A stretch of 64,000 bases of DNA from Macrostomum lignano (Eukaryota), in assembly GCA_002269645.1 (NCBI GenBank), contig NIVC01000768.1, forward strand, positions 141,966 to 205,965, written 5' to 3'. Shown here one piece after another: positions 1 to 64,000 of this stretch. Every line of letters starts with the position of its first letter. Positions within the stretch are counted from its first letter, which is position 1. Position numbers and translations under genes: made by a program. The notes beneath the pieces were generated by a model that saw only the letters and a list, made by a program, of their open reading frames with translations, had not been told where the DNA came from and ran no database searches.

Positions 1-1403
<1,403 letters not shown>

Positions 1404-1742
1404 TGCTTACAAATTTTCTTGTACATAATGTGAGCCCAGTCTCGAACTCTGCCCCTTCTGATTATAGTGTCCCAGAATTCTGACTATCGACTGAATTTAT
1501 TGATTAGCTTAAAGTGAACTCAGACAAGCCGTGTTAATCTTTTTGTGACTCACGAAATTTATCAGAATCCACCAGATGAAGCTCTTAGCTATGCAGTTTC
1601 AAAGATAGAATCTTAACCGATTTTCTGGCATTGCAATTTACTGTTTCAAGAAATATGATTTTCTGTGACAAACATAATATTGTCAGTTTGAGACTTTTAT
1701 TGAGATCAAAATTTGGCAGTCTTCTCAATCCGATGAGAATCA

Positions 1743-2514
1743 TCAGTCGTCATCCTTTTCTCCACGAGGCTTGCCCTTGCCCTTGCCCTTGCCCTTGCCC
1801 TTGGAGCCGCGCTTTTTGTTGAGCCTGCAATATTTGGGGGCAGCATGGTTCAATATGGTTCAGCATGGTTCAATATGGTTCAGTATGGTTCAATATGGTT
1901 CAATATGGTTCAGCATGGTTCAATATGGTTCAGAATGGTTCAATATGGTTCAATATGGTTCAGCATGGTTCAGTATGATTCAGCATGGTTCAATATGGTT
2001 CAGTATGGTTCAGTATGGTTCAGCATGGTTCAGTATGGTTCAGTATGGTTCAGTATGGTTCAGTATGGTTCAATATGGTTCAGTATGGTTCAGTTTGGTT
2101 CAATATGGTTCAGTATGGTTCAATATGGTTCAATATGGTTCAGTATGGTTCAGTATGATTCAGTATGGTTCAGTATGGTTCAGTATGGTTCAATATGGTT
2201 CAGTATGGTTCAGTATGGTTCAATATGGTTCAGCATGGTTCAGTATGGTTCAGTATGGTTCAGTTGATGGAGATGTAGGGTTTACTCACACAAGGCTGTA
2301 TAGTTGATGGAGATGTAGGGTTTACTCACACAAAATTTGCGGTTTTTTGAATGAATTACATTGCACATTCTACTTGTAATTACTATTTAAACCTATCATT
2401 TTCAGCCGAGAAAATGAACCAGCAAGAAAAACTGAACTTTTTCCTCCACAAATTGAAACTTGGCAACTCAGCCGCTGCTGCAGCGGGGCTTGGGAGGTGC
2501 TGGCGCGGACCCAG
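1743..2514 (-). CDS. putative last two exons of an unidentified small gene (Lys/Gly-rich C-terminus)
   Basis: Exons 2514-2393 and 1824-1743 splice in phase (GAT AG|G CTC) to give ...ENDR|LNKKRGSKGKGKGKGKGKPRGEKDDD*. Other frames also stay open. An upstream exon may lie near 3480-3600. Confidence 0.3.
1843..2263. repeat. 10-nt tandem array (CAGTATGGTT/CAATATGGTT)
   Basis: Direct reading; about 42 units. Confidence 0.97.
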
Positions 2515-2565
2515 CTACAGCCCAAACATTTGATCAGCAAAAAGCTCGCAAACTAAGACGGATTG

Positions 2566-3396
2566 TCTGTTCAATCGGCTCCATTGCATTTCAAACACAT
2601 CATTTTCTGTTCAATCATCTGCATTGCATTTCAAACACATCATTTTCTGTTCAATCATCTGCATTGCATTTCAAACACATCATTTTCTGTTCAATCATCT
2701 GCATTGCATTTCAAACACATCATTTTCTGTTCAATCATCTGCATTGCATTTCAAACACATCGTTTTCTGTTCAATCATCTGCATTGCATTTCAAACACAT
2801 CATTTTCTGTTCAACTGTCTCCATTGCATTTCAAACACATCATTTTCTGTTCAATCGGCTCCATTGCATTTCAAACACATCATTTTCTGTTCAATCGGCT
2901 CCATTGCATTTCAAACACACCATTTTCTGTTCAATCATCTGCATTGCATTTCAAACACATCATTTTCTGTTCAACTGTCTCCATTGCATTTCAAACACAT
3001 CATTTTCTGTTCAACTGTCTCCATTGCATTTCAAACACATCATTTTCTGTTCAATCGGCTCCATTGCATTTCAAACACATCATTTTCTGTTCAATCGGCT
3101 CCATTGCATTTCAAACACACCATTTTCTGTTCAATCATCTGCATTGCATTTCAAACACATCATTTTCTGTTCAACTGTCTCCATTGCATTTCAAACACAT
3201 CATTTTCTGTTCAATTGGCTCCATTGCATTTCAAACACATCATTTTCTGTTCAATCGGCTCCATTGCATTTCAAACACATCATTTTCTGTTCAATCGGCT
3301 CCATTGCATTTCAAACACACCATTTTCTGTTCAATCATCTGCATTGCATTTCAAACACATCATTTTCTGTTCAATCGGCTCCATTGCATTTCAAAC
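2566..3396. repeat. 40-nt minisatellite (CCATTGCATTTCAAACACATCATTTTCTGTTCAATCGGCT)
   Basis: About 21 units. Explains the three overlapping ORFs at 2460-3589. Confidence 0.97.
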
Positions 3397-3642
3397 GCTC
3401 CAGTTGAGACCAGAACTCTATTTGTACAACAAATACACTTGCAAAGTGCACCGGACCGCATCAGCAGCCAATCAAGTCACCCATGCTTCTCGGTATACAT
3501 TCTGCCAGAGGGGGGCGAAGCCAAGTGGACAAGCGCGGCGCTCTGACGTGCCAGCGGCCCAGGCTCGATTCCAAGTGCCGTCACATTAATTTGTGGCTAA
3601 ATTAGAATCTCGGCTTGGCTCTGCTCGTGCAGTTAACGGACT

Positions 3643-3817
3643 TGAGGGCCAACCCCCAAGGCACAGTGAAGTGTACATGCCTAACGATAAATAAAGTTAG
3701 GGCCGCTGTACACTCCTGTGTGAGTGTGTGCCTGTGCGTATGACTGCGTACGTATCCGCGCGCTTGTGTGCCTGCTCAGGGGAGCCTCTCGCCCGTTGTG
3801 CCACAATGTCGCTTAAG
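3643..3817. repeat. dispersed ~170-nt element with nested hairpin, copy 1
   Basis: Near-identical to 22341-22505; its 5' part matches 34140-34213. Stems GTGTACA/TGTACAC and CCTAAC/GTTAGG. Confidence 0.85.
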
Positions 3818-4035
3818 GCTCGTTCACACTGCTATCAAATAAGGCAAGATCTGTTATTATAAAGACCCTAGCAAGACAGACTTAACACGACGCTGCGATA
3901 GTTCGGCATTGTGCAAGCGGCGCGCTTCAATAAAAAAGCCTGTTGATTAAAGTCAGTTGTATTTTAAGCTGACAGAGTACTAACCAAACTGTACACACCA
4001 GTTGCTCAGTCCAAAGAAATGCTTTCTACTTTGCT

Positions 4036-5816
4036 TCAACGTCCAATTAGCTGACTTGGCGGTCCGGGCAGGGGGGCGCGGCCCCAGGACTGCTGCTGCA
4101 TGGAGACGGGCACTGCAGCATCGGCTGCGGAGGATGGCGCAACAGCTGATCTCATCTGCTGTCTGGAAGAGCCCAGCTGATAGGCGAGCAGCAGGTATTG
4201 CTGCACAGTGACGGGATAGGTGTAGTCAATTGGTCCGGTAGCGGCCTGGGCCTGCAGGTGAGCCTGCAGAGCTTCGTTCGGATGTTCAACAGCAAAGGCG
4301 CGGTCGGGGAAAACTCCGCTGAAAAACTCTTTCAACAATGGCCAGCCGAATTGCAGCCGGTTGCAGGGCCGGTACTCCGCTTCGACAAATACGCCTTTGA
4401 CGCTGTGCGACTGCAGAGGTTGGTGGTTAACAGCATGTTGCCGGTTGTGCAATCATGTTTGATAGCCACTTTGCTGAGGGATCAGAGAGCGATCCCAGAT
4501 TGGGGCACAGGAGGAGACTCTAGATGCAGCTGTTAGATTAGAGGGCGATTCTAGATGCAGCTGTTAGATTAGAGGGCGATTCTAGATGCAGCTGTTGGAT
4601 TAGATGGCAGCTAGATGCAGCTGTTGCTGGATTAGAGGGCGATTCTAGATGCAGCTGTTAGATTAGAGGGCAGCTAGATGCAGCTGTTGCTGGATTAGAG
4701 GGCGATTCTAGATACAGCTGTTGGATTAGAGGGCGATTCTAGATGCAGTTGTTGGATTAGAGGGCGATTCTAGATGCAGCTGTTAGATTAGAGGGCGATT
4801 CTAGATGCAGCTGTTGGATTAGAGGGCGATTCTAGATGCAGCTGTTGGATTAGATGGCAGCTAGATGCAGCTGTTGCTGGATTAGAGGGCGATTCTAGAT
4901 GCAGCTGTTAGATTAGAGGGCAGCTAGATGCAGCTGTTGCTGGATTAGAGGGCGATTCTAGATGCAGCTGTTGGATTAGAGGGCGATTCTAGATGCAGTT
5001 GTTGGATTAGAGGGCGATTCTAGATGCAGCTGTTAGATTAGAGGGCGATTCTAGATGCAGCTGTTAGATTAGAGGGCAGCTAGATGCAGCTGTTGCTGGA
5101 TTAGAGGGCGATTCTAGATGCAGCTGTTGGATTAGAGGGCGATTCTAGATGCAGTTGTTGGATTAGAGGGCGATTCTAGATGCAGCTGTTGGACTAGAGG
5201 GCGATTCTAGATGCAGCTGCTAGACTAAGGGGTGATTCTAGATTAAGGGATGATTCTAAATGGAGAACCAGAGGCTATCCTAGCTGCATGCATCAGAAGA
5301 TCAGGGAGAACACATTATAATTAAACGCAATCTAATAGAGCCACTCGCCTGTTTGAACACGGCCGTGGCCAGCCGGACAGTGAAATCGGCCAGCCGGTAT
5401 TTCGGACCCCGGCAGTGCACAGCCTGGCCGGGCTTGGCCTGGTACAGGGCGCGCAGCTGGCCAAGCAGCAGGCCGAACATGGAGTCGGCGCTGACTAGCG
5501 GGCCGGCCGCGGCTTCAATTGAAGATCCCGACGGCACAATATAGGACGACACCGGCGCCTCCGATGAGGCCACAACGTGAAGAGTGCGCGGCTGCGGCTG
5601 CTGCTGGGAGGCCGGCTGCTGCTGTTGCTGCTGCTGCTGTACAGGCGTGTACACCTCCATGTCCAGACTGAACTGTCCGGACTCGCGCTCAGCGCCTAGG
5701 CGTTCTAGACGGCCAGACAGATCCTCGATTAGTTGCTGTCCGGACAGAGCTGGGCCGCTTGACAACGGCTGCTCACCGGCTGAGCCGGACTCAATGAAAG
5801 CCACAACAGTGACGCC
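4036..5816 (-). CDS. MED20: Mediator subunit 20 (2 exons: 5816-5349, 4410-4036)
   Basis: [M]GVTVVAF...IEDLSGRLERLGAERESGQFSLDMEVY, YRLADFTVRLAT, KGVFVEAEYRPC and YPVTVQQYL align with MED20 (MGVTCV...LTRKLEMLGAEKQGTFCVDCETY; YQYCDFLVKVGT; RGISVEVEYGPC). Phase-0 intron with a GC donor (CAG|gcgagt). No ATG in the first exon. Confidence 0.88.
4517..5260. repeat. ~31-nt minisatellite in the MED20 intron
   Basis: Unit CTAGATGCAGCTGTTAGATTAGAGGGCGATT. Confidence 0.97.
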
Positions 5817-5859
5817 CTGGAGTTTACAAATTTATACGTGAATTTTCTTCTTTTTAGAG

Positions 5860-6074
5860 AATTATTATTATTATTAACTGATTACACCTGGGCCAGGACT
5901 GGAGGGTCGTCACACCCTCAATTACCCCAGCTAATGCTGGCACCCATTTTACAGCTGGGTGAACTGAAGCAATGCAGAGTTAGTGTCTTGCTCAAGGGCA
6001 CAAATTGTTCCAGTAGGATCGGGAATCGAACCCCCGACCTTCATGTCCGACGTCCATTGTCGATTGACCACGCG
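5860..6074 (-). mobile_element. tRNA-derived SINE with CORE-like central domain
   Basis: The minus strand reads a degenerate A box, the B box GGTTCGATTCCC, then TGTGCCCTTGAGCAAGACACTAAC...CAGCTGTAAAATGGGT (resembles the CORE domain TGTGACCTTGGGCAAGTCACTTAAC...CTGTAAAATGGG), then a (TAA)n tail. Confidence 0.75.
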
Positions 6075-6730
6075 TGCAAGATTTCATTCCTGCACACTTA
6101 TGCGTGCAGGATTGTAAGATAAGAACTGAGGACCAATAGATAAAGTAGACAGTATACTATCGTGGAATTTAATGTTCTTCAGGCCGTCTCGCTTACTGTA
6201 CATTTCACAGCCATCAATTATCGATCGTGCCCTAGACCCACCTCCCCCAAGCCCTTCTGCGTCTGCCATAAAATATTTTCTACCCTTAGCCGCGCCTCTC
6301 TGTCTGACACCCCCTTCCGTGCACAGCCAGCCCTAAAAATTAAGTTAATTTGTCTACCTCCTAGACCTTATCCGATCGAGATTCATACCAGAGAGAGAGG
6401 GGCCCTCTGACAGTCAATTATTTTGATAAGCGCAGCATTTTGATAAAAATTCTTAATGTTACTATTTCGCCCCCTTGACCCCTCTCTATGCACTCACTCA
6501 AATTTATGATGCAACTTAATAGTCAATCGACAATGGGATTCCAGACAACGTGCCTGAGTACAGTATTGGCGCCTGTGTGCTCAGGAGTCTGCGGAATGGG
6601 CAGAATTTCCGTCATTGCTAATTAAGGGTCGGTAAACAAGTATCGAGTGCTGCCATGCAAAACAGGTAAAGTAAATAAATTTTTTAAATCGAATAGCTCA
6701 GATAGGGTCATCGGACTGGGCCGCGACATA

Positions 6731-8030
6731 CGAGGGGAAGTCAAAAAGTAATGATAATTTTTCTCTCACGCCTAAAATATCAGAGTTATTGAACTGCAAC
6801 TGGTTTCATTTGAAAAAACATCTTTTGATCTTTATTTGACAGAGTTTTGGTTCTTCTAAAGTGATTGATGCCTGCATGGTGACACTCTAATCACAGTATA
6901 TCCTTTCAGCAATGGAAAATTCAAAAATCGAAGCTCGTACTAACGTGACGTTTATTGTATAGCTTGGTTGGAAGCCAGCCGAAATCATTGACGCTTTGAA
7001 GAAGGTCTATGGGGACACTGCTCCACCAGATCCAACCATTTATTGCTGGATTCAAGCTTTTAAGGAAGGCCGAGAGTCCACGGAAGACGCCCAGCGGTCG
7101 GGAAGGCCCACAACATCGCGCACAGGGGAAAGTGTGGCAGCTGTGCAGCCAGTGATTGAGCTGGATCGGCGCGTGACCATAGACAATATTGCTGACAAAG
7201 TGGGCATTGCTCATGGCAGTGCTCACTCCATTGTGACGGACTGTCTTGGTCTGAGCAAGCTGAGTGCCCGCTGGGTCCCGAGGCTGTTGCGGCCTGAACA
7301 CTGGGTTCAGCACACTGAGTGTGCCATCAACCTGCTGAACCGCTTGGACGCTGGTTCAGAAAACAGTTACCAGCGCTTAGTGACCGAGGATGAAACATGG
7401 ATATTTCAGTACAATCCCGAGTCCAAGTTCCAATCCAAGGAGTGGCTGCCACGAGGTTCAGCAGGCCCCAAGAAGTTCCATGCGGAACAGTCTGCAGCGA
7501 AGGTCTTGGCGACGATTCTCTGGGATGTTGAGGGAGTGGTGATGGTGGACTTCTTGGAAAGCCAGAAGACCATCAATGCCACCTATTATGCGTCGCTTCT
7601 GCGAAAGCTCTGCACCGAACTGGCCAAAAAGCAACCTGGCAAGCTGCACCTTGGGATTCTCTTTCACCACGACAATGCACCAGCCCACACTTCTCGGCTC
7701 TGCCATGAAGCCCTGCAAGATTTCCGCTGGGAAATCCTCCAGCATCCTCCATATAGCCCTGGTTTGGCTCCATAGGACTTTTTTTGCTTCCCAAGCTGAA
7801 GGAAGCAATCAAAAGGAGACCAAAATGAGGACAAAGAGGCTGCCAAAAAGGCTACTGTACAGTGGCTTGTTGCACAGCCTCCTGAGTTCTATGTGAACGG
7901 CCTGGAGAGATGGCGACACCGCATGGAGAAGCGTCTGACCCTGGAGGGGGACTATGTAGAAAATTAGATTTCCATTTGAAGTTTGACACTCGTGACAACA
8001 AAATTATCATTACTTTTTGACTTCCCCTCG
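6731..8030 (+). mobile_element. full-length mariner transposon (irritans/Hsmar2-like), transposase disrupted
   Basis: TIRs CGAGGGGAAGTCAAAAAGTAATGATAATTTT at both ends, flanked by TA duplications (6729-30, 8031-32). Transposase from ATG 6912 (MENSKIEARTNV..LGW) with WVPR, VTEDETW, HHDNAPAH and YSPGLAP. Stops at 6960 and 7773 and a frameshift near 7790. Confidence 0.95.
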
Positions 8031-8306
8031 TAACTGCCATTTTTCTCTTCACGCTTTTTTATTGATTCACTCTGTCACTGATCCTACTTCCACAAGTTCA
8101 ATCAAGACACAACAGTAACAGGATAGAAGAAACCAGTAATATTTATACAGTAGCTTACTAACAAAATTGCCAATAAGATGGAATACGAAGCTTTTTTAGA
8201 CAATTAAAAAATAATAAAGCGGATGCGCGCACTCACTACTGCTATCAGTAGTTGAATCAGATTTTCTAGGTAATGCAGACTAATTATTAATTAAAGAGTT
8301 GAGAAG

Positions 8307-8498
8307 CTACATAGGCGGCGGGGCGGCATCGCTGATGGGGCTGATGATGCTGAGCAGAGTGACTGGCGGATGGCCGGGCTCAGAGCCTTGCATGTAGCCC
8401 AGCACCATGACTAGCGGGATGTAGCCGTAGTAGAAGGCCAGTCGGCACAGGCCAACCAGGTTCATGATGCGCTTAGCGATGGTCTGAGTGACTGACAT
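8307..8498 (-). CDS. TOMM7: mitochondrial import receptor subunit TOM7
   Basis: MSVTQTIAKRIMNLVGLCRLAFYYGYIPLVMVLGYMQGSEPGHPPVTLLSII matches the TOM7 pattern (WGFIPLVIYLGF..GADPGMP..TVLSLL). AG acceptor 16 nt upstream of the ATG. Confidence 0.9.
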   Translation of the reverse strand: MSVTQTIAKRIMNLVGLCRLAFYYGYIPLVMVLGYMQGSEPGHPPVTLLSIISPISDAAPPPM

Positions 8499-8644
8499 GT
8501 CCGGGTTCGAATTTCTGAGCATGAATGTGCGCGCGATTTTTATATTATTAATATACTAATACAAAATATTCATAGCGACATACAATCCCAAACAAAAAAT
8601 CAAATGGGATAAAATCCCTAAAGTTACCCCGGCCAGCAGGACAA

Positions 8645-9075
8645 AATCCCTAATGGGATAAGATCCCTGATGAGATAAGATCCCTAATGGGATGAGATCC
8701 CTAGTGAGATAAAATCCCTAATGGGATAAGATCCCTAATGAGATAAGCCCTAATGAGATAAGCCCTAATGGGATAAGATCCCTAATGAGATTAATGGGAT
8801 AAGATCCCTAATGAGATTAATGGGATAAGATCCCTAATGAGATAAGATCCATAATTGAATAAGATCCCTAATGAGATAGGATCTCTAATGGGATAAGATC
8901 CCTAATGGGATAAGATCCCTAATTGGATAAGATCTCTAATGGGATAAGATCCCTAATGGGATAAGATCCCTAATTGGATAAGATCCCCAATGAGATAAGA
9001 TTCCTAATGGGATAAGATCCCTAATGGGATGAGATCCCTAATGAGGTAAGATCCCCAATGGATAAGATACATAAT
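8645..9075. repeat. ~17-nt tandem array (CCTAATGGGATAAGATC)
   Basis: Direct reading; between NVL and TOM7. Confidence 0.95.
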
Positions 9076-9610
9076 TAGACAAAATCCAAAGCCATCATAT
9101 ATATATCTCTAATAGAATAAAATCTCATCCTAATGCCTAATAGGATAAAATGGAACCAACCAGTGATTACACCCGCAGTGCTATCAGCAGTCGCAATCTC
9201 GCAGTTCGCAATCAGACCAGGTCAAAGGATATATTTATTGTACAATAAAACTGGTTCCAACGAGTACACACTAATAGGATGAAGACGAAAATGCATAATT
9301 ATAAATAAACTATTAGTTTCAACCAGACAATACGGTAGCAGGTTTACATAAGAATACTCTATTATAAAATAATTTAACTAACCAGCCAGCAACTGCAGCG
9401 TACAGCACACTGTTGCATTGCATAAATGCTGGGTTTTTATTAAAGCACACAAAAAGGCATACCACTGTAGCTAAAATGGCTCAGTAGGTTTATTAACAAT
9501 AGCCATTCTACACAAATATTCAATAGTTCCCTAAATTATTTTCAGCATCAAAATACTACACTTCGACAGTTTGAAAACGTACGAGTAGTTAGGCCAAGCT
9601 TGAGGATGGA

Positions 9611-9976
9611 ACTCACTCTGGAACTGATTCCGAACTCACTCGAACTGATTCCGAACTCACTCTGGAACTGATTCCGAACTCACTCGAACTGATTCCAAAA
9701 TCACTCTGGAACTGATTCCGAACTCACTCTGGAACTGATTCCGAACTCACTCTGGAACCAATTCCGAACTCACTCTGGAACCAATTCTAAACGCACTCTG
9801 GAACCAATTCCGAACTCACTCTGGAACCAATTCCGAACCCACTCTGGAACCAATTCTGAACTCACTCTGGAACCAATTCCGAAGTCACTCTGAAACAAAT
9901 TCCGAAATCGGTCTGGAACCAATTCCAAACTCACTCTGGAACCAATTCCGAACTCGGTCTGGAACCAATTCTGAAC
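9611..9976. repeat. 23-nt tandem array (GAACTCACTCTGGAACCAATTCC)
   Basis: Direct reading; starts about 100 nt past the NVL stop. Confidence 0.95.
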
Positions 9977-10077
9977 TGTGAAATCAACTCCCTCAATTTT
10001 TGCACAAAGTTGAATTCGCGCGCAAAAATATCTAGCTATAAGAGCAATCCGTTATCGATCGATAATCGCATCCAATT

Positions 10078-13000
10078 TCAATCCGCATCGGCGCCGCTAT
10101 TTGCCGCATTCCCGTCTTCGCCGTTCAGCTGCAGTCGTCGTCGTCGACTAGCCGTCGCCTGGGCCAATTTTACCGACAGCGCCGCTAGCGCCACATTGAA
10201 GTCCTCGTCAGTCACGTAGCGCCTACCACCGGCCAGCCTGGCGTTGAGCTTGGCCTCCTCAACCAGCTGGCTGAGCTCGGCGCCGCTCAGTCCCCGGCAC
10301 CTGCCATCGTCGGCAATCCTAGCCAGCGTAGACATCCGGTCGACACCGTCGCCGAATGGCGGCTTAGTTCGAGTCAGCGCGGCTAGAACTTCGAGACGTT
10401 CGGCGGAAGACTGCGGCTTTCGCACGACGATAGTCTTACCCAGGCGGCCCGGCCGGCGGATGGCCGCGTCAATCAAGTCCGGCCGGTTGGTGGCCGCCAT
10501 GACGAACACCTGGCCGCGGCACTCCAGCCCGTCTAATAGAGTCAGCAGCTGGTTAACCACCTGAGGTTTGTTTGGTGATAGCTTGAAGCAGGTTTATTGT
10601 ATCAACCCGACGATGAAATTAAATTAGCCTTGTGGCTTTCGGCGTTCCACCAATTAAAGACGACATCCTCTTTTCTTTTGCTCACTGCGCCAGCCAATAG
10701 CAACCCTGGCCCACCCCAATCTTTCCTACCCATCCATTTGCTCACTGCGCCAGCCAATAGCAACCCTGGCCCACCCCCATCTTTCCTACCCATCCATTTG
10801 CTCACTGCGCCAGCCAATAGCAGCCCTGGACCACCCCCATCTTTCCCTACCTTGCTGCTTGCCAGCCAATCATAATTAAGAAAACTCACCGTAGAATGAG
10901 CCCCTGTGTCGCTGCCCCGATGGGCGCAAACCGCGTCGATCTCATCGAAGAACACTAGACAGGGCTGGCAGGCTCTGGCATTCTCGAACAGCACGCGCAG
11001 CGCCCGTTCGCTTTCGCCCAGATATTTATCGAATATCTCCGGCCCTTTCACGCTCATAAAGTTCAATCCGGCTTCGTTGCTCAACGCTTTGGCCAGTAAA
11101 GTTTTGCCACAGCCGGGCTCGCCAACTAGTAGCAGACCGTCGGCTTTTTGGCCAATAGCCTCAGCGCCTTCTGGGTCCAGCACCAGCGACATGAATGTCT
11201 GGCGGATCTCGCGCTTAGCTTCGAAACAGCCGCCAATATCCTCCCAGCTGACGTCCGGGATGCGAACAAAGTGCGGCTTCTGCTTCGCCAACGGCAGCAC
11301 CCGATCGAAGGCAGACTGGAGGCGAGCCGAGTCTAATTCGAGAGCAGCTGGCTCGGTGCCAGGTGAGGCTGCAGCGGCTGGTTGGGGCGAGGGAGGGGTG
11401 GGGGCGGCTCTGTGTGACTGGTTCGGTTTTTAAGGGACTTTTATTTCGATATTCAGCACGCGAATGGAAGAATCGCCCTTTACTCTCAATCTCTCATTGA
11501 ACAATCGCCCTCTACTCTCATTGGAGAATCGCCCTTTACTCTCTTTGAAGAATCACCCTCTACTCTCATTGATGAATCGACCTCTACTCTCTTTGAAGAA
11601 TCGCGCTCTACTCTCTTAGAAGAATCGCCCTCTACTCTCATTGATGAATCGACCTCTACTCTAATTGATCAATCGCGTTCTACTCTTATTGAAGAATCGC
11701 CCTCTTCTCTCCTTGAAGAATCGCCTTCTACTCTCATAGGAGAATCGACCTCTAATTTCATAGGAGAATCGACCTCTAATCTCATTGGAGAATCGCCCTC
11801 TAATCTCATTGGAGAATCGCCCTCTGCTCTCATTGGAGAATCGCCCTCTAATCTCATAGGAGAATCGTCCTCTACTCTCCTATAATCTAGCACAATGGAC
11901 TCACAAAGAGAATCGCCAAAGTCTCGCATCAGCTTGGCGATCCGCTGGTAGCCGCTATCTTCGCCGTCAACGCCGCCGCCCCCGCTGTGAGGCAGTCGCA
12001 GGGAAACGTGCGCATCTTCCACCGCCTCCCGGACCAGCTGCTTCAAATCGCCAACATTGAATCCAACAGTTCTCAGAGAGCAGGATTCCAACAGATCGGA
12101 GCCGCTGCAGTCCAGCAGTCGGACCCCGGCCGAAGCGAACAGCTGACTGAGACAGGCGGCGCGTTGGCGCCGATCCAACAAGCCGAGGCGGACAACTTTG
12201 CGGAAGGCGCACAACAGACCGTCGTCCATGTCGGTCAGGGCGGAGCTGGACTCGCCAATTAACAATACGCGGGTGCCGACGAACTCAGGCAGACAGTTGA
12301 GCAGAGCTCGGCGGCAGGCGGCCAGAGGCTTGTTGGCCTCGGAGACGGTGGACAGTCGGTCGACGCTGTGCAGCAACAGCAGGCAGGGCTGGGCGGCAGT
12401 GGCTTTGGACAGCACAGCTTGCCACATCGCTGCCGCGGCTTCGGCAGTTTTGCCAGCGAACCAGTCTAGGTGCAGCTCGCATAGGGGCATGCCTGAGAGC
12501 TGGTTAAAATTTCAGTGAAGCTGGGGATCAATGGGGAATAGTGCTCAGATAAAGCTGGGGATCAATGGGGAATAGTGCTCAGATAAAGCTGGGGATCAAT
12601 GGGGAATAGTGCTCAGATAAAGCTGGGGATCAATGGGGAATAGTGCTCAGATAAAGCTGGGGATCAATGGGGAATAGTGCTCAGATAAAGCTGGGGATCA
12701 ATGGGGAATAGTGCTCAGATAAAGCTGGGGATCAATGGGGAATAGTGCTCAGATAAAACTGAGGATCAATGGGGAATAGTGCTCAGATAAAGCTGGGGAT
12801 CAATGGGGAATAGTGCTCAGATAAAGCTGGGGATCAATGGAGAATAGTGCTCAGATAAAACTGAGGATCAATGGAGAATAGTGCTCAGATAAAGTTAGCG
12901 ATCGATGGAAGATCCATGCCACAATAGAAAACACAATCATCAGACGATTTTTTGAAAGACTTACAGCGGCCACGGCCCGAACCAGAGTGGTTTTTCCGCT

Positions 13001-14854
13001 CTTTGGCGAGCCGAGCACGAAGCAGCCCTGCAGCTCTTCGGTGACCAGCGAGGGCGGGCAGGACAGGGCGGCCACTGCTACGCGACACAGGGCCTGCGGG
13101 TGAGCAATGAGGTGGCGGAGGTGAACTTAAGCTAGGTGTTTAAAAGAAGAGTTGTTGGAAGACTAATTCTGGCCTTTTGGGGTGGTTGAGGCACCATTTC
13201 TGCGACTATTTTATAGCTGATGCGCGATTTCTGTGGGGATAATTCATGGGATATTTACATGGGGATAATTGATGGGGCGATACCCATGGGGAAAAAATGG
13301 GAAATTTCCATTGGGATAATTAATGAGCGATTCCTATGGAGATAATTAATGGGAAATTCCCATGAGGATAACTGATGGGAAATTTCCATGCGGATATTTA
13401 TGGGGGAGATTTCCATGGGGACAATTGATGGGAGATTTCCATGGGGATAATTGATGGGAGATTTCCGTTGGGATACTTGATTGGAGATTTCAGTTGGGAC
13501 AATAGACGGGCAATTTTACGGGAATTTCCATGGGGATAATTGATAGAAGATTTCTATGGATAGTAAGGGTTAACTTCTAGACTGGAGCAGCTTAAGGAAG
13601 ATTTCTAACATCTAAACCGATAAGATTAGGGAAGATCTGATAATTATTAACCGCCCAATCATCGACGCAGCCCCAGCGCTAAGAACTTGCCATCAGCTCC
13701 TCATGGAACAGGTCCTTGAACAGCGCCTCCGAATTCAACTGCGGCACGCTAAATTCCAGCTCCATCTCGTCCACCAGCCGAGTGGCCAGGCTTCTCCGTT
13801 CAACTGACGAAACCGCCGCCGCCGCTCCTGCTGGCTCGTCGGATTTGCGCAGACGACGCCGACGCTTCGACGGAGGAGGCAGCGGTGTAGCCGACGATGA
13901 CGCGATGTCGTCGCCGTTGTCCACCGGCTCCAGATCGTCGTGTTCATCGCCGGTAGTTGCTATCGAAGTCGGCGTGGCGTGATTGCCGGAGGCGGCTGCT
14001 GCGGTTTCGCGAATTCTGCGCAGACTGGCTTCGTTGAGACTGCTGCGGTAGTCCTGGGGAAAACAGCAGAAAAATAGATTTGTTCTTTAATTTCTTCCGC
14101 TTAATTATCAGCTTTAAAACAGTAGGAATACCAAACCAGGGGGGGGGGGGATCTCCCCTCAGCTTAGTCGCCAGCCCTTCGGACCGTCTAAATATTCAAC
14201 AATTCTGCCAGAGGGTCGAATTTTTCCCATAAGCGCCAGTGTATTCAATGCACCCCTGTGCAGCGTGCACCAATCAGCACTGCGCCTCAGTGCGGCCTTG
14301 CTAAGCCTCCAAATTTCACCAGCACGTCGACCACAGGTGTCTGCACCAGAGATGCCATCGCCTTCCCAGGGGTGCCATCGCTATCCCAGGGGCGCCATCG
14401 CTATCCTAAGGGCGCCATCGCTATCCCCAAGATCGCTATCCCCAAGAGCGCCATCGCTATCCCAAGGGGTGCCATCGCTGTCCCAGGGGTGCCATCGCTG
14501 TCCCAGGGGTGAATAAGTAAGTAAGTAAGTAATCCGCGTACTAACCGCGATCAAGCCTGCTTAACTTAACAGCTCTGAACTTGGAATTTCGTCGTTAAGA
14601 ACTCACCGGCTCTTCAATATATTCGCCGCCAGAGAAGTCCATATACCAGTCTCCGCCATCATCGCCATTATTATTATCGCAGCCGGAGCCGGGCAGACGC
14701 CAGCCCCGTTGCTTAGCAACCTGAACAAATTTCAATGCTTTAATAGCGTCCTTGCGCCAGTGCTTCTCTTTGCGACGGTGAAATTCGCTGGATAAGAAAA
14801 TTACGCGAAATTGCATAAAAAGATGCCAATAAATCATACATGCTACTGTCATTA

Positions 14855-14890
<36 letters not shown>

Positions 14891-15122
14891 AAAATCCGCA
14901 CACTTACGCGTTGTTTCCGTGAATGTAGTTGATAAATGCTTGCGTATCACCAGTAGGATGCTTTATAACAAACTGCGGGATTAACAAAAAAATGTGGTAA
15001 TGTTTTTATAATGCTATATGCTATTTTATTTAGTTATTCCGCTATTTAAGACACTGCATAGCTCAACGCGACTCTTGGGCCTCGGCTCAAACTAACCACT
15101 TCAAAATACTTTCATTGGGCAT
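10078..15122 (-). CDS. NVL: nuclear VCP-like AAA-ATPase (NVL2/Rix7); exons 15122-15093, 14972-14908, 14787-14607, 14053-13691, 13093-12965, 12499-11905, 11377-10890, 10560-10078
   Basis: The D2 module is intact (IPDVSWEDIGG, GEPGCGKT, VKGPEIFDKYLGESER, FFDEID, VVNQLLTLLDG, ATNRPDLID..RRPGRL). The N-terminal EFHRRK..KDA segment resembles the NVL N-domain. All junctions are phase-compatible; the first donor is weak. Confidence 0.88.
10679..10850. repeat. 60-nt unit x3 in NVL intron 7
   Basis: TGCTCACTGCGCCAGCCAATAGC... recurs at 60-nt spacing. Confidence 0.95.
11468..11880. repeat. 24-27-nt minisatellite in NVL intron 6
   Basis: Unit GGAGAATCGCCCTCTAATCTCATT. It lies downstream of the strong donor T|gtgagt at 11904, so the EGDSPMRL repeats in the ORF track are intronic. 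Confidence 0.93.
12518..12893. repeat. 34-nt minisatellite in NVL intron 5
   Basis: Unit AAGCTGGGGATCAATGGGGAATAGTGCTCAGATA, about 11 copies. Confidence 0.97.
13236..13560. repeat. degenerate ~26-nt array in NVL intron 4
   Basis: Variants of GGGAGATTTCCATGGGGATAATTGAT. Confidence 0.85.
14352..14510. repeat. 20-nt array in NVL intron 3
   Basis: Variants of GCCATCGCTATCCCAGGGGT. Confidence 0.9.
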
Positions 15123-15247
15123 CTGTTCAGCGCTTTTTGTTTAAATTTGCGCGTAACAAAAAAAAATTGACTCTTAGACTATTAATAAAATTATAATTTT
15201 TGTCTACCCTTTGGCACCAAAAACCAACACATCTAAGGTGTCACATT

Positions 15248-15662
15248 GAGGATCTAAGAAGAATATCGAGGATCTAGGAAGGTAACAGAGGATCTAGGAA
15301 ATTGATTTAAGGATCTAGGAAATTGATTGAGGATCTAGGAAGGTGATTGAGGATCTGAGAAGGTGATTAGAGGATCTGGAAAGATGATTGAGGATCTGTG
15401 AAGGTGATTAAGAATATGGGAAGATGATTGAGGAACTGTGAAGATGAGTAAGGATCTGGGAAGATGATTGAGGAACTGTGAAGATGAGTAAGGATCTGGG
15501 AAGATGATTGAGGATCTGGGAAGGTAATTCAGGATCTGGGAAGGTAATTCAGGATCTGGGAATGTGATTTGAGGGTTCTGGAAAGGTGATTGAGGATCTG
15601 GGAAGGTAATTTTGGATCTGGGAATGTGATTTGAGGGTTCTGGAAAGGTGATTGAGGATCTT
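15248..15662. repeat. 20-nt array (GAGGATCTGGGAAGGTGATT) upstream of NVL
   Basis: Same unit as 18050-18633. Confidence 0.93.
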
Positions 15663-16321
15663 GGATAGCAAGTGGCAAATCTGGTGACTGCTGATTACAT
15701 ACCTGTATGTGAAAAAAGGTTCAAAATAAACATTTTCATTCACTCACCTGATGCGCCACTCGCAACAGGCCGCGATTTTTATCGTTAATCTGCGGCGGCT
15801 TATAGCTGGACGGGGTCATTTCATTAATAATTTTAATTAATGAAAAGCAACAGACAGAATTCGGGCTTTAAACTAGCTTAGCAACCAGCAGAAATTGTGA
15901 TTGTGATAATTATTGATATTGAACATACACAATATTAGTTGCTATAATATATTATAGTATATTACTACGTATCAATAATTGAGTTAAACTACGAAAGCAA
16001 AGTCGGAAAAGTAATAAACACAATATATCGCATTTATTATTGATTAAAAACGTTAACAAAATGCATGAAGTTTAAAAAATAGGGACGGAAACTGCAGATT
16101 ATACACATTATACACAGACTCAATATACGAGTCTGTGTCGTATAAGTCTCGTATAAGCAAGTGTGGAAATTTTGATCATCCTCGATGCAAACAGAATGGT
16201 AAGTTTTATTTATCCCTTTAGGTTTAAACAATGACATCAATAAAGCTGTTGAGCTATATGCTACAGATTGCTTCAGATTTTTTTCAATGATTTATGGTCA
16301 ACATTTTAACTTTTAACTCGT

Positions 16322-17597
16322 TAAGGATGTGCCACTCGAGTTTATGATGTCCGAATCTAGTTTAGGATGTCCCATTCTGATTTAGGATGTCCCACTTTAG
16401 TTTAGGATGTCCCACTCCAGTTTAGAATGTCCCATTCAGGTTTAGGAAGTCCCACTCCAGTTTAGAATGTCCCATTCAGGTTTAGGATGTCCCACTCCAG
16501 TTTAGAATGTCCCACTCCAGTTTAGAATGTCCCACTCCAGTTAAGGATGTCCCACTCCAGTTTATGATGTCCCATTCTGGTTTAGGATGTCCCACTCCAG
16601 TTTAGAATGTCCCACTCCAGTTCAGAATGTCCCGCTCCAGTTTAGGATGTCCCACTCCAGTTTAGAATGTCCCACTCCAGTTTAGGATGTCCCATTCTGG
16701 TTTAGGATGTCCTACTCCAGTTTAGGATGTCCCATTCTGGTTTAGGATGTCCCACTCCAGTTTAGGATGTCCCACTCCAGTTTAGGATGTCCCACTCCAG
16801 TTTAGGATGTCCCACTCCAGTTTAGAATGTCCCGCTCCAGTTTAGGATGTCCCACTCCAGTTTAGGATGTCCCACTCCAGTTTAGGATGTCCCATTCTGG
16901 TTTAGGATGTCCTACTCCAGTTTAGGATGTCCCATTCAGGTTTAGGATGTCCCACTCCAGTTTAGAATGTCCCACTCCAGTTTAGGATGTCCCACTCCAG
17001 TTTAGGATGTCCCACTCCAGTTTAGGATGTCCCACTCCAGTTTAGGATGTCCCACTCCAGTTTAGAATGTCCCACTCCAGTTTAGAATGTCCCACTCCAG
17101 TTTAGGATGTCCCACTCCAGTTTAGGATGTCCCACTCCAGTTTAGGATGTCCCACTCCAGTTTAGAATGTCCCACTCCAGTTTATGATGTCCCATTCTGG
17201 TTTAGGATGTCCCACTCCAGTTTAGGATGTCCCACTCCAGTTTAGGATGTCCCAACTCCAGTTTAGGATGTCCAACTCCAGTTTAGAATGTCCCACTCCA
17301 GTTTAGAATGTCCCACTCCAGTTTAGGATGTCCCACTCCAGTTTAGAATGTCCCACTCCAGTTTAGGATGTCCCACTCCAGTTTAGAATGTCCCACTCCA
17401 GTTTAGAATGTCCTATTCTGGTTTAGGATGTCCCACTCTAGTTTAGAATGTCCCACTCCAGTTTAGGATGTCCCACTCCAGTTTAGAATGTCCCACTCCA
17501 GTTTAGAATGTCCTATTCTGGTTTAGGATGTCCCACTCTAGTTTAGAATGTCCCACTCCAGTTTAGGATGTCCCATTGTGGTTTAGGATGTGCCATT
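16322..17597. repeat. 20-nt array (CCCACTCCAGTTTAGGATGT)
   Basis: About 60 units starting ~40 nt past the delta-tubulin stop. Confidence 0.97.
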
Positions 17598-17636
17598 CTC
17601 AGTCCCATAGTAGCTATCGTAAAAACGCAGGTTCAG

Positions 17637-20600
17637 CTACAGATTTCGATAATTAAAGACCGTCTGCTCGGCCGCGGCAAAGCAGTCTAAGAAGGCGGCC
17701 TCCTCCAACCCGAACCGGGCGTACTGATGCACGAACGCTTTGGCGGCGAACATTGACCAGGCTCTGGCTATGGACCGGTCCAGCGTGTCCGCTCCGGTTG
17801 CGCAATTGGACACCAGGGCGCAGGCGCGCTCGTAGCCTCGATAGGGCCGGCCAGTGCGGCACACTGTCAGCCGGTCAGACTGCGGCAGCCAGGCCGGGTG
17901 CAGCTCCGGCAGTAGCAGGTGCTGCTCCCAGTCGGCTGGGCACAGGCTGCCGGCGCCTGGAGAATCAGTATTGGAATTGAGCAGAGCTAACTTTTTTATG
18001 GGTTAATTTTTGCTGTTTAGAAAGGAAGGTTTGGGTAATCTTGGAATATCTGGGAGGGTGGCTGAGGATCTGGGGAGGTGATTGAGGATCTGAGAAGGTT
18101 TTTGTGGACTTAGGAAGGAGATCGAGGATCTGGGGAGGTGATTAAGGATGTGAGAAGGTGATTAAGGATCTAAGGTGATTGAGGATCTAGGAAGGTGATT
18201 AAGGATCTAAGGTGATTGAGGATCTAGGAAGGTGATTAAGGATCTAGAAAGGTCTTTGAGGATCTGGGAAGGCGATTGAGGATCTGGGAAGATGATTGAG
18301 GATCTGGGAAGGTTATTGAGGATCTAGGAAGGTGATTAAGGATCTAAGGTGATTGAGGATCTAGGAAGGTGATTAAGGATCTAGGAAGGTGATTAAGGAT
18401 CTAGGAAGGTGATTAAGGATCTAGAAAGGTCTTTGAGGATCTGGGAAGGCGATTGAGGATCTGGGAAGATGATTGAGGATCTGGGAAGGTTATTGAGGAT
18501 CTGGGGAGGTGATTGAGGATCTAGGGGGGGGGGGGGGGGTTGATTGAGGATTTGGGAAGGTGATTGAGAATCTGGGAAGGTGATTGAGGATCTGGGAAGG
18601 TGATTGAGGATCTGGGAAGGTGATTGAGGATCTTGGAATGTTTTTGAGATTTAGGAGAGCAATACCCGACAAAGGGGAGATCCGGCATCCCACACGTAGG
18701 CCAGCAACTCAAACCTACCAAGTCCGCGAAGCCACAGCCGGCTAGCAAAGCATCTCTGCCTGCCGGAGGCGGCTGTTAGAGCGGCATCCTGCCGCCAGTC
18801 GAGGCCCTCCTCAACGGCGGCGCCGGCCAGCAGCATCTGGCGCAGATGGCGCAGCAGACCCGGCCAAGCGAAGCCGGAGAACTCCTTGGCCCGCTCGGAA
18901 GCGTAGGGCAGGCAGCGCAGCTGCAGCAGCCGCAGGTCCGGATGCGGGCAGAGACTCGCCGCTATGCCGCCAAGCGCCGGGCCCTGAGCCGCCGCGGACT
19001 GGACACCGCAGGCCGGCTGCAGGATAGCTCCAAGCTGGTGGCCAATCATCGCGTTGAGGTGGCCGACGTCGACGCGGGCTAGACCGAGGCGTCGTTCGCA
19101 GGCGTCCTGCAGGCGATCGTTTTCAAACAAAAGCAAAGCGTCACAGGCGGCAGTGAGGTGAGCTGTGGTCAGCACGCTGTTGTAGGCCTGGACAGAGACT
19201 TCGCCTCGGCTGTGCGGCCACACCAGGCCGGAGATCTGGCGGACAGGTTAAACAGCTGCGGCGTCATTGATTGCTGTTTAATAATCAACCAGATAGAGGC
19301 AGAATTTTTTTACATTTCTAAGAAAGTAACAACCTTCCACTGAAATTTCTATAGAACCAACAACCTTCCATATGACATTTCTATAGAATCAACAACTTCC
19401 GTCTGCCATTTCTATAGAGTCAACAGCCTTCCTATGGGCAGTTTTTATAGAACCAACAACTTTCCATTTCACATTTTAATAAAAATCAACAACCTTCCGT
19501 ATGACATTTCTATAGAATCAACAACCTTCCATATGACATTTCTATAGAATCAACAATCTTCCATATGACATTTCTATAGAATCAACAATCTTCCATATGA
19601 CATTTCTGTAGAATCAACAACCTTCCATATGACATTTCTGTAGAATCAACAACCTTTCATATGATATTTCTATAGAATCAACAACCTTCCATATGACATT
19701 TCTATAGAATCAACAACCTTCCATATGACATTTCTATAGAACCAACAACCTTCCGTCTGACATTTCTGCAGCATCAACAACTTTACGCCATATTTTAAAA
19801 TCAACATTTCGAACGATGTGTCTACAAAATTCTATTACAACTGAAATTTTTAAGAAACAAAAATCTTACGTCAGGCACTTCTCTAAAGGATAACATCTCT
19901 GGTTCTACTTATTCCGAAAGCGATTATACGAAGACCAAATAATTACCAAATTAGCCTCAGGATACTCGTCTCGGACTTGTTCGCACACAAACGTGCCCAG
20001 CCCGGACCCGGTGCCGCCGGCCAGGCTCATTAACGCTAGGAAGCCGTCTAGTCGATCGCTGGCTTCGGCCTGACGACGGACAATCTCGGACAGATTGGGC
20101 CAACATTTTGGGCCGTGGTGACGATAGCCCTGGAAGGCAAAATACGAGTAGATAATGGAAAATTCTGTTTTGCATAGAATTGTGCGCTATCCCTCCATTC
20201 CGTCTCAGATCTCCTTTATTCTTCTGTATTAGAGGGTGTGCTATCCTATTCTGTACTAGAGGGTGTGCTATCCTATTCTGTATTAGAGGGTGTGCTATCC
20301 TACTCTGTATTAGAGGGTGTGCTATCCTATTCTGTATTAGAGGGTGTGCTATCCTATTCTGTATTAGAGGGTGTGCTATCCTATTCTGTATTAGAGGGTG
20401 TGCTATCCTATTCTGTACTAGAGGGTGTGCTATCCTACTCTGTATTAGAGGGTGTGCTATCCTATTCTGTATTAGAGGGTGTGCTATCCTATTCTGTACT
20501 AGAGGGTGTGCTATCCTATTCTGTATTAGAGGGTGTGCTATCCTATTCTGTACTAGAGGGTGTGCTATCCTTCTTATCTATCATACAAACTGACAAGCTT

Positions 20601-20957
20601 CATAGTGCATACCTGAGCCCAGTTGTTGCCAGATCCGCGTTTCAGACACACCTTGGCATTATTTGCATAGGCCCAACAGCCAGACTTGGCGGCATCCTCA
20701 GTTACCATAGCAACAACTTTCTCTTCGGCATCGCACAGGACAGCTCTAGCCCGCATTGCCTGTTGCTGGCCAGCTTCGGTGCAGTGAAAGAATCGATTTC
20801 GCGACACCTCCGAATATGCATCGTCTGTTTCTGTGACAGCTCTGCCACTAGTAGCGCGCCTGCAGTCTCCGCTGGCAAGATCTTCAATTATGCTGGAGAA
20901 AAATGCATGACCGACCTGATTGCCGCACTGGCCAAGCTGCAGTGTTACTATTGACAT
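17637..20957 (-). CDS. TUBD1: delta-tubulin; exons 20957-20613, 20129-19947, 19235-18719, 17956-17637
   Basis: MSIVTLQLGQCGNQVG, GSGNNWAQ|GY, SLAGGTGSGLG, VWPHSRGEVSVQAYNS, LLLFEND and WSMFAAKAFVHQYARFGLEE are delta-tubulin signatures. All GT-AG junctions are in phase. Confidence 0.93.
18050..18633. repeat. 20-nt array in TUBD1 intron 3
   Basis: GAGGATCTGGGAAGGTGATT family. Confidence 0.95.
19330..19785. repeat. 32-nt array in TUBD1 intron 2
   Basis: Unit CCATATGACATTTCTATAGAATCAACAACCTT. Confidence 0.93.
20222..20568. repeat. 27-nt array in TUBD1 intron 1
   Basis: Unit CTGTATTAGAGGGTGTGCTATCCTATT, about 13 copies. Confidence 0.97.
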
Positions 20958-21660
20958 ACCGGCCTTGAAACTTCTTTGATAGACTGCAGTGTTGACAGGT
21001 ATACACCAATTATATTATTTGAGTAATTTTTTTTCTATACATTATAGCTCAAGATAGCCTACTTTAAAAAATGTATTATGCTAAACATATAAATGAGTCA
21101 TATCAATGACTCATAGGAATAGCATTGGGTATTTTGTCTTAATGAAACAAAAATATTGTATTATTATGAAACAACAATGTTCTTTGGCCAATGTTGGAAA
21201 ATAGTTGTCTGTTCTGTGTGGCTTGTGTGCACTAATATTGCTATTTTATTGACACGCATAGTTTCATGTACTTTAGTGTACAATGCTCACACTGCTTCTA
21301 TGTATATTGGTGTTCTCAACAAAGTATATATTGGCTTGTTTACCCAGTGACTGGGTCTAAGAGTTTTCATAGCTTGCAACTAACATGACTTGGGTTATTT
21401 CATAACACTTTCTGGAATGTATATATAGTGCTAATCCTTTTAAGTTTAAAATCTGAATTTAATTGCTTGATGTCTTAATTCAATTCTTTTTACATACATA
21501 GTTTTGGTTATATAGACAATTATCAAAACAGAGGCTAAATCAATGAGTTCTATAACTATTAGGAGGGCCACAGGCCACTCCGAAAGTCTTTAGCCTAACA
21601 CCCTTCAAGTAGAAAAAGTTTATCAGCAGAAGAAAATTTCTTTCGTGCGACAACCCGAAA

Positions 21661-22345
21661 ATGAGTGTTCAACTTGAAAATCGCGACTTCCGAGCGATGA
21701 TTTTTTACGACTTTATGCGCGGCTTAACGAGGCAGCAGTGCCATGAGCAGCTTGCAACCACTTTCGGGGATCAAGCTCCATCCCTGTCCCTGGCCACAGT
21801 CAAGAACTGGTACCGCGAGTTTACCAGTGGCCGGACGAGCCTGTCCAACGAGGAGCGAAGCGGCCGACCTGTCACTGCTGTGACGCCAGAGAACGTAGAG
21901 CGGACGGAGCAGCTGCTGCTGGCAGATCGCCGAATAACCACGGCACAGCTTCAGGAGGCTCTGGGCATTGGGGCCGGCCAGGTGCAGAGCATCCTGCACC
22001 AACACCTGCGTGTCCGGAAGCTCTGCGCCCGATGGGTGTCTCATTCACTCACAGAGCCGCAGAAGGCAGCTCGCGTACAGTGGTGCCATCAGATGCTTGC
22101 TGACTTTGATGGAGGCGCTAGTCGTGACATTCTGGACATAGTCACAGGCGATGAGACATGGATCTACCAGTTTGATCCAGAAACAAAGCGCCAGTCAGCC
22201 GTCTGGTGCTTCGAGGGCGAGTCATCACCTTCGAAGTCACGGAGGTCGCAGAGCGCCGGCAAGAAGATGGTGGCGACTATTTTCTCGAAAAACTGGCCAC
22301 CGCCACAGTGGCGCTGGAAGATCAACGGACAGTTTCGGCGCAGTG
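21661..22345 (+). mobile_element. 3'-truncated mariner transposase
   Basis: MSVQLENRDFRAMIFYDF, RSGRP, ARWVSH and IVTGDETW are present. After a frameshift near 22290 it reads ..ATVALEDQRTVSAQ and breaks at CAGTG into the hairpin element. The second and third catalytic Asp are absent. Confidence 0.9.
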
Positions 22346-22505
22346 AAGTGTACATGCCTAACGATAAAATAAAGTTAGGGCCGCTGTACACTCCTGTGTG
22401 AGTGTGTGCCTGCGTACGTATCCGCGCACTTGTATCCCTGCTCAGGGGAGTCGGCGGAATGGGTAGTAATGCCTCTCGCCGGTTGTGTGCCTATGTCGCT
22501 TAAAG
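22341..22505. repeat. dispersed hairpin element, copy 2
   Basis: Matches 3663-3817. Confidence 0.85.
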
Positions 22506-23832
22506 TGCGCCAGGGTGCACACAGCCCCCTGCTTCTAATCTAATAAAAAATAGCTAGTCTCACTGAACCAAAGATTTCTGCCTTATCAGCTGAGTCATCT
22601 CTAATACTCTCTCATGTCTCATACTATAGGCCATATAGATTACATCTTCCATCTGGACCTACTACTGCTTTTTAGCCTATCACTACTCTATACAAACAAA
22701 CAATGATTTGGAGGGGTGGCATCCAAGGCTGAACCACAAAGCCCAATGAAATGACATTTTGTTCTATTTGCTTGTATGCCTCTTGTATGAAGAAGCCAGA
22801 TTGGTGGCTTTTGATGCATAGCTTATATCACAGTGTGCCCTTTGGTACAAGCAGCACACAGCTATCTACTATTGACAGACCATTTATGACAAAATATAGG
22901 ACAAACATGAGGCAGACATAAGAACAGACCAAGCTTTGCTTGAGGCCTGCAGTCAGTTAAATGCCCCCCATGTGATTTAATCACTGCTATAATTTTACCA
23001 TTCACAGTTTACAATTTTACCATATTTAACCATTTTTTTATAAACCTTCCATTTTAACCTTGTGAAACTAAACAAAATTAATGTCACTTTGTGCTCTTTT
23101 TACATTTTAGAGTTTGTTTCTTGTTGCAGAGTTGCAGTGATTTTTATACTTAAGCCCATATGACATTTGAAATAAATTGAACATTGTATAACTTTAGGAA
23201 AAAAATGAATGAATTTTCTTGGAAAGCACATTTGAAAAGCATCGGATAAATAGTATTGTTGCTGAATTTGCTTTTGCCAAATTTGTCCATAGGCCTAGTG
23301 AATATCTATTGCCTAATTTGCTTGTCACCAAATTGGTTAGCACCTTATTAGACATAGCCACTGTCTCTATAAGCTTTAATGTTATAGACACAGCCACTGT
23401 TTCTAGTCTAAGTGTGACAAAAAATAGAGCCATAGATTGGGCCTTTAAGTATTAAAATGATAGTGACAACAATAATAAATGAAAAAGCCCTCAATATTAA
23501 ATATTATAATGCTTTGCAAAATATTAGTTTGCCTAAACTTTGCCAAAACATCATTGGACTTGTTGCACTTAAAATATTTAGTAGAGCCTAGATCTGCATG
23601 AAATATAAAATGGTTTCTAACCTTACACTGGGCCTAATTAATGAACAAAAATAAGTATAAGCTATAACTATTGCTTTCATGGCTGCCTATAGCTTCCCAC
23701 TAATTTTCAAGTATAGTAATAGTAATAACTTTGGCTCAGGCAAAAAGCCTATTTGGTCAATATAAGTCAATGCATTTAATATTTATTAAAAAGGTTAGAT
23801 AATTTTAATTGATAAATGGAATAAATACGAGT

Positions 23833-26603
23833 CAGGGGTGTCAGAACCAGGGGGCATAGGAGACTGGAGCCCCCCCCCCACTTTTTAAGCATGATCTTGC
23901 ATGTGCCCTTTTGAATTTTAAACAAGTGTTAGGTTTTTAGGCCTTGGCTTTTCTGAGTCTTGAGAGCTATAAGTATAACAAGCTAGAGCAAGAGGGCACC
24001 ATTGCTATTTACACCCTAGAAATCAATGTACATATAAGAATAAATAAAGTACAGTAAGTAAGGGTATTCACATAGCGTTGTGCTCCTCTTTCCTCAAGCA
24101 ACAACCCTTCTTTCCTTTCTCTGCCCCTTTCCATCACCGCTTGGTTATATAGGCCCCAGCCCGATCAATGAGGTCTGTGGACATATAATAGTTTATGTTG
24201 TTCTCAATCTTATTTCACTACAGTTTTTTATCTAATGTGCCTAAGCCTAGTGCTTTAGTATTTATTTAGCCCTTTTGCTTTGGCATTTCTAATCAACATT
24301 CTCAGTCTGCCATAATCCCAAGACTTAAACCACTATTGTTGCTACAATCAACATCTCTAAAATGCTATCAGCTAAAAGATTAAAAAGACAGCACCAAGAG
24401 GAACTCAAGGAGGCAGGCAAAAGATCAAAAAATTAAATGATTAGTACTGGTAAGTACATGTACAATTTTAGTTTTTTAAAGTGAAACGAAAAAATTATAT
24501 GGGTTTTTTCCCATATTATCGTTTCCTTCTGCCAACAGTTCAGGAAGACAACAAACAATGGACCTGATGGTAACTTTCTCTGTGTGATCTCTAGAGTCAC
24601 ATTCTCAAACTTCAGGCGAGGATCTTTCCTCTTCAATCAGTATATTTTATAAGCTAGCACACTGTACGCAAGCAACGAGGAATAGGAGCAGTAGGGAGAG
24701 AGAGAGTGGAATTTCGAGGCCCAATAGGCAGTGTCGGTCAGAGGTTGTGCATGCATCACGCGAGGGTCGCATGGCTGGGCTTCTTGCTCGCCGATCATCA
24801 GGACTATTTTTAGGCATGCAGATCTTGTGCATCTGGGGAGTTGCTGCCAGGGCTGGATGCTTGTTCACGCATCACGCGTGTGTCGGCTGATTTCTCCCAT
24901 CCTCTTGCTAACGGCGCCTTCGTTTCACTTCAAAAGTATATTTGTAATATATTATAGTACACTACTAGCACAAAAACATTCATTGATAGACCAGTTGTCA
25001 TGCAATCTAGGCTTGTTTTTTAGTGTTTAAATGACAGCATTTAATTTTAGGTCAAATTCTACTGAAGCCAGATGGTGCCACAAATATGAGTGGAAGGATG
25101 CACTGCCACTTGTATTAGACAAGAATAGCCATTTGCCTTAAACATTCACTGCAAAAATCATTGCCTACAACTGACACTATAGAAGTGCACTAGGGAGTCT
25201 AGTGTTGTTAGTGCCACTTTAAGTGCAGTTTAAGAGATGGCCATGTTCCTTAAGGCCTTTCCAAAGTGCTCCATTTGTTCTTTTTATCTCTTAAAAAATT
25301 GTTTTATGCAAATAAAAAATAGATTAGATTCTGAAGATGACCCTTGATAGACTAAAATGCATTAGAATAAGTTAATTTATATTGATTTTCACTTTTATAT
25401 TCATCTTCAAAAGGGAACAGCATCAATTCCCGCTGTTCCGGAATGTTGTTGCTTTACTTCACAACTACTTGCTGGTACCCATGATATCCTTTATAGCTGT
25501 AAGGTCATTTTTTACACAATGACATGAAGAGTTATATACTCAATGCTCTTAGTACTAAGTCTAATGATCTTGCATGTGCACAAGAAGCACACTGACAACT
25601 TAGACTTACAACAAGTTGCATAGGGGGCCTATGAATTTGTGAGCTGTTCCAGTTGTTGGCTAAATTTTTTCGGGAAATTTTAATGTTATACCATTCTTGC
25701 ACAATCTAGTATTGTATTTACTCAGCTATATTAGCATTAACAAGATTTTTACTGACTCGAGTAAGCTATTAGCACTGCATCTTCTGTCTTTGTTTTATTT
25801 TCATGGGATGGAAGTGACCTAAATAACAGCTAATGTTTATATTTAAAAATTAGACCTAGCTATTCTGTTTTCTATTAATAAACTTATATTAAAAATATAA
25901 AATACATATTAAAACATTTACTTTGAATGAACAAAGGGTTATATTAATGCTTGGGCACAACCTTGGGATTTACTTGGCAATTTCTATTGGCAACACACAA
26001 ATGTAAGTTGCTATTAGATGGAATAATAGTCACGAGACTACTCTTAGCCAATAGTGACTTACATAGGCCTATATGTTGAATGTTGCCAATAGAAATGGCC
26101 TAGTGAATCCTAAGGTTGCACACATATGGTTGTATTGTATATGCAGGTTGCAGGGGTGTTTGAAAGCAAATTTTAGTAATTTATTTGTAAAAGTTTCCCA
26201 GGGCCAGGGGAAGAAAATGTATATATCATATATTAAATGTATACAACTGATTATCACCTTGCAGATATTTCTTACCCAAATGTAGCAATGTGTTATGGTT
26301 TTCCTTCCACATTTGTCTTGCAACTTTCATTCATTTGGGATATTTACTAAATAAATTGATAGTGCAGTATAGCCTATAGTTGCACAATGTTTGAATCAGT
26401 TGAAAATTAGAGCATTTTTAGACTTTTGGTCACTAGGCCTACCAACACAGAATTGAATATTGGCTTAGTTGTCAAAATGTCGCAAACTGACATAATAGCA
26501 GGAGTTAGGGTTAGGGTGCCCTTAGATTACAAAAATGTATTTGCAATGTGCCCTCCTACCATGGCAATAACCCCTCCACTTTGAAATATGTTTGACACCG
26601 CTA
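23833..26603 (+). mobile_element. decayed hAT-family DNA transposon
   Basis: The left end CAGGGGTGTCAGAACC and right end TGTTTGACACCGCTA are imperfect inverted repeats. Remnant transposase motifs near 25050-25190: GQ...DGATNMSG and FALNIHCKNHCLQL (hAT DGAxNMSG, HCxAHxLNL). No clean TSD. Confidence 0.65.
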
Positions 26604-26859
26604 GCTAGTTCGAGTTAGGCCTATGATATTTATATTAAATATGGTATCTGAAAGAGGTGGCCTATCTAGAATTTTTTTACAATATTTTTGAACAAACTAT
26701 AATGAAATGACTAACAACAGAACAACAAGAAACAGTGGCAGTGCAGGGGGGCGCCGGGGCGGGGGGGGGGCTGTAGCCCCTGGATGACCATCAATGAAGG
26801 AATCTAGCATGCTGACGAGTGCGTCAATGGCTGAAACACGAGTGCGCGTAGCGCACGAG

Positions 26860-27200
26860 GGTTTTTGCCATAGACGCACAAGTCAAAGTGCTTGATTCCT
26901 ATTCTTATTTGATCCAACATGTGTGGCTAAAGTAGACAAGGGTGGAGCTGGTTGTGTGGAGTTAGACTTGAACCATAGACAAAATATGCGCGAGCTAGTC
27001 TGAACATTCTTGCACGATGGAAAGAAGATTATGCTTGTAGTCTATGGCTGTTATGCTAAATATAGAAACATCGCGCATTACATTCTTGCACGATTGACAT
27101 TCCTGCACGGAGTGCACATGCAAATTCAAGGTGCTTTTACCATAGACACTTGCATTTTTGCACGCATATGGCGACTTCCAAAGCATTCTTGCACGCTGGA
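26860..27200. repeat. dispersed repeat with CATTCTTGCACG and CCATAGAC motifs
   Basis: TTTTACCATAGACAC at ~27135-27150 is the reverse complement of TGTCTATGGTAAAA at ~59929; the CATTCTTGCACG motif recurs at both loci. Confidence 0.55.
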
Positions 27201-28062
27201 TCAAATAAGAATGGTTTCCAATTTCCATGCATTTCGGTGCCCGTGCTTTTCGGTGCCCGGCATTTCGGTGCCCCAGATTGCTTTTCGGAGCCCCAGTTTA
27301 TGATGCCATAATGATGATAATAAAAAATAAATCCCATAACAAATATAATAAATAATTTACAAAACGTTCAATATTCCTAATAGAAGCAGCATTCATTTTG
27401 TTAAACTGGCACGTTTCTTAAATTTAAAAAATCCCGCCCAATTTAATTCCGATGCATTTTGCTGTACGTAGATCATGTATACTACAATAAGCTGGCTGCA
27501 CTCAGCAAGCGTGCTAGTGCTATGAAGACTTAGTTGGGTAAAGTTGAAATCCATCAACGATTCTACATGTTTCGAAATTATGAAATGTGACAAGTCTACA
27601 TGTATTTTAGTTTTTACTTAGTATTGATTTTTTGAATCACACGATAGATACGATCATGTTTAATTACATGAAACTGCCTAGGAAATGAAGCGAGTAATAT
27701 TTAATGAGCTGAAATCTTTTGGGGCATAACTATTGGACCAAAATCTATAAGATTTTATTGCAAGCGCATTTGGGACATTAGTTTAAAATTTTGACGCGGC
27801 TGAGACGCGGCTAGCGACATGGAAGTTCTTTGAAAAATACTTTCTGCCTTGCGTTTATTATTTAAATTTAATAATGGAATAATTCATTTACCCGCCACCA
27901 TATTTTTAGGGTAGGCCCTATTAAGGCCTAAATATTACAAATAAATTAAATATGATCAGGTTATCTACCATTTTACTGATTTGTTGTAATGTTGAGATTG
28001 ATAAAGTATTGAGTATACAAGGTCCCAGTTATTAAAATATTTTGTCGCCTTGCCTTGTGATT

Positions 28063-28244
28063 AGGGATTCCAATCCCGGGATCCCAGGATCCCAGGATTG
28101 GGGCCAAAAATTTGGATTTGAATCCTGGGATTTTTTGGGAATCAAATCCTAGGATTTTTAATCCTGGGATTGCAAAAGTCTGGGATTGGGATCCCGGGAT
28201 TTCAAGGCCTTAATCCTGGGATTGGTCCGGGATTAGAACAACCT
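28063..28244. mobile_element. MITE-like element, copy 1 (GGGATTCCAATCCCGGGATCCC ends)
   Basis: Internally inverted ends; a second partial copy at 28762-28895. Confidence 0.55.
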
Positions 28245-28761
28245 TTCAATGCCTAAATTAGATAATTTAAAGTCTAAACGTTTATTTGAATAATAAAATA
28301 TTTATTTGTTTTTGCTGTTTCTCAATGAAATGTTAAACATTTGCAAAGCTCCTGTCCTAATTGAGCTAAAAATTGTTAATGTGAACTGTAAATGATAGAT
28401 AATTTTAACTTTTTTATTTTCCACCACGAGACGAGACTAAGGGCCTTTTCATAGTGCTTGTTCTGGTTCCAGAACAAGAACCAATTTGTGAAGTATAACT
28501 TTTTGTCTCCATAACTAGAGGGAGATACATGCTATAAAGTTTTTATTATTGAATGACAATCGCCAAAAAGAAAGTGAAAAATTGTGCAAAGTGAGGCTGT
28601 TAAGGCAGTCAAATATTAACAGAGTTTAATAGTTATACTGCTGTTTTTCTTGGAATTCCGAATTGATTCTGGTTCTGGAATTGGTAATATAAAAAGGCCC
28701 TAAGACTCTGAGAGTCCCGAGACCATGACTACTGCATGTGGCACGCCGCACAGTCCGTCTT

Positions 28762-28895
28762 AGAGATTCCAATCCCGGGATCCCAGGATTGGGGCCAAAA
28801 ATCCGGGATTTGAATCCTGGGATTTTTTTGGGAATCAAATCCTGGGATTTTTTTGAGAATCAAATCCCGGGATTTTTAATTCCGGGATTGCAAAA
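28762..28895. mobile_element. MITE-like element, copy 2 (partial)
   Basis: Direct repeat of 28063-28180. Confidence 0.55.
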
Positions 28896-30339
28896 GTATA
28901 GCAAGGTCCCAAAGCATAGCACCCATCTTTGTTTGGCCATATCCCAAGCTATCAAAACAATAAAATTAGGCCTATTAACTTTTAACTTTTAAGCACTTTT
29001 TCTGTCTCTAAAGCAGGGCAAAAAAAGAAATGAAGGGCCTTGGCCACAAGTTAAACTGCATTTACTAGCATAGCAAACAGGTTAGCTAAAATATCTGTGA
29101 TAAATTAATGGCTAAGATTGTCTATCGGCAAGATAATGGTAGACAAAGGGAGTTGGCTTACTGAAAAGTACAAGGCTGAGTTGCAAAATAGAAAGTACAA
29201 AATTTTGAAAGATGATAATCTAATATGTGTTATTTAACATGGCATTGATGCTTATTGGAAGTGTCTATAGCCCTAAGGGACATGCATGCGCAACCTCCAA
29301 AATTTGGTTGGCCATGCGACTTAGTTTTATCAAAAATGCAACTTACATGTAAAAAAAACCCCTAAAGCAAAATTAACGCAGCTTTGGGTAATTGGCAGGA
29401 GTAACTATGACTGTCTTATTAAGTCAAAATGCATCATCAGCTACTTAGTACTACTACTTGGGTATTTTTTCAGGTGGGAATTTTTGCGACTTCCTTGGTT
29501 GGCCACCAGATTGGCCAACTCGGCCAACTTTTACACATGTATGCTAAGGGATGTTGGTTAGAAGGAGGGAAGTCTAAGCACTGGGACTTATGTTCTTATT
29601 GCTAATTAGTTCTTACTAAGACCATTAATCAACCATTTAGTCTATGCTAGAAGGCCACCCTCAAACTGTTAGGAATTGTTGGGAATAAAGATAGAAAAGG
29701 TGCTTAAAAAACAAAGTTGTTACTTTTACTATTTTAATAGCTTGAAGACTAGGTCCAAACATGCTAAAATCAGCTTCTAAAGTGGAGAAAATGCAAAAAA
29801 AACATTGAAAAATAGTTTAACAAACAATTCAAGAATGCCAAACAAAACATTCTTGGCTATCCCGCAGAATCATTTGTTAAACTCACTATATGCATGTTTT
29901 TTAGCTATTGACTTAAAACTTGCCAAAAATAAATATTTTCATTAGTTCATTCAATTTAACAAATTTTATTGCTAGGGGCCTAGTAATAATTGTATTGTGT
30001 TTACATTTATAAGTAAATTTTGGTAGCTAAGTATTTATTAAATGAAATAAAAGTAATTAATAAACAATAAAACTATTTGGCTGAGAATTTTGAATATTAA
30101 GACTTTGAATTACACTTTTCTAGTTTTCTATATTTGCCTTTTCATTTTGTAAGTAGAGCATAAACCATGCATTTATATATGTGCACATGTGACTACACAT
30201 ATGTGCTAATATACCTATAAGCATCTCTATGCATGTCATGCGCATATTTGCCTATATTTATGCCTACCAAACTTCTTAGGCATACCAGATTGTGTCCACA
30301 AAATAAAGACTTATTCCAATAGGTTGGGCATAAGGGCAC

Positions 30340-31110
30340 CTTAGTGTTGTATAATAGACAGTTCACATATTCATAGGTTTGGGCCTAACCTCCCTAAATG
30401 GGCCTTGCAAGGTGAGTAGCAAAATGTCCTAAACAGGTTGGGAGCAGTAGCCCTTAGCCTAAATCACATGGCTTGCCAATTGAAGTTGCCATTGGCAAAG
30501 GATGGTAGATAGGTGTTGCAGCTTGGCTCAATTGTATAGGGTCTTAGTCTAAACACTTGTTAGCTCAAAAGTTTGCATAGAGCCACCCTAAGTGGGCCAA
30601 GTCTAGCTGCCACTCTAGCGTAGCCATTAGTGTCCATATCTTGGCATTGTATAGCAGGATGGTTTCAACCACTACCTGCTACAGCTGAGCCCTCTGGTAA
30701 TCAGGCAACACTTTAGACTAGAGGATGGCTTAGATCAAATGGAAGGCCATCTAGGCAAGTCTTCTGCACCGCTGGAGGTCCTCTTCCACATGGGGCACTA
30801 GACCACCAAGGTAGGTGAAATGCTGGCAGTGAGAAAGCTTGTTTGTCTACTTGTCTGCATTGTGGTATATCAGGTCTACTAAGATGTTGGCTAACATAGT
30901 CAGCACCTTAGTCTTCAGCATATTAAAAACTAGACTAATGCTCAATGCCACCTTGACCAGCTTATCAATCTGGCATAGTGGCACTAGGTGCTTTCAATGG
31001 ACAAGGACAAGAGGGCGAGGTTATCAGTACAGCCAAGCATGCTCAGACACTTTTTCTATGGTGGTGACCAATGCATCTGCACAGCAGGAAGCCATTGTCA
31101 GCTGATGGGA
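30340..31110 (-). pseudogene. hypermutated non-LTR retrotransposon reverse transcriptase fragment (RTE-like)
   Basis: The minus strand translates LGCTDNLALL (YADD motif decayed), FNMLKTKVL, HFTYLGG, LA*MAF, VETILLYNAKIWTL and QLASHVI*, i.e. RT domains 5-7 and thumb, with many stops and at least two frameshifts. Confidence 0.8.
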
Positions 31111-32341
31111 CAACTAATGGGACCGGGATAGGGTTGGAATGACTCTCAATTAAGAAATTGATATTAAATACTAAAAAAGGTATAAAATGTATATGTCTAA
31201 TATTAATATTGCTTATTTGTAGTTACTTTTTGCCTTATCTAAGTGTAGTGGATATAGTTGGTACAGGTATTTAGAAAGAGACTTGGCTTTACAACTTGCC
31301 TAAAAACAAAATAAAATTTATAAATAATATTTGTAAAAAAAAGTCAGAAAGCATTTAAAATTTTGTGAAATCTTTGGTCTCAAAGTTTTTTATGCAAATT
31401 GGTATAAATAGCACCCAAGACTTTAAATTTTCACCTTGAAATTTGAGCCATGGTGCAATTTTTCATCCTAAAATTTGATCTAGACTTTTGTGCATGCAAT
31501 TCAGATTTTATTAGATTTAACTAATATCTAATGATGTTAAATTATTAAAGCAAAACGAGACATGTCTTGTGAGCCACAAAAAATACAATAGTATAGTTGT
31601 CATATATTATGACTCATTATTTTGCTTCTTAAATTATTTTGCTAGCCACACCCTGCTTTTAAAATTTTGCGCCTTGAATTGAAATTGGACCCTAGGTACA
31701 AGATTGCTCCTAATATCCAGACAAAAAACCCAGTTTGGTCTGGTAAATAGATAGCAGGTAGGCAAATATGATTTTTATGAAATTTTAAATGATTTTTCTA
31801 AGATATTGTGCTTATTTGTTTACCTGTATTAACTAGTAATTCTAGGTCTAAATCTCTATTATATTTAAAGTGGATAAAGTTATTAATATTATTCTTTATA
31901 CTGGGTAGTTTGATTTTGTTTCTATATAAGAAAATAGGCCTTAAAGGCCTTAGTCTACTTTATATGTATGATATAAAAACAAAGATCTTACTGATTATAA
32001 CAAGAGAAAATTAAAAAATTCCTCTTGTTAAAGCTGACTAACTGAAAATTTTAGTCAGTTAAACCTTTTGCTTTGCTATCCATTTTTTTCAAAGACTATT
32101 TAAAATTATTTGCATAATCTTTGAAGCTTTATAATAAGCCTTATTTATTAGCATTTTTATCTTTTAATATTTGAATTTTGGTGTTTAGGATAACAAAATT
32201 GTTATCAAATAAAAATAATTATTGTGATTTTTAATGGTAGCTTGAGAAAAAAGAATAATCAGTTAAATGTGTCTTATATATAATTATTGCATTTTAATTT
32301 CCAATTCATGCTAAAGCTCTTATATAGTTTGAAATTCTCAA

Positions 32342-36213
<3,872 letters not shown>

Positions 36214-36274
36214 ACAGCCTTCGGATCGGTTGGGTGACTGGGGCCGATACTGAACTACAGACAGGGGTAGGACG

Positions 36275-36700
36275 GGATCTCGACAAATATTGGGATCTAG
36301 ATCCCAATGCGATTATCCCAATGTCCCAGGATTCCGACAAATATTGGGATCTTGATTCCGATCTCAAAATCTCGGGATCCCGACACATATTGGGATCTTG
36401 ATCTCCCGATGTGGTAATCCCAAAATCTCGGTATCCTGACAGATATTGGGATCTTGATCCCGATGCGATTATCCCAATGTCCCAGGATTTCGGCAAATAT
36501 TGGGATCTTGATCCCAATGCGTTTATCCCAATGTCCCAGGATTCCGACAAATATTGGGATCTTGATCTCATGATGTGGTTATCCCAAAATCTCGGGATCC
36601 TGACAAATATTGGGATCTGGATCCCAATGCGATTATACACAAATCCCAGGATCCCGACAAATATCAGGATGTGGACTCCTGCCGATCCAGAATTTTTTAT
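36275..36700. repeat. degenerate ~55-nt array after the GMDS stop
   Basis: Variants of GATCCCAATGCGATTATCCCAATGTCCCAGGATTCCGACAAATATTGGGATCTT. Confidence 0.88.
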
Positions 36701-37437
36701 CCCCACCAATCTATATTTATCCAACCCAATTTAATAATTTTTCTAACTGCTGGTGTTGTAGATCAAGCTTGATATTCTCGTGATTTGGAGTTGGACGAGT
36801 CTGTAATATTTAAATCGACATATATGTCTAGAATAAGCTACTTTCGATTCAGTAGTATTTAGAATTTTCCTATATACAAAAAAACATGATTTCTGGCAGT
36901 GTACATCTGGTGCCCCCGTTGACTGTAATGTAAATCGACAATGAGTTCATTGATAGCGAATATGCAATCCGAGCGTACTAATTAGCAGGTAGGAAAGATT
37001 TATATTTACCGATAGAAATTTATTCAGAAATATGAAAAATTCAAAATCTTTTTCCTCTTGCTGTTGTTCTGCTGTCATTGCGTGTTATATATTTATTAGA
37101 TAGACAGCAAATTTGTAATCTTATTAATTCTGATCTGCTTTTCTAAAAAGATGCATTCCATTAGTTTATTTGATTTATGTTAGCGGAATCGTGCTACCAT
37201 TTCATTCTGACAGTAGCTTATTTGTTTTCAGTTTATATGCATCCCATATATGGAGATAATATTCGGTTACAGAAATTCTACAAATTTATTCACCCTTCTG
37301 TTCGTGACTTGCATCGCTGATTGCGATTGTTTTTATTGATCTTTTTGGCTGCCATTCGAATTGACTGCTTGCTACTTTGCACCTATTTTGAATAACTTCA
37401 CGACAAAACAATTCTTAGCATAGTGCGTTCACTTGTG

Positions 37438-37908
37438 CTTCAGATCCTCAGTTGCTGGGCCAGCTTTCCAGATCCTCAGTTGCTGGACCAGCTTTCCAGA
37501 TCCTCAGTTGCTGGGCCAGCCTCCCAGATCCTCAGTTGCTGGACCAGCCTCCCAGATCCTCAGTTGCTGGGCCAGCCTCCCAGATCCTCAGTTGCTGGGC
37601 CAGCCTCCCAGATCCACAGTTGCTGGACCAGCTTCCCAGACCCTCAGTTGCTGGGCCAGCCTCCCAGACCCTCAGTTGCTGGGCCAGCCTCCCAGATCCA
37701 CAGTTGCTGGACCAGCTTCCCAGACCCTCAGTTGCTGGGCCAGCCTCCCAGACCCTCAGTTGCTGGGCCAGCCTTCCAGATCCTCAGTTGCTGGGCCAGC
37801 CTCCCAGACCCTCAGTTGCTGGACCAGCCTCCCAGATCCACAGTTGCTGGACCAGCTTCCCAGATCCTCAGTTGCTGGACCAGCCTCCCAGACCCTCAGT
37901 TGCTGGGC
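37438..37908. repeat. 28-nt array
   Basis: Unit CAGATCCTCAGTTGCTGGGCCAGCCTCC. Confidence 0.96.
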
Positions 37909-38384
37909 CACTGCCCTCTCAGAGGAAACCAGATGCACAGAACGTCAGCAGGCTGCATTAAAATCTTGTTTCTATTGCTATCGTACAAGCAGGAAATTTC
38001 CTTGCCTAGAATTTCTTCATTTAGTAGTACGGTTAATTATCCCTGTCAGCTCGGTGCAATACTGTGTGCCGTGAATATTGCTCTGCTGTCTAAATTCTTA
38101 TTGCTGCTACCTGGATTACAAGTAAAATATTAGCGTTTTCCCGCATCTGTTTTAGTCGGAATTGTATCGAAATTTCTTGTTTTTAATTCATTCTGTTTTT
38201 AGCTCCGCGATAAAGATGCTGTGCGCACTTGTGCCAATCTATTATTTAGCTATAATGTGTCCTCTATCCGACAAATATAATGCACTATGCTGTTGCGCTT
38301 TAATAGTCAAAATATTTACGCTCGTACTAGTTCACTTTTTGCGTTACTCTTTGCTTTACTTTCCCACGATTTTAAGGAGTTTCT

Positions 38385-38870
38385 AAAAATCGCCCTGTAC
38401 CTTAATTTTTAAAAACAATTTTTTTACTGTTCCACAAAATCGTGCTGTACCTTTCGTTAGAATCGTTCTGTACATTTAATAAAAATCGCCTTTTATCTTT
38501 CCTGAAAAATGTCCTGTACCATCAATGAGAATCGCCCTGTACCTTTTTCTAAGAATCGCCTTTTATCTTTCCCAAAAAATCGTCCTGTCAATGAGAGCTA
38601 TCAATGAGAATCGCCCTGTACCTTTTTCTAAGAATCGCCCTGTACCTTTTCCTAAGAATCGCCTTGTACCCCTTTTTCTAAGAATCGCCTTGTACCCCTT
38701 TTTCTAAGAATCGCCTTGTACCCCTTTTTCTGAGAATCGCCTTGTACCCCTTTTTCTAAGAATCGCCTTGTACCCCTTTTTCTAAGAATCGCCTTTACCC
38801 CTCTCTTAAAAATTCCTTGTAACGTTACTAAGAATCGGCCTGTATGTTTTCTAAGAATCGCCTTGTACCG
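38385..38870. repeat. degenerate ~27-nt array
   Basis: Variants of AAGAATCGCCTTGTACCCCTTTTTCT. Confidence 0.88.
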
Positions 38871-39030
38871 TCACTGAGAGTCGCCCTTACTCGTATGTGT
38901 ACTTTAGCCCTTTAGCCTTCTACTATAATCTTCATTATAAATGATAAATTTGAGTGTTTCTGCGTTACACTTGAATCACTGCTAACGCCATTCATGATCC
39001 CCCAACTAGTACAATTGGTACACCTGAACA

Positions 39031-42000
39031 ATGCTTCGATTCTCACGCTTAGCCTCATCGGCCGCCCGTCATCAGCGCGCTGCACTTTATAGCAGCCGCC
39101 AGTTTCATTCGCGCTTCATCGCAGCCTCAACCAGTGGGAGCGGCGGCGGTAACGGCGGCGACAACGCCGGAGATTCTGCCGGTCGTTTCTACGGCATCGG
39201 AGCGGCCGCCGCTGCCGTGGCTGCTCTGGCCGCTGCCGCTCTGAGCAGCCCCAATGCCGACAGCAGATTCCCGACTGCTCAAGTGGCTACAGCTACCACT
39301 TCAGCGACAGGTTCCACGCATGTCACCTACGAACAGCAGCTCAAACAGAAACACAGCCAGCGTCGGATTGTCACGCCTATCGATAGATTCGATAATGGCG
39401 GCGAGATCAAACGAACCGATGGATTAACAGCGGCCGATGCCGGCGATAGTCGATCGTTGCAAAAGAGCGCCCTAACCAGATCGGCGCCTGCCGCTCTGCC
39501 GCTGGCAGCTGGCGGCGCCGCTACTGGCAAGTCTACGGCGCAGAGAACTGTTGCCGAGCAACAGGCGACTTTGCCGGCACCAGCAGCGCCAGCGGATAGT
39601 CCCGGGTCCGTTGTGACAATGTCCGACCGTACCGGCTTGCCTAGCAGGGTGCCCTACTTAATTATTGGCAGCGGATTTGCCGGCATGGCGGCTGCTAGAG
39701 CTATCCGGGCTAGCGATCCGCTTTCTAAGGTGCGGTATGCGCGTGCTTCATAAGTGTATGCAGTTAGAATGCTGCCCTCTGAGTGTACTCTGAATTAACT
39801 CTGTAATACGAGCTATCTTAAAGTTGCCCTTAAAGCTCTTTTAATCGTTCTCAGAACTCCCCATCCCGAGACCTTCCGTCAGGATTCCCCATCACGAGAC
39901 CTTCTCTCAGAATTCCCCATCCCGAGACCTTCTCTCAGAATTCCCTATCCCGAGACCTTCTCTCAGAATTCCCTATCCCGAGACCTTCTCTCAGAATTCC
40001 CCATCCCGAGACCTTCCCTCAGGAGTCCCCATCCCGAGACCTTCTCTCATAATTCCCCATCCCGAGACCTTCCCTCAGAAGTCCCCATCCCGAGACCTTC
40101 TCTCAGAATTCCCCATCCCGAGACCTTCCCTCAGAAGTCCCCATCCCGAGACCTTCTCTCAGAATTCCCCATCCCGAGACCTCTCAGAATTCCCTATCCC
40201 GAGACCTTCTCTCAGCACTACCCATCCCGAGACCTTCTCTCAGAATTCCCCATCCCGAGACCTTCTCTCAGAAGTCCCCATCCCGAGACCTTCTCTCAGA
40301 ATTCCCCATCCCGAGACCGAGACCTTCTCTCAGAATTCCCCATCCCGAGACCTTCTCTCAGAAGTCCCCATCCCGAGACCTTCTCTCAGAATTCCCCATC
40401 CCGAGACCGAGACCTTCTCTCAGAATTCCCCATCCCGAGACCTTCTCTCAGAAGTCCCCATCCCGAGACCTTCTCTCAGAATTCCCCATCCCGAGACCGA
40501 GACCTTCTCTCAGAATTCCCCATCCCGAGACCTTCCCTCAGAAGTCCCCATCCCGAGACCTTCTCTCAGAATTCCCCATCCCGAGACCTCTCAGAATTCC
40601 CCATCCCGAGACCTTCTCTCAGCACTCCCCATCCCGAGACCTTCTCTCAGAATTCCCCATCCCGAGACCTCTCAGAATTCCCTATCCCGAGACCTTCTCT
40701 CAGCACTCCCTATCCCGAGACCTTCTCTCAGAATTCCCCATCCCGAGACCTTCTCTCAGAATTCCCCATCCCGAGACCTTCCCTCAAAGTCCCCATCCCG
40801 AGACCTCTCAGAATTCCCCGTCTCCCAGAAGCTTGTCTCATACCATTAAATATTACTCTAACAATCATTCCCTAAAACAACAGGTGCTAATGATTGGCGA
40901 CGAGCCCTACCCGCCGTACCTTCGCCCGCCGCTGTCCAAAGAGCTGTGGCGTCGCAAAGATGACCGAGTGAAAGCCATGCTGTCTCCGCTAGGCGATATG
41001 CGGCGCAATTCTTGGCTATTTGTCGAGCCGGATTCGTTTTTCATCGAGCCGCGCCGGCTTCATTTGGCGGACACCGGCGGCGTTAGCCTGTGGAAAGGTC
41101 GCCGAGTCATCGCCTTGGACATCGCCGATAAGCGAGTCACGTTGGATAGCGGCGATCGAATCGAATACGGCAAATGTCTGCTGGCCACCGGCGGCCGGCC
41201 CCGCACCCTGCCCGTGTTCGACGCCGCCGCCGCCCAGTCGCCCGAGGTGGCCGCCAGGACTGCCTACTTTCGCAATATCGACGATTTTCAATCGTTGCGC
41301 AACAAAGCTAATCAAGCGAAATCTGTCATTGTAATTGGCGGCGGCTTTCTCGGCTGTGAGCTAGCTGTTAGCTTGACAGAGGTGGCTAAGAAAACCGGCT
41401 TGGAGGTGAGTAGTTTGCTGTCAGTGTAGCTGCATTCAGCATTCGCTAACCCCCCTCCCCTGCTTAAACCTATCATCTCGGTCCGCTTACGCTTAATTGG
41501 TCTAGCCGCTAACCCCCCTCCCCCGCTTACTTGAACTGGCCGCCGCTAACCCCCCCCGCTTAATTGATCTAGCCGACGCTAAACCCCCCCCCGCTTAATT
41601 GATCTAGCCGACGCTAAACCCCCCCGCTTAATTGATCTAGCCGACGCTAAGCCCCCCGCTTAATTGATCTGTCCGCTGCAACCCCCCCCCCCCCCCCCGC
41701 TTAATTGATCTGTCCGCTGCAACCCCCCCCCGCTTAATTGATCTGTCCGCTGCAACCCCCCCCCGCTTAATTGATCTGTCCGCTGCAACCCCCCCCGCTT
41801 AATTGATCTGTCCGCTGCAACCCCCCGCCCCGCTTAATTGATCTAGCCGACGCTAAACCCCCCCCCCGCTTAATTGATCTAGCCGACGCTAAACCCCCCG
41901 CTTAATTGATCTGTCCGCTGCAACCCCCGCCCCGCTTAATTGATCTAGCCGACGCTAAACCCCCCCCCGCTTAATTGATCTGTCCGCTGCAACCCTCCCC

Positions 42001-43243
42001 CCGCTTAATTGATCTAGCCGACGCTAAACCCCCGCTTAATTGATCTGTCCGCTGCAACCCCCCCCCGCTTAATTGATCTGGCCGCTGCAACCCCCCCCCG
42101 CTTAATTGATCTGTCCGCTGCAACCCCCCCCCCCGCTAAATTGATCTGGCCGCCGCAAACCCCCTCCCGCTAAATTAAACTGGCCGCCGCTATCCTACAG
42201 CGACATAGCTCCTCCCAGTGCTTCACAATCTCCAATACAGTATTTTTCACAGAACTCCACCAACCAATCAATCGCAGGTGCACCAAGTGTTCAAAGAGTC
42301 CGGCACCTTGGCTCACGTTTTGCCGCCTCACCTATCCGAGCACACGTCAAAATTCATCGCCCAGAGCGGCGTGGCCCAGTACCCCGGCGAGCGGGTGACC
42401 TCGGTAGACTGGGACTCGGCCGCCGGTCAAGTGAAGGTCGGCCTGAGCTCCGGCCGCAGCCTCTCAGCCGACCTATGCCTGGTTGCCGTTGGCATCGAGG
42501 CCAACACTCAGCTAGCTGAATCGGCCGGATTAGAAATCGATCCAGGCGACGGCGGCTTCCTAGTGAACGCCGAACTGGAAGCTCGAGCCGATCTGTACGC
42601 GGCTGGGGACGCCTGCTCCTACTACGACGTGCTGCTTGGCAGGCGTCGAGTTGAGCACGTCAACCACGCTGAGGAGAGCGGCGCCGTTGCCGGCCGGAAC
42701 ATGGCGTCCGACCCGGCTGATCCGGGCAGGAAACGGTCCACCTACCAGCACCAGAGCTCGTTCTGGTGCAACCTGGCCAACACACTGGCCTGGGACGCTG
42801 TGGGATTAGTTGACTCCCGCCTAGAGACTCAATCATTCTTTGCTATGCCTCCGCCAGCATCCGATGATGGAGCAGCCGGCAGCGACACCGCGGAGGACTA
42901 TCAGTATCCGGGAGTGGTTTTCTACCTGAAAGCCGGTCGGGTTGTTGGCATCCTGCTGTGGAATTTGCCAGACGAAATCTTTCAAGATAAGAAAGCGTTC
43001 GCTCCGTCGAGGCTCAATCTGGCCAGGAAGGTGCTGGCGGAGAGGCAGCTGGCGGATCCAGCGGCGCTGCAGGCTCTGGCTAGAGAGTTCGACGTCTACC
43101 AGACTGTCGACGACGACTATCAGGATTTGAAGAAGTACATGGAGACCAAGGAGAGACAGCAGCAGCAGGCGGAGGCATCGGCGACTGCCAATTCGTCGGG
43201 TCCTGCCGCAACCGGTGTTGCATCAGCGCCAGTGCCCGCCTGA
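39031..43243 (+). CDS. AIFM1: apoptosis-inducing factor 1, mitochondrial flavoprotein; exons 39031-39729, 40884-41405, 42278-43243
   Basis: Arg/Ser-rich presequence and a hydrophobic segment, then VPYLIIGSG, PYLRPPLSKELW, YGKCLLATGG, IVIGGGFLGCELA, YAAGDACSYYDVLLGRRRVEH, SFW and GVVFYLK..VVGILLWN. Junctions are phase 0. Confidence 0.95.
39858..40820. repeat. 28-nt array in AIF intron 1
   Basis: Unit GAATTCCCCATCCCGAGACCTTCTCTCA. Confidence 0.97.
41445..42190. repeat. ~35-nt array with variable poly-C in AIF intron 2
   Basis: Two interleaved variants: CGCTTAATTGATCTGTCCGCTGCAA(C)n and CGCTTAATTGATCTAGCCGACGCTAAA(C)n. Confidence 0.95.
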
Positions 43244-43789
43244 GATTGTTTCGCCTATTAGCATAAAAAATATGTCATCTTCTGTGTCCGCTAGTACTAA
43301 TAGTAGCGTGCTAGTTTGTTTTCTAGTTGGGAACAAAATAGAAGCTAGTGGAAATTGGGCTGTTATACGAGAGACTTCGTATTGTAAGAAATAGACTACG
43401 CAAACTTCGCCCCTAGTTTTGTTATTCTCTCCCGTTTTTATAGCTGTCAAATTTATCACATTGCTGTCTCTATGCATTCATTCATTAGCGAAAAATCTAG
43501 CGATTTAATAATGCGTTTAAAGCAGAAAAACCTACACGCGGCTTTGTGCCTAACGGTCGCAGAATCTACCGTTCAGCTTACCAACTATAGAATTGCTGTC
43601 TATTTTCCAGAGTTCCCAGCTCTTGTTTCATACATTGTTTTTGGTTAATCTGCTATGTCTTCTGCAAAACTAATGATGCGATTAATTGGAACTGCGCCTT
43701 CAAGTCGCTTATTTTCGTTCGGGCTTGCTCAGAGACACTTTGATTCACCCTTGTGGGATCTCCCTCATCATCTCCATCAGTCATGAGAA

Positions 43790-44370
43790 TCTGCCTCTCC
43801 GCTCCATCAGTCCCTGAGAATCTGCCTCTCCGCTCCATCAGTCCCTGAGAATCGGCCTCTCTGCTCCCCCCCGTCCCTGAGAATCTGCCTCTCCGCTCCA
43901 TCAGTCCCTGAGAATCGGCCTCTCTGCTCCCCCCCGTCCCTGAGAATCTGCCTCTCCGCTCCCTCAGTCCCTGAGAATCTTCCTCTCCGCTCCATCAGTC
44001 CCTGAGCATCTGCCTCTCCGCTCCATCAGTCCCTGACAATCTGCCTCTCCGCTCCCTCAGTCCCTGAGAATCTTCCTCTCCGCTCCATCAGTCCCTGAGC
44101 ATCTGCCTCTCCGCTCCATCAGTCCCTGAGCATCTGCCTCTCCGCTCCATCAGTCCCTGAGAATCTGCCTCTCCGCTCCATCAGTCCCTGAGAATCTGCC
44201 TCTCCGCTTTATCAGTCCCTGAGAATCTGCCTCTCCGCTCCATCAGTCCCTGAGAATCTGCCTCTCCGCTCCATCAGTCCCTGAGCATCTGCCTCTCCGC
44301 TCCATCAGTCCCTGAGCATCTGCCTCTCCGCTCCATCAGTCCCTGAGCATCTGCCTCTCCGCTCCATCAG
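43790..44370. repeat. 31-nt array between AIF and CDK12/13
   Basis: Unit GTCCCTGAGAATCTGCCTCTCCGCTCCATCA. Confidence 0.97.
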
Positions 44371-44433
44371 TGCTTGAAACTGTTTTTCACGCCCATGCTG
44401 TGTGCTTATATTTCTTAATCCACAATATTTTAG

Positions 44434-47400
44434 ATGCAGGAAGATAAAAAGCTAAAGAAAAAGAAGAAGGAAAAGAAAAAGAAGGAAAAGAAAGAAAAAA
44501 AGGAGAAAAAGCAGAAGAAAGACAAGAAAGAGAAGAAAGCCAAACGGCTTCAGCGTCGCAGCCCAGAGTTGGTCGGCGGCAGCGACTCCGACAGTTCCGT
44601 CCCGGCGCCAAAAGCAAAGCGGCAAGCCCCGGCATCTTCCGCGACTCCGGCCATCGCAGCCGCCTCTGCCGATCGCAGCCAGCATCGGCACCGAACGACA
44701 TCCAGCCGGCATCTGAACGCCCCCGCGACTGCTCGCGACCGGTCCAGATCGCGGGACCGCGGCAGGCGCGACCGAGTCGAAGGCGGCAGCTCCAGCGGCA
44801 GCCGCGATCAGCAGCGGCCCAGCATCAGCGTCGGGCTCTGGTCGGAGATCTCCCGCAACACCGGCTGCGCTCTGCCACCGCCTCCGGAAGTGCCGAAGCA
44901 GCAAAAGCAACAGCAGCAACAGCAGCAGCAATCATCATCTTCTTCGTCAGCTGGCAGCGGAAGTTCAAAGCGGCCTGCAGCTTCTGTATCCAACGATCAA
45001 CAGCCGCCAGCTAGTAAGTTGGCGCGTCATCACCATGGCAACCAGGCTGGCAAAGAGCAACACCACTCGGAGGTCCGGCTAGAAGACATTAGCCTGCCAG
45101 CTGGCAAACCCGCCGCCGTAGCCTCTTCGGCCGCCGGCTCGGCTGTTGCCAAGGAGACGACGCAGCGTCGGTTATCGACAATGCCGAATTTGCCTATGCC
45201 GCCGGGCATGGAGCTGGCGACTGCGGGCAGCTCGGGCAGCAAGTCGAGACGGTCGCAGCAACAACAGCAGCAGCAGCGGCTATCAACCCTGCCTGACCTG
45301 CCTCTCCCAAGTGTGAAACTCGATCATCATCGACGAAGCCAAAGATCTTCCACTTCCAGTTCTTCTGTGCAGCAGCAGCAGCAGCAGCAGCAGCAGTTGC
45401 CGCAGCCGCAGCAGCTACAAGCTAATCAGCCTCAGCTAAACCCCTTGGCGGCCATCAATGGACCGGCCGCTTCCTTAAACTTCTCGGGTGCCTCAGCCTC
45501 CGGCGCGGCTGCCTTAACTGAGGAATTCGTCAAACCGAAGCTGTGCCAGCGACGTCAAAAGGATGCTAAAAATTTAGTAAGGCAAAATGATGATAGTGCT
45601 TGGTTTTACTGGAGTATTAATGTGTTTATAGATTAGTGATGATCACGGATTTGTAACTGTAGTGTAAGTTGTAGTAGTATGTTGTGATCGCCATTGCCGT
45701 CTTTAGTTGACGGAAGATTTTAGTAGTATCGTAGTAGTGCTAGTAGTATCGTAGTAGTGCTAGTAGTATCGTAGTAGTTCTAGTACGAGTAGTATCGTAG
45801 TAGTTCTAGTAGTATCGTAGTAGTTCTAGTAGTATCGTAGTAGTTCTAGTACGAGTAGTATCGTAGTAGTTCTAGTACGAGTAGTGTCGTAGTAGTTCTA
45901 GTAGTATCGTAGTAGTTCTAGTAGCATCGTAGTAGTTCTAGTACGAGTAGTATCGTAGTAGTTCTAGTAGTATCGTAGTAGTTCTAGTAGTATCGTTGTA
46001 GTTCTAGTAGCATCGTAGTATTTCTAGTACGAGTAGTATCGTAGTAGTTCTAGTAGTATCGTTGTAGTTCTAGTAGCATCGTAGTAGTTCTAGTACGAGT
46101 AGTATCGTAGTAGTTCTAGTACGAGTAGTAGTTCTAGTACGAGTAGTATGGTTGTAGTTCTAGTAGTATCGTAGTAATGGTAACAGTTAAAACATCCACC
46201 CTCCCGCCCAGGTATTCATGGACCGGACTCTGGCCAATTTTGAAATCTTGGCCCAAGTTGGCGAAGGCGCCTACGGCCAGGTGTACAAAGCGCGCGACAA
46301 AGACAACGGAGAACTGCGCGCGCTCAAGCGAGTCCGCTTGGAAAAAGAGAAAGAAGGCTTCCCAATCACGGCTGTTCGCGAGATTAAAATCCTCAAACAA
46401 CTGCACCATCCCAATATTGTCAATCTCAGCGAGATACTCGCTGACGAGGCGGCTTTCTACCTGGTGTTCGATTACATGGACCATGATCTGTTCGGCCTGC
46501 TGGAGTCCTCGGAGGCCGAGTTCACCGAGCGGCACATTGCCGGCATGATGAAGCAGCTGCTGGACGGATTGAATTATTGCCACGGCAAGCGGTTCCTTCA
46601 TCGCGACATCAAATGTTCCAACGTGTTAATTAATAATCAGGGCCAGATTAAGCTGGCGGATTTCGGATTAGCTCGCCTAGTAGCTGGCGAGGACCGGCCT
46701 TACACTAATCCGGTCATCACTCTGTGGTACAGGCCGCCTGAGCTGCTTCTGGGGGAGCTGCAGTATTCTACAGCTATTGACATTTGGTCTTGCGGCTGCA
46801 TATTGGGCGAGTTGTTCACGAGGAAGCCGCTGTTCCAGGCTAACAGGGAGCCGGAGCAGCTGGAGGCTATCAGTCAGGTGAGTCCTCTGTGGAACAGCAT
46901 ATATCTCAGGGCCACTGGAATATTTAAAAGTGAACAAAGTGTAACTCAGAACTCCTTGAGCGTTAGGGAAGAATTTTCATCGAGTTCCTAAATCAAGAAT
47001 TAGAAGTAGTAACGTTCTGACCACAGCGAGGAAGGGATTCTGCACTTTGCCGTCGAGTCGATAGTTGGCAGCGATTCGGAATGCGGTTGTTTTCTTGATT
47101 TGCAAGATTCTTGCAGCTCCTCCTGCGATGGATGACCCGTGTTCAATCGCATCAATCAGCCGCTGGCGATCTGCTACCGGAATTGGTGGCGCAATTGACG
47201 AGCAAACAGGGGAGGGAGGGACAGAGAGCTGTAAAATCTCAGTCCGATTCCCGTATTGAATGGCTTTCTCCCATATTGAATGTCCAAAGTTATAGTCTAT
47301 GGCCAAGCCTCCCTCAGTAGTAGACTTTGCTAAACTGCTAAAGTCCATGACTAGGGTGTGATCTGAGGCCTGGCTTGAATATCTATGGCATCCCATTTTG

Positions 47401-50057
47401 ATTGTCCAAACTCCCATTTAGATCGTCAAAAGTGATAATAGCTTTTTGCAGCCTATTGGGCCTACGTGCATTGAGTTTAATCCAAGATAGGTTTGCCAAT
47501 GTAATGGAGCGGTATTTAATTTGGTCCAAAAAGCATCGATTTGGTCCATAGTCCCAGAATAGTGGACCATATGCTAGGATGTAAAAGCTGTGCGAAATTA
47601 TGTTGTTTGGATCATCAGAACGAGAGATACAATCAAAAGTAACGCTACTTTTGGGTACAGCCCTCGTAGTTAGCAGTGCATGCAAACTGTCCTCGTTTCC
47701 AGCTGTGCGGCACCCCCTGTCCGGCCCTGTGGCCCAGCGTTGTCCGCCTGCGCGACTTCGCCGTATACAAGCCCCGCCGGCAGCATCGCCGACGCCTGCG
47801 CGAAGAGCTCGCCTTCTTGCCAGAACTGGCGCTCGACCTGCTGGACCAGATGCTGCAGCTGGACCCGGAGAAGCGCTGCTCCGCTCAACAGGCGCTTGAC
47901 GGACCCTGGCTGCGCGATGTTGACCCAGCTAAAGTGCCTCCGCCTAGCCTGCCCACTGATCAGGTTAGGGAATCCCAGATCTTTTAATATTCTCATATTT
48001 CAGTAGCCTCACAGATCCTTCAGTAGCCTCACAAATCATTTAGTAGCCTCACAGATCCTTCAGTAGCCTCACAGATCCTTCAGTAGCTTCACAGATCCTT
48101 CAGTAGCCTCACAGATCCTTCAGTAGCTTCACAGATCCTTCAGTAGCCTCATAGATCCTTTAGTAGCCTCACAGATCTTTCAGTAGCCTCACAGATCTTT
48201 CAGTAGCCTCACAGATCATTCAGTAGCCTTACAGATCCTTTAGTAGCCTCACAGATCTTTCAGTAGCCTCACAGATCTTTCAGTAGCCTCACAGATCATT
48301 CAGTAGCCTTACAGATCCTTTAGTAGCCTCACAGATCTTTCAGTAGCCTCACAGATCTTTCAGTAGCCTCACAGATCTTTCAGTAGCCTCACAGATCCTT
48401 CAGATGCCTCACAGATCTTTCAGTAGCCTCACAGATCTTTTAGTAGCCTCACAGATCCTTCAGTAGCCTTACAGATCTTTTAGTAGCCTCACAGATCCTT
48501 TAGTAGCCTTACAGATCCTTTAGTAGCCTTACAGATCCTTTAGTAGCCTCACAGATCCTTCAGATGCCTCACAGATCTTTCAGTAGCCTCACAGATCCTT
48601 CAGTAGCCTCACAGATCCTTCAGATGCCTCACAGATCTTTCAGTAGCCTCACAGATCCTTCAGATGCCTCACAGATCTTTCAGTAGCCTCACAGATCTTT
48701 TAGTAGCCTCACAGATCCTTCAGTAGCCTTACAGATCCTTCAGTAGCCTTACAGATCCTTCAGTAGCCTTACAGATCCTTTAGTAGCCTCACAGATCCTT
48801 TAGTAGCCTTACAGATCCTTTAGTAGCCTTACAGATCCTTTAGTAGCCTTACAGATCCTTTAGTAGCCTTACAGATCCTTTAGTAGCCTTACAGATCCTT
48901 TAGTAGCCTCACAGATCCTTCAGATGCCTCACAGATCTTTCAGTAGCCTCACAGATCCTTCAGTAGCTTCACAGATCCTTCAGTTGCCTCACAGATCCTT
49001 CAGTAGCCTCACAGATCCTTCAGTAGCCTTACAGATCCTTTAGTAGCCTCACAGATCCTTCAGTAGCTTCACAGATCCTTCAGTTGCCTCACAGATCCTT
49101 CAGTAGCCTCACAGATCCTTCAGTAGCCTCACAGATCCTTCAGAAGCTTCACAGATCCTTCAGTAGCTTCACAGATCCTTCAGAAGCTTCACAGATCCTT
49201 CAGTAGCTTCACAGATCTTCCAGTAGCCTCACAGATCTTTCAGTAGCCTCACAGATCTTCCAGTAGCCTCACAGATCTTTCAGTAGCCTCACAGATCTTT
49301 CAGTAGCCTTACAGATCCTTCAGTAGCCTTACAGATCCTTCAGTAGCCTTACAGATCCTTTAGTAGCCTCACAGATCCTTTAGTAGCCTTACAGATCCTT
49401 TAGTAGCCTTACAGATCCTTTAGTAGCCTTACAGATCCTTTAGTAGCCTTACAGATCCTTTAGTAGCCTTACAGATCCTTTAGTAGCCTCACAGATCCTT
49501 CAGATGCCTCACAGATCTTTCAGTAGCCTCACAGATCCTTCAGTAGCTTCACAGATCCTTCAGTTGCCTCACAGATCCTTCAGTAGCCTCACAGATCCTT
49601 CAGTAGCCTTACAGATCCTTTAGTAGCCTCACAGATCCTTCAGTAGCTTCACAGATCCTTCAGTTGCCTCACAGATCCTTCAGTAGCCTCACAGATCCTT
49701 CAGTAGCCTCACAGATCCTTCAGAAGCTTCACAGATCCTTCAGTAGCTTCACAGATCCTTCAGAAGCTTCACAGATCCTTCAGTAGCTTCACAGATCTTC
49801 CAGTAGCCTCACAGATCTTTCAGTAGCCTCACAGATCTTCCAGTAGCCTCACAGATCTTTCAGTAGCCTCACAGATCTTTCAGTAGCCTCACAGATCCTT
49901 CAGTAGCCTCACAGATCCTTCAGTAGCCTCACAGATCCTTCAGTCGCCTTACCTTTGACGTCAATATTAACTGTTACTGTGTGTACTTTTAACACAGGAC
50001 TGTCACGAGATGTGGAGCAAAAAGAAGCGAAAGCAACAGCAACAACAACAACAGCAA

Positions 50058-50100
<43 letters not shown>

Positions 50101-50579
50101 TTCCCGGTCGCCAAGGCCTGTCCCGCACATCCAGCGTAGTGGACCTGCAGGAGCGCGAGATGAAAAGAACAGCTGGTTATCATCATGGCCAGCATCAGCA
50201 GCATCAGCATCAGCAGCAACAGCATCAGCAGCAACAGCATCAACGGCAGCAGCAACAACAGCAGCCGCAGGCGGCTCCCCTACTCGAGACCAGAGACAGG
50301 CGCGCCGCGCCTCAGGAGCTGGCCGCCGATCTCAGCCGCCTGCTGGCCGCGGATCCCGCCCTGGTTGACCGGCTGGCCATGTGCAGCGGCAGCGAGCCCG
50401 GAGTCGGCGGCGCAGAGCTGGAGCCGCGCACCGCTCAAGCCCTTCGCGAACTGCGCGCTCAATTAGCCGCAGAATCTTCATCTACTTCGGCGTCCTCGTC
50501 CGAGCTTGTCCGAGAATTGCGAGCGGCTCTGGCCAGCCTGGCTAGCAAGGGTGAGGCCACCAGTAGCTATGCCAGCTAG
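44434..50579 (+). CDS. CDK12: cyclin-dependent kinase 12/13; exons 44434-45576, 46212-46877, 47703-47963, 49998-50579
   Basis: K-rich and RS-like N-terminus, [58 protein letters not shown] and Q|DCHEMWSKK (the CDK12/13 C-terminal extension). CDK12 and CDK13 cannot be distinguished. An extra upstream exon cannot be excluded. Confidence 0.93.
45721..46175. repeat. 20/26-nt TAG-rich array in CDK intron 1
   Basis: GTAGTATCGTAGTAGTTCTA(GTACGA). Confidence 0.95.
47030..47200 (-). mobile_element. Tc1/mariner-like helix-turn-helix fragment, antisense in CDK intron 2
   Basis: [42 protein letters not shown] resembles the N-terminal HTH of Tc1-type transposases. No catalytic domain is visible. Confidence 0.5.
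47999..49945. repeat. 20-nt array filling CDK intron 3
   Basis: CAGTAGCCTCACAGATCCTT, about 97 units, with a 580-nt higher-order duplication. Confidence 0.98.
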
Positions 50580-51231
50580 GCTTGTTGGGCCTTGTAGATT
50601 TCAAATGCTTTTTTAAGCCCGCCATTTTAGTTCCTAGCGGAGTAACAACAGATCGAGGCTAGAATCTATGCCTAATTGAATAGAATAGTCTCGTGGAGAT
50701 GCAGGGTTGTAGAGCCGCTTCTTTAGTATTGTTGCTCTTCGATAATAGCTTGGTTAATTTATTTAGTTTCTTGAACAATTGAAGCAACTTCTGCGAACTT
50801 TAATGCGTTCTTTTCTTACAAGACAGGTTAACGAATATGCCTAGGGAGCAGCTGCGTTTCTGACACATTTTCTTGTGCATCTCGTGTCCTTATCGTTTTG
50901 AACTTCAGCTCCAAAAATACATGGGAGTTAAGACTTGGTTCTTGCTTGTACTTTTTTTGCTGAAATCCGCAAGCTTAACTTGCTCGTCGCGCTGTTCATT
51001 TTGTAAGTTATTTATTTGAAACGTCTTGTCGGAATAGTTAAATATATATTGCAAAATAATATTAATTCTGTACTTGTAGTACGTTTAACTGTGCGTCTTA
51101 AAATACCGTGATTTCTGTGGAGTCACCCTGTAAACATATTGCTTTCTGATTTGTCTTTTTGGAACTTTTTTAACTTACTGCTTTATGAACAACATTGTGT
51201 GAACGTCATCGGAACTCAAATTTTGGCGCTG

Positions 51232-51625
51232 TAGCATTCGTACCCCTCTTGACACCCACCTCACTCCCAGTGTGTCCACAACCCCTGCTATGTAGCATTC
51301 CTACCCCTCCCGACACCCACCTCACTCCCAGTGTGTCCCGAACCCCTGCGTGTAGCATTCCTACCCCTTCCGACACCCACCTCACTCCCAGTGTGTCCCG
51401 AACCCCTGCGTGTAGCATTCCTACCCCTTCCGACACCCACCTCACTCCCAGTGTGTCCCGAACCCCTGCGTGTAGCATTCCTACCCCTCCCGACACCCAC
51501 CTCACTCCCAGTGTGTCTCTAACCCCTGCCTTGTAGCATTCCTACCCCTCCCGACACCCACCTCACTCCCAGTGTGTCCTCAACCCCTGTCATGTAGCAT
51601 TCCTACCCCGCCCGACACCCACCTC
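51232..51625. repeat. 60-nt array after the CDK stop
   Basis: GTAGCATTCCTACCCCTCCCGACACCCACCTCACTCCCAGTGTGT..., 6-7 copies. Confidence 0.96.
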
Positions 51626-52145
51626 TTGACAATAGCTGCAAGGCGATCCGAAGACTCAGCTCCCCATGTCCCCAACCTCGCCCTATAGTATTCCTGCCTT
51701 TATCAACACCCACCTCACTCTCAGTGTGTCCCAACTCCTGCCCCGTAGGCATATTTGCAGCAATAAAACCTTATTAGAAAATGTTGAAGTAAATGTTACA
51801 CATTTATTTACGTCCAATTTCACATTAGACAGTATTGGTTATCATCTTATATTACTAGGTTTATATTTAAGCCTGTCGATTTAAAGAAAAATTCAAATAA
51901 AAGAAGAAAGCTATACTGTATATTATTTTACAGTTTAAAAGCGGCCTTTTCTAAGTCTAGTTCGTTTCTTGGAAACTTGGCAAACTCCAGTTCCGTAGCA
52001 GACCCAGACAGTCTAAAAATATCTTAATGGGAAATCCTTCGAAAGTTAAGTGCGGTTTACATTAAGCTTGGATAGACAAACAGCATCCCATCCGCCACTT
52101 GAAGCTCTGGTCTGTCTAAACAAACCGGCGGGTTCTTGAATTAGT

Positions 52146-52952
52146 TCAGCCCAGAAGGCCCTCCGGAGGCTCCTCTTCCTGCGACGGCTTCTCCCTTCGG
52201 AGCAGCCAGTCAGTCTGAGGCCCCACCGGGCTGCAGCAGAAGCAGCGGGCCATGCTCATGAGCCGCTGGCCGTACATGCTCAGCAGGGTGTTCTCCGGGA
52301 CGCTGCGGTTCCACAGCAGCACCAGCGGGCAGCCAGAGCTGCCAACCCGGCAGCGCCATTGACGCCTGGCTGAGAAGGCCGGGTCGAAGTCCTCCAGGAA
52401 GCGCAGGCAAGCGTCCGTGCTCCATTTGGCGTCGCTCTCTAATGAGAACAGCATGTACTTCACCATGCAGCCGGTGCGCGCCAGGCGGCGCAACATCAGT
52501 GCGTCGCGCAGCTTCACGCAGCACCTGGTCTTGTTAACTATGGCCTTGAGAGTTGGCAGATTGCCAAGCAGTTTGGCTAGCAAGTTTAGGTGGAATACTA
52601 CACAGAAAATCTGGCGCGACTGGTGCGCAACGAACTGGGGTGGCGACTGGTGTCCAGCATCGTCCTGCGTCAGCTCGGCCGGCTTCAGCACCAGCAGCAG
52701 CCGGTCGGACCATTTTGGCACGGCGCCAAAGTCTGTGCTGCTCGACGGCTGCCGCATGCTGATTCCGTCGTCTTCTGGCGGCAGCGGCAGGTGCAACGGA
52801 AACGCCTGCAGTGGCTGCGGAGGCGGCGGCGGCGGCTGCTGCTGCTGCTGCGTCTGGTTCCAGTTGGCCAGACAGGCCCGTTGCCGGAGCAGCCGGAGCT
52901 CGAACTGGAACTGTCGCCGACATTCAAGCGACAGGACACGGTGAAACTGCGT
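52146..52952 (-). CDS. terminal exon of an unidentified gene, possibly a degenerate NDK-like domain
   Basis: A GC3-rich frame is open from the acceptor cctgacag| at 52952 to the stop at 52146. RLLLVLKP...LMLRRLARTGCMV...SSGCPLVLLW loosely recalls NDK motifs. The plus-strand ORF 52590-53138 is its exact antisense register. Confidence 0.5.
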   Translation of the reverse strand, partial: TQFHRVLSLECRRQFQFELRLLRQRACLANWNQTQQQQQPPPPPPQPLQAFPLHLPLPPEDDGISMRQPSSSTDFGAVPKWSDRLLLVLKPAELTQDDAGHQSPPQFVAHQSRQIFCVVFHLNLLAKLLGNLPTLKAIVNKTRCCVKLRDALMLRRLARTGCMVKYMLFSLESDAKWSTDACLRFLEDFDPAFSARRQWRCRVGSSGCPLVLLWNRSVPENTLLSMYGQRLMSMARCFCCSPVGPQTDWLLRREKPSQEEEPPEGLLG

Positions 52953-54314
52953 CTGTCAGGTCTCGCTGACTGCAGCTCTGTGGCGTTGATTGGTTCGTTT
53001 TTTACTCGGCGATGCAGAACGGCGGCGCTGCAGCCGAGCTCGATGGCCTCCTTCGTTCGCGAATTTCTTCTGCCTTTACTGCTTGGCATTGCATTGGAAT
53101 TCTTAGTGCTGATCATGGATCCCGTAAATTTTCTATAGCGGTTCTAGTAATATACTCTTACACCCTGATTGTTTTGCACTGGGTGACAAATGTGCGTGCA
53201 ATGAATCCTCTATGGTAGCTTCGCTCTCCCAGGATTCAGAACTCAATGTCCATGTCTAACTCTATAGTTTTAGTCTTAAAGTATACTCGTAGGTCATTTT
53301 GCGCCTCAATAATACTCGAAGCTCTTCATGACTCAACCCTCGTGGTCGAGCAGACTCAGCGAAAATACTACTTATCGCAAGCCAACTCAAAATAGGCCAA
53401 ACCTGGGGATTGAAATGAAAAAAACAGGAATTGTCTATGGCCGATAGAAAGCTAACAAATAACTTCAGTCTACTCGGCGGGGGACCTTCGAAATCCATGC
53501 AGCATTGACAGTCGGTTTAAATACGGACTTAAACAGATATCCTGCCAGCCCATGTCCTCCATACCTCTGCCACTAGAAGCAGCGGCCCTGGTTGCAGCCA
53601 CTAGGAGGGCCTATCAGCGGTGGACTGCGCACCTGATGCACAGCAATGCCTTCTCCTTGTCGCGGTCCGAACTGGAAGACGAGTCGCTGGACCCAAATAG
53701 CAATAATACTAATAGTAATTATTATTATTGCCATTATTATTTGCAGCCAAGAGAGCGTAAGGCGTTGAAACGGCCATTGAGCGATTCCGATTTGGAGTTG
53801 GCGGCAGTTGGCGGCAAGCGAGCCGCTCGAGAATGACTGCTGCGAGTAAAGCTTCACTGCTTAGCGTCAGGCTGAGACAGAAACTCGACTGTGTTTTATT
53901 ATAGAAAAAACATAACCTGAGTCTACTTAATTGCACTACTGCCGCCTATTCAAGTAGTGCTTTTAGTGATTTAGTGTTTTTTTACTTGTCGATCATTTTC
54001 CGTGTTTTCTCTGTACTTGACCACAGCTCTAGACAGACAGAATTTGCGCTACAGCCTATTTGATCCGCTTCTGTAAAGGCACTGCGTACAAAGGTTGAAT
54101 TCATTTATTGTTTGTTATTTTTACTTTGAGACGACCTTATTCGTTTAACCCGCATCTACAAGTGTATTATTTCATTTCTGTGTGCCATGCACAGGTCTAA
54201 AATAAATGTATTTTCAAGCTGAAAAGCGTGAATTTTATCAACTCTGCGCTTCTCACACTCGTCTGCTGTGCTGGCTATATAATAGTTCATTTAGATATTC
54301 TCAGCTTGGGCGGC

Positions 54315-55140
54315 TCATTCCCTGCATCATGCACTGCATCATTCCCGAATCATTCCCTGCATCATGCACTGCATCATTCACGAATCATTCCCTGCATCAT
54401 GCACTGCATCATTCCCTGCATCATGCACTGCATCATTCCCGAATCATTCCCTGCATCATGCACTGCATCATTCCCGAATCATTCCCTGCATCATGCACTG
54501 CATCATTCACGAATCATTCCCTGCATCATGCACTGCATCATTCCCTGCATCATGCACTGCATTATTCCCGAATCATTCCCTGCATCATGCACTGCATCAT
54601 TCCCTGCATCATGCACTGCATCATTCCCGAATCATTCATGAATCATTCACTGCATCATTCCCGAATCATTCATGAACCATTCACTGCATCATTCCCGAAT
54701 CATTCCCTGCATCATGCACTGCATCATTCCCGAATCATTCCCTGCATCATTCATGAATCATTCACTGCATCATTCCCGAATCATTCCCTGCATCATGCAC
54801 TGCATCATTCCCGAATCATTCCCTGCATCATGCACTGCATCATGCACTGCATCATTCCCGAATCATTCCCTGCATCATGCACTGCATCATTTCCGAATCA
54901 TTCCCTGCATCATGCACTGCATCATTCCCGAATCATTCCCTGCATCATGCACTGCATCATTCACGAATCATTCCCTGCATCATTCCCGAATCATTCCCTG
55001 CATCATGCACTGCATCATTCCCGAATCATTCCCTGCATCATTCATGAATCATTCACTGCATCACTCCCGAATCATTCCCTGCATCATTTATGGATCATTC
55101 CCCGCATCATTCACTGAATCATTCCCTGAATCATTTCCTG
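54315..55140. repeat. compound array of TCATTCCCTGCA / TCATGCACTGCA / TCATTCCCGAA modules
   Basis: Direct reading; explains the ORFs at 54206-55214. Confidence 0.96.
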
Positions 55141-55229
55141 CAACAGTCTTGTCTCTTTCCCCATCATTCCCCCTCACCATTGCCTGCACAGTTCCTGCCT
55201 CCACAACCCTCTGAGGTCAGATTTAAAGC

Positions 55230-55600
55230 ATACGCAGGAATGCCAGAATGAGCAGCCTATTGGGGATCTCAGCGAGTACCAGTACGCTCGCATTCGTACA
55301 AAAATCAGCTTTCAGTTTTTCACACTGCAAACTCGTTGCCGACCTCGCAGACAGGCGCTGCCGCTGAATCGTATTGGCGCGGACCAGCGCCGGCCCCGGC
55401 TCCCGGATGGTCACCCGCTTGACAGCGGCGCCAGGCTTCTTCGCCGGCGGCGGAGCGTACAGGTGCGCCTGGAAGACCTCTTTGGGCGGTGGAGGTGGCA
55501 GCGGAGGCGAAGCCGGAGGCTGCGGTCTCGGTGGCGGCGGTAATGTAGTTTTCGGTAATGAGCCAAAAAAGATTCCAACAGCATGAAAATTTCCAGAACT
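55230..55600 (-). CDS. probable Pro-rich exon of an unidentified gene
   Basis: Open GC-rich frame ...LPPPPRPQPPASPPLPPPPPKEVFQAHLYAPPPAKKPGAAVKRVTIREP... with candidate donors ag|gtcggc and c|gtatgc. Boundaries are unresolved. Confidence 0.4.
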
Positions 55601-55777
55601 GCTTCCGATGTTGCTGTCAATCCAGTGTGAACGACACTGTACAGCTTGTTAGCCAAGTGAACTCCAGATGGGATTTGAGCGGTCACAGTTTCCTTGCAAT
55701 CCAGGCTCTAGATTGCTCTAGATTGAGCCGGATCTGACTCCTGAGCTTGCTGTGTTTCAGGGACTCTAGTTGCAAAG

Positions 55778-56900
55778 TTGTGGGGATATTCGACAAGGGA
55801 TACAGCAGGCAAGTTTGCCTTGCAGCAAAATGGGGGCGATACTTCGCTTATGTTTCCCAGCTCAACAGGTGATCCAGTACTGAATGCCAACTTTGAGCAC
55901 GTCACAAACCCTGTTCCGATCAAGGGTCGGCCGATTTCTGGTAACCTGAAAGCAGCTGAGGCCAATACTAGCAGATGCGCAACCATGTTTCGCTACCTTG
56001 TCGAATGCACCTTTGCCGCGATCAAGCAAGACAGGTGGGTTAACGAGAGGCACCTTAACCAGAGATATCAGTGGCTGCAGCCGTGCAGCTTCAGCGATCG
56101 CAGTCGCTTGGATGTGATCGTTGAGAATTCCGTGGGCAAGTACAACCGCAGTCCGAACCAGAACCAGAACCGGATTCCGATCGAAGAAGCATCTGCCGCC
56201 TTCATCGAAAAGTCAGTCAATGTTTGAGTTTGGCAGGAACTTCGCCAGAAGAATGTTTCTGTCAAATGAATTCGACGAAAATGAGAGGCTTTAATTTGAC
56301 TGCGATGTCACTCGCATTCCGTCTCCGAATTCGCGCAAATGGATCGCGGTTAATGCACTTGATCCGGCCAGCGCCAACTTTCCTCGCATCAGCGCCTTGA
56401 ATCTGGAAGAGGTTGGCCCGTACCAGTTTGAGAAGTCGGACAATTACATTTAAAACATCCGAGTTCAAGAAGTCCTAGGCGACTTCGTAGGGGAATATTG
56501 GAGAGAATTCGAGCAGCTGACGACAGACTTGCCAGCGAGGCTGAAGTGCTGGAAGTTCAGGCAGGAGCAACCTCCAAAAAACTGGACGATTAAGCTTGGC
56601 CAATGGCAACCTTCGTGGATATTTTTGGCTGTGGTGATCTCTCGCCATCAGTCCAAGAACTATCGCGTTCTTCTGCGCATCAGCGATGTGGCAAGGACAA
56701 TCGAGTTGGCTTCCGCGACTCAGGTTTGCAGCATCTCCATGGCTATTATTCCTCAGCCAAGGTCGGCAGCAGAACTGCAGCTTGCGACTGCCAGGCGATG
56801 GCTGTACTGAAGATCCTTGGCGTGTATGCTTACGAGCATACAGGAGCTACAGGTGTCGGCCAACGTACATGCACTTCGTGGATTCAGCATAGCTCAGCCT
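55778..56900 (+). mobile_element. decayed ISL2EU/Harbinger-like transposase, C-terminal part
   Basis: SRCATMFRYLVECTFAAIKQ (end of a DDE_Tnp_4-like domain), NFPRISALNLEEVGPYQFEKSDNY, VISRHQSKNYRVLL and a SWIM-like GQRTCTSWIQH, spread over shifted frames. Confidence 0.55.
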
Positions 56901-58245
56901 TTGCCAACGAAGCAGCCAAAGCAGGGAGGCAGTGAAACGCCTGAAACTGGTAGCGCACAGCACAGCAGGCAGCAGCAGGACAGCAGAGAGTGCCAGCTTC
57001 ATGGACTTGTCAATCGTGGCCTTGTTTGCTATGCAAACGTGACAGTATAGTTCTTCTTCTGCGCTCAATACTGTACTCAGCTTCTACAATGTGTGCCAGG
57101 GGATCCAATGAACGTCAATGAACTGCTGCAGAACATTCTGCCGCATCTGCAATTGGAGCCTGAGAGCATTACGGAGTTCTGGCTCGCCAGCACATGCCGC
57201 AACTGCCATACTTCAAGAAGAGAGCTTCTGCCCGGCGCCATCGATGCCAGGGTTATGTCAGTTGCACTGCAGAACTACGCCAAAGAGTCTGTAACTCTGA
57301 GTGGCGTGTTCGCCTCCAGCAACGTAAAAGTTGAAAATAGTTGAAGGCCGATTTTCGACGAAAAATGCATTAGCGAGATAGGAATTTTATACTTTTTAAC
57401 CAAAAAAGTTGAGTAACACCTTGACCATACTATATCGTTGCTAGACATCAAAATATTTGTTTCCATTGAACCTTGCCGACATTGTTTTGTATTGCTTTCG
57501 TTGGAATTTAATGTTGGGTACAATTTATATAGATTTTAACTATATAGCTAACAATGCATAGCTATAGCTAGTGTAGCTAGTCCTGTATGCCTTCCTATTT
57601 TGTGGCCTGTCAATCTATGCAAAAGTTTTCAGTTGACTTTGAACACTCTAATTTTTTGAACCATGTGTGAGCTGTTGATATAGGTCTAATATAATATCTC
57701 AGAAGTTTGCCTCACTTTGCTAGCTATAGCTATATGCTATTGCTAGGCTTAGGCCTATTCATGCTTCTGCTGCTTATGTTATGTGTAGCTATGATAAGTA
57801 TGCCTATATGAAATGCATTAATGAATAATTTAGCTACCAACAAAAAATTAAAAGATTAAAAGTTTGCCTCACTATGCTAGCTGTAGCTATATGCTAGGCT
57901 TATTCATGCTTCTGCTTATGCTTATGTATAGCTATGATAAGTATGCCTATATGAAATGCATTAATGAATAATTTAGTTACTAACAAAAAATACGCCTAAT
58001 GGCACTAGCCAATTTAGGCGTAGCCATAAAAATAGTTTATACTATTTGGTATAAGCAAAAATTTAGCTGTTTTTATTAAGGCAATATACAATTTTCAATA
58101 AGTTAAAGGGTTTAATTTGCTAGCTATAGTTTTATACTATACCTACTATGTACTGCATGGCCATTGGTCAGTAGCCTTTTTATCCATTTCTTACTGTTAA
58201 GTAAGTTGACAATGGTAAACCAAACTATTATTTTCAGCTTTAGCC

Positions 58246-58630
58246 ATGCCAATGAAATGTTGTATTCCAGACTGTAAGACAAACTATGCAACTGGTGAAA
58301 AAGCAACAGTTTACTCATTCCCAAAAGACCAAGATACTGCAAACCTATGGCTTAGAAGTATGCCAGTAAGTGTAAAGGTAAGTAGTGTTTTTAATTCTTT
58401 GGAAATTAGCTATTTTAATTGTCAGATGTTTGTCTCAATTTTTTCATATTGATGGTAATTAAAAATGACATTATTTGTTTGTAGACAGTATCTAAGTATA
58501 GCTATGGGAATTTGTATAAAGCATTGGCCAGCTGACACTCCAATGGTTAAAGTCTGTCGTTATTGGAGGCCACGCCATCCTCCAAGCATCTTTCCTACTG
58601 TTCCAACAGCTTTATTGCGCCTGACTGAGC
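58246..58630 (+). pseudogene. THAP zinc-finger N-terminus of a decayed DNA transposon
   Basis: MPMKCCIPDCKTNY...VYSFPKD...LWLRSMP|gtaagt, then ICIKHW...PPSIF, giving the C2CH THAP signature. Confidence 0.75.
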
Positions 58631-58943
58631 CAAGTGAGGCTATTGTGCAATTTTTATATTTACTTTGCTTGCTACTGAAACATGAATTTTTGGTACACAT
58701 GACTACAAGCATGGTGTCTTGTTGTCCTTTCAGAAAAGTCCAGAGACGTCAACAGACGTGGTGTTCTATTTAGTCAACGTGGGCAGTTGGAAGATGAAAT
58801 AGGATCATTTAATGCCATTGATAGAATAACGTCGTGGTCCAGCTTCACTGAGCAAGCTGGCAATATCAGCTTCTTCAAAAATGGAGGATGGCTTGTGCAG
58901 CGAAGTGACTCGGCTGTGCAGTTCTTGATAGTTAATGGTCGAA

Positions 58944-59163
58944 CTATGACCGTTTTTGCAGTTATTCGTCAGTTATATTTTACAGTAGACTTTACATATC
59001 AGTTTTGAATGACCGTTTTTGCAGTTATTCGTCAGTTATATTTTACAGTAGACTTTACATGTCAGTTTTGAATGACCGTTTTTGCAGTTATTCGTCAGTT
59101 ATATTTTACATTAGACTTTACATATCAGTTTTGAATGACCGTTTTTGCAGTTATTCGTCAGTT
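58944..59163. repeat. 63-nt unit x3.4
   Basis: TGACCGTTTTTGCAGTTATTCGTCAG... at 58947, 59010, 59073 and 59136. Confidence 0.95.
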
Positions 59164-61234
59164 TTTTGCTCGAAAAATTTGTTTTTATATGGTCCAGTGT
59201 TTTCCGAAGGTTGCCTACAAAGCATTTACAAAGTTGTCGTTTTTATTACTTATGAACGCATTTTTGTCCTTTATAGCTAAATATATTGGACGAAGTGATT
59301 CTATTCGTATTTGCGGCACAGTGCCTATTTACCGTTTAATAAAGGGCATCTTTTTTGCCAGTTTTTGGTGAGTTTGGAGTGCCTAATGCTTTCTGTTTTT
59401 TATTTGTCGGGCTTGATTTCAAGGTTTCGAGGTTTGTTGCGCATTGCGTCGTGGTGTGTGGTGTAGTCAGGAGTTCCTTCAGTGGTTGATTTCACTCTAG
59501 AGAGTTACAACATGTTCATGACGAGATCGGCTTCGTTTAGGTTTGGATAGTAAAATGGCTACTTGATATTTTCCGATCTTATAGAACATGAATCCTCTAT
59601 TGTTTTAAGCTTGTCTAGTTAAGTAGTTAAGTTACTGAACTGGGGTACGTGTAGTTTATTGTACACTATTCTGTCGAACACCTGCAGCTACAGATACGAG
59701 TAACAATTTGGTTGAAAGAGGAATAAATTCTGCACTTCCGAGTGAAAGGATCATCTTCATACGTGCAACTTCTCAAAATTTATAGGGAAAAGAAAAATCG
59801 GCCTTCAACTATTTTGCCACCATTTTAGAGTTTAGCGTCCTTCTAGTTAAGTAGTCCTTGGAGCATTGTCGGCTGATTTTCCATGCAAGAATGGCATTCT
59901 CGCACTCTTGCGTGCAGGAATGGATGCATGTCTATGGTAAAATCTCACTGAAAAAGCATTAGGCGCAGAAATGCATTCTTGCACGGTTTTGTGCATTCCT
60001 GCACGATGAATCATCCGACAATGGGATTCCTTCACGTTCACTCGTGCGTGAAGGACATCGTGCACTCGTGCAGATGTCATTCCCGCACTCGTGACCGTGC
60101 AGGAATATATCAGTCTCGATGCAGCACTCAGTCCTGCGACGGTCACTGTGATACTGCGGTGCTTGTGTTGCCTGGCCGCATGACTCTGCTGCACTTCGAT
60201 CGCACAGCATGGAACGGTCAAATATCACGCGACCCGCATTGAACACAATGAGGATTGCGACGATACTATAGCAGCATTGGATTTCCTGTTTTTACAGTCT
60301 CCCATCACAGCGCTAATCACATGTCAGCAGTGACACGCGAAGGTCACCATACCTGCTGCGCTAAGACTGAGAGCGGCTGGAGCAGACGCGCGCATTGCTG
60401 CCAGAACAATCCATCGGTGCGAGCGGGGGCTTCGCGAGACAAAATTGCACCCCAAATTTAAGGCAGACGAGCAGCCCATGGTTTTATTAATCCATGATGC
60501 AGCCCCTAGCAACGATCGAGCATTCATGAGCATAAGCAATAGCATAGTTAAGGAAAAGTCCCGACCGTCAACCACCGATTTCCATCTGCAAGTACATTAC
60601 TTTCAGGTCACAGATTGGCATTGCACAAGCAAAAGCCAGCCAATTATTTTATGCGTTTGGAAAAATTTAATCAGTTTATTTCCAGAATTTTCTGCACAGT
60701 GTATTTGTAGTTTTATCATTCTGACCGCTTGTCAATCATGTACAAATTCATACTGAAATATTTAGTTGTAGTCATTAGTAATGTCAATATCGCAGTTTGA
60801 AATTTTCCGGGATCCAAGAATGAAACAATTTGACAGCAATTGGATTTGCGAGATCAAAGCAATTAAATACACTGACTGGGTTGGCTTAGAAATTAAGATT
60901 AATTATGAGCGGATTAAATACATTGAATGAATGGTTTGAGAATGGCTTGAGAATACTAATTTGGTTTGATTGCAGTACAGATAATTGTAAATCGCAGGGT
61001 AATCACACGTTTATACAGGGGCAGCACACCACTTAGCTACTTCCTATTGATGCTTTCTTACTCTAATAGTTTGTCTCTGACTCTGACAATCCGCGCAGAG
61101 GAACAGAAAGAGCATTTTCTGGAGAACGAATCCACGGCTATTTGCCAAACGAAATGAGGAGTCTTTATTCAGCGAGTTTCCGAGCTCAGAGCCAACGAGG
61201 CATCTCCCATATCGCTGCTGACTGAACTGCGAGC

Positions 61235-63464
61235 TCACTGGATCAGCCACTGCTGTGCGGATACCGTGAGGACAGCCAGACAGCAGACGGTTCCCGCACT
61301 GAGCCACGCCAGATCCACATTTAGTTGAGCCGACGATTTCGCCTGCGTCGAGTTTCGTGGCGACGACTTGGTCATGGAGTCGACTGTTGACTTGGCCTTG
61401 TTCGGGTCATTCGCCACAGTCGGGTCGAGAGAGTTGTTTGGAGTTTTAGATTTGGGGAGTTCGCACCATAGCTTTTTGTCTTCGGCGAAATAGTCATTGT
61501 AAGAAGTGGGTGGAATGGAGAATCGATAGCTAGGCAGACTGGACACGTTTGCAGCGGAAATGGCAATCACTGATATCCACATTAGAGGCTCATTGAGAGC
61601 CATATACTGGTTGTAGATGTTCACTGAAGATTGGTTGGTGACAGCCAGTTCCGGACAGAAGCTATAGTCATAGCCGTTTGCAGTGGAGCAGTTGCCGCCG
61701 TATTCTCTGTAGCGAATGCTGTAGACAGGCACTTCTGATGGAGGCAATTTGGATGCTCATAAGCGTCAGAATCAGTGAAATTTGCATGACGGCTGTGCAA
61801 AAAATATTTGGGGCACTGTTTACACTACTCTGATAACTTGGTAGCGAAAGAATAACTGTTTCCGAACAATTCATATTTCAGCTTGTATTTCAACAATCAG
61901 CAGAGCTGCTGTGTGACGGTGTGGTTCGTTGAAGGCTTGTGTAACGATTTAATTAGCATCTTTAGTTTTTAGTTTCCATCTGACTTTTTGTTAGTTAAAA
62001 TTAGTTGTAGTTAATTAAATTGTAGGTCCTCCAACTACCAATTCAACGTGATTTATTTTTAAAAAGTGTACTTTACTTTTTATTAATTGTTAATTATTAT
62101 TTTTTTATAGTCATCCGAGTTTAAACGAGGACAATTGTCACCGCGCTCTCGTTTTTTCCCCGTTGTTATTGGCGTACGTCATCTCGTACTCGTACTCTTC
62201 GTATCGGCAATAACTAATAAATAAACTAATAAATAAATAACTAATAATATGTGCCATCCCGAACTCGCTTCGTCACAGCTGCAAGCGTTACACATACCTG
62301 CTTTAGGCGGGAGTAGACCAGACGGATCTTCAACTGGATACCACAGGATCTCCAATATTTTGCTCGATCTAATAAATTCTTTTGTATAGACCTCAACGAT
62401 TTGTTCAGGCATAATACGACGTCTGTCAAAGTTGGGGTCCTCTTCCTGAACAGTCAAACTGCCGGCACTCACTACCATTGAGGACGGGTACGTCAAATGC
62501 ACATCGACAAGATACAGGCCAGCTTTCTGTACTGCATACAGTGGTACCCTGGCGATGTAGTGTCCTTTTTCTATAAAAAATTAATTGGAGTAATATGCGT
62601 TCTAAATCGTTGTTTGAGAGCAAAACTTTTATGGCAGTTAATTAATGTTTAGTCTTTACTCACCGTGCTTTAGTTTTAATAGACAAAATCGAGCCACTTC
62701 CGTGTGGCCACCTAGTGTTACACGTGCGTACATTTGATACGCATTTAATACTTGGGATTTTGGTAATAGATTCACGTAGACATTGATTGAAGTATCGTAC
62801 TTGACCATTCTCAGATTTTTGGTGACACTTTAACGATAGTATCTGTTAAAAAGATTCCAAACGGGTCTCCAGTGACAACTATCTGAGCTTTGTGAGGCCG
62901 CCTGTCTGCGAATCCGACGTGCGAGACCGACCGCGAGATTCGCCAGCGTCCACTTTCCGCTCTGTTGGAGTGGCGGGTTTGAGGCGAGGCGATTAATATT
63001 GTTTGCAAGTCCCAACGTTGGCCCTAACTCTGCCACATTTCGACTTCTCTGCTCCCTATTCATTTATTATAATGAATAGGAAATGCCAGTTCAAGTGTAA
63101 TACACTGCTGCAGTAGCTGTTAACATTTCCCTTTCTTCTGTTTCCAACTTTTGCCGGCGTAAAGTATCCCTCCAGCAAGCTAGAGCAGTGGCTCATAGTG
63201 CAAGTAAATTGGCTCAACTGACCTCAACCTCTGCGTCAGGAATTTGCACCGTCACGGATCCGACTGCAGCATCGACTGTGCAAACGGCGCTGCTGCCGCC
63301 AGAGCAATCGAAAGTCCTACCGCTCGGCGACCGAAGCACGAGGCGCAGAGAGCCAACCTTGGCGGATCGCTTGGCAGAAACAGCGAGAAGACGAGGTTGC
63401 TGCGAGCGCTGACGTCGAATTCCACCGGATACCGCAGGTCAGAAGGAACTTGCCTCGAATCCAG
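61235..63464 (-). CDS. 3' part of a CLCA-like (calcium-activated chloride channel regulator-like) surface protein; clear exons 63464-63223, 62570-62298, 61734-61235
   Basis: LVLRSPSG...VTVQIPDA, GHYIARV...GLYLVDV and LEILWYP...YSIRY parallel the CLCA beta-sandwich/FnIII segments. Hydrophobic C-terminal tail. The last junction is in phase (G|AA). One frameshift near 63362, and the intervening exon(s) are unresolved. Confidence 0.5.
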
Positions 63465-63669
63465 CTGTGGGAACAAAGAACAGTTCGTATGGAGTCAAAC
63501 TATGATGGAAGCCAATGCAACCAGCGCTTGTTGCACAGAATAACAATCTGAGAGACACTAGCAATATGTAAGTGGGAGTTCTAAATGATTTATTACATAT
63601 TCTAAAGTAATTTCTTACTAATTTGCTATGGTAATTCCATCTAGGTAGTAATGTTACAGAATGCAGATA

Positions 63670-63832
63670 AATCCTGCGGTTTAAATCCCACTGTGCAGAA
63701 TCTCATTGTGCAGATTCCCATTGTGCAGAATCCAATTGTGCAGATTCCCATTGTGCAGAATCCAATTGTGCAGAATACATTGTGCAGATTCCCATTGTGC
63801 AGATTCCCATTGTGCAGATTCCCATTGTGCAG
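63670..63832. repeat. 15-nt array (GTGCAGATTCCCATT)
   Basis: Direct reading; followed by CATCTCTCACC repeats to ~63920. Confidence 0.95.
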
Positions 63833-64000
63833 AGTCTCGCCTTCATCTCGTCCGCATCTCTCACCCATCTCTAACCCATCTCTCACCCATCTCTCACCCA
63901 TCTCTCATCCATCTCTCCCTCATGTCTCTCCTATCTGCATTTTTTATTCCTCCTTCAAACTCAATGGAGGCTGATACTGACTGACTGAGAAATCGGTTAC

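What the first reader, a model, noticed from the sequence alone, without database searches (positions are those of the whole stretch)
5790..5860. MED20 has no genomic start codon: exon begins at Gly2, consistent with a spliced-leader AUG
Seen: the minus strand reads tttgtaaactccag|GGC GTC ACT GTT (GVTV), a phase-0 acceptor exactly at residue 2 of the conserved MED20 N-terminus MGVT, with no in-frame ATG before it. Upstream lie a SINE, a mariner and then TOM7. Established: flatworm spliced leaders end in AUG, which can serve as initiator Met. Inference: this essential gene would be translatable only after trans-splicing.
Basis: partly seen in the sequence, partly recalled or inferred. Interest (0 to 1): 0.7.

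Follow-up and report, generated by a model that had tools for sequence, protein, structure and literature searches.

The report
MED20 start codon from spliced leader
In the flatworm Macrostomum lignano the Mediator subunit gene MED20 has no genomic start codon: its first exon begins at codon 2, right after a trans-splice-type acceptor, so the ATG that ends the worm's spliced leader most likely supplies the first methionine. This mechanism has been known in flatworms since 2006, so this is a new example, not a new kind of thing.

Summary
The window is the last 64 kb of Macrostomum lignano contig NIVC01000768.1. On the minus strand, MED20 (Pfam PF08612, E 1e-26) begins at 5816 with GGC GTC ACT GTT (GVTV), directly after aaaCTCCAG. 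An in-frame TAA lies six codons upstream with no ATG between. The first genomic ATG in any frame is codon 53.

In 31 full-length MED20 proteins, M-G-V is at least 90% conserved, and the window's G1/V2 align with residues 2/3. The published M. lignano spliced leader ends in ATG, and CTCCAG fits the published trans-acceptor motif [T/C]TNCAG. Joining leader to exon reads MGVTVVAF.

All three genomic copies keep the junction. Their GenBank proteins are 5'-partial and start at G2 or V3. In the TOM7-MED20 spacer, ATG|GT sites occur only inside a mariner that the two other copies lack.

I found no leader-to-exon read, so trans-splicing at this site is strongly inferred, not shown. Leader-AUG initiation is established in Schistosoma (Cheng et al. 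2006) and Echinococcus, and has been noted for Macrostomum.

The parts
5817..5822 (-). 3' splice acceptor CTCCAG, with AG at 5818-5817. This is the proposed spliced-leader trans-splice site.
   Evidence: Sequence. It fits the published M. lignano trans-acceptor motif [T/C]TNCAG (PMC8629364). It is identical in all three genomic copies. The motif alone is weak: there are 9 matches in the 2,490-nt spacer.
5349..5816 (-). MED20 exon 1: 156 codons, starting in phase 0 at Gly2 (GGC GTC ACT GTT). It has no ATG in any frame before codon 53.
   Evidence: The translation is identical to GenBank PAA77064.1 (P0002). The first 156 nt are identical in the three copies.
5832..5834 (-). In-frame TAA six codons upstream of Gly2. 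It closes the genomic reading frame.
5658..5660 (-). First genomic ATG of the mRNA (codon 53, in frame, context GACATGG). It is a possible start for an N-truncated product if the leader AUG is absent or skipped.
4411..5348 (-). MED20 intron: 938 nt with a GC-AG pair (CAG|gcgagt ... ctctgcag|TCG). It contains a 31-bp tandem-repeat array at 4519-5243.
   Evidence: This splice is needed to reproduce the GenBank protein exactly.
4036..4410 (-). MED20 exon 2, through the TGA stop at 4038-4036.
5830..5836 (-). TATAAAT, 14-20 nt upstream of the acceptor. It is one of only two TATAAA in the spacer. It is the basis of the rival 'transcription start, not trans-splice site' reading.
6729..8032 (+). Degenerate mariner element with 42-bp terminal inverted repeats and flanking TA. 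It is inserted in the TOM7-MED20 spacer of this copy only and lies antisense to MED20.
   Evidence: PF01359 Transposase_1, E 1.5e-18. The frame is interrupted by stops.
8058..8063 (-). AATAAA 243 nt after the TOM7 stop. It is the likely TOM7 poly(A) signal.
   Evidence: It is conserved in all three copies.
8307..8522 (-). TOM7 ORF, the upstream neighbour on the same strand. It is a candidate first gene of a TOM7-MED20 transcription unit.
   Evidence: PF08038. Annotated CDS and TATAAAA context.

Best explanation
MED20 of Macrostomum lignano gets its initiator codon from the spliced leader. The pre-mRNA is either a TOM7-MED20 read-through transcript or a transcript with its own outron. It is trans-spliced at CTCCAG|G (5817/5816) to the 35-nt leader CGGTCTCTTACTGCGAAGACTCAATTTATTGCATG. 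The mature mRNA then has a 32-nt leader-derived 5' UTR, followed by AUG-GGC-GUC-ACU, which translates as MGVTVVAF and restores the conserved MED20 N-terminus.

Shown:
- There is no genomic ATG before Gly2.
- The acceptor sits in phase 0 exactly at codon 2.
- The leader's ATG is in frame.
- The junction is conserved in three copies.

Inferred:
- The site is actually used for trans-splicing.
- Ribosomes start at the leader's AUG.
For: 1; aaaCTCCAG|GGC GTC ACT. An in-frame TAA lies 6 codons upstream, and exon 1 has no ATG in any frame until codon 53.
2. M-G-V is at least 90% conserved at the MED20 N-terminus, and the window's G1/V2 align to positions 2/3. Downstream, the stretch LERLGAERESGQFSLD matches the family consensus LExLGAxKxGxFxVD. 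So the 52 codons before the first genomic ATG are coding.
3. (PMC8629364): the species has one leader ending in ATG. About 30% of its genes are trans-spliced, mostly conserved ones. The acceptor motif is [T/C]TNCAG, which CTCCAG fits.
4; leader plus exon 1 reads MGVTVVAFIESGSAGEQPLS, and the leader contains no other ATG.
5; the three GenBank proteins (PAA77064.1, PAA85846.1, PAA85865.1) are flagged partial and begin at G2, V3 and G2. A 5'-partial ORF call is possible only if the transcript model starts within 0-2 nt upstream of that first codon. Had the model reached the TAA, the ORF would have been called from Met53. (PMC5730564): those models were cut at mapped leader-read peaks.
6; the shared spacer contains no ATG followed by GT. 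The three ATG|GT sites in the window lie inside the copy-specific mariner and have poor donors.
7; among the three copies, exon 1 has 3 substituted columns and no gaps. The 468 nt upstream have 10 substituted and 17 gapped columns.
8; leader-AUG initiation is documented in Schistosoma and Echinococcus, and the terminal ATG of Macrostomum leaders is described as a start codon.
Against: - No leader-to-exon junction read or cDNA was available. A junction-pattern scan of metagenome contigs gave 0. No matching protein with an N-terminal M exists in the protein collection. The gene IDs appear in no searchable paper or held supplement.
- A TATAAAT lies 14-20 nt upstream of the exon start. That spacing is not far from the 22-25 nt seen at the neighbouring TOM7 gene, whose 5'-partial model probably reflects a transcription start. 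So a 5'-partial model ending at this spot is not proof of trans-splicing.
- One of the three models starts 3 nt further in.
- The leader AUG has a weak -3 base (U), whereas Met53 has GACAUGG.
Confidence: 0.85

Rival explanations
1. A gene-specific, cis-spliced upstream exon ends in ATG (or in ATG plus a few codons) and is joined to the 5817/5816 acceptor. The start codon would then be genomic but located elsewhere.
For: The acceptor would serve cis-splicing as well. Flatworm acceptors are reported to be shared between cis- and trans-splicing (PMC12582326). ATG|GT occurs at 7573, 7180 and 7039. ATG|GC occurs at 8040, 7706, 7327, 6656, 6269 and 6214.
Against: All three ATG|GT sites lie inside the mariner, which is absent from the two other copies. 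Those copies have no ATG|GT in the spacer at all. None of the sites has the GT[A/G]AG donor typical of the species, and the ATG|GC sites are far from a GC-donor consensus. Family conservation puts M directly before G, so a longer N-terminal extension is unlikely. The transcriptome-based GenBank models have no such exon.
Confidence: 0.05
2. The annotated 5' end is a transcription start driven by the TATAAAT at 5836-5830, and the mRNA is not trans-spliced. Translation would begin at Met53 (5660), or weakly at an in-frame near-cognate codon such as GUG at codon 5. The result would be an N-truncated MED20.
For: TATAAAT is one of only two TATAAA in 2,490 nt and sits 20 nt before the exon start. TOM7 next door shows a similar TATA-to-model-start spacing. 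Met53 is the first AUG in any frame and has a strong context.
Against: A transcription start would have to coincide exactly with three things: a consensus acceptor, a codon boundary, and residue 2 of a conserved N-terminus. The 52 skipped codons encode conserved MED20 sequence and are identical in all copies. The region around the TATAAAT is locally very AT-rich, so a chance match is plausible.
Confidence: 0.06
3. The locus is a decaying copy that lost its ATG, and the functional MED20 lies elsewhere in this highly duplicated genome.
For: The DV1 genome is heavily duplicated. The copies differ by three amino-acid substitutions and one codon indel.
Against: All three copies found have the same ATG-less junction, intact frames and an intact splice pair. 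Coding sequence is more conserved than intron or upstream sequence, and six of the exon 2 differences are synonymous. No other M. lignano MED20 cluster exists in the protein collection.
Confidence: 0.02

Closest known systems
Spliced-leader 3'-terminal AUG used as initiator methionine in Schistosoma (Cheng, Cohen, Ndegwa & Davis, J Biol Chem 2006; as summarised in PMC9851317, PMC5832876, PMC12582326)
   Same: The leader ends in AUG. The acceptor lies exactly at codon 2. The conserved N-terminus is restored only if the leader's AUG is used. [quoted passage not shown]
   Different: The species is a free-living macrostomorph, not a parasite. The gene is MED20; I could not check whether MED20 is on the published lists, because the paper is not held. 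Here neither trans-splicing nor initiation was shown experimentally.
Echinococcus granulosus leader-bearing cDNAs that need the leader AUG (PMC3510090)
   Same: [quoted passage not shown] That use is reported as conserved within Neodermata.
   Different: Those cases rest on cDNAs that carry the leader. Here only genomic sequence and gene-model boundaries are available.
M. lignano spliced-leader trans-splicing and operons (Wudarski 2017, PMC5730564; Ustyantsev & Berezikov 2021, PMC8629364; Wiberg 2023, PMC10468722)
   Same: Same organism, same leader and same acceptor motif. The gene is conserved, which is the class enriched among trans-spliced genes. Its upstream neighbour on the same strand is probably not trans-spliced, a pattern seen in 18% of the operons they define. 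[quoted passage not shown]
   Different: None of these papers analyses which genes depend on the leader's ATG, and MED20 is not mentioned.
slORFs: ORFs created by start codons in spliced leaders of nematodes, trypanosomes and Oikopleura (slORFfinder, PMC9851317)
   Same: The leader contributes the start codon.
   Different: Those are mostly near-cognate NUG codons that create new or alternative ORFs. Here a canonical AUG restores the ancestral full-length ORF.

Membership tests
Flatworm mRNAs initiated at the spliced-leader AUG (Cheng et al. 2006 class) | The species' spliced leader ends in AUG | tested here: met
   The M. lignano leader is CGGTCTCTTACTGCGAAGACTCAATTTATTGCATG (PMC8629364). The organism was identified.
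Flatworm mRNAs initiated at the spliced-leader AUG (Cheng et al. 2006 class) | The mRNA carries the leader, joined at this acceptor (leader-containing reads or cDNA) | not testable with these tools
   No transcript data could be reached. Indirect support only: the acceptor fits [T/C]TNCAG, and the 5'-partial GenBank models begin within 3 nt of it in all three copies.
Flatworm mRNAs initiated at the spliced-leader AUG (Cheng et al. 2006 class) | The leader AUG is in frame with the main ORF, with no intervening stop | tested here: met
   Leader plus exon 1 translates as MGVTVVAFIESGSAGEQPLS.
Flatworm mRNAs initiated at the spliced-leader AUG (Cheng et al. 2006 class) | No genomic AUG can give the conserved N-terminus | tested here: met
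   TAA lies 6 codons upstream and the first ATG is codon 53. The shared spacer has no ATG|GT donor.
Flatworm mRNAs initiated at the spliced-leader AUG (Cheng et al. 2006 class) | The N-terminus matches orthologues only if the leader's Met is added | tested here: met
   M-G-V is at least 90% conserved, and the window's G1/V2 align to positions 2/3.
Flatworm mRNAs initiated at the spliced-leader AUG (Cheng et al. 2006 class) | Translation actually starts at the leader AUG in vivo | not testable with these tools
   This needs ribosome profiling, N-terminal proteomics or a reporter.
MED20 (Mediator head subunit, Pfam PF08612) | Significant match to the Med20 profile and to solved MED20 chains | tested here: met
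   PF08612 at 93.8 bits against a cutoff of 25. Chains 6w1s_O, 8t1i_O and 7emf_T at E 1e-16.
Spliced-leader-resolved operon as defined by Ustyantsev & Berezikov 2021 | Adjacent genes on the same strand, the downstream one trans-spliced, with a repeat-adjusted intergenic distance under 1 kb | tested here: inconclusive
   TOM7 and MED20 are adjacent on the same strand. From the TOM7 stop to the acceptor is 1,196-1,215 nt in the mariner-free copies and 2,490 nt here. From the AATAAA to the acceptor is 953-971 nt. The TOM7 poly(A) site, the repeat annotation and the trans-splicing of MED20 are not known here.

The most novel reading that the evidence does not exclude
Dependence of MED20 on the leader's AUG could be old and regulatory, not incidental. 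The genomic ATG would have been lost before the Macrostomum duplications, perhaps at the base of flatworms. TOM7 and MED20 would form a two-gene operon whose second cistron can only be translated full-length after trans-splicing. Leaky scanning past the weak-context leader AUG to the strong-context Met53 would produce a second, N-truncated MED20 isoform. Trans-splicing efficiency would then set the ratio of functional to truncated Mediator head subunit, for example in neoblasts.
Probability: 0.12. Interest if true: 0.45.

Novelty: new member of a known kind. Interest (0 to 1): 0.2.

Why it matters
It gives a clean example, supported by genomic sequence, that leader-supplied start codons also operate in an early-branching, free-living flatworm. 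M. lignano is also the flatworm model with stable transgenesis.

Practical consequences:
- The GenBank MED20 proteins flagged 'partial' are probably complete except for the leader-encoded Met.
- Gene finders that require a genomic ATG will mis-call such genes, either from Met53 or as fragments.
- Transgene or knock-in designs for such genes must keep the acceptor or add an ATG.

The finding does not change what is understood about trans-splicing.

Tried and rejected
- Direct transcript evidence:
  - The protein cluster holds only three GenBank entries and no M-initiated version from run assemblies.
  - A scan of metagenome contigs for the leader-exon junction gave 0.
  - The supplements of PMC5816591 and PMC5730564 do not contain the gene IDs, and PMC8629364 has no held supplement.
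  - No paper mentions Mlig005043 or Mlig029932.
  - Cheng et al. 2006 is not held.
- Orthologues in other flatworms:
  - The first profile search returned only 2 hits. I suspect low-complexity words in the query swamped it.
  - A cleaned profile found only 13 proteins, from sponge, rotifers and unnamed sources, and no flatworm.
  - The best non-Macrostomum hit (P0004, a Logan contig) has an ordinary 86-nt 5' UTR with its own ATG and is of unknown, probably nematode-like, origin.
  - So whether other flatworm MED20 genes also lack a genomic ATG remains open.
- A neighbourhood survey of other genes failed, because two long window ORFs are not annotated proteins.
- No spliced-leader RNA gene is in the window, and there are no Rfam hits. 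The 7-mer TTGCATG at 6660-6654 equals the leader's 3' end, but it is followed by GC and has no further similarity, so I rejected it as a leader gene.
- Naming TOM7 through the cluster look-up, to test whether it shares a transcription-unit prefix with MED20, returned no name.
- Rejected: a TOM7-MED20 fusion through the in-phase ATG|GT inside the TOM7 CDS (8408-8406). The donor GTGCTG is poor and no model supports it.

Full report
**What is there.** The minus strand of the window reads ...cacgTATAAATttgtaaaCTCCAG|GGC GTC ACT GTT GTG GCT. The AG is at 5818-5817 and the first exon base is 5816. Translated in frame, this gives H V * I C K L Q | G V T V V A F. A TAA at 5834-5832 closes the frame six codons before Gly, with no ATG between. 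Exon 1 has no ATG in any frame until codon 53, at 5660-5658.

**Identity and gene model.** The two-exon product hits Pfam Med20 (PF08612, 93.8 bits, E 1.3e-26). It also hits human and mouse MED20 chains from Mediator structures (E about 1e-16). The model is as follows:
- Exon 1 is 5816-5349 (156 codons).
- The intron is 5348-4411. It is 938 nt, has a GC-AG pair, and carries a 31-bp tandem array.
- Exon 2 is 4410-4036.

This model reproduces GenBank protein PAA77064.1 exactly ('hypothetical protein BOX15_Mlig005043g2, partial [Macrostomum lignano]'). The window is the last 64 kb of NIVC01000768.1 in assembly GCA_002269645.1.

**Is Gly really residue 2?** A search of 1.84 billion representative proteins returned 90 MED20 relatives. 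Among the proteins held, 29 begin MGV. In an alignment of 31 full-length members, the columns M, G and V are at least 90% conserved, and the window's G1 and V2 occupy the second and third (also the trimmed alignment). Further in, LERLGAERESGQFSLD matches the family consensus LExLGAxKxGxFxVD. So the 52 codons before the first genomic ATG are genuine coding sequence, and a Met is missing exactly one codon before the exon begins.

**Where the Met can come from.** M. lignano has one 35-nt spliced leader, CGGTCTCTTACTGCGAAGACTCAATTTATTGCATG. About 30% of its genes, mostly conserved ones, are trans-spliced, and the top motif at trans-acceptors is [T/C]TNCAG (PMC8629364). The six bases before the MED20 exon, CTCCAG, fit that motif. 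Joining the leader to exon 1 gives AUG GGC GUC ACU = MGVTVVAF. The 5' UTR is then 32 nt, and the leader has no other ATG. No leader RNA gene lies in the window, so the leader is supplied from elsewhere, as expected.

**Indirect transcript evidence.** The three GenBank proteins of this gene family are all flagged partial. They start at G2 (two copies) or V3 (one copy). A 5'-partial ORF call is possible only if the transcript model begins within 0-2 nt upstream of that first codon. Had the model reached the TAA, the ORF would have been called from Met53. The models come from the Mlig_RNA_3_7 assembly, whose TBONE pipeline cuts transcription units at peaks of mapped, leader-trimmed reads (PMC5730564). 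This fits a mapped trans-splice site at 5816. It is not proof, because I could not see the read track.

**The paralogues as a control.** Two further copies on NIVC01000302.1 keep aaactccag|GGCGTC. Their TOM7-MED20 spacer is about 1.2 kb, against 2.49 kb here. The difference is a mariner at about 8032-6729. It has 42-bp terminal inverted repeats and flanking TA, matches PF01359, and its frame is broken by stops.

It finds no support:
- ATG followed by GT occurs only at 7573, 7180 and 7039, all inside that mariner, and none has a GT[A/G]AG donor.
- The mariner-free copies have no ATG|GT in the spacer at all.
- The ATG|GC sites have poor donor context.

Among the three copies, exon 1 has 3 substituted columns and no indels. 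Its first 156 nt are identical. The 468 nt upstream have 10 substituted and 17 gapped columns, and the intron has 26 substitutions plus large repeat-length differences. Six of the exon 2 differences are synonymous. The copies therefore look like constrained, working genes, not decaying ones.

**Rivals.**
- A hidden cis exon (about 0.05) is disfavoured for the reasons above.
- A transcription start (about 0.06) deserves mention. A TATAAAT lies 14-20 nt upstream of the exon, and it is one of only two TATAAA in the spacer. The neighbouring TOM7 model is also 5'-partial. It starts right after a genomic ATG that follows no AG, with TATAAAA 22-25 nt upstream, which looks like a true transcription start. 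So a 5'-partial model is not in itself a trans-splice mark. But a start site would have to coincide exactly with a consensus acceptor, a codon boundary and residue 2 of a conserved N-terminus, and it would leave 52 conserved codons untranslatable. Trans-splicing explains all three coincidences at once.
- A pseudogene reading (about 0.02) is contradicted by the conservation pattern.

An N-truncated product from Met53 (context GACAUGG) could coexist with the full-length protein, because the leader AUG has U at -3. This is speculation.

**Context.** An AAA ATPase gene, TOM7 and MED20 lie on the same strand in all copies. TOM7 probably has its own TATA promoter and an AATAAA 243 nt after its stop. 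MED20's acceptor is 953-971 nt beyond that signal in the mariner-free copies. By the published criterion, this pair is borderline for an operon that starts with a non-trans-spliced gene: the downstream gene must be trans-spliced and the repeat-adjusted distance must be under 1 kb. I rate an operon at about even odds. It does not affect the main conclusion.

**Comparison with what is known.** Flatworm leaders end in AUG, and that AUG can serve as initiator. This was shown by Cheng et al. 2006. [quoted passage not shown] The Echinococcus EST study used the same N-terminus argument and found the usage conserved within Neodermata (PMC3510090). For Macrostomum, Wiberg et al. [quoted passage not shown] The M. 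lignano trans-splicing paper does not discuss leader-AUG usage, and no paper names this gene. The finding is thus a new, well-supported member of a known class, in a lineage where the class has been assumed but not catalogued.

**What failed.** I could not obtain leader-junction reads or flatworm orthologues for comparison (44-46). I also could not survey other genes in the window. Whether the ATG loss is ancient remains open.

**Verdict.** Novelty is 'new member of a known kind' and interest is about 0.2. A search for the junction in existing RNA-seq would settle it.

Noticed in passing
window 8307-8522 (-); L002 7273-7300: The GenBank TOM7 CDS is also 5'-partial. It starts at CTC, immediately after a genomic ATG (8522-8520) that is not preceded by AG. 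A TATAAAA lies 22-25 nt upstream. This looks like a transcription start inside the apparent ORF. The real start is then probably the next Met (MSVTQTIAK..., ATG about 8498-8496), which gives a 63-aa TOM7.
   Followed up: partly
window 6729-8032 (+): A mariner copy with 42-bp terminal inverted repeats, flanking TA and a stop-interrupted transposase. It is present only in this copy of the locus and is inserted about 25 nt downstream of TOM7's AATAAA. If TOM7-MED20 is one transcription unit, the pre-mRNA of this copy must read through 1.3 kb of antisense mariner.
   Followed up: partly
window 4411-5348 (-): The single MED20 intron uses a GC donor (CAG|GCGAGT) and is filled by a 31-bp tandem array (4519-5243). 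The length of the array differs between the three copies (201 gapped alignment columns).
   Followed up: partly
L001 1-8782: In one paralogous copy the annotated gene fuses the upstream AAA ATPase with TOM7: a 701-aa product with both PF00004 and PF08038. This suggests either read-through transcription across AAA-TOM7 or an annotation artefact. In the other two copies the genes are separate.
   Followed up: no
window 5830-5836 (-): A TATAAAT lies 14-20 nt upstream of the MED20 acceptor and is conserved in all copies. It could be chance in an AT-rich stretch, part of the 3' splice-site region, or a promoter element.
   Followed up: partly
window 8406-8408 (-): An ATG|GTGCTG inside the TOM7 CDS is in phase with the MED20 acceptor. 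A cis splice there would give an in-frame TOM7(N-terminal)-MED20 fusion. The donor is weak and no model supports it.
   Followed up: no
window 6654-6660 (-): TTGCATG, identical to the last 7 nt of the spliced leader, lies in the spacer and is conserved in all copies. It is followed by GC and has no further similarity to the leader, so it is probably chance.
   Followed up: yes
It is shared by all three copies. ARAGORN finds no tRNA and the window has no second copy, so the SINE identity is unverified.
   Followed up: partly
window 285-742, 1841-2264, 2562-3396, 8646-9068, 9609-9977, 11491-11879: Dense satellite-like tandem arrays with periods of 3, 10, 40, 17, 23 and 24 bp flank the genes. The long 'ORFs' at 2460-3589 are artefacts of the 40-bp array.
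   Followed up: no
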